Assembly: GCA_951406725.2 (NCBI GenBank)
Contig: OX597820.1
Location: forward strand, 930,001-994,000
From: Octopus vulgaris
Lineage: Eukaryota
DNA: 64,000 nt
Direction of reading: 5' to 3'
Part shown: positions 1-64,000 of the stretch, piece after piece
Layout: the number at the start of each line of letters is the position of its first letter
Position numbering within the stretch: the stretch's first letter is position 1
Notes under the pieces: model-generated
Databases searched by the model: none
Told to the model about the DNA's origin: nothing
The model's input: only the letters and a program-made list of their open reading frames with translations
Program-made: the position numbers and the translations under genes

Positions 1-126
1 AAGTCGAACTCAGTACGTAAAGTGCCCGAAGTATTTGGTCCGACATGTTAACGATTCTGCCACCACGCCATCTTATCTTGTATGAGATATAAATATATTA
101 TTATATTAGATTTTAAAGTCTATTAG

Positions 127-335
127 GGCGGCGAGCGGGCAGAATCATTAGCACGCCGGACAAAATGCTTAACCGCATTTCGTCCGTCTTGACTTTCTGA
201 GTTCAAATTCCGCCGAAGTCGATTTTACTTTTTATCATTTTGAGGTCGATAAAATAAGTACCAGTTGTGTACTGGGGTCGAGGCAATTGACTTGCCCCCT
301 CTCCCGAACTTGGTGGCCTAATGCCAGAATTTGAC
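127..335 (+). mobile_element. tRNA-derived SINE, family A (GGCGGCGAGC(T/G)GGCAGAATC...GAGTTCAAATTCCGCCG...GTACCAGT)
   Basis: Pol III B-box-like GAGTTCAAATTCC. Similar copies at 10066-10270(+), 29511-29720(+), 33272-33478(-), 36624-36741(-), 62798-62985(-), three adjacent copies at 20900-21510(-), and a partial at 1-68(-). Confidence 0.85.
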
Positions 336-1064
336 ACACAATATTTTAAAGTCTATTGCTTCTGTCCATGATTTGGAACCAATAACTGGATCCCTCTAGA
401 ACTCCAGTCTTTGTCTGTTTATCCTCCAACCAGGAGATTTCCAAGCAGAACATTATTATTTAGAACAACCTCAGCTAATTTATAGAATTGGGCTAAATCC
501 TGAATGCACTAAAATACCAGGTCAAACCGAAAAACAAAATAACTTGGAGCTGGTCCTGACATCTCAGCCAACAAATAGACATCTATGATTGCTCGAAATG
601 GCAATCAAATGTCCTTATTTATAAATAACATCACCTTAAAATAAGTATACTTGTTAACTAATGGGGTCTGAAATATTTCTAGTTCTCTAAAAAGGCGGGA
701 TGGCTATGGCTGGAATGCTTTTGATGCAGTGACGTATCGTGGGAAGTGTGACCCGTATAGGGCGGTGGAAAAGGGAATGGTGATAAACTTATGTTGAGGA
801 CATGTTACGTTTAAAGGAAGAGGGCAGCTAATTTGGCTCCGACATAGGTCGACCAAAACCCACGCTAAGCCACTGCTTTAGGGATTGGATAGTTTAATCC
901 CAAGCTGGACCCACAGGCTCTAAACAACAACAACAACCTCACTGACTTGGAAAATCCTCAACCCTAACTTTCTGTCTCTGTCTATTTATCTCTATCTCTC
1001 TGTCTGTATCTCTTTCCCTTTCTTTCTATCTCTTTCTATCTTTATCTTTCTATCTCTCTTTCTA

Positions 1065-1237
1065 CTATCGCTTAGGCTTCTCTCTCTCTCTCTCTCTCTT
1101 TCTATTTATCTCTTAGGCTTCTCTCTCTCTCTCTTTCTATTTATCGCTTAGGCTTCTCTCTCTCTCTCTCTCTCTCTCTTTCTACTATCGCTTAGGCTTC
1201 TCTCTCTCTCTCTCTCTCTATTTATCGCTTAGGCTTC
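1065..1237. repeat. Compound minisatellite: TATC(G/T)CTTAGGCTT + (CT)n, 5 units
   Basis: The motif recurs five times, separated by CT tracts of varying length. Confidence 0.85.
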
Positions 1238-1469
1238 TATTTCTGTAGACTTCTTCTTCCCAGTAACAAATGAAATGAAATCGAGTAAACAAAAGCCACG
1301 CCATTACATCAGGTTGTCACCTGAGCACGACATTGTCATCCATTGTCCAGTGAAAGACGAAGGATGCGGCCACGGTTTGCAGGTGGATAAAATGTTTTAT
1401 CTCAGTCGATTGTTATTGACAATTTGATGGTTTCAATCAATCCCCACCACCGCCTCTTCCCCTTTAATC

Positions 1470-1618
1470 TTTCCTTCTCTCTCTCCCCCCCCCTCTCTCT
1501 CTCTCTCTCTTTCGTAGTCCTTTTATCTTCATCTTTCTCCTTTTCTCTTTGTATGTCTTTTATCTCTCTTTTTCTCTCTGTCTCTCTCTTCCCCCACTAT
1601 CCATCTATCTATCTATCC

Positions 1619-1653
<35 letters not shown>

Positions 1654-1729
1654 CATCTACCTATCTATCTATCTAAAACCTTTTTATCTTTCGTTATCTT
1701 ATTGATTGCTTGTCCGATTGTATCTTTTA

Positions 1730-1777
<48 letters not shown>

Positions 1778-2150
1778 TCTCCCTCTCCCTCTCTCTCCCC
1801 CTCTCTCTCCTCCTCCTCTCTGCTTCTCTTCAGCCATACTCTGGCTTTCTCCTACGCTCTCTCTCTCTCTCTCTCTCTCTCAATCTCTCCCTCTCCCATA
1901 TTCTTTGTCTCCCTCCCCTCCCCACACGTAACCCCTCAAATAAATCAACACCCTTCATTTTTTTTGTGGTCTCATCTACCTTCCGCTCCACCTGTTAGAA
2001 ATAACACCCGAATCACCCTCAATCGTCTTCAAAACAACAACAACAAACACCAACAAAGCATATAAGACAGTGTAGTCCTAACGAGGAGAGGTGATCATGG
2101 CTGGAACGGCTTCGAACAACACAGCAGACCTACTACAACAAATACCACCA

Positions 2151-2184
<34 letters not shown>

Positions 2185-2426
2185 GCAACTATTGCTGCTG
2201 CTGCTGCTACTACTACTACTACTACTACTACTACTGTACACATTGTCATCTCTGTCGTCACACAATCACATTCGCTTTGTCTTTCTTTGATTTCTCTCTC
2301 TCTCTCTCTCTGTCTCTCTTTCTCTCACACACTCACACACATCCACACACACACACACACACACATTGTCTTTGTCTTACCCTTTCCTCTTTCTCACATG
2401 ACACGCACACAGACAAATACATACAT

Positions 2427-2463
<37 letters not shown>

Positions 2464-2733
2464 TACATACATATATATATATATATATACACGCATACAT
2501 ACGTGCGTACGCACATGCATACACATACGCATGGTTGCATGCATGCACTCACGTATAAATGCATATATTCACACACACAGTGAGAAAGGATACATGCACA
2601 CACATCGTTGCATACGCGTACAGATTCAACAGAGGGAGAGGGAGGGAGGGAGGGAGGGAGGGAGAGAGAGGGAGAGAGAGAGAGAGAGACACGTGCCTGT
2701 CAATGCACGTTCGCGTATCAACAAGCATTGAAC

Positions 2734-2774
<41 letters not shown>

Positions 2775-3125
2775 TTGTGTGTATGTGTGTGTGGGGGTAT
2801 ATCTGTGTGTGTTTGTGTGTACGTGAGAGGGAGAGAGAGAAAGAGAGAGAGAGAGAGAAGGGAGAGGAGAGAGAGAAGGGAGAGGAGAGAGAGAAAGAGG
2901 GAGAGAGGGAGAACTATGTGGACAGAAAGAATAGAATATTGACAGTGAAAGGGAGAGAGAGAGAGAGAGGAATGGGATATAGACAGAGTAATAGTTTGAA
3001 TATGAGAGGAATAATGCGATAGAGTGAGGGACGCACATACACCTGTGTGTGTGTGTGTGTGTGTGTGCGTGCGTGTGTGTATGTGTGCGTGCGTGTGTGT
3101 ATGTGTGCGTGCGTGTGCGTGTGAT
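1470..3125. repeat. Microsatellite cluster: (CT)n, (CTAT)n, (TAC)n, (CA)n, (TA)n, (GA)n, (TG)n
   Basis: Direct reading. Representative of dozens of similar tracts through the window, e.g. 4450-4620, 13915-14045, 39690-39960, 50505-50790, 59810-59960. Confidence 0.97.
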
Positions 3126-3944
3126 GTTGCCGAATGCGAGTCCATAATTTCTTATGTTAATTCATGCTTGCATGCTTCTCTATCGATGTCGGTAATGATA
3201 TAGGAGTTCTCTCTCCCGAGCCTAATAATGGTAGCTCTGTATCTATGTTGGGTGAATTACTGCCTATTGTTTGTTTAGCTCCAGGTCAGTCCCTGATCCA
3301 GCAGGCTTACAACCCGACGCGTTCCAGCCGTGACCACCGCACCAGATTTAGCTATTATTCTTAGTAGATAGAGTGATTCAGTAGCGACGTCATGTGAAGT
3401 GATTCGCAGGAATCGTGTGTTGAAGAATAGCAGTTCTTGGAAACGGAAAGCCGAAGCGAAGTGTTTTTAAGTACGCGACCTCAATTGGAGTACAAGGAAG
3501 AAGAGAGCCAGCAGAATTGAGGAGACTCATAAACGGTCCTATATAAAAGAATAGAGCCGTGTAGATTTTTTTTTTTTTTGCTACTAAGAGGTTCTGGGTT
3601 CGAATCTACCGTACTGTACCCTGGGGCAAGTGTCTTATTTTCTAATTTGATTAATGCCAAGTAGAAATTAAGACATGGAAATTATAGAAATTCCTGGGTG
3701 TGTGTGTGTGTGTGTGTGTGAACATATTTACATATGAATATGTAAATGTATGTTTGTGAATATATATGTATGTATATATGTATATGCATGTATCCTCTCT
3801 CCCCTCTCTCTCTCTCTGTCCCTCTGCGAGCATTTAATGTATTGTGTCCTTTTATATCTCGTAAAATAGCTGTTCGACAAATAAACATCGATAAAATAAG
3901 TACCAACATGAAATAAATCGTTATGATGACAATATATATGTGTG

Positions 3945-3988
<44 letters not shown>

Positions 3989-4472
3989 CATATAGAAAAA
4001 TGAAAGAATAAAAACTTGAATGCGGTGCCCCAGCATGGTCGCACAGTGATGTAACTGGAATGTGTGCTGCTCGGGGTGGCCATCGAGATGACCATCCTCC
4101 ACCGGGCCCCCAAAACTATCGAAAAGCACCGCCCTCATAGAAGCGTCACCCGATGCGGACCACCTCCTCGTCACCCCCCAAAAAACACACGAATGTAGTC
4201 GCGGTCTAATTAATAAAACTTGTCAACAATAAACATAATTAATAGAATACAGTAAAGCACATCGTGACGCTTTGCAATTGTCCTTTAAAGCAGAAATAAT
4301 ACACGATTATAATCACCTTTTGTGTTAATTAGAAATGTTGTATCATAAAGTATTTATTATCAAAAAATTTCCTTCTACATTTACCACGCAGTGTAACAGT
4401 GTCATGGACCAAGTTGTGGGTGTTTGACAAATGTTTGACAGTTACATATATAAATATATATATATATATAAA

Positions 4473-4583
<111 letters not shown>

Positions 4584-4676
4584 TTATGTATGTGTGTATA
4601 TATATATATATATATATTATATACGCCTTAACAAAAACAAAAGTGAATAGCTAAATAGCTATATGTTTACACACAT

Positions 4677-4728
<52 letters not shown>

Positions 4729-4804
4729 CTATATTGGTAAAAACGGTAAGATAACAAAAGAAAGAAAGAAAGATTGTCACATATTTTTTTACAGATGTAT
4801 ATAG

Positions 4805-4859
<55 letters not shown>

Positions 4860-5209
4860 TATGTATGTAGGCTTCAAAGAACCTGTATGCAGTTGTGGTA
4901 CGATAATATGTAATTGATTGAACACATGACTACAGGATTGTCAGATTAATTTCACTGAAACTAGCACAAATGTGAAAGGAAGTAAAAGTGCGGCGGGGAT
5001 TTTGCTGTGAAATAGACAGACAGACTGACAAACAGGGTGGATGGATGGATGGATGGATGGATAGATAGATAGGCTGAGAGAGGCAGAAGGACAGAGGGAT
5101 ATAGACAGAGATAGGTAAACGATATGACTCCTGGTCCAGACGCAAAATCGTAATTTGAAAAACCAAAATCATTTAATTGAAATAATATGTACGTGTCCTC
5201 ATTGAAATA

Positions 5210-5290
<81 letters not shown>

Positions 5291-5367
5291 ATTAAAGATT
5301 TATATTGATATCGGATTTATCCACACTCATGCCTTGCTATCATAGAAAAAGCACTCCTTTGTATATT

Positions 5368-5573
5368 CAGTCATCTCTCGACTATCGCGGGTTTTTCGTT
5401 CCAAAAGCTCTCACAGAAATAATTACAATCTAAAAATATATAAATACCTATCGGCCGCAGAAACCCGCGATATACTGAGGAGTCCACGATATAAATTTAC
5501 ATATATTAGCGAGAAAAATCCGTGATGTTGTGAGTGTGCAATACGTGGACCGCGATATGGCGAGGAGTTACTG
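5368..5573. mobile_element. Tigger/pogo-like MITE
   Basis: Imperfect TIRs CAGTCATCTCTCGACTATCGCGG ... CCGCGATATGGCGAGGAGTTACTG, followed by TA. About 205 bp, non-coding. Confidence 0.6.
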
Positions 5574-5585
5574 TATGTATATGTA

Positions 5586-7284
5586 CAGACTGGGAAAAAT
5601 AGTGAAAACACCTTGTTAAACGGAAGTCTTATTATCTCATACTCTGCCCTCATCCCCTTTGTTATCAATCAACTTTAATACGACGAGTCTCCAGGTAAAA
5701 CTTGCTTTAGCTCTTCCTGCGACAATGGTGGAAGGAAGCGATTCTTCACTTGCTGCTCCATATATATTTCCTTATATTGAGACCCAGTGATCGTGGGGCC
5801 AAGCAGAGTGGTGTGATTCCTTCTTATGCTCGCCATAACAATTTTGAAGAACGTTAGCCGTGCGAATCGTCCTGGAAGATTGCGCTGCCGTCAGGAAACA
5901 ATGATTGTAACATAGTGTAGCAGAAATATGTGATGCCTTTATCAGGTTTGGTTGTTTAAGCTGAAATACTGCAGAATAGGCTCAACAGACCCTTTTCTTT
6001 CCACCGAGTCACATGACCCAGTGGCTTGCCAAACTAGTTGCATGTATTGGTCGGTTACTAACTGTCCAATCGCGTGTTTGCAGCAGTTTGTTTTCAACGC
6101 GTGAAAGACCACTTTGTCTCTGGAGCCAACCCAAGGTTATAAAAACCCTTTTATTCTACTTCCCTCGGTTTTTGGCAGCAGCCAACGCCCACGCACACCA
6201 CGTCTCACGGCTTTCTTCAGCCAGCCTTCTCCAGTCTTCATCGTCACCGCAACAGACAGCAGACCACAGCCACATCAACAGACCCAGCAGAACTGAAGCC
6301 ATTTAAATCCTTATTTCAAACAAATATGATTAGCATTTCTCTTTCGGCACTTTATAGCGAGTGGAATAAATCATCGTTTATTCAACTTATTCAAATCTTA
6401 TAGTTTGCTCCTTTTTTCCTCGCTAAAACACGATGGATATGATTCAGCAAAAATACTCAGGTAATCCTTGGCGTTAACTCTGCTTCATAGAACAACTAAA
6501 AGGCCAAGAGAATTCTGTCATATGGCTGCCCAAATCGTTACTGAGGCACCTGTTTCACAGTAAGGACCCAAAACTCAGGGTTGAAGGCTTCTTTATGCTG
6601 TCTCCAGGCATAAACTCGTCCCGAAGCGGGATAAAGGGCAACTGATGATTCTTCAGAGATGATAATGTTCCACTGAGCCATCGACCATTTCTGATAGTGC
6701 AGACACCATTTCACCCCCACCCCGTTGATAGAGAACAGGAGAGGTTTCTCAGTTGCGGCCCTCCCATAGTATTCAGCTTTATATGGCTCACCACTCACGA
6801 TTTTCGTTGACACATGGGTTAGCAAGGTAAGGGGTTAACCTCTGCTGCTACTTTTGCTACGGTACTTCAATGATTTTTAGACACAATTCGCTGCTTCCCT
6901 ATTTTGCGGGACCTCTCTGTAAGCTCTGCCCTCCGTCCAGACTTACGCTCTCTAGAGCTGGTTTTATCTTGGTTTTGAAATGCCAACACGATTTTAGACG
7001 TTGTACCTCTCGAAACATTAACCAGTTCAGAAAGTCTATAGTGACTGAAACTCTAGCCATTTGCACTCAAACAATTTGTTCTCTTTGGGAACAGAAGGGT
7101 CGCGTGTTTTAACTCATTTAAATATAAGTATCAACAGAAAGAAAGAAAAAAAAAGCGAGTTATATCATTAAATACAAGACATACAAAACACATTCACAGA
7201 CTTGAACACCTTTGAATTTTATCGTATTTCCAATAGCAAAAGAAAATACTTAAATTGATATTACCATCATTTGGTCCAACCCCG
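5586..7284 (-). mobile_element. Decayed Tc1-family DNA transposon, transposase pseudogene interrupted by a nested insertion
   Basis: Minus-strand translation gives Tc1-like blocks: YYGRAATEKPLL, KWCLHYQKWSMAQWNIIISEESS (cf. W..VIFSDES), GRVYAWRQHKEAF, GASVTIWAAI and RVNAKDYLSI. After the insert it continues MLQSLFPDGSAIFQDD, AWP, QQVKNRFLPPLS. Degenerate TIR-like ends at 5586-5612 (after TA) and 7257-7284. Many stops and frameshifts. Confidence 0.8.
5916..6430 (+). mobile_element. Solo-LTR-like insertion inside the Tc1 transposase
   Basis: Splits the transposase at about H-P-M-L-Q. Begins TGTAGC, ends GCTAAAACA (TG...CA). TATAAAA at 6138 and AATAAA at 6365 in LTR order. No clear TSD. Confidence 0.45.
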
Positions 7285-7339
7285 TGTGTGTGTGTTTGTG
7301 TGTGTGTGTGTGTTTGTGTGTGTGTTTGTGTGTGTATGT

Positions 7340-7391
<52 letters not shown>

Positions 7392-8217
7392 TTATTGGTC
7401 TGCTCAGTTGAGGTTGACCTCAAATAAAAGAACAGTAATAACCCCGAAAGTATTATCAATAGCTTCGCTTTACAGCAATGTTCCCTTCTAAATTTGCGGT
7501 CCAGACAACTGATTTGTGCTTTGTTCAGGACCGACCCTGGGGTTGTTCATACCAATTCAACTTATTCCAAATAGGTGCCACACATAATACATTGCATCAC
7601 TTTCACCATCGGCTGAAGGACCAGTTCATATTTGTCTCTCAACCAAAGGACACTGCGACACTGCCTCGTAACGAAGGTTTTTAAATTGTATATATATAAA
7701 ACAAATGGCAGATAAAATCGTAACAAATGCATTTAGTTGAGTGGAGGTCTGGGCGACGAAGAAAATGTCTAACTTTTCACTTGTGCGGTGTGGCTGCACT
7801 CCGTATAATCAGTCACACAAATATAAATTATACTCTTCTTTCATTTTTGTTTCTCTCTCACGTAATGCTTGCTTTTTCTTCTGTTTGTTCAAATCTTTAT
7901 TTCTATATTTATTTGTAGGAGAAGCTAACTAATCTTCTTCTGCTTCTGCAGATAACATTAACTAATTAATAATATACACAATCATATATACACATATAGT
8001 TCTCCCTCACCACCACCACCACCATCATCATCGCCGCCGCCGCCGCCGCCGCCACTATTTGCCTCCCGACATCAAAGGAAGGAAATAATTCTGTGAGAAA
8101 AAAAATGATAAATCTTGTCATATTTTCCTGCCAATCGAAAGAGGTGTGCGAGGGAGGGAGGGAGGGAGGGAGGGAGGGAGACAGTAGCTTCTCTCTCTCT
8201 CTCCATCTCACACACAC

Positions 8218-8267
<50 letters not shown>

Positions 8268-8310
8268 TGTGTGTGTGGATACGTAAGTACGTATACATAT
8301 GTATGTATCA

Positions 8311-8451
8311 TGTAAGCTTGCTTACCAACCACATGGTTCCGGGTTCAGTCCCACTGCATGGCACCTTGGGCAAGTGCCTTCTACTATAGCCTCGAGCAGA
8401 CCAAAGCCTTGTGAGTGGATTTGGTAGATGGAAACTGAAAGAAGCCCGTCG

Positions 8452-8512
<61 letters not shown>

Positions 8513-8652
8513 ACGTCTCCGTAAGTTAGCGGTTCGCCAAAAGAGATCGATAAGTACTAGGCTTACAAAGAATAAGTCCCGAGTCGATGTGTTCGACTAA
8601 AGGCAGTGCTCCAGCATGGCCACAGTCAAATAACTGAAACAAATAAAAAAGA
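8311..8652 (+). mobile_element. tRNA-derived SINE, family B, with internal microsatellite
   Basis: GGTTCCGGGTTCAGTCCC head, GGCACCTTGGGCAAGTG body, ...CCAGCATGGCC(A/G)CAGTC..ACTGAAACAA tail. The most abundant SINE in the window, with more than 20 copies or fragments. Confidence 0.85.
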
Positions 8653-8845
8653 GATGTGTGTATGTATATGTGTGTATGTATGTATGTATAAACAGTAATT
8701 TGACTGCGGTCAGACTGGGTGAATCGACCCCTGTAGTTTTTTTTTTTTTTTTTTGTAAGCCTGGTACTTATTCTATCGGTCTCTTTTGACATCCCGCTAA
8801 ATTGCGGGGACGTAAACACACCAACACCGGTTGTCTAGCGGTGAT

Positions 8846-8898
<53 letters not shown>

Positions 8899-9052
8899 AC
8901 ACACTGATCCTGCAGCCCTATGATCAAAGACAATCTAACCATGAACATCACTTTATACAATATGTACTTCCCATTAAAAGGCTGCACAGCCGCATCAAAG
9001 CTGCTGGAAATAGCAACAGACTCTCTCTCTCCCTCTCCCTCTCTCTCTCTCC

Positions 9053-9083
<31 letters not shown>

Positions 9084-10341
9084 CTACTGTGTTGTGGTTG
9101 ATGGCGGTGTTGTTGGTGGTGGTGGACGTGATGGTAGTGTTTGTAGTGGCAGTGTGGTAGATGGTTGCGGTGATGGTTGGGGAAGGGCGGGGAGGGCGGG
9201 GGTAAACAGGGCGCTGACTTCTTTGAAGATGGTAGCGGGGTGCACCAAATGCAGGTGAAGGCAAAGCTGTTTCTCTTGTTTAGAGGCGGCGGTGGCGGCG
9301 GTGGTGGCGGTGGTGGCCGTGGTGGCGGTGGTGGCGGTGGTGGCGGTGGTGGCGGTGGTGTTGAAGATTATGATGTAATTATGGCAAAGGTAAAAAAGCT
9401 GAAACCGTTTCGGGAGTGGTTGGTAAGGTTAGTGCTACGGTGCAGGTGTTAGTACAAGAAACGATTAAATTGTTGTTGTTGTTATTGCTGAGTACGTTGC
9501 CCTAACCGTCTTTTCAGTCAGTTCTAAAAATCGAGGGGAGAGGCTGACGATGGGCGGCACCAACCCATAATGCTTATTATTACCAAAGGTGCCGCGACAT
9601 GCCACAACTTCGGTTTCACATTTTATTTATTCCCATTTTTATTTTTACCTTTTACTTGTTCCAGTCATTAGACTACAACCATGCCTAATACACCACTTTA
9701 AAGAGTTTAGGTCGAATCCCTAAGTTATAAGGACGTAAACAAACCAACACATATTGCCAAGCGACGGTGGACGCACATACCACACACACACACTGAGTGA
9801 AATGACGGTGGGAGCTAATGAAAGACTTATTTAAACGATCACCTGAGGAAGTGCACTTTGAACGTTGGACGGATGACAATAACTATACATCTCCCCGATA
9901 TACTATGGGTGTCAAAATGTGTCAAAACACTTGTAGTGATTTTAAACGAAGAGTGTCAATCATTCCATTTTCTATCATTGATCTATTTATATAAACTGTA
10001 CAAATACGGTGGAATTCCTGAATTATATCCAGTAGAAGTATTCACACCGTATGATGACATCGAGTAGCCGAGAAACGTTAGCACGCCGGGCGAAATTCTT
10101 TGAGGTATTTCGTCTGCCGCTACGTTCTGAGTTCAAATTCCGCCGAGGTCAACTTTGCCTTTCGTCTTTTCGGGGACGATAAACTAAGTACCAGTTGCAT
10201 ACTGGGGTCGATCTAATCGACTGGAACCCTCCCCAAAAATTCGGGCATTGTGCCTAGAATAGAAAAGAATAACTGTGGATGAGATTTTCATAGCATCCTA
10301 CAAGGTTTATACTCGAATCTTATATATATATATATATATAT

Positions 10342-10873
10342 ATTAACAGTTATCGCCAAGCTAATATGGCAGTCCGTAAATATAGGACTAAAGCTGCCGT
10401 TGATTAGCTCCAAAGGCCCTCGCCTCTAGCTAGCTATATGACACACGAACCTGTGTCCATTATAACCTTCGAACAGGGGAGGTCAGCCGCTTCCCTTGCT
10501 GGTCAGACACCTGCAGACGTTTCAGGGTATTTTCCCCTTATCAATGCAGAGTAGCCAAACCCAGCAGGCGTCGCTGCTGACCGTCTGTTCGAAGGATTAT
10601 TTACCGAATTTCAGTGGAATACATCCACTGGTTTTCAAAAATAGAAATATTATTATTTCTAAGTTTCTCTAAAGGAGACTACGGCAGCGGTTCGAAGGTT
10701 ATAATGGCCACAGGTTCGTGTGTCATATAGCTAGCTAGAGGCGATAGCCTCTTGGAGCTAATCAACGGCAGCTTTAGTCTTATATTTATGGACTGCCATA
10801 TTAGCTTGGGGATAACTGTTAATTTCCAGTACCGCTGCCGTAGTCCCCTTTAGAGAGACTTGGAAATTTTAAT
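10342..10873. mobile_element. Penelope-like inverted pseudo-LTR structure with hammerhead motif, inside (TA)n
   Basis: 10342-10474 is the near-exact reverse complement of 10690-10823. 10649-10690 is the reverse complement of the tail 10832-10873. Hammerhead core on the minus strand at 10511-10549. Confidence 0.7.
10511..10549 (-). ncRNA. Minimal type-I hammerhead ribozyme, U3-A8 core variant
   Basis: Minus strand: CTGCA-TTGATAA-GGGG(AAAATA)CCCT-GAAA-CG-TC-TGCAG. 5-bp stem I, 4-bp stem II, palindromic ACGT stem III, GUC triplet. Confidence 0.7.
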
Positions 10874-11474
10874 ATATATATATATGGCATACATACACAG
10901 CGGGTTTCAACACAGTTTCCGTCTGTCACATTCTCAAGGCTTTGGCCGGCCTGGGGCTATAGTAGAAGGCACTTGTCCAAGTTGCTGTGCAGAGGGACCG
11001 AACCTGAAACCACAGAGATGCAAAGCGGGTAACTTAATCACACAACCCCCTCAATCTGTGTCCGATGCCACTCGTTCTCCCCCGTTTTCTGTTCAATTGT
11101 TACATCGACAACAACAGTTATTATCTGCAATAGTTACAACTACTAAAGCCATTCGAATGTCCCGACGCCCCAGCTTCCGGCTTTTCACACAAATTAATAA
11201 ATGAAATTTTAAATATATTATTGTTATAATGGTGATGTTGGTTGCTCTTCTGAGGTGCGGAGATGGCAGCCGACCGAAACTGAAGCACACAGACGATGTG
11301 TGTGTGTGTGTGTGTGTGTATGCGTAAATGTATATGTATGTGTTTTTGTGGATGACTATATGTGTATATATATATATCCATATTTGTGAGCGTGCATAAG
11401 TATGTGTGTGTGTGAATTTATGTCCATGTATGTGTATATGCGGATGAATATATATATACATATATGTATCTGTA

Positions 11475-11509
<35 letters not shown>

Positions 11510-11614
11510 ATACACATAAATGTACATACGCATTCACATTCACGATTTTAGTCATACTCTACGCACGTTTTTACAAATACTTTCTCACAGACATTCTCAA
11601 ACTCATTTCCTCCA

Positions 11615-11688
<74 letters not shown>

Positions 11689-11891
11689 GAAGAACAATGA
11701 TTTATAACTTGGTTAATTTATTTCCATGTTAATGGAGGAGCCATTTAGGAGGGAAAAGGACACGAAATTTTAAACGTAATTTAACTAAATTACATTGAGT
11801 AGCTGACATTCAGACAGCGGTGCCGCTAGATTGTGTGTGTACATGTATATGCCTGTGTATGCCTGTATTTGAGTCTGTTTGTCTGTTTGAA

Positions 11892-12177
11892 GGCGCATGG
11901 CTTAGTGGTTAGGGTATTCGGCTAGCAATAGTAAGGTTGAGTTCGATTCCGGCCTGCGTTGTGTCCTTGTGCAAGACACTTGATTTCATGTTGCTCTATT
12001 CCGCTGGCAAAAATGAGTAGTATTTGTAATTCAAAGGGCCGGCCTTGTTGGATTTTTAAGGTTACGCGTGTCTGTGGAGTGCTCAGCCACTTTGCACATT
12101 AATTTCACAAACAGGCTGTTCCGTTAATCGGAATCGGGTCATCTGGAACCCTCGTTGTCGTAATCAATGGAGTGCCG
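11892..12177 (+). mobile_element. tRNA-derived SINE, family C (short subtype)
   Basis: A box TGGCTTAGTGG, B box GAGTTCGATTCC, shared 3' body GTCTGTGGAGTGCTCAGCCACTT...GGAACCCTCGT. Related copies at 21586-21899(-), 57598-57897(+), 61650-61936(-). Confidence 0.85.
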
Positions 12178-12887
12178 GTATGTCTGCGCGTGTGTTGTGC
12201 AGTATGAAAAGTCTGACATGAGCAAAAATAGGAACACTCCAGCATGGCCCCTTCACTTGTGATGCTTTTAGCGGACTCCTTATTCTGTGGCAAGCATCTG
12301 AGTCAGGTTTCCAAATTGAGGATAACCCTTTCCTTCCAAACCCTCCCTTCCACTTATCTTGGAAGCCCTGTAAAAATGTTGGTCCCTTACACGGTAAACC
12401 ATGACGGGATTTGAACTCAGAAAGTAAGCAACCGGAACACCTGCCGCAATGCATCCGGTCTGATGTTCTTAGAGTTTCGGCAATTCACTGCCCCTGGTAG
12501 GGTTTTACCGACTAACAAACAATAAAGGCAAATTTGACATCAGCGAGGTTTGAACTCGGAGCGCAGAGACTCAAAGCAAATACCGACATCCTAAGTCATA
12601 ACAGAGCATCGCAGCCTTACATCTTAAATCACGAAACGGCGTTCCTTCGGTATTGGTCTAAAGAACATCGGTGTGAGGAGACGACGTCAATTCGCCCTCT
12701 TTCTCAACTGATTCCTTTTATCTGTGTCACGAAGGAAGGTTGTGTCTGAATGACGTCCGGGACAAAGACAGACGAAGGTCACCTTTGATCATACACCTGC
12801 TCAATCAACGATGACCTCCAGCTAAGCAGCAGCAACAACCACAACAACTTATGGATGAAATTACTTCAGCTAATATCCTGAATATTG

Positions 12888-13315
12888 GGCGCAAGAATGG
12901 CTGTGTGGTTAAGAAGCTTGCTTTGCAGCCATTGGGGTTTCGGGTTCAATCCCAATGTGTAACACTTCGAGCAAGTGTTTTCTGCACGGAGTCTTCCAAT
13001 GCCTTGTGAATGCATTTGGTTGAGAGAAACTGTGTGGAAACTGTGTGGAAACCCATCAGCTATATGTGTGTGTGTGTGTGTGCGTGTGTGTGTGTGCGTG
13101 CGTGTGTGTGTGTGCGTGTGTGTGTGTAATTGTCTAATTGTCCCACACTGCTTGACAACTGGTGTTACTTTGTATATATTCTCGTAACACAGCGGTTTGG
13201 CAAAGAGCCGAAAGAGTATGTATCAAACTGGAAGAAGGGGTTGATTTGTTCGACTAAAATCCTTCAATGCCATACCGTAGCATGGCCGCAGTCCAATGAC
13301 TGAAACAGGTAATAG
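12888..13315 (+). mobile_element. SINE family B, full length
   Basis: Head TGGCTGTGTGGTTAAG..GGGTTCAATCCC through tail GCATGGCCGCAGTCCAATGACTGAAAC. Confidence 0.8.
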
Positions 13316-13912
13316 ATAACAGGTAACGGATAATCTTGAGTATAAAAAGAAATGTGTTGGTAATTAAACAGAAGCTGATGAGAACCAACTGGAAATCAAA
13401 TTTATATCACAGACATCAGCAAACCAAACACATTTAAACATCTTAGCAGCAGGAAGTCAATGATTCTTGTCTCATTTACATCGTTATAGGTTTATATAAA
13501 CAGTATTAGTTGAGTATGCTTTTTACCTAGACATTGCATCATGCTACATTGAATGCAGGTGGCAGGTATCACCTACCAAACGCGTTTTATATTTGTTCCA
13601 AATTAGGGCTGAGGAAGGTAGATACAGTATACGTTTTCTTTGCGTTTTGGAGTCCAAATCGTGCCAGGAGGTAACACCTATGCTTTTCGTCCTCCTGGAT
13701 TAGAGAAATAAGACCCAGCACTGCAGGCAGCGGCTAATTAAATTGACCGTACACCTACTTTTAATTTGTGCCCGCTCGTGTGTGTTTAAAATCAATAATT
13801 ACTCCATATTTATTTCTTATTAGATGTGAAGATTAAAGAACTTTTCCGAACACCTTAGATAAATTACTTAATAAATATTTTCATTTATTATTCAATGAAT
13901 TAATGAACTACG

Positions 13913-14045
<133 letters not shown>

Positions 14046-14663
14046 TAAAGTAATGGTTGTAACCACCTCAACGTGGTTGCTTCGTACAGATCAATGCTAC
14101 TACTCTTTTTAATCCCAGGAGGGGGTTAGCTAGATTGTTTTAAAAACTAGCAAATACATAGAACTCGATACACAGAAGCAGAGTAGTATATTTCTATTTA
14201 TAAATCAGACGAGTAACTAGCATCGCGTTAGCATTATTGATGTCGTAGACTCACTTGTCGGGCTTTCCTTAATGCTTTGCAACAGATGATAATAGAGACG
14301 GGCAAGGGGAGTTTTGTGGAGGAGAACAATGACAGCACCAATAGAAATGCACAAGATTGATACCTTCGTCAGTTGTCTATTGGATATCATCACAATTTCG
14401 CTACCTATTTGGCGTCCGTTCTCACATTGGTTAACATGGGACCATGGTAAAGGACACTTGCATAGGTTGCTGCATTGTGAGATGGAACCCAGAGTCACAT
14501 GTTTGTGGGAGGAAATCTCTTAATAACATGGCCGAGATTTCTTGTGCTTGCGTATATAAATGGGTGTGCGCATGCGTGGGTGGCTGTAAATATATTTAAG
14601 CTTTTATGTAACTGTATCTACAATATTTCACGGACTGTGAACAAATGGGTTGCGTCTGTGTGT

Positions 14664-14705
<42 letters not shown>

Positions 14706-14709
14706 ATTT

Positions 14710-14904
14710 GCTTGAGCGTGTATCTTTTATTTGTTTCAGTCACTGAACTGTGGCCATGCTGGGGCACCGCCTTGAAGGGTTTAGACTGCAGTACTTATTT
14801 TTAAAATCTGGTACTTATTCTAATGTTCTCCTTTTTTTTATCAAACAGCCAAGTTACGGGGACGTAAACAAATCAATATCGGTTATCAAGCGGTAGCGGA
14901 GGAC

Positions 14905-14950
<46 letters not shown>

Positions 14951-15092
14951 GCACTAACACAAACACGCACGCACTAACATAAACACAAACACACATACGC
15001 ACGCATTGACACACACACACATGCGCATTAACACACAAACACGCACGCACTAACACACACATACACACGCATGCATGCACTTACATACGTGC

Positions 15093-15138
<46 letters not shown>

Positions 15139-15139
15139 T

Positions 15140-15183
<44 letters not shown>

Positions 15184-15897
15184 TACATACATACATAAAC
15201 GCACACACACAAACACACGGTAGGCTTCCAATCAGTTTCCGTCTACCAAATTCACTCACAAGGAATTGGTCGGTGCCACGAATTGGGACGGAACCGAAAC
15301 CGCGTGGATGGAAAGCAAGCTTCTTAACCAAACAGCTACTCACACTTCTTTTTAAAAAAAGCAAAAAAGTCAAGCTAAGGGAAATAACTCAAATAAGCCA
15401 ATACCGTAGACGAAGATCAGTCGAGTAGATCCTGATGTTCAGAACGACATCTGTGGGGGGAAATAAGAATAAAAATGGTAGTTGTTATCAGCTCAATACC
15501 GGAAAGGGAGATCATTTCTACAGATTAATCAGTGGCCGTGTGGTAAGTAGCTTGCTTGCCAACCACATGGTTCCTGTTTCATTCCCATTGTATGGCACCT
15601 TGGGCAAGTGTCTTCTACTATAGCCTAGGACCGACCAAAGCCTTGTGAGTGGATTTGTTAGACGGAAACTAAAAGAAGCCCGTCATGTGTGTGTGTATGC
15701 GTGTATGTACTTTGTGTTTGTGTTTGGTCCCCCACCGTCGCTTGACAACCGATGTTGGCGTGTTTACATCCCTGCAATTTAGCGGCTCGATATAATAAGT
15801 ACTAGGCTTAGAAAGAATAGGTCCTGGGGTCGATTTGTTCGACTAAATGCGGTGCTCCAGCATGGTCACAGTCATATGACTGAAACATCTAAAAGAA
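14710..15897. mobile_element. Two SINE B copies in opposite orientation: 14710-15340(-) and 15531-15897(+)
   Basis: Family B tail and head motifs on opposite strands. Confidence 0.8.
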
Positions 15898-16082
15898 TAT
15901 TAAAAAAGCTTGTCCCAGCTAACAAAATATAATAATTGTTAGTTGAAACAATAACAAAACGCACAGGTTTCGGCTATATTGGCCTCCTCAGTGAAGCTGT
16001 CAACAGGAACCCGCTTGATCAGTGGACAGAAGATGTTTACATATAAAAATAGGGTCTTAAATTATTTTATTATTGGATATAG

Positions 16083-16114
<32 letters not shown>

Positions 16115-16698
16115 CGGGGTTTCACTCATTTCAAGTATATATAAATTGGTATTTTTTTATGTGTATGTTGTTGGTGCCTACCGCGGGTAACCAGTTAGAA
16201 ATAGAATGCCACGCTGCTGTTGGCGCTACAGCTGAAGTTGACAATGACGACGACGTGGATGAGGATTGGTGTTGGTGATGAGGATGATGACGATGATGGC
16301 GCTGCTGACGGTGGTGAGGGTGATGTAAATATGGTGTCTACTGAAGTAAATATGGTGTCTACCCTAAACAGATTTATGCTACGCTTAATACGAATGTGAA
16401 ACCTATTAGTAACGCTAGCTTTTCAGTCGGTGGTGCTAAGCTGCCATAGCAACAAGTTGTGTAGGGACATATGTCGAAATATTGCTGTGATATATGTATG
16501 CTGTTGGTACGCGATATGCTGGTGTGTCGGCTTTGCCCGGTCCCTCTATCTGCAGACGGATTCCATTTTAACTGTGCCAGCTTGCATGATTGTGTGTGTC
16601 TCTTTTTTTTAATTCTATTAGTTTGGGGAAATGTATGTATTTAGGTGTGTACTGATGCGTATTGGCGTGTATGCATGTCATGTGTTTGTGTGTCATGC

Positions 16699-16761
<63 letters not shown>

Positions 16762-17113
16762 TATATATATATGATGTTCTTAAGAAATTTGCTTCGCATC
16801 CACATGGACGTCTTTGAGTTGTTGTGCATAAGTTTTCATGTTTCCATATGTATTTTAATATCTATTATCAGTACATCTGTGTGTGTGTGTGTGTGTGTGT
16901 GCCTTTGTGGAGAGATGGCCGTATGTTTGTATAAAGTCTGTGTGCGTGTTTCGATATTCGAGTGAATGTGCTGATGGTAACTTTTTCTCACAGAATGCAA
17001 TCAAAATGAAAACAAATTATTCGTGTAACCAATTTTGAAAAGATTTCTATTGGTTAGAATATATAATTTTAGGGAATTATTTAACCCGTTAGCCTTTCTT
17101 TATCTTTCGAATG

Positions 17114-17156
<43 letters not shown>

Positions 17157-17379
17157 GCAGGTGAAGTTCTTGTACTAAATTTCCCGAACACAAAATTACG
17201 GTTAGCTCTCGACATAGATGTTTCGCTTAGCGACACAGAGCTAGCTTTCTGGCTAAACTGACCGCGTACATTCATTCATTGTATGCTTTGTTGTGTACTC
17301 CAAACCACTGCGACTGTTGCTCGGGGTCCCTTTCAGTGGACTCAATGTCACAGTGACACCTTCGGTAGCCTCAATACCA

Positions 17380-17510
17380 CAGTGCCACTTTCGGTAGCCT
17401 CAATACCACAGTGCCACGGGATGAGCCTATCTCGTATCGGTATTGTCAGTCACGTCCGGTCCCATGAGAAACAATGCAATAGAGACGCTATCATCACCTT
17501 TGATGGGCTC
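17380..17510 (+). mobile_element. RTE-clade LINE 3' remnant
   Basis: PQCHGMSLSRIGIVSHVRSH resembles the C-terminal C..C.R.C.SRIGL.SH.R.H motif of RTE ORFs. Preceded by a ~28-bp tandem duplication (about 17360-17417). Confidence 0.45.
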
Positions 17511-17535
17511 TCAGAAGCAGTAAGCAAAACACTTC

Positions 17536-18393
17536 GGATCTTTTCCTTTTGAACGGCACTTTGTAACATAATTTCTAGGTAACTAAAAAGTTTTAAACTT
17601 TGTATATTGGTAGAATATGTTTATAAAACATCATTTTCTCTTGGCTTTATTGAGAAAATTCTATAGTTTGTAAGATATTTCGTCTGAAATTATTGGATTT
17701 CGGAAATTTTAACCAATCACTGGAGTCCATTTAGGTAAATAACATTCTGTGCATAATGAATATGTCCCTCCTTTAAGAAACAGATTGGGTTTATTTACAT
17801 TTGTGAAGAAAAAATATACCCTTCCACCACCCCTAACCCTAACCCTAACTAACCCTAACTAACACTAACTCACCCTAACTCTAACCCTAAATCTAAAATA
17901 GATTGAAATGCAATAGATCGATACTAGGATTATAATTATGGGTGACAATTTCATACGACACCACTACGGAAAATGGGATTTTTTCCTAGCGGTGTCAAAT
18001 GAAAATGTCACCCATAATTATGGCCCTAGTATCGATCTATTGCATTTCAATATATTTTAGATTTAGGGTTAGAGTTAGGGTTAGTTAGGGTTAGGGGCTG
18101 GGGAAGGGTATCTTTTTTTCTTCACAAATGTAAATAAACCCAATCTGTTTCTTAAAGGAGGGACATATTCATTATGCACAGAATGTTATTTACGTCAATG
18201 GACTCCAGTGATTGGTTAAAATTGCCGAAATGCAAGTAATTTCAGGCGAAATATCTTACAAACTATAGAATTTTCCCAATAAAGCCAAGAGAAAACGATG
18301 TTTTATAAACACATTCTACCAGTATACAAAGTTTAAAACTTTTTAGTTACCTAGAAATTATGTTACAAAGTGTTGTTCAAAAGGAAAAGATCC
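17536..18393. mobile_element. Foldback non-autonomous DNA transposon with internal telomeric repeats
   Basis: Ends GGATCTTTTCCTTTTGAAC ... GTTCAAAAGGAAAAGATCC. Exact 8-bp TSD AACACTTC at 17528-17535 and 18394-18401. Arms of about 420 bp pair almost to the centre (~17975). CCCTAA-type repeats at 17831-17890, TTAGGG-type at 18063-18096. Confidence 0.9.
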
Positions 18394-19189
18394 AACACTT
18401 CATTGTACACAATGAGTCCACACCATAAAGTGTATTACATGTTAATGAGAATCCCCCGTTAATATGTAAAAAAAAACAAACACAAACACAATCTCAAACA
18501 CGGTGAGTATTTGTATGTATTTGTGTATGACTTTCTAATTCTGATAAGGAATTCGTTGGAGTATGCAATAAATGGCAATAGAATGTATGTTTGTACGTGA
18601 ATCCAGGCAAACAAGAAAAGTTACGGAAAAAAAGTCACAGGGGTTTTGTCCGGGTGGGTGGGGGGGTTGTCCAAGGGTGTTTTATCCTAGGGGGGTTTTG
18701 TCTGGATCCCATAAATTGTGACCTTTTTTTTAATCCTGTGACCTTTTCCCCGGGGTCACCCTGTTTCTATGCGACTGTATGTTTAACCCAGACTATTCCT
18801 GTGAATTGAAATATGCCTGAATAAATGATTGAGTGTTCGAGTGAGGAGGCAGGCAGTATGGTGATTGGCAGAAGGCGAATTTGTTTTTAATTTTGTTTTT
18901 TTTTAATGGTAAAAAAAGACTAATCTTGATTTAAAGAACCAAGTCTAGATAGATGTAGATGAATGTTTATTTAAAATACTATCAGCTCTTTACCGCTCAC
19001 CAATCCCCTCTCTCTCTCATTTCAATACTTCATAAAACTTAGTGACTTAACATTTTTCGTATTTCAAAATCTTCAATTTTTTTCCCACAATCCACTAAAT
19101 TTCATTTCAACCTGCCACCACCACCACCACCACTACTACTCCTATTACTTAACACCAACGCGTCAAACTGTATCACATTTCCTCTCATA

Positions 19190-19600
19190 TCGTTCTGAAG
19201 CTGAGTCGTGACTTTTGTGGATTACAGAACTTGAATGCGAATCCCTGAAATTCTTCTGCCTCATCCGAAATCGCGCGTGAGCCAATCAGGAAGCCTTACA
19301 AACCATACAGGATGGGCGAAGAAACGTATTCTCTCAGATGCGGCTGTAGCGGGGGAGGGGGGAGGCAGCAGCAATGGGGACAGTCAGCTTCGGGCGACGC
19401 TTTTATGGGGACGGTCCCTTTTTGGGTCGACTCTATAAGCCTGTAAACGGATGGCGGGGGACCCTGGGGCGTCAAACTCGAGGGTTGAGTCGGGAAGCTA
19501 CGTCACCGCTGCTGCTACAGTCTCTCACCGCGTGATTCACTCAGAGGCATTCGCTGCTTAAAAAAGCTTTTCTTCAGAACTCTGCTGGTAATACAAGATG
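19190..19600 (+). promoter_or_regulatory. Candidate promoter/enhancer (CpG-rich unique island)
   Basis: CCAAT at 19282, exact CArG box CCTTTTTTGG at 19416-19425, near-CArG at 19399-19408, TATAAG at 19434, CRE-like GCGTCA (~19469) and TACGTCA (19499), possible donor CTG|GTAATA at 19588. Motif inference only. Confidence 0.45.
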
Positions 19601-22600
19601 CAGTTAAAATTACCAGCTTCATTAAAAAACATTCATTAACTTGCCTGATATTTTTTAATCTATGTCAAGATATGGGATGAGAGTTTCGGCTAACTTTTAC
19701 TGCTTAGAGAAATGCAATGGCTGCTAAATAGACAAGTTTTTAAACAACGAGAGAATTTGCTTTTTTTTTTAAATAAAAAATCCCACGAAATAAATGTTGT
19801 TGCTATCAGAAAAGATTTACAATCTTGCAGAATTTTTTAATGGTTACAATTGGTTTTGCAAATTATGCTGTTTATAAGAATGTTTGTATGTATGTATGTA
19901 TGTATGTAGAATGTGTGCTCTTTTTTGTATGTGTTTCGTTTACTGATAACGCCTGAGGCAGAAACACGTGTCCACAACTATCTTTTCTGCAGATGATCAG
20001 ACCACCTTTTCCACAATAGCACGTCAAGTTGGTAAATTTCTTCAGATTATCTCCCCTGATTCGGATTGGTATCAACAACTGTCACCAGTCAATTAGACTA
20101 TCATCTCTGGAAATGGAGATAATTTCAATAAATCAATCAATTATCTTCTATGTTATTCAATACGTCTTTATCCGCATTTCTTGTTCAAATATATGCTACT
20201 GGGCAGTCTGGATTATTTCTCATAGCTTATTTTCATTTCATTTAAATATAAGTAAAATAACAAAATAGCAAAGACGGAGAGCTTCCCACAGTGCGTAAAT
20301 GAAAAAGTTTAATAATCTTTACATTTCAGGCACCAAAGCTCATCATCAGATGTGAGCAACCAAGAAATGTCAATCAATACAGTACCGGCAATGTATGAGA
20401 ATGAGAGGTGGAGGGAGGGAGGGAAGGGATATTCGCTGATACAGATTAGGGAAGGGTTTAAGCATGAGCGAGAAAGTACAAAACACGGTGCTTTGCAAAT
20501 CGAATTTCCTACTGATATTTATTCTGCACCGAGTTACACAGACACGCAATTATCTCCCTTATCATCAGCAATTCTCCGTGTACCAATGATTGTGCGGGAG
20601 ATACACGTAACCAAACGCCGTTAGTGTTCAGATATTTGTGATAATAAAATCAAAATATCTCTGACAAAGCTCAACATCACCCATATGCCCGTTATAGTGT
20701 ACTGCTATAAGCTGCTATAATATGTATGTCATTCCGGCGCACAAAATATCTGTTACACCACGAGAAAATGAGAAATTTCATACGCAATCTCTCGATCTAC
20801 TAGAAATAGCAAAACATCCAAATCTTGAAGTCACACTGCCATTTTAAAAGAAAGACTACATTAGACCAAAACAGTCGTTCCTAATGTTGGTAGAGAAGTA
20901 CAACACCTGAAATTTTGAAGGGAGCAGGCCTGTTGTTTAAACCGACGTCAGTTCTTAATTTTGGTACTTAATTTTATCGATTCCACAAGGCTCAAAGGCA
21001 AATTTGAGGTAGAATTTGAACCCGAAATGTAAAGAGCGGGAATAGATGCGCAATAAATTTAAGGATTCTGCGAATCCACACCACTACCCTCAAAATGGTT
21101 TCAAATTTTGGCACAAGGACAGCAGTTTTAGGGAAGGGGTTAAATTGATTACATCGCCTCCAGTACATGACTGGTATTTTATCGACTTCGAAAGAAATGA
21201 AAGGCAGAGTCAACCTCGCTGCTATTTAAAATGAGAAAGAAGTCAGAAGAATTACCGCTAAAACTTTTGCCCGGCCTGCTAACGTTTCTGCTAGCTTGCC
21301 GTTCCATAATGATTTCTCGTTTTGGTAGCAGGCCGACAATTTCGGGTTTAGGGATTACTTGGTTAAAATCAACTCCAGTCTTTGACTAGTACTTTATTTT
21401 AATGACCTTGAAAGGGGATGTTGGCTTCAGATGGATTAGAACTTAGAATATAATCTTCCGGAACAAATATTGTAAAATATTTTGGTCGACGCTCAAAAGG
21501 TTCGGCTAATCTGATTTAGTGTCAAACAATAACACCAACAACATCAACAGTTATGTCACACACTATACTATACTTTAACTGGTCCTCCGTCGTTTACGAT
21601 GACGAGGGTTCCGGTTGATCCGATCAATGGAACAGCCTGCTCATGAGATTAACGTACAAGTGGCTGAGCATTCCACAGGCATTCGTACTCTTAACGTAGT
21701 TTTCGGAAAGCTTCAGTGTGACACAGAATGTGGCAAGATGACCCATTGTAATTACAGGTACGACTCATTTTTGCCAGCTGAGTGGACTGGAATAATGCGA
21801 AATAAAGTGTCTTGCTCAAGGAGTCAACGCACCGCCAGGTATCGAACTCACGACCTTACAATCGTGAGCCGAATGCCCTAACCATTAAGCCACACACCTC
21901 CTATCCTTTTCTATCAACTGCTCTGCTTACAATCCTCAACAGAACGTCTATGTAGCCATTCATTTGGCTAGAAATAGCAACCAGATTACTGAAATCTTTC
22001 CATATTGCCTTAATAGAAAAGGATATACTGGATAACAGGATCCTAGAAACATTATCTTTGTGTCTTTTACTTTTTTCTAAAGTCTGGTACTCACTCTATC
22101 GGCCTCTTCTTTTACTGATCGGTTATGTTACGAGGATGTAAACAAACTAGCTCCGATTGTCAAGCAAAAATGCAAACACACACACACACACGGGAAGGCT
22201 TCCATACAGTTTCCGTCAGTCATCGTTCACAAGGCATTGGTCAACTCGAAGCTGTAGTAAAGACACTTGCCCAAGGTGCCGCGTAGTGGGACTGAACTCG
22301 AAACCACACGGTTGCAACGCTTGCTTTGTTACCATAGTCATGCTTGCATTCACTGCATCTAACAAAAAAATTTTAATACGAGGTGATGGTCACGGCTGGA
22401 ATTCCTTTTGATCGTAGGACTTGTTCAGAGACGACTTGGTGCTAAACAGCAATGGCGGCAACAATCAACATGGAAGGAAACTTTCTTTCAGCACCGTCTT
22501 TTCGACGCGAAGAATTCGGGTGGGTCGTTGCTATTTTTAGACATTGGTCTGTAGAATTGATTTCAGATTCGGTGCTAAGAAAATATTATTATTCAATGTT

Positions 22601-22794
22601 TATCGTCTCCATCTTCGACACCATAGATAAGAAAGAGAAGGGGGGGGGGAGCAATGATGGCTATAGAGCAGCGATGATGGCGGCGGCGCTGTTCAGGTTG
22701 TATAGATCTTGTTATTGTTGTTTGATATAGCTGAGAGAGTAATTAAACAGCTCCTCTTTTCGACAGCATTGTTGCTTTCGTTGTTGTTGTTGTC

Positions 22795-23012
22795 GTTTGG
22801 CCCCAGGCTATTCCTGATCAAGCAAGCCTATGATTAAAAAGTATCCTAGCTGTGACCAGCTCACCGTCTTTTTTGGCGGGAAGAGAGAAGGAGAGTGAGG
22901 TAAGACTACATTAGCAGATGCGTATGTTGCTCAGCCTCTGGATTTTCGTTTTAAAAACGTGGATTTCGGTTTCAGACTTTACTGCTTTTTCTAGCAGATC
23001 GAGTGACTACGT
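22795..23012 (+). mobile_element. Dispersed repeat family D (CCCCAGG..CCTGATC.AGCA..CCTATGAT..AAAG..ATTCCAGC..TGACC ... CT(A/T)TTTCTAGCAG)
   Basis: Diverged relatives at 580-940(-), 3270-3390(+), 12770-12830(-), 22380-22450(-), 27955-28030(+), 36930-37080(-), 54870-55040(+). Confidence 0.6.
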
Positions 23013-23166
23013 AGCTGCTTCTTTCTTTGCCTTGTTGTGTTTCCTATTGTTGTTGTTGTCGATGTATTTATTTTTGTTACTGTTGTTCACGCGATGGTGT
23101 TTATAATCGATGTAACCCGGTCTGTGTGTTGCAAATTAGAAGTGGAACTGAAGGAGTATAAGATCT

Positions 23167-23226
<60 letters not shown>

Positions 23227-25283
23227 CCAGACAGACAGACAAACACATAGACATTCACAAACAGACAGACAACAGCCAGACGTAGATAGACACAGACAAT
23301 ACAGCTAGACAGACAGACAGACAAACACACAGACATATAGACAGACAGACAGACTGATGTATTGGTGTATTAAGAGAGAGTTAAGTAGAATGTTAGGGAA
23401 CGAGAGAGAGAGAGAGTGTGTGTGTGTGTGTGTGGGATGGCCCTAAGGGAAGATGGCTAGATAGGTATCTTGGAGGAATAGACGTGTGTGTGGTGTGGTG
23501 GTGGTGGTGGGGGGAGAAGCTGTTCCTGGAAAGTAAGGAATGGAATTACAGATGTGGTGGTAATGTCTACAAATAAGACATGCCATGGCTGGGTGATGGA
23601 GGGATGTAACGGATGGGAGAGGCGGTGCGGTGGCGATGGTGTGTTGGCGCATGGGGGAGGAGGAGGAAGCTGGGGACTGGGTGAATTTGTAGATAAGGCG
23701 GAGGGAAATTGTGTGTGTATGTGTGTGTGTGTGTGTGTGACCTTCCACAATGAGAAAGCAGTCATCCTTATGTGTGTGTGTGTTTATGTCTGTGTGGGTG
23801 TATGTGTGTGTAAATGTTTGTGTGGGTGCATGTGTCCATATACGTGTGTATATGAGTATATATGTGTGTGTGTGTGTGGATGGGTATGTGTGTGTGTATA
23901 TGTATTTACATGCATATGTAAAAATGTATGTGTATGACTATGTGTGTGTGTGTGTGTGTATGTGCATGGCTATATGTGTGTATGTATATATGTATATGCA
24001 TACGTAAAAATGTTTGAATATATGTAGAGATGTATTGGTATATATATGCATGTATTTGTGTGTGAATGCATATGACATCCACCCCACCCACCCCACCCCG
24101 TTCCAAAGCTCCCTAGGGAATTCTCCACCCCTTCCACCCTCACTACTCAGCTGTTGCTCCTTTCATTCAAAATCCTGCCACCCTGTCCTTCAAATCTGTC
24201 TTGCAGAACTTCTTATCATCTTCAGAGATACCCCAGGGTTTACATTACCCACTCCTCACCCACCCCTCTCACTCGACACTCACTAATTTAGTGATTATGT
24301 GGTTTACTGTTGGTTATCACTCTGATAAACACCACTGCCCCCTTCCCCACCCCGTGTACGTGTGTGTGTGTGTGAGAGAGAGGAAGAGAGAGAAGCGTGA
24401 AGTATTTCTATGTATGTAATATACATTATTTTCAGTTTTCATCAGTGAGATAAATCCAGAAAATGAATTAGGAAACTGGCCCACAACATACATAACACAC
24501 ACACATATACACATACACACACACACATATACACATACACACACACATGTGCACATACACACATAACTAAATTTATAAAAGAAGTTTTATAAATTTCTAA
24601 AACAAGAATGAAGAGGCTTTAATCACAAATCACGACAATTGTTTCTGTTAATTGCTGAGTTTTCCATATTATACAATTACATGAAATATTATATAAATAA
24701 TTACGTAAGTAAATATGATCTAGAAGCAATTGTGTACCAGCACATCATCAGGTGTGTGGCTTTGATACATACTTACATACAGACGTACATACATACATAT
24801 ATATATATACTTAAAAGGTGAGCAAAGGTATACATACGCTGCTATATGTATATATAAATCCCCCCTCCCCCCAAAAAACGAATAAGAATGTAAGAGACGA
24901 GAATAAAAACATATGGACAGATAGACGATACAAAGACGGACAGAGAAAACTAGCCCGGATCATTTGTGGCCTTCTATTCATCAGTCAAGCTTCCAATCAT
25001 CATTACAGTTTTGGCCTATTACACTTGAGTCTGTTCAAAATTGGGAGGCCCCAAAAATCTAAGCTAAGAGCAAAAGAGAGAGAGAGAGTGATAAACCAGT
25101 TTATCTGAAGCCCATCCACAGATTTACAATATAGAATTGTGATGAACCATAATTTGGGACCCTACCAGAAGATTACTTTGAGTTCTTCACTAACCTAAGT
25201 AATATTGTTAATCTGGTGTGCCAACAGAGAGCTTATGAAGTATTTTACCCAGATTGATAATCCCTCGCTAATTGTTCTCTCTT

Positions 25284-25317
<34 letters not shown>

Positions 25318-25355
25318 CATAAATTAATCAAAATAAAAACATGATGCCAAGGATT

Positions 25356-25437
25356 CAGCGGTACATATGTTTCGGGCCTTTATTAGACGGATTTATAACA
25401 ATGCATAATGTGTGTCTATGGCCCTCTTCAGCAGCGC
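25356..25437 (-). ncRNA. Hammerhead-like motif with extended stem II
   Basis: Minus strand: CTGAAGA-GGGCC-A-TAGAC...GTCTA-ATAAA-GGCCC-GAAA-CATATG-TA. Palindromic stem III ACATATGT. Stem I only partly paired. Confidence 0.55.
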
Positions 25438-25845
25438 ACAATTACATATATATGTAATTTCCTTGTCATCATTTATCATCCAATTTCCAATGCTTGCATG
25501 AGTCAAATAGTCAGATAGAAATTTATTGAGGTAGATTTTTTCTATAGCTGGATGCTCTTCCTGACACCAACCTTCCCCTGATTCCAAGCAAGGTAATATT
25601 CTCCATGGCCAGACAAATTTTAATGGAAGACTGGAAATAAACAACATTGCTTGTATGGCAATGGAGCTCATTTATAGCCATCGTGGGATGTCTAGACAGA
25701 GGACAGGCAGAAACACACACACACACACACACACACAGGCACATACACATACATATGATGATTTTCTGCTAAATCCACTCACAAGGCTTTGGTCAACCCA
25801 TGGCTATAGTAGATTAGAGAGTTTCCACACAATGCAACTGAACTC

Positions 25846-26015
25846 ATGTCCACATGATTAACCACTCACCCATATAACCACACACACATGATTAACCACA
25901 CACCCACATGATTAACCACACACCCATATAACCACACACACATGATTAACCACACACCCACATGATTAACCACACACCCATATAACCACACACCCATGAT
26001 TAACCACACACCCAT
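25846..26015. repeat. Minisatellite of (CATGATT/CATAT)AACCACACAC units grown from the 5' end of a minus-strand SINE B
   Basis: About nine AACCAC-containing units directly continue a SINE B fragment at 25770-25860. Confidence 0.8.
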
Positions 26016-26122
26016 ATATATACATAAGGGGTTGTTAATAAGGCATTAGAAATCTGGGCAAAATATTTCTTCAGCTCTCCGCTGATACAAATGCACCAGA
26101 CTATCAAAAAGTCCTCAGATTG

Positions 26123-26469
26123 CATTATTTACATTATTTACATTTGACGGATATTTGTCGGATATACCCTCCAGCCTTCATCAGGTGTCTTGGGGGAAAT
26201 TTCGAACCTAAGGTATTTTTCGATGTTATTATTATTGGAATCGAACTCGGAATCTTGGCGTTAGTAGCCCATGCTCTTAACCACTAGGCCATATGCCTGT
26301 AATATTCTCCTATCCTTCCTTAATACCGGTTCCCATATGCTGTTCATATCTGCACTCGATCTGCTTAGGAGGTTGTTGTGTCCTAGCATATGTGCTGCTG
26401 CTTTTAGTTTTCGTATTTTCCACTGGTGTTCTCTGTCTATTATTTTAACTTCATCCCACATATAGAACT
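26123..26469 (-). mobile_element. 5'-truncated Penelope-like retroelement: GIY-YIG C-terminus + tRNA-like segment + partly deleted hammerhead
   Basis: 12-bp direct repeat GTCCTCAGATTG at 26111-26122 and 26470-26481. Minus ORF WDEVKIIDREHQWKIRKLKAAAHM...LSR...IWEPVL resembles PLE GIY-YIG C-termini. A/B boxes at 26237-26297. CTGATGAAGGCTGG at 26171-26184. (TGTAAATAA)n tail. Confidence 0.8.
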
Positions 26470-26693
26470 GTCCTCAGATTGGTATACAACTCCAAATAAT
26501 CCTAAGGCAAGATCTGAAGTTGAAGTCCAACACCAGTCATCTTTGTAAATCCATAGTTGCATTCCTCAGTTAATCCGGTTACCTTTTACACAGAGCGATA
26601 CATGTCTTCCTGGTTATATCATGAACTCCATGCCATAATCCTAGAAAATTATTTATAACACTAAATGGTAACACAGAGTAATTTCAGCACTAC

Positions 26694-26749
<56 letters not shown>

Positions 26750-26912
26750 AACTCACACATTTTCTGAGGGCAGTGAACCTTTTACTTCCCACCTTGGTGA
26801 AACTAGCAGTGCATGAAACCTCAATCTCCAATTATATCAAGCTTTAATTTACAACATTTACCAAATGCTTGACTTGCAAATCTTGTGAATTTACTCAGCT
26901 TATATTTTGCCT

Positions 26913-26984
<72 letters not shown>

Positions 26985-27143
26985 GTGTGTGTCATTGTGA
27001 GGTCCCTTGTATAGACATTTTTTACTTTGCTCTTTTCCCCCTCCCAGGGGCTGTTTTACAGATTAACAATATTGTTGTGATTGTGAAGATGGCGTTTTCT
27101 CTTCTTTTCCACTCATTTCCTTTCTTTTCTTTCCTCATTCCAG

Positions 27144-27203
27144 TGCTATTACTGAAAAAAAAAAAAAGGCAAACTTTTTCTCTGGATGCCCTTCTAACGA
27201 GAG
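27144..27203 (+). other. Candidate 60-nt exon (possibly 5' UTR or non-coding)
   Basis: About 45-nt polypyrimidine tract ending CATTCCAG| and a consensus donor GAG|GTGAGT at 27204. No recognisable peptide. Confidence 0.4.
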
Positions 27204-27309
27204 GTGAGTAAACTGTTTCACTTGACTAAGAAGCAAAACCTTAACTGATTAGAATTTATTAGAATCACATCACCATTACCAAACGTCTTTTCTCTTTAAT
27301 GTCTAGCAT

Positions 27310-27613
27310 GTCTTTCTTTTTCTCTCTCTCTCTCTCCTCTCTTTCCCCCTCTCTCTCTCTCTTTCCCTCTCTCTCTCCCCCTCTATTTCCCCCTCTTTCT
27401 CTCTCTCTTTCCCTCTCTCTCTCTTTCCCCCTCTCTCTCTTTCCCTCTGTCTCTCTTTTTCCCTCTCTCTCTTTCCCTCTTTCTCTCTCTGCCCCTTCTC
27501 TCTTTCTGCCCCCTTTCTCTTCTCCCCTTTCTCTCTTCCCCCCTCTCTTGCCCTCTCTGCCCCTTCTCTCTTCTGCTCCTTCTCTCTCTTCCTCCCTTCT
27601 CTCTTCTGTCCTG

Positions 27614-27650
<37 letters not shown>

Positions 27651-27860
27651 GTCCCGTCTCATTTCTGCACCCTCTCTCTGTGCATCTCCCTCTCTCTCTC
27701 TCTCTCTCTTTGCTTCACCCCTCTTTCTCTTCCCCCTCTCTCCTCCCCTTCTAACCCTAACCCAATTTCTCTATCTATCTACTCCCTCTCCCTCTCCTTC
27801 TCTCCACCTCTCCTCCACTCCTACTCTCCACATCATCTCCCTCTCTCCTCCACACCCTAC
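27310..27860. repeat. ~550-bp polypyrimidine/polypurine low-complexity tract
   Basis: Almost exclusively C/T on the + strand. Confidence 0.9.
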
Positions 27861-28638
27861 TCACATCATAGCACTTACCCTTATCCCCTGAATCCCCTTT
27901 TGCCAATTATCCAATGTTCATTATTTTTCTAGCTTCTGTGGATTCACTTCAGATGTTTTTGCTATTGTTTAACCCAAGGCAGCGCTGAATGAGTAGGCCT
28001 GTGATCAAAGCTATTCCAGTCATATAACAGGTGTCAAGCAACAATGGTGGTGGTGGTTGTGGGACAATCCCTTCCATATATATATATAATGTATATATAT
28101 ATATAGGCATGGCTGTGTGGTAAGAAGCTTGATTCCCAAACACAGGGTCCCGTGAGCGTGTGATGTACATATAGGGAGAGTTTAGGAAAAAGAACAAAAG
28201 ATGAAGACAGGACATATTAATTGATTGTAATGACCCTTATTTTAACCTTGTCTTGTAGATCACTTTGGGTAAAAGGCCAGTCTGACAAGGACTGCAGCCA
28301 TGAATTCACAATATAGAACGGTGAGGAACTATAACTTTGGACCCTGCCACCAAACGTGCAGAGTTCTTTACCAATCTAAACAATATTGTTAGCCTGTTGT
28401 ACTCACAGACAATATTTAACTTAAACAAGAGCAGCCATGACATTTGAATCTAGAAACAGTCCCAGAAGTCAGGTGCTGTCTCTTGCCTGGCCAGCTCCTG
28501 TCAAACCGCCCGACTGATGCCAGTATGGAAGGCAGATATTAAATAATGACAACGATGATGATGATGATATATATATATATATATATTGGCATTGTATATT
28601 GGCATTGAAATAATTTTCTTTAGCCCTAATTTATAAGT

Positions 28639-28673
<35 letters not shown>

Positions 28674-28708
28674 AAAAATTGTGAAGCATGACTGTCACCA
28701 CTACTACA

Positions 28709-28753
28709 TGAACCTGAAGATTGCAGAATTTAATGCATGAAAGTACTAGTTCA
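28709..28753 (+). ncRNA. Minimal type-I hammerhead motif
   Basis: TGAAC-CTGAAGA-T-TGCA(GAATTTAA)TGCA-T-GAAA-GTAC-TA-GTTCA. 5-bp stem I, 4-bp stem II closed by a T.T mismatch, palindromic AGTACT stem III. Lies about 40 bp downstream of a (TA)n tract. Confidence 0.65.
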
Positions 28754-29092
28754 ATCAGAATGAACATTTAACATTCTATTATTTTATTTTATTTTATTTT
28801 ATTATATTATCTTATATCATTATAAGATTGTAAATAAAACGTGAAAATCAGACAAGGCTGGAATTCCTTTTATTAATATATTCTTCTATACACAATCACA
28901 CACACCCATATATATATCTATCCATCTATATATATATATATATATGTTGGACACAACACATTTTGGCTCAAAACGTAAAAGACTTTTTCCATTTATCCTG
29001 AGCGTCAAACTAATACACTTACTTGTTACTACACCTGTCTTTGTTTTTGTACAAATTTGAACTATATATATACATATATATAAACACACACA

Positions 29093-29310
29093 CAGGGTTG
29101 GCCAACAGTCACCCGACAGTAAATCAAAATTCCATAAATACTTAATATTCAATTTTATTTATTCATTTCCAATTATGAATGTTTAATAATTGAATGCTGT
29201 GGTTTAAAATTACCATTTGTTTTCAATATTTGTCTCATATAAAATAATTTTTTGTTTTAATCTTGGAATTAAATGGTTTTGATTTACTGTCAGGTGACTT
29301 TTGATCAACC

Positions 29311-29313
<3 letters not shown>
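29093..29313. mobile_element. Tc1/mariner MITE
   Basis: ~37-bp TIRs CAGGGTTGGCCAACAGTCACCCGACAGTAAATCAAAA / TTTTGATTTACTGTCAGGTGACTTTTGATCAACCCTG, followed by TA. Confidence 0.85.
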
Positions 29314-29345
<32 letters not shown>

Positions 29346-29348
<3 letters not shown>

Positions 29349-29500
29349 GAAAACCAAAAGACGAAGACAGGTGTATAAACAACAAGCAGGTGTATTAGTT
29401 TAACACTCGAGAAGGTGAGCAAGTCTTTTACGTTTCGAGCCTACACTCCTCAGCAGAAAGGAACACGAGGAAATAAACAGAGAGAGAATAAAAAAACTTG
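29346..29500 (-). mobile_element. Hammerhead-bearing short repeat (PLE pLTR-like), family F
   Basis: Minus strand: CTTT-CTGCTGA-G-GAGT(GTAG)GCTC-GAAA-CG-TA-AAAG. Related copies at 46357-46490(-), 28965-29062(+, 3' half) and, more distantly, 52164-52337(-). All adjacent to (TA)n. Confidence 0.65.
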
Positions 29501-31906
29501 TGGAATTAGCAGGCCGCAACCTGGCAGAATCGTTAGCACGCCGGGCAAAATGCTTAGCAGTATTTCGTCTGCCACTACATTCTGAGTTCAAATTCGACTT
29601 TGCCTTTCATCTTTTCGGGGTCGATTAAATAAGTACCAGTTACACACTGGGGTTGAAATAATCGACTTAATCCGTTTGTCCTCTCTGTGTTTAGCCTCTT
29701 GTGGGTAGTAAAGAAATAGGGATTAGCAGTCAATCATGGTGACTGCATATATATATATATATATATATATATGCTGGGCTTCTACACAGTTTCTGTCAAT
29801 AAAACAGTCTCACAGGCATTCGTCAGCCTGGGGCTATAGTCGAATACATTTGCTGAAAGTGCCCTGCTGTGGGAGTGAACCCAAAGTGGTCATGAAGCAA
29901 GCTCCTTAACCACACAGCCATGCCTAAAACCGAAATTTTAACAATATAAAAAAAAAAAACTATAATAACAAAGCTAAATAAAAATAATTACACCACCAAC
30001 AACAACAACAACAAAAGCTGATAAGAACAATAATTAGGACAATTCTAGATTAAACTGTCGTGACTTCTCTAGATTAAGTTAAATATTGTCGTGTTTTTCA
30101 TTCACGAGTTTTGCCTTTGAATTATCCTGGGATGGGAGAGCAATAGTTCAACTCTTCTCAATTGTCTGCTCTCCTCATCCCCCTCTTCTTCCCCTTCTTT
30201 CCTATTTCTTTCCAATATTTTTTCTGCTTCTGGCAGACAAACTGACATTCTATCAGCCATGATGACAGAGGTTCCAGTTGATAATCATTCTACTGGCCTC
30301 TCTTGCTAAACTGCTAAGTTAAAGGGATGTAAACAAACCAATATCAGTTGTCAAGCAGTGGGATGGGCTAAACACACACACATGCACTCTCTCTGTCTCT
30401 CTCTCTCTCACACACACACCTCATTCACACATCACACACACACACCTCTCACACACCTCAAACACACACACATACTAACTCTGTCCGTCTTTCTCTCTCT
30501 TTCACTCTCTCTCTTTCACTCTCTCTCTTTCACTCTCTCTCTTTCACTCCCTCTCTCTCTCAATCTCTCTCTCCCTCTCATCAATATCTTCAATGTATGT
30601 AAATGTTTATTTACTAACCAGCAACAGTAGCAGCAGTAGCAGCAGTAGCAGCTCACTGCTCTCCCATCGCTCGGTGATTGATTATATACACTTGTATACA
30701 CACACTCTCACATATACATACTTATACCCCTCCCCCCCCATTTACTCATGTTCATTCATGCGTACATTCACCCACTTCCCCCCTCCCATACACACACACA
30801 CAGCCATGCATAAACACACATGTAGATACTTAGTGATTTACACATTTACACACATACTAGAAGATATTGACTATTTTCATGTCAAAACATATAAAAACAA
30901 AATAAGAAAACCAATTGTGGTAATTAAAAATGATTACTAATAGGTAGTCCCTCCCCCCCTCACCCTTGTCGTGTTTCAGTAATCTTAGAATAATGAAATG
31001 GTAATGATAACAATAATGATCGTATTGTGATGATGATGATGATGATGACAATGGCAGTGATGGTGATGGACAACAATGATGATTATGGCAATGACGATGA
31101 TGATGATGATGATGATGATGATGTCGGTGATGACGATGATGACGGTGTGGTGTGATGGTGATAATGAAAACGATGATGAATGTGATAACGATGACAATGG
31201 CGATGTGGATGGTAGTATAGACAATGATGATGATGGTGGTGATGATGATGCTGGTGCTAGTGATGATGAAGAAAGCCAGCTATGATGTCAGATACCATAT
31301 CTACAATCACATTAGTTCCACCTCAGTCGATTTCCTTTCAACTCGTGACCGTATTTTTCTAAAATCATATTTCCTTCCTGATTCAAATCTTCCCCAATTA
31401 GACTAGACTACCTCAGTAAAAGATGACAGCCACTATACCTCATTCCCCTAATTTCCGTTTCATTTTATTCATTCTTAAACTCCTTCATTTTTCCTTCTTT
31501 TTCTCTTATTTTTTATTTTGTTTTATTCATTCTAAATTTTGCTTTCATATTTATCTCTTTTCATTCAAAATTTTTTTATTCATTAAAAAAGTCTCTTTCA
31601 AAATTTCTTTCATTCTAACATTCTTTCATTCTAAATTTCTCTCACATTCCTTTCCAAATTTATTCATCTTTCTATTTCCTTCTTTCCCTGTTTCTTTCAT
31701 CCAATTTTTCTTCTTCCTTCTTTCATTTTCTCATTCTTCATTTTTTCTTTCAATTTCTCATCAATTTCCTTCATATATTTCTTACCCCTTCCCTCTAATC
31801 ATTCATTCACTTCATTCTCATTATTCTTCTCTTTCACTTTTATCTCCTTCCTCATTGCTTTAATCCCTCTTTCATTTCACCATTCCTTCTTTTCTTTAGT
31901 AGGGTC

Positions 31907-32280
31907 AGGCATGGCTGTGTGGTAGAAAGCTTGCTTCCCAACCACATGGTTCTGGGTTCAGTCCCACTTCATGGCATCTTGGGTGAGTGTTTTCTACGAT
32001 AGCCTCGGCCCAACCAAGGCCTTTTGAGTGGATTTGGTAGGCGGAAACTGAAAGAAGCCCATCCTATATATATATATATATATATAATGTGTGTGTGTCT
32101 TTGTGTCTGTTTGTCCATCTCAGCTTGACAACCAGTGTTGGTGTGTTTACATCCCCACTCCTCCCAGAACTCAACAGTTCAGAAAGAGAAATAAATACTG
32201 GGTTCAGTTGATTGGATAAAAAATTTCTTGAAGGTGGTGCCCCAGCATGGCCGCAGTCTAATAACTGATGGAAGATAAAA
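31907..32280 (+). mobile_element. SINE family B, full length
   Basis: GGCATGGCTGTGTGGT head through CCCAGCATGGCCGCAGTC tail. Confidence 0.8.
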
Positions 32281-33782
32281 GCAGTATTCTGTATTCTCTT
32301 CAGTTTGTTCTAACAATCCTGTTTTTTTATTTTTTATTTTTTAACACTAAACATCAAAATGGTATTCCAGAAAAACCACCACCACCACCACCACCACCTC
32401 TTCCTCCTCCTCACTCACTCCCACTCTTCTAGTCTGCACCCTCCCCACCCACCCTTTACACTTATCTACCCCCCTCCCTCCTTCCGTTATATTACTCCTT
32501 GCCCACCCCCCACTCCGCCACCCCCCTACACCTTACAATCCTAATTAAACTAATTTCATTGACACAAACAATTCAATTCGAAAAATTAATCAGACAAAAG
32601 TATTCTTGTTGCTGTTTTTGTTGTTGTTGTTGATGATGACGACAATGATGATGATGACCATGGTGATGACAATAATGATGACGAAGATGATGATGATGAT
32701 GATAACGAGGACAAAGATGATCATCCTCATGACGATGACGAAGATGATGACGACGAAGACGATGATGACAATGAAGACGATGATGACAACATGATGACGA
32801 CATTAGAACGACAATGATGACGTTGATGAGGACGATGATGATGATGATTGTTGATTCAACAGTTATAGCTATTGTTGCAGCTGTTCCTGCCCTGGTTGTT
32901 GTTGTTGCTGTTGTTTATCGCCCCCCCCCCCCCCGGCCAGTCCAGTTCCAGCTGAGACCCTGTCTTTTGCTTGCTTCAGTCATTGGATTGCAGCCATGCT
33001 GGGACCATGTCTTTCAAGGGGTTTTAGCGAAGCAAACCAACACCAGTTCTTCCTTTTTTTAAAGCCTGGTACTTACTCTGTCAGTGTCTGTTGTTGAACT
33101 GCTAAGTTATGGAGACCTAAATAAGCCAACACTAGTTGTCAAGCAGTGATGTGTGGGAAACACACACACACACACACATACAACCCATACGTGTCTGTCC
33201 GTGCATGTATGTATGTATGTACATATATATATGTATGTATGTGTGTGTGTGTGTGTGTGTACGTGTGTACTTTTCTACTCTAAGCACAAGGCCTAAAATT
33301 TTGGGGGAAGGTGTCAGTTGATTAGATCAACCCCAGTATGCAACTGGTACTTAATTTATTGACTCTGAAAGGAGGAAAGGCAAAGTTGACCTCAGCGGAA
33401 TTTGAACTTAGAACTTAAAGACAGACAACATACCTCTAAGCATTTCACCCAGCATGTTAACATTTCTGCCAGCTCGCCTCACACACACACACACACACAC
33501 ACAGTAATTACTTGAGTATCACAGGTGTTATGTTCCAAAACCTCCCACAGAAATAATTGTGCTTTTGTGCATTCCCAGAGAATATTACCCTCAGCGGTGC
33601 TAGTGTTGGTATATTCATGAATAAGTCACTAACCAAAATAAGTGGATCTATTGTTTAGGAAAATACTATTTACTTGTTTAAAGGTTGTACTGGATAAATT
33701 GTGAAAATAACTTTAACAGTTCAAATACTAAGAAATAAGCATACTCAATTTCATTTTTGCTAAATAATTTAGGAAAATGAAA

Positions 33783-33940
33783 GGGTTATTTCTCTTGGGT
33801 ATAAATAAGGATCCCTTCCAGGGGCAAATGGGTTATTTCCCTTGGATATATATAAGGATTCCTTCCAGAGGCGAATGGGTTATTTCTCTTGGTTTTTAAA
33901 ATAAAATATATTAGATATATATAAGGATCCCTTCCAGGGC
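33783..33940. repeat. ~47-bp tandem repeat x3 (GGGTTATTTCTCTTGGGTATAAATAAGGATCCCTTCCAGGGGCAAAT)
   Basis: Three diverged units; the third has an AT-rich insertion. Confidence 0.85.
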
Positions 33941-34832
33941 CCCTATTATCGATTTTTTTCAACAACCTGAATATGCCATGAGGCTTCCTGACATCAAAAT
34001 TGAAAAAAAGCAATATAGTAGGAGTGAGCTAACAACTCCACAAACACACCCACAGACATAATTTCCTACACATGTAGTAGATGTATATACATTTATGTGT
34101 GTGTGTGTGTGTCCCACCGCCATTCACTTGACAACCGATGTTGGTGTGTTTACGTCCCTGTAACTTAAGCAGTTTGGCAAAGGAGACCAATAAAATAATT
34201 ACTAGGCTTACAAAGAATAAGTCCTGGGGTCGATTTGTTAGACTAAAAGGCGGTGCTCCAGCATGGCCACATTTAAAAGACTGAAACAAGTAAAAGAATA
34301 TCTACAACAAGAACCATATTTTTTTTAATGTGCAACAAAAACAAAAAACTTAATAAGAAAAAGAAAAAAGTAGAATAAAAATAGTATTTAAGAGAAAACT
34401 ACAAAAATCTCATCAGTATAATGTATTGTTTTATATTAACCCCGTCTATCTTGGAATCAAAGGTCACCTGGAGTATTGATGCATAATAAGTTGGTGTATA
34501 CTTACATATACACGTGTGTATATGTATGCATGTTTATATCTCCAGTTTTAATTTATTAGAAACCAAATCAATATGAAATTAATTTGCATATGCATATAGC
34601 GTATAGGTTGTAGGAAGTACTTAGCTTTGTGCTTCTTAATAACTAATTAATTAAAACTACTGATTGCTTTGCTCGTATGTGCTCAGATAGATAAGAAGAT
34701 AGATGAAATGTGCATTCTAGGCATTTGAATAAAGTATATATATATATACACATACATACATATACATACATACGTATACATACATTTCTGCTGCTTAAAA
34801 TAAAGTATATATATATATATATATGTACAAAT

Positions 34833-34863
<31 letters not shown>

Positions 34864-34865
34864 CT

Positions 34866-35244
34866 GTGGCATTCTATCGGTTACGAAGACGAGGGTTCCA
34901 GTTGATCCGATCAACGGAACAGCCTGCTCATGAAATTAACGTGCAAGTGGCTGAGCACTCCACAGACACATGTACCCTTAATGTAGTACTCGGGGAGATT
35001 CAACGTGACACAGAGTGTGACAAGGCTGGCCCTTTGAATTACTGGTACAACAGAAACAGGAAGAAAGAGTGAGAGAAAGTTGTGGTGAAAGAATACAGCA
35101 GGGCTCTCCACCACCCCCTGCTGGAGTCTCATGGGGCTTTTAGGTGTTTTCGCTCAATAAACACTCACAACGCCCGGTCTGCGAATCGAAACCACAATCC
35201 TATGACTGCGAGTCTGCTGCCCTAACCACTGGGCCATTGCGCCT
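34866..35244 (-). mobile_element. SINE family C (long subtype), full length
   Basis: Minus head GGCGCAATGGCCCAGTGGTTAGGGCAGC..GGTTTCGATTC. Matches the copy at 45395-45758(+). Confidence 0.85.
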
Positions 35245-35496
35245 CAACAAATATATATACACAGACACACATATACACACTTTATTAAAGCAGGAAAAAT
35301 ATCACAAGGAACTGCTACTCAGAGTTTGCCATTCCTGTTTGTCAGAGAGTTTAGATTCCTAATCTAAACCATAAACCTCTGAGTAGCTGTTTCTTTTGAT
35401 ATTTTTGTGATGTTTTTGCAGCTTTGATAATAATAAAGCCTATTACTCTACCTCCGGTATTTGAGTACTGTTTTTTACCCACCTTGCTTACTTTGG

Positions 35497-35528
<32 letters not shown>

Positions 35529-35723
35529 TTACAATATCGACAAGACTGTCAGCTGTTATACATCACTGGTCACAATGCACTTCACGTTGTTGTTTTAGCT
35601 TTTTGAATGATGATGCCCCACTGGCTAAACAAAGTGAACCCAGGATCTAGTGATTGTGAGTGAAACACCCTGTCCACTTGGTCATACACCTTCTCTTTCT
35701 CTCTCTCTCTCCCTCCCTCTCTC

Positions 35724-35765
<42 letters not shown>

Positions 35766-36258
35766 TCCCTCTCTCACACACACATAGAAAAACATGAAGT
35801 TATGAGGTTTGAGAGTTGAATTTATACTTATTTATATAACCAACTGATTTCCATAGGCTTACAGTTGTTTCGGAACCTTCTTCATACAGAATTAACTGCA
35901 GTGTGTAAAACTTTATGCCTACATGTTTGCATTTACATGTATGCTCATCATTTTACAGTACCATGGTATATTCACAAATCAATGCAGATCAAGAAAGCTA
36001 GCTCATCAGATCACTGGAACATGGTGGTAACACTTCATACAAAGGTTTAATTGCATAATTATTATAGATACTTGTGGATGCAGACATAGCTGTGTGGTTA
36101 TGAAGTATGTTTCCCAATGATGAGGCCCTGGGTTTGATCCCACTGGATGGTATTTCTAGAAAGGTATGAGACATTTTGGCACCGTCATTTTGTTGCCACC
36201 TATTTGGCATTGCTGATTCGATTCTGATTTATTTGATGTCTGACATTTTAATGTGTGT

Positions 36259-36293
<35 letters not shown>

Positions 36294-36748
36294 ACTTTCT
36301 CCCACATTCTTTCTATCTACATATGTATAATTCTGCCTGCTTGTCTGTGGAGTACTCAGCCACACTGTATGCCAATCCAATGAGTAAGTTGATCAATTGA
36401 TCACACTGTTGGCTGCTCATGTTACTCTCTGTGGGAGACAAAGAGAATCCCCATCATACATAATGTCTGTGTGTCTGTCAGTTCCAGCATTAAACAGGTC
36501 CCCTTACCCTTTTCACACTCATTCCCGTCTTTCTTTATTCGACTCTTTGCTGCTCCCTGTCCCTTTTTTTTTACCCTTTTCCAACAAGCTGTAGTCTACT
36601 AGTGCTCCGTCTACGATGACAATTTCAAAATTTGGCACAAAGCCAGCAATTTTGAGGGAGGGGTTGGGTTAGTTACATAAACCCCAGCATTCAACTGGTA
36701 CTTATTTTATCAACCCCAAGAGAATGAAAAGAAAAGTCAATTATTCAT

Positions 36749-36853
36749 ATTATTTACATTTGACGGATATTTGTCCTCATCTTGTTTGTTGTTAACACAA
36801 CGTTTTAGCTGATGTACCCTCCAGCCTTTATCAGGTGTCTTGGGGGAAATTTC
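36749..36853 (-). mobile_element. 5'-truncated copy of the tRNA-hammerhead PLE repeat (core mutated)
   Basis: GACAC-CTGATAA-A-GGCTG...CAGCT-AAAA-CG-TT-GTGTT and the same downstream tail as 40735-41013. Confidence 0.8.
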
Positions 36854-38566
36854 TATCTGTCATCACCAAGCGCCTCCAGCTCCATCTAAACCACATCTTC
36901 CAACACAAAAGTGTCTGTACATAGTTAATTGATTTACTAACAATAGCAGTTAAATTCTCCCTCAAATCATACCCTACTGTCTCCAAAGAACTCAGCAAAC
37001 TTGGAATAATGTACCACTAAATATGCCAAAAACAATGGAAGGGTCTCTGGTGTAACCCCTTTGATCATAGGTCTGCTTCACTCGTATCAGGACAATCCCC
37101 ACCAACGACAACTACCCAACCCCAAGGACAATTACACCTGTTGGTTAATCACCCCCTCTCCAATATATTAAGAAGTTTTAAATCATCATCCGTTGTCCTT
37201 GGGGAGGTTATTGTCCATGGGTGGGGTGGGGCTAAATGTCCTAGACTCGCTTCAACAATGGTTGATCTGAGACTGAACAAGAATGTTAACAACAAAAAAG
37301 ACAAACCCACCATGACAGTGCCATCAGTGCCAGCATATTGTGTGTAGAAGCAGAAAGCAAACCTTTCAGTTCCATCGCAACTCCTGCCCCCCTCTTTTGC
37401 AGGTATGGCCGTGTGGTAAGAAGTTTGCTTCCCAACCACTTGGTTTCAGGTTCAAGTTCCACTGTATGACACCTTAGGCAAATGTATTCTACTATAGCTC
37501 CAGGCAGACCAAAGCTTTATGAGAAAATTTTGTAAATGGAAACTGTGTGGAAGCCTGTCTTGTGTGTGTGTGTTTGTGTGCATGTATATATATATATATA
37601 TATGGACATACATATGCATGTACATATGTAATTTGTGTGTCTGTGTGCTTGTTTGTCTCCCAGCCACTTGACAACAAGTGTTGGTTTGTTTACATCCCTG
37701 TAACATTTTGATTCAGCAAAAGAGACAATTAAAGTTCCAAGCCTTCAAAAAATAAGTTTTGTTTGACTAGACAACACTCCAGTTAACACATCACCACAAA
37801 TACCTCCACCACCACCACCACCAGCCTTACCTGCATCCCAACATTCCCCTCTTCAACCCAACCCCCCAGCACCTCCACCGCCATCGTCCCCACTCTCAAC
37901 ACCATTCCCATCATCACTCCCACTGTCACCACACTCCTCCTCTCCCCTCAAGGTATCCTCATCACCCACCCCCACCACCTATCTTTGTTACTTTCCCCAC
38001 CTCCACAAACTGCAACACTACCCCACCACCAACAGCGTCACCCTCCACCACCCACCACCACTATGATCTCAACTACTCTCTAACACCATCACACTTAACC
38101 AGCAGCAGCAGCAGCAGCCTAGAAACCAATTCTTGTGACACCATTCTTTGTTATTTTGAAGGAAATAATCAATTTTAATTATGTAAACTTATTTCAATTT
38201 TTCTGATTGTGTGTGTGTGTGTGTGTTTGTGTTCCTTTTTACTAGTGTCAGTCATTGGACTACGGCCATGCTAGAGCACCACCTTGAGGAAGTTGAGTCG
38301 GAAAAATCGCCCACCCCCACCGTTATTTACTTTCTTTTTCAGCTCAGTGCCTGTTCTTTCGTTCACTTTTGCTGATCCACTAAGTTACAGGGACGTAAAC
38401 ACACCAACACTGGTTGTTAAGCCGTGTGGAAGGGAGTCAAACGGCAACAGAAAGATATACACACATATGTACATGTGTATGCATGTATATACTGCTTAGC
38501 ACAAGTCTTATAACGTTTTCTTTATCCTGTGAAACATGAAGCTCTATAGTATACTATATATACACA

Positions 38567-38935
38567 TCATCATCATCATCATCGTTTAACGTCCATTTTC
38601 CACGCTAGCGTGGGTTGGACGGTTCGACCGGGGTCTGGGAAGCCAGGGGCTGCACCAGGCTCCAGTCTGATCTGGCAGTGTTTCTACAGCTGGATGCCCT
38701 TCCTAACGCCAACCACTCCGCGAGTGTAGTGGGTGCTTTTTATGTGCCACCAGCACAGGTGCCAGGGGTGTCTGGCATCGGCCACGATCGGTTGGTGCTT
38801 TTAACGTGCCACCGGTACGGAAGCCAGCCAAGGCGGCGCTGGCATCGACCATGTTCGGGCTGTGCTTTTTACGTGTTACCGGCACAGAAGCCAGTTGAGG
38901 CGGCACTGGCAACAGCCACGTTCGGATGGTGCATT
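38567..38935 (-). mobile_element. Retroposon family E with (GAT)n tail (...GCATGGAAAA.GGACGTTAAACGATGATG) and internal ~60-bp tandem units
   Basis: Shared tail and GTTGGC.TTAGGAAGGGCATCCAGCTGTAGAAA block. Other copies at 25465-25700(-), 41950-42175(+), 45997-46310(-), 49490-49745(+), 55660-55760(+), 56660-56910(+), 57430-57594(+), 63420-63655(+). Confidence 0.8.
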
Positions 38936-39018
38936 TTATACGTATACACACATACATTTGTGTACATACACACACGCATCCTAATTAATCAAGATATATT
39001 ACACATATATATATATAT

Positions 39019-39392
39019 AGGCGTAGGCATGGCTGTGTGGTAAGAAGCTGACTTCCCAAACACATGGTTCCTGGTTCAGTCCCATTGCGTGGCACCTCGG
39101 GCAGGTGTCTTCTACTATAGCCTCAGGCCAGCCAAAGCTTTGTGAGTGGATTTGGTAGATGGAAACTGAAAAGAAGCCCATCATATATATATGTATATAT
39201 TTATGTGTGTTTGTGTGTCTGTTTGTCCCCCTCACCATCACTTGACAACCGATGCTGGTGTGTTTATGTCCCTGTAACTTGGTGGTTCAGCAAAAGGGAC
39301 CGATAGAATGGGGTCGATTTCTGTGACTAAACTCTTTAAGGCGGTGCTCCAGCATGGCCACAGTCAACTGACTGAAACAAATAAAAGAATTA
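39019..39392 (+). mobile_element. SINE family B, full length
   Basis: Head to tail motifs intact. Further copies at 37401-37770(+), 43550-43912(-), 22080-22350(-), 56450-56640(-), 60765-60922(-). Confidence 0.85.
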
Positions 39393-39780
39393 AAGAGCAC
39401 ACACACACACACTCACATACATACACAATGTATGTATATATATGTGTAAATGTGTGCAAATGTACCTGTAAGTGTGCATATATAGATTTGTGTGCTACAT
39501 GTTCATGTATATATATATGTGTGTGTGTGTATGTGCATGCGAGTATATGCATGAAATACATACGCTACATGTGCTGCCCCCCCCCTCACTCATACCCCGC
39601 CTACCAATCGCCCCACAAAGATTGCTATTTTAATTAGCTATTTCCTCATCAGCATGGTAGTTCTACTCTGAATCCTGATTAATTAAGATGTGTGTGTGTA
39701 TATACAGATATGTATGTGTGTATACATATATATATGTGTGTATATACATATGTACATATGTGTATATACATTTGTACATA

Positions 39781-39825
<45 letters not shown>

Positions 39826-40734
39826 GTGTGTGTTTATGTATATACATATATATATATATATACACCGTGTGCATGTGTATACATATGTGTGTGTGTATAT
39901 ATATACATATATGAATACAAATATATATACATACATACATACATGTAATGTGCACTTATGTGTGTATGTTATTTAGGTTGGCTCTGTATGAAGCCATTCC
40001 ATATTACTAATATATTGGTTATACTTTGCAGATGCTGTTAAGTAGAAAGAATGGGAGGGGGGTGACGAAGGGGGAGCAGGGAGGCTGAGGGTTAGTATGT
40101 TTCATACTAAAGATTATTAGGCGATGATGATGATGATGATGATGATAACAGCAATGTTGATGGTGATGGTGACAAGTAGCGAAGAAATGGATCTGGGTTT
40201 TTTTTTGTATTACTACCACCCTATATATCTGGCATGACTGGCCCCTTTTGCCAAACAGCTGAGTTACGGGGACATAAATAAACCAACACTGATTGAAAAA
40301 CAGTTCAGGAGAAATACACAAAACCATGAAGTTACGGGGACATAAACAAACGAACACTGAAAGCCAGGGAGAAATACACTCACATTCTAATCTCCACATA
40401 CCATCTTGACTAATACGTTGCCTTCAGCCAATTCTCATTCAGGCAACCATCACTTCCCTGCATTTAAATATGGAGTTTAGGCACAAATTCAACCTGGTCC
40501 TTATTTGTATGCAGCAATCATTTTATGTCATCATTTGCCATCACATTACTCCTGATTTTCAAACAGAACCGACCATGCGCTCAGAGCCCAAATATCGCTT
40601 AGAGACACAAGGCACATTAGAAAAGCCTTCCTGGCCACGTGTCTTCACAGCAAGAAACTATTTGTGGCTCTTCTCCTTTATACTGTCTACAATAAATGGC
40701 ATTTATCTCTCACCAGATGGAGTGCTTTTTTGCT

Positions 40735-40906
40735 CAGTTCTATATTCAAGAAATGAGGAATTATTTACATTATTTACATTCGACGGATATTTGTCCTCAT
40801 CTTGTTTGTTGTTAACACAATGTTTCGGCTGATATACCCTCCAGCCTTCATCAGGTGTCTTGGGGAAATTTTGAAACTGGGTTCTCATTCCTAAGGTATT
40901 TTTCAA

Positions 40907-40947
<41 letters not shown>

Positions 40948-41013
40948 TCACTGCCTGGAATCAAACTGGTAATCTTGGGTTAGTAGCCCGTGCTCTTCAC
41001 CACTACGCCATAT
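40735..41013 (-). mobile_element. Stand-alone tRNA-headed hammerhead repeat (solo PLE pLTR / SINE-like unit)
   Basis: Minus strand: ATATGGCGTAGTGGTGAAGAGC...AGTTTGATTCCAGGCAGTGACC, (AAT)n linker, hammerhead, then TGTAAATAA repeats and ...ATATAGAACTG. Confidence 0.8.
40814..40859 (-). ncRNA. Minimal type-I hammerhead ribozyme
   Basis: GACAC-CTGATGA-A-GGCTG(GAGGGTATAT)CAGCC-GAAA-CA-TT-GTGTT. Canonical core and 5-bp stem II. Stem III reads ACAT here and ACGT in the 36.8-kb copy. Confidence 0.75.
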
Positions 41014-41386
41014 TGTTGATCCTATCTTAATGGAACTGTAAACTAGCGCGTGCGCGCACGTGTGTGTGTCTGTGTGTGTGTGTGTTTTTGTCATCCACTA
41101 CTGACTGACAATCAGTTTATGTCCCCATAACTTAGACCGATTGAATTAGTATACAAATATTGGGCTTGATTTGTTCAACTAAAAACCCTTCGAGGTAATG
41201 CCCCAGCATGGTCACAGTCCACGACTAAAACAAGTAAAAAATAAATGCAGACAGTATATGTTTCTGGTTCCTGGGCAAATGTTAAAAGCTGGAAGTAAAT
41301 CATGAAGCAGAACAACTTTCAGTTGTGACCGTTTTAATGAAAACCTTTCTATAGAGTGAAAGTTGAAACTCAGCACCCTTTATTAA

Positions 41387-41606
41387 CCCTTTCAATACCA
41401 ACCCAGCTAAAACTGCCTCTGGCTCTGAGTACAAATGTCTTGTTTTCATAAGTTTTGAATTAAAATCTTCCACTAAACCTTAGTCACAATTTATGTTCCT
41501 AAAACTAGCTTAATGATAACTAAGTCATTTTACTAAATTCTTTGTTATATTTAAAGTAATTGAAAGAAACACAGAGCATCTCAACAGAAATACGGTAATG
41601 AAAGGG
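41387..41606. mobile_element. piggyBac-type MITE
   Basis: TTAA on both sides (41383-41386, 41607-41610). TIRs CCCTTTCAATACC / GGTAATGAAAGGG match at 12/13. Confidence 0.9.
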
Positions 41607-44066
41607 TTAAAACCCTAGCACATTATCAAACCATTGATCAGGCTTGGATTTGTATAAAAGAATAAAGACAGTGTTTCCATTTTCTTTTCCATTTTTTGAC
41701 CAGGTCAAAGGTGTTTTATTTCTTCAGCTCAAAGAGAAATTCATCAAAGAAACATGAAGGCAAAAATTCTCACAAATATTCTGGGGATTACTTCTTGGAA
41801 TTTTGCAGTTTGAGAACTGTTATTCTTGATCTCACCCAAAATCCACCTGGTAGTGTAAGATTTTAGTCCCTGATCATATTCCATGCAGCTTCTTGTCTGC
41901 TACGCCATGGCGAGTTATTATTGTCTAATCTCATCCTTTTTTTAATGTTAAGTTGAGGGGTTTTGTCTTGCAGGTTATTTGGTAACTTCACTGGTGCCAG
42001 AATCATGTAAAAAGCACCCAGTACACTTGGTAAAATGGTTGGCATTAGGAAGGGCAACCAACTGTAGAAACCATGCTGAAGCAGATCTTGGAGCTTAAGG
42101 CAATCCTTTAACTTGCTGGCTCCTGTTGAATTGTTCAACCCATGCCAGCATGGAAAAGGGACATTAAATGATGGCATGTGTTTGATGGTTTGACAAGTTC
42201 CTAGTGACTGGAGGACTGTGTCGTTAGAATTTCATAGGAAATGAATAACGCAGAAATGCCATCTGAAATATAAAGAAATAATTAAATTTGTGTTAACATA
42301 TTTCATGTAATGAGGTGGCTGAACATTGACAAAGTTAACGAGAAATAATTGCGAAATGAAATAAAGAAAAAGAAAATGGAAACAGCGTTTTTATTCTTGT
42401 CTACAAATTCAAACGTGGTCAATGGTTTGAGAATGTGTTAAGGTTTTAATAAGGTGCTGAGTTGCATCTTTCACTCTGTATTAAGATGAAAGGTTTCCAT
42501 TAAAACAGTTACAACTGAAAACGTTTATGGGGTGGGGACAGGGTACAATGCACGCACACACACACACACACACACATACATACATAAGTGTACATGATGG
42601 GAGAACAACAGCCAGGCAGGGAGTCACACATACACAAACATAGTTTATTATTTTTTTGTAAGCTAACAATACGTAATCCATTGTTCCACTTAATGAAAAT
42701 GTCAGGTCACATGTTATACAGAATGTTCTTGAACACACACAAACACACACTTGTATATATGTTGTATGGTGAGTGTATATGTGTATGTACAAGTGTGTCT
42801 GTGTGTGTATGTGTATAGATGTCAAGCTCTATGAATGTATATGTATATTGCTTTTCATGTATGCGTGGATAGATAAATGGATAGGTAGACAGACAGATAC
42901 GTGTTTGCATATTTATAGGTAGGTAATTAAATTGACAAACAGGTAGATAGATGGGCAGGCAGGCAGAGGGATGGATTGATGTTTATATAGATGTATCCAT
43001 CTATATCACTGTATATATGTGTGTTTATATGCTTATGTATGAATGCATACATATACACAAAGACAACATATACACACTAACATCGTTTTCACTGCATAAC
43101 CACAAACTTCATCTTCACTATACATACATGTTTCAATTTAAAACCCCGCATGCATGTGTGTCTGTGCGTGTGTGTGTGTGTGTGTGTGTGTCTGTATGTA
43201 TGCCTGTGCCAATGTGTCTGCGTTTCCCATGCCCTCCCTCTCTTACTCAATCAGTCATGTTCAACCCTTGTAATCACTTTAAGCTGACCTTGTTCTCTCT
43301 TAACCTTTTCTCATTTCGCAATTCTGTCCTTCAAGCTTCTTTTATCAATGAGAGATTCTTCTGATGTCAATTATAAGACTAAAGATTTACTGTTCTTTGT
43401 ATGCTTTTTGTGATGTGGAATATGTCAGCTCCAGTTTAACTCTGTCGCTCTTTATCTTGTTGATGTGTAATCAAAGATGTTCCAAATGTGACCATCACAT
43501 TCTTTCTCTTACTATTTATTTATTTATTTTTGCTTTTTTGATTGACCTTATCTTTTACTTGTTTCACTTATGGGACTGCGACCATGTTGGGGCACACTTA
43601 TTTTAAAGTTTGTTATTTATTGTATCCATCTCTTTTGTCAAACAACTGTTACAGAAACATAAACAAACCAACACCAGTTGCCAAATAGTGTGGGAGCATA
43701 GGAGAGACAAACACATAGCCACACACACGCATGCACACACATACACACACACATGATGGGCTTCCACATAGTTTCCGTCTACCAAATTCACTCACAAAGC
43801 ATTGATTGGCCGAGGGCTAAAATACAAGACATTTGCTCAATGTGCCACTCAGTGGGACTGAACCTGAAACCATGTGGTTGCAAAGCAAGCTTCTTTAACC
43901 ACACAGCCATGCTAACAATTGTAATACCTTTTATTTGTCTGCAATGCTAAGCTCAAAACATTTTTTATGGGTTATGGAAGAAAAAACAAATTACTCCCCT
44001 CTTCCCCTTTACCTCACACAATTATTATTATTTTCTCAGTCACACTAAAAATATGCCATTTGACTA

Positions 44067-44968
44067 TAATAATAATAATAATAATAATAGTAATTGTGTA
44101 CAGTGCTCAGGTGCACTACAACTCATCTAAAGTGTATATATAATCAGGTGTAGTTTCGGCGGATTTCGGAAAGCATGAGGGCCTTAAAAGATGCAGTGTC
44201 ATGGCAGTCAACAACTGACGCAGGCAGTTTATTCCATGCTTCAGCAACTCTGAGCGTGAAAAAATGTTTCCGAAAGTCATGGGAGCTGTATTGTTTTCTG
44301 ACTTTGTAGGCATGTCCACGTGTGTTAGACACATGGAGATCAAAAAGGTGTTCAGTGTTGTTGTTGGTGAGGTGGTTGATAACTTTGTGGGTGTTTACCA
44401 AGTCCGTCGCCAAACGCCGGAGCTTCAGTGAATCCATGCCCAGGGAAATAAGGCGCTCAGAATATGGTAGGTGTCTGATGGAGGGTATGCGTTTGGTTGC
44501 ACGTCTCTGGACAGATTCCAGGAGGTCAATGTTCTGTGCAATATAGGGGTTCCAAACTGATGATGCGAATTCCAAGTGTGGTCGTACCATAGCTGTATAC
44601 AGTTTTAAATAGATGGCTGGAGAGCGGCTAACAAAAGACCTGCTGAGTGATGCCAAGACACCCTCGGCCTTCCTGACAATCTTAGAGATATGCTTTGACC
44701 AATGCAAATCACTGCTGACAGTGATGCCTAGGTCACGCTCGCAAGAGGATTTCTTGATATCAGTGTTGTGGAGGGAGTATGTGAACGCAGGGTTTTTTCT
44801 CCCAAAATGCATGGTGGTACACTTGTCCACAGCCAGTTTCAGTTGCCAGTCTGTGATCCATTGCTGCATTGTGTCTAGGTCTGATTGCAGGAAAGAGTTG
44901 TAGACATCAGGATCTGTCCTCTTGATTTCAAGGTACAGCTTGATGTCGTCTGCATATTTCAATAGCAA
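44067..44968 (-). mobile_element. 5'-truncated CR1-type LINE with 3' UTR and (TTA)n tail
   Basis: RT ORF at 44144-44968, followed by a short UTR ...AGTTGTAGTGCACCTGAGCACTGTACACAA and (TAT)n. Confidence 0.92.
44144..44968 (-). CDS. Reverse transcriptase C-terminal portion of CR1-type LINE ORF2 (274 aa, uninterrupted, no true start)
   Basis: YADD, LQSDLD...W, KCTTMHFG, ERDLGITV, LYTAMVRPHLEFASSVWNP, LESVQRRATK, YSERL, TRGH, FFTLRV...WNKLP. Confidence 0.9.
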   Translation of the reverse strand: MLLKYADDIKLYLEIKRTDPDVYNSFLQSDLDTMQQWITDWQLKLAVDKCTTMHFGRKNPAFTYSLHNTDIKKSSCERDLGITVSSDLHWSKHISKIVRKAEGVLASLSRSFVSRSPAIYLKLYTAMVRPHLEFASSVWNPYIAQNIDLLESVQRRATKRIPSIRHLPYSERLISLGMDSLKLRRLATDLVNTHKVINHLTNNNTEHLFDLHVSNTRGHAYKVRKQYSSHDFRKHFFTLRVAEAWNKLPASVVDCHDTASFKALMLSEIRRNYT

Positions 44969-45345
44969 TGGTCCCCAATCTTTTCACTACTGAGGACCCC
45001 TTTTATTTAAATGAGTTTTCCCACAGATCCCTTTTAATATACTTATCCTTATGTATATATATTATATATGAGAAAAATTATATTAATGTGTCCTACTTGT
45101 TAAAATTCTATTTATTCATTTGTGCAGCTGAAGATAGCACTGCATTTAAACTGACGTAATGATTGCATTGTTCAATTAAATGGTGCCACATGAAATGGTA
45201 ATACTGCATCACTACATGATATCCTGTTGCTTATTTTGATTTTATTCACCTAACTTCATGCTGTGTGGATAATACCGGACTGACTTGGTGCTTCAACTTA
45301 AGTACCTAATTTAACTGAATCTCAGTTATTTCTTTATATATATAC

Positions 45346-45393
<48 letters not shown>

Positions 45394-45394
45394 T

Positions 45395-45758
45395 GGAGGT
45401 ACAATGCCCAGTGGTTAGGGCAGTGGACTCATGATCATAGGGTCGCGGTTTCAATTCCCAGACCGGGTGCTGTGAGTGTTTGGGCGAAAACACATAAAGC
45501 TCCACGAGGCTCTGGCAAGGGGTGGTGGTGAACCTTGCTGTACTCTTTCACGACAACTTTCTCTCACTCTTTCTTCCTGTTTCTGTTGTACCTGTATTTC
45601 AAAGGGCCAACCTTGTCACACTGTTTCTCCCTGAGAACTACATTAAGAGTACATGTGTCTGTGGAGTACTCAGCCACTTGCACATTAATTTCACGAGCAA
45701 GCTGTTCTGTTGATCAGATCAACTAGAACATCCGTCGTCGTAACCGATAGAGAGCCAC
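45395..45758 (+). mobile_element. SINE family C (long subtype)
   Basis: tRNA-like head TGCCCAGTGGTTAGGGCAG..GGTTTCAATTCCC. Body matches 34866-35244. Flanked by (TA)n. Confidence 0.85.
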
Positions 45759-45820
<62 letters not shown>

Positions 45821-46496
45821 ATGTGTGTGTGTGTGTGTGAAATTTTGAATTTAGTTCACAGACCCCCAGTACTACTTTTGTAGACCACTTTTGTAGTCTG
45901 TGGAACCACTGGACTATAGTGACAGGGAACCATTTTAGCTAACCCAGTTCAAAATTTGAATTTCTTTAATAATCCTGTTGTTGCGGTGACACTTACATAT
46001 CATCATCATCATCATCCTCATCTTTTTAATGTCCCCTTTTCCTTGCTTGCATGGGTCAGATGGAATTTGTTGTAGCAGGCATTTCTGCAGCTGGATGCTC
46101 TTCATGTAGCCAACACTCACCTGTTTGCAAATAAGGTAATGTTCCCCCATAAACAGATATGCTTTCATAGAAGATTGGTAATGAAAGACCCTGCTTGCAT
46201 GATAGTGCCCCATGGCCAAACATGTTTTTTGTGAAAGATTGGAAACAAGCAGCATCATGTACATGACAGTGATACATGTTTACAACTGTCACATGATGTC
46301 AAAGCAGGCAGGCACACACATGAGCACATGTACACACACACACATATATATATATGTAGTTGGAAGTTATAGAAAAACAAGACGAAGACAGGTGTATGAA
46401 CAACAAGCAGGTGTATTAGTTTAATGCTCAGGAAAAATGGAAAAGTCTTTTACGTTTCGAGCCTATGCTCTTTCACAGAAAGGATTAAGATCTATC

Positions 46497-46527
<31 letters not shown>

Positions 46528-46829
46528 ACCACGTTCTCTGTTTTTTGTCTTTGTTGCCGCACATATTCACTAGCTTTCTTACAAAAAATATAATGCTCTT
46601 AGCTTAAACCCTTTTGGGGGCAACCAGATCGAACTATCTTAAGTGTAACTGCTTGAAACAGTAAGGATTTCTGGTAACCTGACTGAGGAAAGAAGGCCAC
46701 CATTGCCCCCCCCCCCCCCCCGGTCTTTTTTTTCTCTCCTTCTAATTGTTGTTTCTCCTGTCCACCTTTGTATTGTCTATCTGTCTGAATGTTTTCTTGT
46801 CCTCTATTGTGTTTTTGTTCCATACACAC

Positions 46830-46891
<62 letters not shown>

Positions 46892-46944
46892 AAGAGAGAG
46901 AGAGAGGCTGAAAAGAGATTAGAGATCTATTCAAATCAAATTTT

Positions 46945-47357
46945 TATTTATAAAAGATGGAGTTGGAAACAGCAGAGAAGTAAATTTAAAACATTTCAAT
47001 TTAGAAAGAAATTAAACCTGTGCTAGCATGGAAAACAGACGTTAAACGATGATGATGATGATTTAAAATTTTTTTTGTATATATAGAAAACATAAAATAT
47101 TTAATAAAATGATTTAAAAATTTTATTTTTATATATATAGAAAATATAAATTTTTTATAAAATTTTTTATGCATATATATATAAAATATAAAATATATTT
47201 TCTATTTTCTATATATATAAAAATATAAATTTTAAATCATTTTATTAAGTAGTTTCTATTTTCTATATAAGCAAAAAAAAAAAAAAAATCATTTTATTAA
47301 TTTCTTTCTAAATTGAAATGTTTTAAATTTACTGCTCTGCTGTTTCCACCTCCATTT

Positions 47358-47365
<8 letters not shown>
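46945..47365. repeat. AT-rich foldback (~70-bp outer arms, palindromic interior) with a short family-E tail inserted at 47016-47061
   Basis: TATTTATAAAA..ATGGAG.TGGAAACAGCAGAG.AGTAAATTTAAAACATTTCAATTTAGAAAGAAATTAA has its reverse complement at about 47297-47365. Confidence 0.8.
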
Positions 47366-47400
<35 letters not shown>

Positions 47401-47769
47401 TCATACACATTGGGCTTCTTTCAATTTCTATCTATCAAATTAACTTGCTAGGTCTTGGTTAGCCCAGGATTATAGAAAGTGCCACACTGTGGGACTGAAC
47501 CCAAAAACCATGTGGTTTGGAAGCAAGCTTCTGAACCACCCCTGCACCCACACCATATCTACATATATTTTAGTTTTAGACAAATTGTTGTGAATAAGCT
47601 TCATAGAACCTGATAGTGAAAAGAGAATTCAAAGTTGGTCAGGTTTCAGCCAAAACTTTGTGCTTTGTCACTTCTGACTCTCATATCACAGATTCAACAT
47701 GATGTTGTGTGTCTTCTTAAAGTCACGACCAATATCTCTTATCGTGACATTATCATGTCAGCTGTTCAT

Positions 47770-47901
47770 CTTCAATTTGCATAATATCCTGATGAAATCT
47801 GCTGATGCAAACCAAATTTATTCATCTCTACTCAAGGTTACACACAGGGACAGAATCACAAACTCTAAAGTCCTGAGAAGAGCCAATCTGATCTGTACAG
47901 C

Positions 47902-47936
<35 letters not shown>

Positions 47937-48145
47937 GTTGTGGTGGAATGAAGAGTAAGACTTGCAGGTCATGTTTTCCAATTGCCAAAAGAACAAATAC
48001 CTAAGACAATGGGTGCCAGCAGAAGGATGAAGGAAGAGGAGGCAGAGCCAAGAAGAAAATCTGAAATCTGGGAATGTGCCGGGGCCTAAGCTCAAAACCC
48101 AAGATGACTGGAGATGTGGGGGGCGGGGGGTCTGCATGGAATGCA
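47770..48145 (+). mobile_element. RTE-clade LINE remnant
   Basis: LKVTHRDRITNSKVLRRAN ... RLAGHVFQLP ... WVPAEG.RKR resemble the post-RT motifs of RTE ORFs. Disrupted. Confidence 0.55.
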
Positions 48146-49462
48146 ATAAAACAATGACTAATTGGCCCCAGGGTGTCTTTTGTGATTTTCGTTGTGGCCT
48201 TATTGAGATGTCTTAAGGTATAGAAGTACAGTGGCCAGTTGGGTTCTAGGGACCCAATGCTACTTTATGTATATTGTGGCAAGTTGAATATGTGGAAGCC
48301 CTAGAGCATGGCTCATTGCTTAGCCTAGGGGCTCATGATGCTGTTTAAAAACCACCCTTTTTTATTGGGAGTTTGTACTGCCATGTAAAGTAGATAAATT
48401 AGATATGTTTCTACGAGATGTTTAAAGTGTTTACCTATAAATGTTTACATATGGCTTCAGCCAAGAGATTGCAAGGAATTTTGAAATCACAACCTTCCAT
48501 TGACCAATTTTGTTCTCTTTCTCCTTCTATCTGCCACTCCCCCTTGTTCTCTCTCATTTTCTGTCTGTCTGTCTCTGTTTGTCTCTCTCTTCCCTTCCCT
48601 CCTATCTCTCCTACTTTCTTTGTTTCTGTCTGTTTCCCTCCCTCGCTCTATCTCTCTCTCCTACCCTCTCTCTTTCTGTCTTCCTATTCACACCCCACTG
48701 TCACACACACACACACACACACTCACCCATTTCGATGCTTTTAATCCCTAAAACTCTTTCACGGTAACACTTTAAAAGAACTGACACACACCAAATCTAC
48801 AAATCTTTCAACAAATAATAATGCTAAAGAAATCCCTTGAAATACCAAAACAAATCCAATTCCAAAGTCTTGAAACCATTCAACCCTTTGAACAGCAGCA
48901 TTCTTTTGCTGCTTTGCCATGGCACCAGTCTTGAAAACTACCTCAGTAAATCTTTAATCTTTTATTCGACTTAGTCATTGGAGTGCAGCCATGAAAGGTT
49001 CAATCAAACAAATCAAACCCTGGACTTATTCTTTATTAATTCTGGTACTTACTCTATTGGTCCCTTTCGTCAAACCACTAAGTCATGGGGGCATAAACAA
49101 ACCAACACCGGTTGTCAAACAGTGTGGAAATACAAACGAACACACACACATATGGGTGTTTTTGTGGCTGTGTGGTAAGAAGTTTGCTTCCCAACCACAT
49201 GATTCTGGGTTCGGTCCCACTGCATGGCAGTACCTTGGTTAAGGGTCTCCTACTTTAGCTCCTGGCTGACCCATGCTATGTGAATGGATTTGACAGACAG
49301 AAACTGAAAGAAACCCATCGTATATCATCATCATCATCATCATTTAATGTCCGCTGTCCATCCTGGCATGAGTTGGACAGTTTGACCAGGGCCGGCAAGC
49401 TGCAGCAGCCTCTTCCAGTCTAATTTGGCATCCTTCTGCATCACATGACTAAACCATATAAA

Positions 49463-49495
<33 letters not shown>

Positions 49496-49754
49496 GTCTC
49501 CTTGCCATGACTTCTCATGATGGATGTAAACGAGCGTCACTGGCACACAAGCAGTGTCCTACTTTTCCAATCTTCCATGAAAACATGTCTGGTCATGGGG
49601 GAATACCTCCATGTTTGGAAACAGGTGAGGGTTGGTGATAGTAAAGGCATCCAGCAATAAATATAAAAATCCACCTCCATCTCAGCAAATTCTCTCCAGT
49701 CTATGCAAACATGGCATAAAATAGCTGTTCAAACGATGATGATGAAAATGCTGC

Positions 49755-49795
<41 letters not shown>

Positions 49796-50354
49796 ATGAT
49801 GAAGAACTTTAGATTTTGTGTTGCACCCTCTCTGCCCCCTCTGCCATCCTGTTAAGAAGTCCATGTGAATATTCCATCCGAAATTCCAGACCAATTCCTC
49901 ATTCTTCGTTTTCCTTACCATTAACAACAGTCTGACTAAACTAAAAGTGAAAGCAGAAGCATCGAGAGACTTGGAAGTCGGATGAGAGATGAGAGGTGGG
50001 GGTGGGGGTAGCTACTGACTGATTTTACTTTCATTTCTATGTTTACCTGTCAGTTTAGTTAACAACCTCCAGCCAGGTGAGTGGATGGTTGATGTGCAGT
50101 GGAGAGGGCGTAAATGTTTGCATAGCAGCTGTTTTAATATACTGAAGAGAGCCAACCAACCCACACAGATCTACACACACACACACACACACTTCTCTGC
50201 CAATGCACACACCATCTCTAGCAATGCTATCATTAGACTGCTGGCCTGGAATTCTGCAACTCTGAAATTCCTTGCAACATTATATATATATATATATATA
50301 TATATAATGTGTGTGTGTATTTGTGTATCTAAATACACACACATAGGTGTGTGT

Positions 50355-50394
<40 letters not shown>

Positions 50395-50608
50395 ATATAT
50401 ATGTATTGTTTAACTGAAATCTAGCTTTAAGATCTTGGCTATTATTTCTGACTCTCCAACCACTTGCCTCCCACTCTCTCTCACTTTTCACACTTACACA
50501 CGCACAATCTATCTATCTATCTATATGCCTATCTATCTATCTATCCATCCATCCATCTATCTATCTATCTATCCATCCATCCATCCATCCATCCATCTAT
50601 CTATATGC

Positions 50609-50660
<52 letters not shown>

Positions 50661-50698
50661 ATCTATCTATCTATCTATCTGCCTATCTATCTATATGC

Positions 50699-50744
<46 letters not shown>

Positions 50745-51327
50745 GTCTGTCTGTCTACTTAACACTCTATCTATCTGCCACTCTGTCTATCTCCCTATCC
50801 TAACTAACTTATCTCATAACATATACACAGCACCACAAAAACGTTGATAATACACATATAAATTAACACAGACAAACACACACTCACACACAAACACACA
50901 CATACACACAAACACACGATAAAGAATGGCAGGGGAAAAAAGAAAAGGGAAAAAAAGTTACTCGTATAAATAAAAAGCTGAACTGATGAAGAGATCAGAG
51001 ATTTGAGTTGAGTATTTATTGAAATAAACTGAAATACACTTTTATTGATGTATAAACATTGGTAGATTGTCATGTTTAGCTGGAATTGGCCGCCAGAGTT
51101 TATCCATTCTCTCTAACATAAACAAATAATGTGAATGTCAGTTTATTTACATACACTAAGAATAGGTTGGCTGTGTGGTTAAGGAGCTTGCCTCCCAACC
51201 TTGAGGTCTCGGGTTCATTTCTTCATTCCAACTGTACAGCAGTTTGGGGATTCTAGACTGGCCAAAGTGTTGGAAGTGGGTTTCGGAGACAGAATCTTAA
51301 AGAAGCGTATTGTGGGTGTGTATGTGT

Positions 51328-51850
51328 CTTTCTTGTTTCAGTTATTTGACTGTGGCCATGCTGCAGCACTGCCTTGATGAATGTTACTTCAATGAATCAA
51401 CTCCGGTACTTTTATTTTGTAAACTTGGTATTCTGTTGGTCACTTTTGCTGAACTGCTAAGTTGCAGGAACATAAACACATCAACATCAGCTGTCAAGCA
51501 GTGGTGGAAGAGAAACACACACACACACACGACTGGCTTCTTTCAGTTTTCCATCTGCCAAATTCATTCACAAAGGCTTTGGATGGCCCGAAGCTATAGT
51601 TGAAGACACTTGCCCAAAGTGCCATGCAGTAGGACTGAACCTGGAACCAATGGTTGCAAAACAAACTTCTTACCACATGATCACACCTGAGTGGCTGTGT
51701 GGTAAGTAGCTTGCTTACCAACCACATGGTTCTGGGTTCAGTCCTACTGCATGGCACCTTGGGCAAGTGCCTTCTACTATAGCTTCGGGCTGACCAAAGC
51801 CTTGTGAGTGGATTTGGTAGACGGAAACTGAAAGAAGCCCGTCATATATA

Positions 51851-51881
<31 letters not shown>

Positions 51882-52143
51882 ATGTATGTATGTATGTATG
51901 TATGTATGTATATATATATATATATGTATGTGTGTGTATATGTTTGTGTGTCTGTGTTTGTCCCCCAAGATCGCTTGACAACCGATGCTGGTGTGTTTAC
52001 GATCCCAACACTTAGTGGTTCGGCAAAAGGGACCGATAGAATAAGTACTAGGCTTACAAAGAATAAGTCCTGGGGTCGATTTCTTTGACTAAAGGCGGTG
52101 CTCTAGCATGACCAGAGTCAAATGACTGAAACAAGTAAAAGAG
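51328..52143. mobile_element. Head-to-head SINE B pair: 51328-51680(-) and 51689-52143(+)
   Basis: Two near-full-length copies diverging from about 51685. Confidence 0.85.
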
Positions 52144-54348
52144 TATATATATATATATATATAGTAAATGCCCCTCAAAAAATGAAGACAAAACAACAAC
52201 GTGAGGACGTATTACATGCAAAGTATTAAAAGACACTCAGGGAAGGAAAGAAAGGTAATTTTATGTTTTGAACAAAGCTCTTCATCAGAAACAGGAGACA
52301 GAGGAACGTCCAAGAGAAAAGGAAGACGGAGGAAAATGTGTATATATATATATATATATATTGCTGACATCATAAAAATTTAGAAACTTTCAGAGAACAT
52401 AAAAATAATTCTTTTTTGGAACAGTGTATCTTGAAGCAGATTAAGGCTATAAATAACAGCCTGGCCCAATGATAGTGTCTGTCTTGTGTACAGCTGTGGG
52501 TCAGTCCAAGTCCCACACACAGTCTCTGACTTTACTCATTATTATTTATAGCTTTATCTGCTTCAAGATCCATTGTCTCACAAAAGATTGTGTGTGTCTG
52601 TGTAGTCTCATCATGTAATGGTTGTAAATAAATCCGATGATCAATTCTAGTCTTTCTTGAAGAATATGTCTGGCTCTGGGAAATATCCTGTTGCTTAGAA
52701 ACGGATAAAGTCTATAAGATATTAAACTCCCAGGTCTTGAGTTCAATTCTGTTGTAGGCAATACATTATGTTAAAACTTTGTTCTGTATTTGCACAGTTC
52801 CCCTAACGAGCTGCCAAAGAATAGAGACTGTTGTTTTGGGATAAAAGACAGAGACCTAATTATTTCATGATAAACACGTGTTGTGGCAAAAGTTCAAATC
52901 CAAAGCTTATGATGACCATCCTCATCTTTTAAGGTCCATGTTCCATGTTGGCATGGATTGGATGGTTTGACGTGATCTGATTGACCCAAGGACTGCATTG
53001 TGCTCCAATGTCTGCCTTAACATGGTTTGGTAATTTCCTATTTTAACATTGTAAATTATTTGTGCCATTAAAACAAATGCAGTAAAATAAATATTAAAAA
53101 AAAACTTGAAAATATACATAAAATAAATGTTACTTGTAAAAAAGCAACAAAAACATTGGTAGAATAAAAAAATTGTATACGTTTAAGTTTTTATGCAGAA
53201 AATGGTACAGTGGTGCAAATAATTTACAGTGTTAAAATAGGACATTACCACATGGTTTTATTGCTGGATGCTCTTCCTAATGCCAACCACTTTACAGCAT
53301 GTCCTGGGTGCTGTTTTCATGTCATCGGCATGTGCAGTTTGTAAGACTATTAGGGGCAACTTTATGCTAGGAGATGAGGTGCAAAAGATGGATAAAATTA
53401 TGAAAGAAAAAGGCCAGAGCAGAATAAATTTCTTGCTATAGAGAAGCAACATGACTACACTCATATGTTAGAAGGTAGGAGTGATCAAGTGGAGCTAGAG
53501 AACACTGAATTTGGAGGGAGAGTAGGAGATGACTGACAGAGCTGAACAGCAGAATGGGAATGACAAAACAGTAGACAGGAAGTGAACAAGGGAAGGATGT
53601 TGTTGGGTAAGTTACAGGAGTTTATTAATTCACATAGATAACTATAATCCAAAGGCCAGGATCTGATAAGACACAAAACTAATATTTAATCCTAATCCCA
53701 TCACATGTCAGGGAAAGACAATACAAAACCTCACCTCTTTAATGTAACCTTCCTGTAGCAATCATTACATGGAAGTCTTTAGTGTTGATCTGTTGGCCTG
53801 GCAGATTGTAGGACGTAACATTTTAACTTTTAATTTCATAGATCCATAAATACATTACCAAATGTTGTTCTTAATTAATAGAAAACCCGGCTTTATTTCA
53901 TGGAAGAAGACTGTATCTTTTTATATATCTTAGTTTTTTTGTTTTTTTTGGTAATTACAAATTTGTGCAACATCCTTAATCTCTTCACGAAATCTGAAAC
54001 TGGTAGTTTTTTTGTCATCTTAGCAGTCATGCTGTTGGTGTTTAGGATATTTATGTTGTTCAACAAGTCGTGTTCGTGGCAGGGTTTAGTGTTGGTGATG
54101 ATGTCACTGGTGGCAACGATGTTTGTAATGGCACCACGAATAAAAAGGAATTGGAATATAACTGAGTTTACGATTGCCTTCTGGTGTAGTTGCTGGCTGT
54201 GCAACAGGATATGTGCACGAGCAGGAGGGAGGGATGCAGGGAAGGGGTTTGAGGGTTTGAGGGGGTGTGAGTGAGGGTGTGTGTATGTGTGCGTGTGAGT
54301 GAGGGTTTGTGTGTGTGTGTGTGAGTGAGGGTGTGTGTGTGAGTGATT

Positions 54349-54389
<41 letters not shown>

Positions 54390-55768
54390 TGTGTGTGTGT
54401 GTGTGTGTGTATGTGAGTGAGGGTGTGTGTGTGTGTGTGTAAATAGTGCTACTGATAGTTATAGAATTGAAGGGGGGGGGGGGGTGCAGGAGGATGGAGA
54501 GAGTTACTACTAACTGTTAGCATTGAGGAATTTCTATGCATGTGGTTGTGTGTTTGGTGGTGGGGATGGTGGTTGCAACAATAAAAGGTGGCATTGGTAC
54601 TTATGGAGGTGTTAATGGTGGTGGTGGTGGTGGTGGTGGTGGTGGTGGTGGTGGTGGTGGTAGAAGTGCTAAAGGTGGAGGTGGTGGTGTTGGAGGTGCT
54701 AATGGAGGTGGTAATGGCGGTGGTGGTGGAGGGGGGTGTAGAGTTGGTATTTTGTGAGTAAAGGGGGAAGTAAAGTTGTTGGCATTTATTTCATTGCCAT
54801 AGCGATGGTAGTCATGGAGAAGTGCTGGTTAAGGCTCACATTGCGATGGTGAGGCGGTTGTTATTGTTATTTAGCCCCAAGTCAGCCGTGATTGAAGCCA
54901 TTCCAACCATGACCATCCTGGTTTCTTTTTCTACATGCAGGGAACCAACACAGGATAACATTATCCCTTTTTTATTTTTGTAAGACAGTAGGTCGTGATT
55001 TCAGAAAGATTTGGCTGCTATGTCTAGCAGGCTGATTAACTTTGCAGAGCTTTTCTTCCACTTGCTTGTGAGGGTGAAATAAGTGGGGAGGAGGGAGGTG
55101 GCAGTGTATTAGTTGTGGTGGTGGTGATGCTGATACTGGGGCTGGTGGTGCTAATGGCAATGTGCTAGTTATGGTGGTGGTAGTGGTGGTGGTGGTGGTG
55201 CTGGTGGCAGTGTTCTAGTTATGGTGGTGGTGGTGGTGGTAGCAACAGTTGTGGGGGGGTTGCAATGCATGATGGGGGATGGTGGTGAATGACTAGAATT
55301 CCATTCCATTGTCTATTATGTCAGGTAATTCCTTACCAAAACGCCACACTGCAAATGCCAAATGACACTGCTAACCGTTCTTGTCCTTAATCCTCAGTGG
55401 AACTATTATGGCTTTTGTTGTTGTACTTGTTGTTGATTCTTTTACTTGTTTCAGTCATTTGACTGTGGCCATGCTGGAGCACCGCCTTTAGTCAAAGAAA
55501 TTGACCCCGGTACTTATTCTTTGTAAGCCTGGTACTTACTCTAGCGGTCTCTTTTGCCAAACTGTTAAGTTTCTGGGATGTAAACACATCAACATCGGTT
55601 GTCAAGCGATGGTAAGGCGACAAACACAGGCATACAAATACATACATACATATCTACCTATCAGATTGGAGCCTGGTGCAGCCTCCTGGCTTGCCAGTCC
55701 TCAGTCAAGCAGTCCAACTCATGCCAGCATAGAAAGCGGATGTTAAATGATGATGATGAACATATATA

Positions 55769-55816
<48 letters not shown>

Positions 55817-56382
55817 GTAGAAATATGTTACAAAAAGAAAGTAAAAGATGCACGTGGAAATGTAAGGGTAAAATATGAAAAATCAACGAAAATGCACATT
55901 GCAAATAAAAAAAGGCTTTTTATGACAGGTAACGACAAATATATACATTTAGATGGACTGAGGTAGTAATAAGAGTCATAAAAGTAATTATTATGAGATG
56001 ATTATAAGATGATATTAAAGTAAGAGAACAAAGCGAACCATGGTTTCAGCAAAAAGCTATTCATCGCTTTGAAAACACCAGCTAATACCATATATATATA
56101 GCGTTCTGTGTCTAGTTCTGGAAATTGTGTTTTGTAAACGACAGACTATGCTGATGATCTTGCAGATGTTTACATACATAAATATTAACAAGTGAAATCA
56201 TGGTACATTGGTAATCGTTTTTTATTTCGTATATTTTCATTTGTCTTGCTCATTTTTACATTTTGGCATTTTGCTGAAATTTTCCTTGAGAACACATTCT
56301 TCGTGGTAATGGCAATTTGACATCTATATTTAGCATATTAGGAGTCCACCTTAGTGGTCATTCCTCTTAATTTTGTATATAA

Positions 56383-56444
<62 letters not shown>

Positions 56445-58043
56445 TACACTATGAGCTTTTTTCACTTTCCATCAATCAAATCCACTCACAAGGCTTTGGT
56501 TGGCACGAAGCTATAGTAGAAGACACTTGCCCAAGAGACACTTGCCCAAGAGACACTTGCCCAAGATGCCACCAGTGGGACTGAACCTGGAACCATGTGG
56601 TTGGGAAGCAAGCTTCTTTACCACATAGCCACGCCTGTGCCTATTTCTTTATCAAGAAGTGTGTGTTACTGTCTCCTTGCCTGACTTCACATGATAGTAG
56701 TTGTAAACGAGTGTCACTGTCATGTAAGTGGTGTCCTTCATTTCCAGTATTCTGTGAAACCATGTTTAGTCATGGGGGAGATATTACCTTGTTTGGAAGT
56801 AGGTGAGAGTTAGCAACAGGAAGAGCATCCAGCTGTAGGAAATCTGCCTCAACAAATTCCATCTGATCCTTGCAAGCATGGAAAAGGGGACATTAGAAAT
56901 GAGGATGATTTGTGTGTGTGTGTATTTTATGTTCTCATTTTGTTTTCTAGACTATTCTAATAACACCCTCCCCACCCAAGACCACCTTTTGCTTTATGAC
57001 TCAAAGCCCCACATTTGCAAATGATCATGTTTAATTAAACACCTTACATCATCATAATTACGTGTAGGAACCATTTGTTATGTTTCCAAAAATAGTTTAA
57101 TTAATAATGGATGAAAAAAAACTGGTTACTTTAAAAAGACTTCCACAAATTCTTGAACTTCAAAATTTACTGAAACACACACATGTCATATTTTATTTGA
57201 AGAATGAAATTGAAGGGGTTCAGGAATGGTTAGAATGAAAACTGGGGCCTGGGTGTAACTGAATTTGATTGTTTAGAAACATTCTAGAAATTCCAAACTC
57301 TTCATCCAAACCATAATAACCATTTGTTTTGGTAAAGGAAATGGCATATTTAACCTAGAAGAGTGGGTTACAAGGAATTGAACTATCTCTGCACATATTG
57401 TATGTTTTTTACACATTTTAACTCTGGATTACACTCTCGGAGTGGTTAGCGTTTGGAAGGGCAGCCACCTGTAGAAACTCTGCCAGATCAGATTGGGGCC
57501 TGGTGCAGCCATCTGGTTCGCCAGCCCTCAGTCAACATCGTCCGACCCTTGCTAGCATGGAAAGCAGACATTAAACGATGATGTTGATGATGATTTAAGG
57601 TGTGTAGCTAAGTGGTTAGGGTATTTGGTTCACAATTCTAGGGTCAGGGGTTCAATTTCCAGTGGTGTGCTGTGTCCTTGAGCAAGACACTTTTTTTCAT
57701 GTTGCTCCCATCAACTCACCTGGCAAAAATGAGTGGAACCTGTAATTGAAAGGGGCCAGCCTTGTCACATTCTTTATTATGCTGAACCTCTTCTGGGAAC
57801 TACATTAGGGATCCATGTGTCTGTGGAGTGCTCAGCCACTTGCATGTTTTGTTGGTTGGATTGACTGGATCCCTCATCACTGTGACCGACAAAATGCCGG
57901 CCGTAGCTTGCTCAACAAACAATAACATCTCTGTGAAGGAAGTTGAAATTCCTCTCCATATATCCGCTTCTTTGGCCTGTTATTCACCCCAGGACTCATA
58001 AGGCTGGAAATTAATCTGATTTACATGGCATTTAAGAGATTAA

Positions 58044-58305
58044 CCCTTTTAATACCAACCTGGCTGAAACCGCTTTTGGCTCTGTAGTACAAATGTCTTG
58101 TTTCCATAAGTTTTGAATTAAAATCTGCCACCAAAACTTAGTCACAATTTATGTTCCTAAAACTAGCTTATGAAATTCTTTGTTATATTTAGTTGTGGTG
58201 CACCTGAGCACTGTATACAATAATTTCATTATTATTATTATTTTTTATTTAAAATTAATTGAAGGAAACACAGAGCATCTCAACAGAAATATGGTAACAA
58301 AAGGG
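58044..58305. mobile_element. piggyBac-type MITE, second copy, carrying a ~55-bp CR1 3'-end insertion
   Basis: TTAA-CCCTTT...AAAGGG-TTAA, colinear with 41387-41606 except for the insert at 58191-58245 and a small deletion. Confidence 0.88.
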
Positions 58306-58524
58306 TTAAGATTACACCCAATTCCCTGCAGCAGAATGCTGGTCCATTCCAAGGCTAACTTTCCACCTAATACTGACATCCATTTACAGTTGAATGAACT
58401 GGAGCAACATGGAATGAAGTGTCTTGCTCAAGAACACAATGCACTGCCCAGTCTGGGAATCAAAACCGCAATCTTACAATTATGAGTTCAACAGCCTAAC
58501 CACTAAGCCACAAGCTCTCCCCTT

Positions 58525-58725
58525 CTCCAAATATAAATCCAGGGAAATAGAAATAGCAAAGAAGTGAAAGAAATATGGACGCACAAACGTCATCTGTAAT
58601 TATAGAAACATTGGAAAATAGAAAACTTGAAAAAGTGCCAAGTAAACCTTTCATATGTGAAATTCAGAAGCCAGCGTTTCTAGGATGTAGACTTCTTTGG
58701 AGGAAAATATTATCAATAAAGAGAA
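58525..58725 (+). mobile_element. Remnant of an RLE-type (R4/Dong-like) non-LTR retrotransposon C-terminus
   Basis: SKYKSREIEIAK ... TSSVIIETL ... VPSKPFICEIQKPAFLGCRLLWRKILSI resembles KY.DL.IEI...PVIIGALG...IPG.P...EIQK..L.GTA.ILRK.LS. Confidence 0.45.
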
Positions 58726-59960
58726 AACAGTTTATAACAAATTTATCTGTTCTACATTTCAACTTGATGATGGCTGTGGTACAATATTTGCATCTTAAAC
58801 AGTTTTATGATAATATTGATGTGTGTGGATGTGTGGTTAAGATGATTGCTGCCCAACCACATGGTTTGGGATTCAGTCCCACTGTGTGCCACCTTGGGTA
58901 AGTGCCTTCTGCTATAACTTCAGGCCAATTCAAAGCCAATCAAAGTCCTAAGGTTTTGGTTATGTATTTTTACGTATGTTTTTGGCCATACCTAAATCAT
59001 CTTTTAGGGATTCTTTCTATCTTCAAGCTACACATTTGGGTTATCTCTATTTCCAAATCTTTGTATTTTGAGAGTTCCGCTGTTTCACAGAGATACACTG
59101 ATATCTGTAGGGATTGATATGACAGTTAGAAAGTATTTTTTTCATAGTGGTTCCTGGCAACAATATCTGGCCTGTTAGCATTGATCTCTCTTTCCATGTG
59201 TAATGATGTATTCAAAGTGGTTCTTGGCAACAATATCTAGCCAATTAGCCTTGATCTCTCTATCTGTGTGTAATGGTGTGTGGGGCTATAGACATTTCAA
59301 TCAACTTTCATATCAACCCTGAAAAGACAAAAGGCATTTGAACTCAGACCCTAAAGAGACATATCCTCATCAATCTTTGGACATTGTTGTCTCAAGTCCT
59401 AGGGCTTATAGGACCAGTTGCCCAGTTCCCATGGCATAGAAGTGACTGAGATCACAACATTACCCCTGGACAAGTAGCTAGTCCATTTGCAGGGCTATTC
59501 GCTTACAGCTGAGTGAACTGGAGCAATGAGAAATGAAGAATACAACTCTGATCTAGGGGTCAAACTAGGGGTCTTGTAATCATGGGTGCAGCACCCTAAC
59601 CCTTGGTCTTTTATCTTTTATTTGTTTCAGTTTTTCAACTGCAGCCATGCTGGAGCACTGCCTTGAAAGGTTTAGGCAAACAATTCAATCGAAGGACTTG
59701 TTTTTAAGTCTGGTACTTAGTCTATCGGACTCTTATGCTGAACTGTTAAGTTACAGGAATATAAACAAACCAACTTTGGTTGTCGAATGGTGGTGGGAGA
59801 AAATACAGATACATACACACATATATACATACATACACACACATACACACATACATACATACACACATACATACATACACAAATACATACATACATACAT
59901 ATATATACATACATACATATACACACATACATACATACATACACACACATACATACATAT

Positions 59961-60186
59961 ATAGTATTTTTATATGAGTGTAAAGCTTACAGCGATCACC
60001 TTGCAACGACTAAGGAAAATAGTCTAATAAAGGGGCATATAAGCCCTTGACAGTAAAAAGGCTTTCTTGCAGATAGGAAAGTCTTCTTTTTCTCTGTCAA
60101 GGGCTTATATGCCCCTTTATTAGACTATTTTCCTTAGTCGTTGCAAGGTGATCGCTGTAAGCTTTACACTCATATAAAAATACTAT
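59961..60186. repeat. Perfect 93-bp inverted repeat with a 40-nt spacer
   Basis: 59961-60053 is the exact reverse complement of 60094-60186. The spacer also pairs imperfectly. Confidence 0.93.
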
Positions 60187-60249
60187 TATTATTATTTACA
60201 GGATTGTAAATCATGGTGCCGTAATAAAAAAAAAACTATTTGCACTGAA

Positions 60250-60299
<50 letters not shown>

Positions 60300-60302
<3 letters not shown>

Positions 60303-60369
60303 GTGTCTGGGGAGAGTCATTCTCTTTTAGTGCCTTTCTCTCCAGAGAATGACTCTCCCCAGACACAAC
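60300..60369. repeat. Perfect 26-bp inverted repeat next to (TA)n
   Basis: GTTGTGTCTGGGGAGAGTCATTCTCT / AGAGAATGACTCTCCCCAGACACAAC. Confidence 0.92.
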
Positions 60370-60481
60370 AGAAAATGCTTCAATACATGAACTCACATAA
60401 AGAATCTTGAAAACCAAATCCCAAAATGAAATATGTATGTATGTTTTTTTATTACAATTGAACATATAAACAAACACTATA

Positions 60482-60524
<43 letters not shown>

Positions 60525-63174
60525 TGTGTGTGTGTGTGTATATATTTTAATGTTTGTTTCTATGTTCAGTTATAATAAAAAGACACTTTTACATTAATTT
60601 GGTGAGGTACTCTCCATTTTTGTACACATTTATTAGACAAGAGTATCATTGAGAGCAGCTCTGAAATTTCACCCAGTTTCTGCCTGCTTCTGATGATGGC
60701 TTAACTGGCCAAAACTTCGAAGTTACTGTCAGTAATATTCTTGATGAAGAAAATTATGAATGCAATGGGCTTCCACACAGTTTCTGCCAAGCAAATCTAC
60801 TCACAGGGCATTGGTTGGCCTGGGGCTGTAATGGTAGACACTTGCCTGGGGTGCCGCACAGTGGGACTGAACCAAAAACTAAATGATCACAAAGTGAGCT
60901 TCTTAACCACACAGCCATGCCTTCACCTACAAAGAAAATGTTGAGGATGTAGTTCCTCCCAAAATTATGAGGCTGCAGACTAAAAACCTCGTCACTCGTT
61001 ATGTAATTTTAGACATTTTTAGTACATTAATTAGTCTCTATGCAAAAACTTTAAAAGTTGCATTCCACCGAGACTAAAAAAACCTCCGAAATTCATAAAT
61101 TAAATTTCTAGTCTCTGGGTTAAAGTTCACATAATGTCGTGAGGTCATGTGCTAAATAACAGATAAAAATCATTAATTCAGAAATATTGTAAGATTGTAT
61201 ACAAACCTTCGACCTGACAGAAAAACTAAGGCAACTCAAATATGAAACTTTATCCTCAAACAAATAATTCTCTTGAGATATTCAACAGACTTTAGCAGAT
61301 CATAAACCAGACTAACTCTGGAGAATTATATAAAGTTGGGTATTTGTTACACTGGGGTGTATCTGTTTAAACAGTTTAATAATACCTGCAGCATGCTGGA
61401 GAAAACTTGCTCTAGAGTACACATGTCTTACTCAACTGCCTATAAAAACAAATATTTATATTAAAAAAAAGGAAAGATATAAGCCTTTATAAATCAACTC
61501 CAGTCTTTGAAATTGTCACACTTCCATTCCTGTGTTTTGGTTTGGATTTTGTAGGTTATAAGCTTATCACCATTTAATGTCCATTTTCCATATTAGCATG
61601 GGTTAGAACTGTGGTTCTCAACCAGGGTCCAATTGACCCATTATGGGTTATAATGACGAGAGTCCCAGCTGATACAATCAATGGAACAGCTCGCTTGTGA
61701 AGTTAACGGGCAAGTGGCTGAGCACTCCACAGACATGTGTACCCTTAATGTAGTTCTCAGGGAGATTCAGCGTGACAAAGTGTGTGACAAGGCCAGCCCT
61801 TTGAAATACAGGTACTACTCATTTTTGCCAGGTGAGTGGACTGGAGCAACATGAAATAAATTGTTTTGCTCAGGAATTGAACTCATGACCTTACATTCAT
61901 GAGCTGAACGCCCTAACCACTAAGCCACACGCCTTCATAATGTTGGCAATATGTATTAAACAAATCCTGATGACACAGAAGACCTTCTAGAAGCCTTAAA
62001 TTGCTTAAATACATTGAAATACATTAAACTTTAGGAAAACTTTTAGCAAAGGTCCATGGCCACCCTGTTGCTGACCCCTGAGCTAAAGAGAGGACTTTTG
62101 AGTAGGAAACCCCTTAATTATAAGCGGGGCACATAGATTTATTACAGATTAGTATAACTAAGAGCATTGATTAAAAAATAACTCTCTCTCTCACACACAC
62201 ACACACAATCATTAACATGATCGGTTAATGTCTATTTTCCATTCTAGCAATGGTTGGATGGCTTAACAGGAGCCGACAATACAAAAGACTGAGGCATGTC
62301 CGAATGTCTGCTCCTGGTTTGGCTTCGACAGCTGGATGCCCTTCATAACACCAACCGCTTCACCGAGTGTACTGGGTGCTTTTTACTTGGTACAGGCACA
62401 TATGTATATATAAGTATATACTTTATTAATAGTAATCACACTCTTGATGTGGGTGGGTGGGTGAGGTGTCCAGTTGCTAGGTTTCCGTTACACGCTGTCG
62501 TGTGCACACAGATACATCTAAATAGACGTTGATGAAATACTGTCTTTGGTGAAGTGGTTGAAAACCTCCTCCAGCGATGCAGCTGAATGCATTTCAAAAA
62601 GTGCAGCTTACCATCCTACTGAGAACTGATAATTAAGAAGAGACAGTTAGTAGCAGTTTCTAAAAAGTGCAGCTGACTATTAATAGAGCTTAATAATTCA
62701 GGAGATATAATTAGTTGGAGGGCAGCTGAGATACTTGAAAGATTTTGATAGTTTATGCAAACCTGCTTGTTCTCTGAGGAACTGTGACAGAAATATCAGT
62801 TTCAAATTTTGGCACAAGGCCAGCAATTTCAGGGGTAGGGGGTAAGTTGATCATATCAACCCAGTGTTTGACTGGCGCTTATTTTATCGACCCCAAAAGG
62901 ATGAAGGGCAAAGTCAGCCTCAAAGGCATTTAAACTCAGAATGTAAAACTAAGCATCTCACCTGGCATGCTAACAATTCTAACATCTCATTACCTTCTGA
63001 GACAGAAATATTTAAGGCACATCATTCTCTCATAATCATTATATTATCATCATCTTCATGACTTGGGTGGAGCTGATAGCATCTCATCACTTATCAGGGC
63101 TTCTCTCATCTGACACATAAAGCAATTGAATAAACTGCAAGTCTATCTTTGTTGTTGTGTGATTGTTTTCGTAA

Positions 63175-63348
63175 CCCTTTCATTACCGTATTTCTGTTGA
63201 GATACTCCGAGGTTCTTTCAATTAATTTTAAATATAACAAAAAGAATTTAGTAACATAACTTAGTTATCATTAATCTAATGTTAGGAACATAAATCGTGA
63301 CTAAGGTTTGGTGGAAGATTTTAATTAAAAACTCATGAAATCAAGACA
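63175..63348 (-). mobile_element. piggyBac-type MITE, third copy (truncated, inverted)
   Basis: CCCTTTCATTACCGTATTTCTGTTGAGAT... is the reverse complement of the right part of 41387-41606. Confidence 0.8.
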
Positions 63349-64000
63349 GGGTAGTCAGGTATCTCCTCTCTAACAAGACACCTGATCTTCTTTTATTATA
63401 CCAAGGGGTCCTTTTCATTTCTTTATTTTGTCTTGCAAGTTATTTGACAACGTCACTAGTGTGATGTCACAAGAAAAGTACCCAGTACACTTTGTAAAGC
63501 GGTTGGCCTTAGGAAGGGTATCCAGCCACAGGAACCATGCTAAAGCTGACATTTGGGTCTGATGCAACTCTGCAAATCACCTGACTCTTGTCAATCTGTC
63601 CAACCCATGCCAGCATGGAAAAATGGATGTTTGATGATGATGATGGTGATGATGACTGGCTACATTTTACCATGCGACAGAAACTGGAAGATATTTGTCT
63701 TCAACAGGACCAAATACTTCCCTCTACACAATATCAGTTTTTAAGGTTTCTGCTCTCTCCTTGATGGGTTACCTGCACCGCAACTTGCTCTCCTCTATTC
63801 ATTTCTTCATTGTTTAGGGAATGAATAATGATAAAAATAGTAAAGAGATTATTGACAATGGTTGTTTAAGCCATCTTCTAGAGTGAATCCTTGGCCTCAC
63901 TATTTTTCTGTCTAGCGCTCATACCACTGAGAAACATAACAGAAGAAATTCAGGGTTAGCAGGTGAGAAAAACTAGCTTGTTGGCCATCTGCTGTACATG

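Follow-up and report, generated by a model that had tools for sequence, protein, structure and literature searches.

The question raised by positions 40735–41013 of the window (the whole 64,000-nucleotide stretch of Octopus vulgaris DNA that was analysed, positions 930,001 to 994,000 of contig OX597820.1) is whether a short repeat with a tRNA-like head and a hammerhead core is a SINE or retrozyme in its own right that depends for its movement on the enzyme of a Penelope-like element (PLE) acting in trans, as the original prediction held. The unit is a decayed end repeat (pLTR) of an abundant protein-coding PLE, and not a separate small element. Read from 41013 down to 40735 on the minus strand, it consists of the tRNA-like head, (AAT)n, a CTGATGA-A-GGCTG...CAGCC-GAAA core and a 3' segment (Table 1); signed positions below follow the family numbering, in which +1 is the first base of the tRNA-like head. 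Its 5' end corresponds to tRNA position +5. Neither an inverted partner nor a target-site duplication was found at its flanks, and the copy belongs to the unpaired minority of arms. It had been described as having no ORF sequence; this description does not hold, because the first 51 codons of the element's ORF, its N-terminus, are open in it. The copy itself is probably inert.

Table 1. Features of the unit at 40735–41013 and of its sibling copies in the window
Feature	Position	Strand	Remarks
Solo pLTR of Penelope-like element	40735..41013	-	+5..+265 of family consensus; 92% (head) and 96% (3' part) identical
tRNA-Arg(ACG)-derived head	40944..41013	-	Acceptor and anticodon stems decayed
A box, intact	41000..41010	-	From sequence
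B box with C56>T damage (CpG decay) here	40957..40966	-	Intact in consensus
(AAT)n microsatellite, length variable	40911..40943	-	Separates head from ORF start
First 51 codons (from ATG) of RT/GIY-YIG ORF, through ribozyme	40736..40888	-	Open frame
Minimal type I hammerhead	40814..40859	-	Core with bulged A; stems I, II and III of 5, 5 and 2 bp
Predicted GUU triplet	Cleavage expected between 40819 and 40818	-	Within 40814..40859
Stem III palindrome position	40820..40823	-	ACGT in consensus, ACAT (broken) in this copy
PLE 'tail' of ~25 nt	40735..40759	-	Between 3'-end classes +230..241 and +263..265
5'-truncated pLTR copy (+128..+241), short 3' end	36739..36853	-	ACGT kept; core G8>A, G12>A
ORF C-terminal end (26302-26460) joined to pLTR	26124..26460	-	-198..+240

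The three copies noted within 15 kb were all recovered, spanning 14.9 kb; the one at 26124–26460 carries three internal deletions, one of which removes the 3' half of the ribozyme. The unit is not a product of chance, since a 20-mer taken from it has 7,481 exact matches in the 2.8-Gb genome and its reversed control has 0. The family is estimated at ~23,000 arms genome-wide, which is likely to be a lower bound because the samples, anchored on exact words and drawn mostly from contig C1, are biased to young copies.

The consensus of the parent element, obtained by an upstream walk through genomic copies, holds one 835-aa frame composed of 783 body codons and 52 codons in the unit. The frame starts at an ATG at +112, continues across the ribozyme and has a stop codon that ends at -29. 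One genomic copy gives an RVT_1 match (E 1e-10), the C-terminus of the element can be aligned with the part of P0015 that Pfam assigns to GIY-YIG, and the ribozyme-encoded peptide at the ORF N-terminus is conserved in the database homologue P0005 (57% identical). In a Pfam search of the element's own pieces, including two genomic copies, GIY-YIG was not called directly. No intact ORF was found among the genomic loci examined, the longest open frame being 362 aa. In long copies the unit lies both after the ORF and directly before it; in 61 of 90 loci chosen by junction word it directly precedes the ORF body, and exact junction words number 148. With direct pLTRs at these loci, inverted pLTRs in 57 head-to-head pairs among 157 arms, a single RT ORF, a C-terminal GIY-YIG, a one-sided tail and a pLTR hammerhead where the ORF begins, the element has the structure of an EN+ PLE (C-terminal endonuclease). 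From its architecture, it is tentatively assigned to the Penelope/Poseidon clade.

Two younger PLE families (L283–L312 and L313–L342), with copies 97–100% identical, have long 3' regions and, preceding the endonuclease, a CxxC linker; the consensus of one family, which may have been recently active, gives an open frame of 784 aa. Elsewhere in the window, a 279-codon open frame with an RVT_1 match at 44144–44983 (minus strand), which served as a control, is presumably a CR1/L2-like LINE remnant, judging from its motifs, and positions 17536–18393 form a long, MITE-like inverted repeat with arms of ~290 nt that are 91–96% complementary.

The anatomy of the insertions was analysed in a 3'-anchored sample of 0.72 Mb from contig C1 and the window. 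The 3' ends of 182 arms fall mainly at two sites ~25 nt apart, +230..241 (95 arms) and +263..265 (67 arms); none of the 182 lies at the predicted cleavage site, and no poly(A) or simple-repeat 3' tail occurs in any of them. Head-to-head pairs include 114 of 157 arms, and 46 of the 57 pairs combine one long with one short 3' end. Target duplications of 7–13 bp, present in 13 of 29 pairs, surround the pair as a whole; among single arms one was seen in 1 of 11, and it was not adjacent. For the duplication count, 40 insertions were kept after removal of those with simple-repeat or edge flanks and of L135, a duplicate of L132 (L131 and L132 are possibly non-independent); at least 7 flank bases are shared in 14 of the 40, compared with 1.4 after shuffling. 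Inverted pLTRs with a tail are the pattern described for PLEs in the available text of PMC8557442. At the sequence level, the two 3'-end classes and the inverted pairs are a PLE signature, and the mobilisation by a PLE enzyme that had been proposed is supported. The tandem monomers typical of retrozymes were not found, the copies being dispersed singles and inverted pairs with one short tandem (L257).

A sharp peak of 5' ends at the tRNA start, as originally predicted, is evident from several counts. Exact 16-mers occur 9,796 times at +109, 5,993 times at +30, 1,108 times at -27 and 846 times at -125, which corresponds to a 5.4-fold drop across the head start and a 1.3-fold drop over the next 98 bases. 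Among 45 arms reaching +6, 31 have their 5' end at -6..+6, where the stop rate per base is 0.09, as against 0.002–0.005 in ordinary stretches and 0.015–0.017 in the repeat or beside this wall of ends. Starts at -6..+5 were also found in 18 of 30 head-anchored loci, whose insertions are partly shared with the arm sample, and 9 of the 38 junctions listed have their landing point at +32 or earlier. At L242, L259, L260 and L350 the template jumps directly from an ORF piece exactly to G(-5); these four junctions have no inverted context, and the jumps fit an RT reaching the end of its template. A palindrome at -6..+5 favours fold-back and blurs the ends in inverted pairs, apparent ends at -6, -13 and -16 being fold-backs on it. 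Longer RNAs must have existed, since 14 of the 45 arms extend past the wall and one (L344) of eight upstream pLTRs reaching the head runs on into the ORF end. The wall probably represents the 5' end of the RNA.

Two further features were seen at the junctions. At L259, L260, L358 and L399 the ORF piece ends at the identical body position 234, possibly a third priming or RNA end site. At L242 and L378 an A-rich run of ~12 bases separates the ORF 5' piece from the next pLTR arm, as if RT had jumped onto an oligoadenylated RNA end.

The head at which the wall stands was aligned from +1 with 11 distinct tRNA-Arg(ACG) genes of the same genome, giving 48–51 identical positions (~50/74) and z of 7.6–9.7 relative to shuffles; the comparison was confined to the Arg-ACG genes and one Ser gene. 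The family thus has, like SINEs, a tRNA-derived 5' head with A and B boxes, which are kept in the consensus though the tRNA stems have decayed; both boxes fit their consensus in 40 of 71 head-start arms, and the B box is damaged in the copy at 40735–41013. ARAGORN called no tRNA at the head, and in relaxed mode gave only implausible intron-containing calls. RNase P cleavage at +1 was considered and rejected, as the acceptor stem is not formed. A tandem cluster of ~20 tRNA-Arg(ACG) genes lies on contig C2 at 211.89–211.91 Mb. Other abundant repeats with tRNA-like A/B-box heads, at 12898, 37406 and 57605 (plus strand) in the window and in repeat families D19/D20, are likely to be ordinary SINEs unrelated to the unit.

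The hammerhead of the family consensus shows the complete set of features given for minimal PLE hammerheads in the available part of PMC4209133. Of 137 arms, 70 keep an intact core and 46 of these also have ACGT, and the only common non-CpG core variant affects the free position 7. The ribozyme is nevertheless damaged in all three window copies. At 40735–41013 the full core and the 5-bp stem II are kept, as had been noted, but the ribozyme is not intact, its stem III position reading ACAT; the ACGT palindrome reported for the 36.8-kb copy is present there. Rfam did not call a hammerhead at the 40735–41013 core, and folding energies are uninformative: the ribozyme region of this copy folds with z of -1.0, and the minimum-energy folds for monomer and dimer lack the active form. 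The predicted cut falls after +181. Among pooled arms, from which 10 of 489 with internal deletions and those starting before +98 or after +219 were dropped, 24 have 5' ends at +180..186, compared with 9.7 expected, and few end just upstream. Since other intervals reach 21 and the pool is not unbiased, this excess only hints that the RNA was cleaved there or that the RT stalled on the fold. As for the suggestion of a dimer-type minimal hammerhead, such a ribozyme is found in the consensus; the dispersed head-to-head pairs, however, form no cis dimer because the two ribozyme halves lie on opposite strands. Dimerisation is possible only for an element with two direct pLTRs, or between two RNAs. 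A second hammerhead-like core in the window (25331–25440, minus strand; CTGAAGA, 4-bp GC stem II, long loop, GAAAC) is probably the end repeat of a different PLE.

On balance, the unit is best read as a solo pLTR produced by an RT that started internally and ran off at the RNA 5' end, which was likely set by Pol III about 5 bases before the head. With a fair degree of probability, the A and B boxes would serve Pol III as an internal promoter of type 2, and the polymerase, meeting no TTTT, would be able to read through the 2.5-kb ORF. By analogy with anole Poseidon in vitro, the element protein would nick both target strands and prime two cDNAs, at +240 and +265; joining of these cDNAs at their far ends would give the inverted pairs. 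Priming at the first pLTR–ORF junction would yield the 270-nt copies and priming at the second the ORF-bearing copies. The hammerhead would be a dimer-type or protein-assisted ribozyme, presumably dispensable for insert formation because most arms span it uncut. A bolder version, which we offer only tentatively, is that the element reads from a captured tRNA-Arg Pol III promoter, that its 2.9-kb terminator-free RNA is both message and template and yields full elements as well as SINE-like solo copies by the ten thousand, and that fossil 5' ends mark hammerhead cleavage in vivo.

Pol III transcription is likely because most copies stop at the start of the tRNA-derived head. The position of G(-5), at a pyrimidine–purine step and 13 nt upstream of the A box, is one at which Pol III would usually be expected to start. 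The same element and the same run-off could instead involve an RNA started at -5 from a Pol II promoter in the pLTR, the tRNA head being a passenger left behind when a SINE or tRNA inserted long ago. This is unlikely, though it has a precedent: in D. virilis Penelope and Chlamys-3, the two PLEs whose starts have been mapped, transcription begins within the pLTR from a promoter that overlaps a spliceosomal intron, that is, by Pol II (PMC8557442, in the part available). A protein-coding RNA also normally requires a cap. Against a passenger head stand the position of the start and the retention of both boxes while the tRNA fold was lost. The 2,909-nt consensus unit contains no TTTT, a modest depletion with P = 0.04 under the strictest null (synonymous shuffle), 0.015 with Phe codons redrawn, 0.05 under a first-order Markov model and 0.0045 under a base shuffle, which the Pol II reading can accommodate at the strictest value; GGGG is likewise absent (P = 0.28). 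Two control PLE families of the same genome, which have no detected head, retain 8 TTTT in 2,064 and 6 in 2,352 coding bases (P = 0.003), though they also encode more Phe (35–36 against 19 in the element). In addition, no extra untemplated G occurs at the four direct -5 junctions, a weak point against Pol II. In terms of sequence, the TTTT depletion and the kept boxes are suggestive of Pol III. The reads of four sequencing runs showed presence only and contained no pile of ends; in one RNA run (other species label, fragmented cDNA), from a kind of library that cannot reveal a start, raw reads were equal in both directions, were mostly part of other transcripts, and in 79% ran into unrelated sequence. 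The wall might also reflect stalling or fold-back of RT at the palindrome on a longer RNA rather than an RNA end. The inverted pairs at L074, L140, L185 and L192 are perfect fold-backs centred on it, and the 3' foot of the hairpin, at +4..+6, is where 9 of 100 arms terminate; a hairpin stall, however, predicts a stop at +5/+6 and not at -5, direct jumps reach G(-5) without inversion, and unpaired arms stop at the wall as well, which makes this explanation improbable.

Equally improbable is the original idea of an independent tRNA-headed SINE or retrozyme that is transcribed from solo copies and moved in trans by the PLE enzyme. Head-start copies do outnumber ORF-linked ones by ~5 to 1, 40 of the 71 head-start arms keep both boxes, a solo copy with the tail could in principle serve as template, and repeats with a tRNA promoter and a hammerhead are known in schistosomes (PMC6765202). 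However, a distinct non-autonomous lineage is not apparent: when 71 head-start arms were compared with 47 ORF-linked arms, 0 of 237 columns differed after correction, and the unit is a pLTR with 51 ORF codons. The minor variants occur at equal frequency in the two sets (24/68 and 16/45, 15/69 and 9/43, 15/71 and 8/46 in head-start and ORF-linked arms, respectively), so that short and long copies stem from the same masters; median non-CpG divergence is 3.5% in head-start and 4.6% in ORF-linked copies. A SINE-type 3' tail with a duplication around a single unit was not found, nor were 3' ends at the cleavage site or tandem monomers. The template of Poseidon_Ac, moreover, needs ORF sequence beyond the priming site (PMC11167929, available text), which solo copies do not have. 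Of the Pol III transcript retrotransposed in trans, a likely Pol III start thus survives and the separate trans-acting SINE does not: the unit is the pLTR of an autonomous element.

For annotation, units of this kind will be filed as tRNA SINEs despite being PLE ends. Three tRNA-derived octopus retroposons were reportedly described by Ohshima and Okada in 1994; they would resemble the unit in being tRNA-derived and of high copy number. The short form may already be catalogued as a SINE, in that work or in a repeat library. If the proposed reading is true, a PLE under a tRNA promoter would break the split between autonomous Pol II and non-autonomous Pol III elements, and would offer a direct route for the birth of SINE-like repeats from a PLE end repeat. 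It would also raise the question of how an uncapped RNA is translated, as uncapped Pol III RNA is expected to be translated poorly. The thousands of fossil ends agree with the two-site internal priming seen in vitro for one PLE, and the agreement is testable in genomes. A literature search, whose reach stopped short of Repbase, Dfam, SINEBase and Albertin et al. (2015), found no PLE with a tRNA head or a Pol III promoter; a prior description is possible.

Among known systems, the closest are PLEs of the Penelope/Poseidon type (Poseidon_Ac, green anole). The octopus element shares with them a single RT and C-terminal GIY-YIG ORF of ~835 aa, direct and inverted pLTRs, a one-sided tail from two RT start sites, an ORF start at the hammerhead, insertion of uncut RNA and AT-rich targets (PMC11167929; PMC8557442). 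The available text of PMC11167929 describes Poseidon_Ac as initiating internally at two sites, cutting both strands at AT-rich positions, starting its ORF at the ribozyme and inserting RNA that has not been cut. The octopus element differs from it in its tRNA-derived A/B-box head, the wall of 5' ends there and the lack of TTTT, and its tail is ~25 nt, compared with 30–40 in Poseidon_Ac (PMC11167929); a tRNA-derived head is not mentioned for PLEs of this type in the available portions of the two reports (PMC11167929; PMC8557442). With the minimal PLE hammerheads (Cervera and de la Pena, 2014; PMC4209133, available part), which are weak and dimer-dependent in vitro, the octopus hammerhead shares a 5-bp helix I, a bulge between 9 and 10.1, G10.1–C11.1, a palindromic 15.2–16.2 and many single or opposite-strand copies 100–700 bp apart; it differs in its 5-bp helix II and GUU triplet, and is known here from its sequence.

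Small-RNA-derived promoters and hammerheads also occur in elements of other kinds. On the usual view, Pol II transcribes autonomous retrotransposons and a Pol III head marks an element as non-autonomous (PMC10886601). In the TRIMp3 elements Cassandra, Helenus and Ajax a terminal repeat contains a Pol III promoter derived from a small RNA, as proposed for the octopus element, but they are non-autonomous LTR elements without an ORF, whereas the octopus element is an ORF-bearing PLE (Kojima, 2024; PMC10886601, in the part available). In the schistosome SINE-like repeats Sm-alpha and Sj-alpha, as in the octopus unit, a type I hammerhead comes after a promoter of Pol III type; according to the available text they are tandem and non-coding, whereas the octopus unit is an end repeat with an ORF start, arranged in inverted pairs (PMC6765202). 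Non-LTR retrozymes share the type I hammerhead and a kinship with PLE pLTRs; as far as the available text describes them, they are tandem repeats cut to monomers and circles, an arrangement from which that of the octopus unit differs (PMC7229834; bioRxiv 10.64898/2026.07.22.740005).
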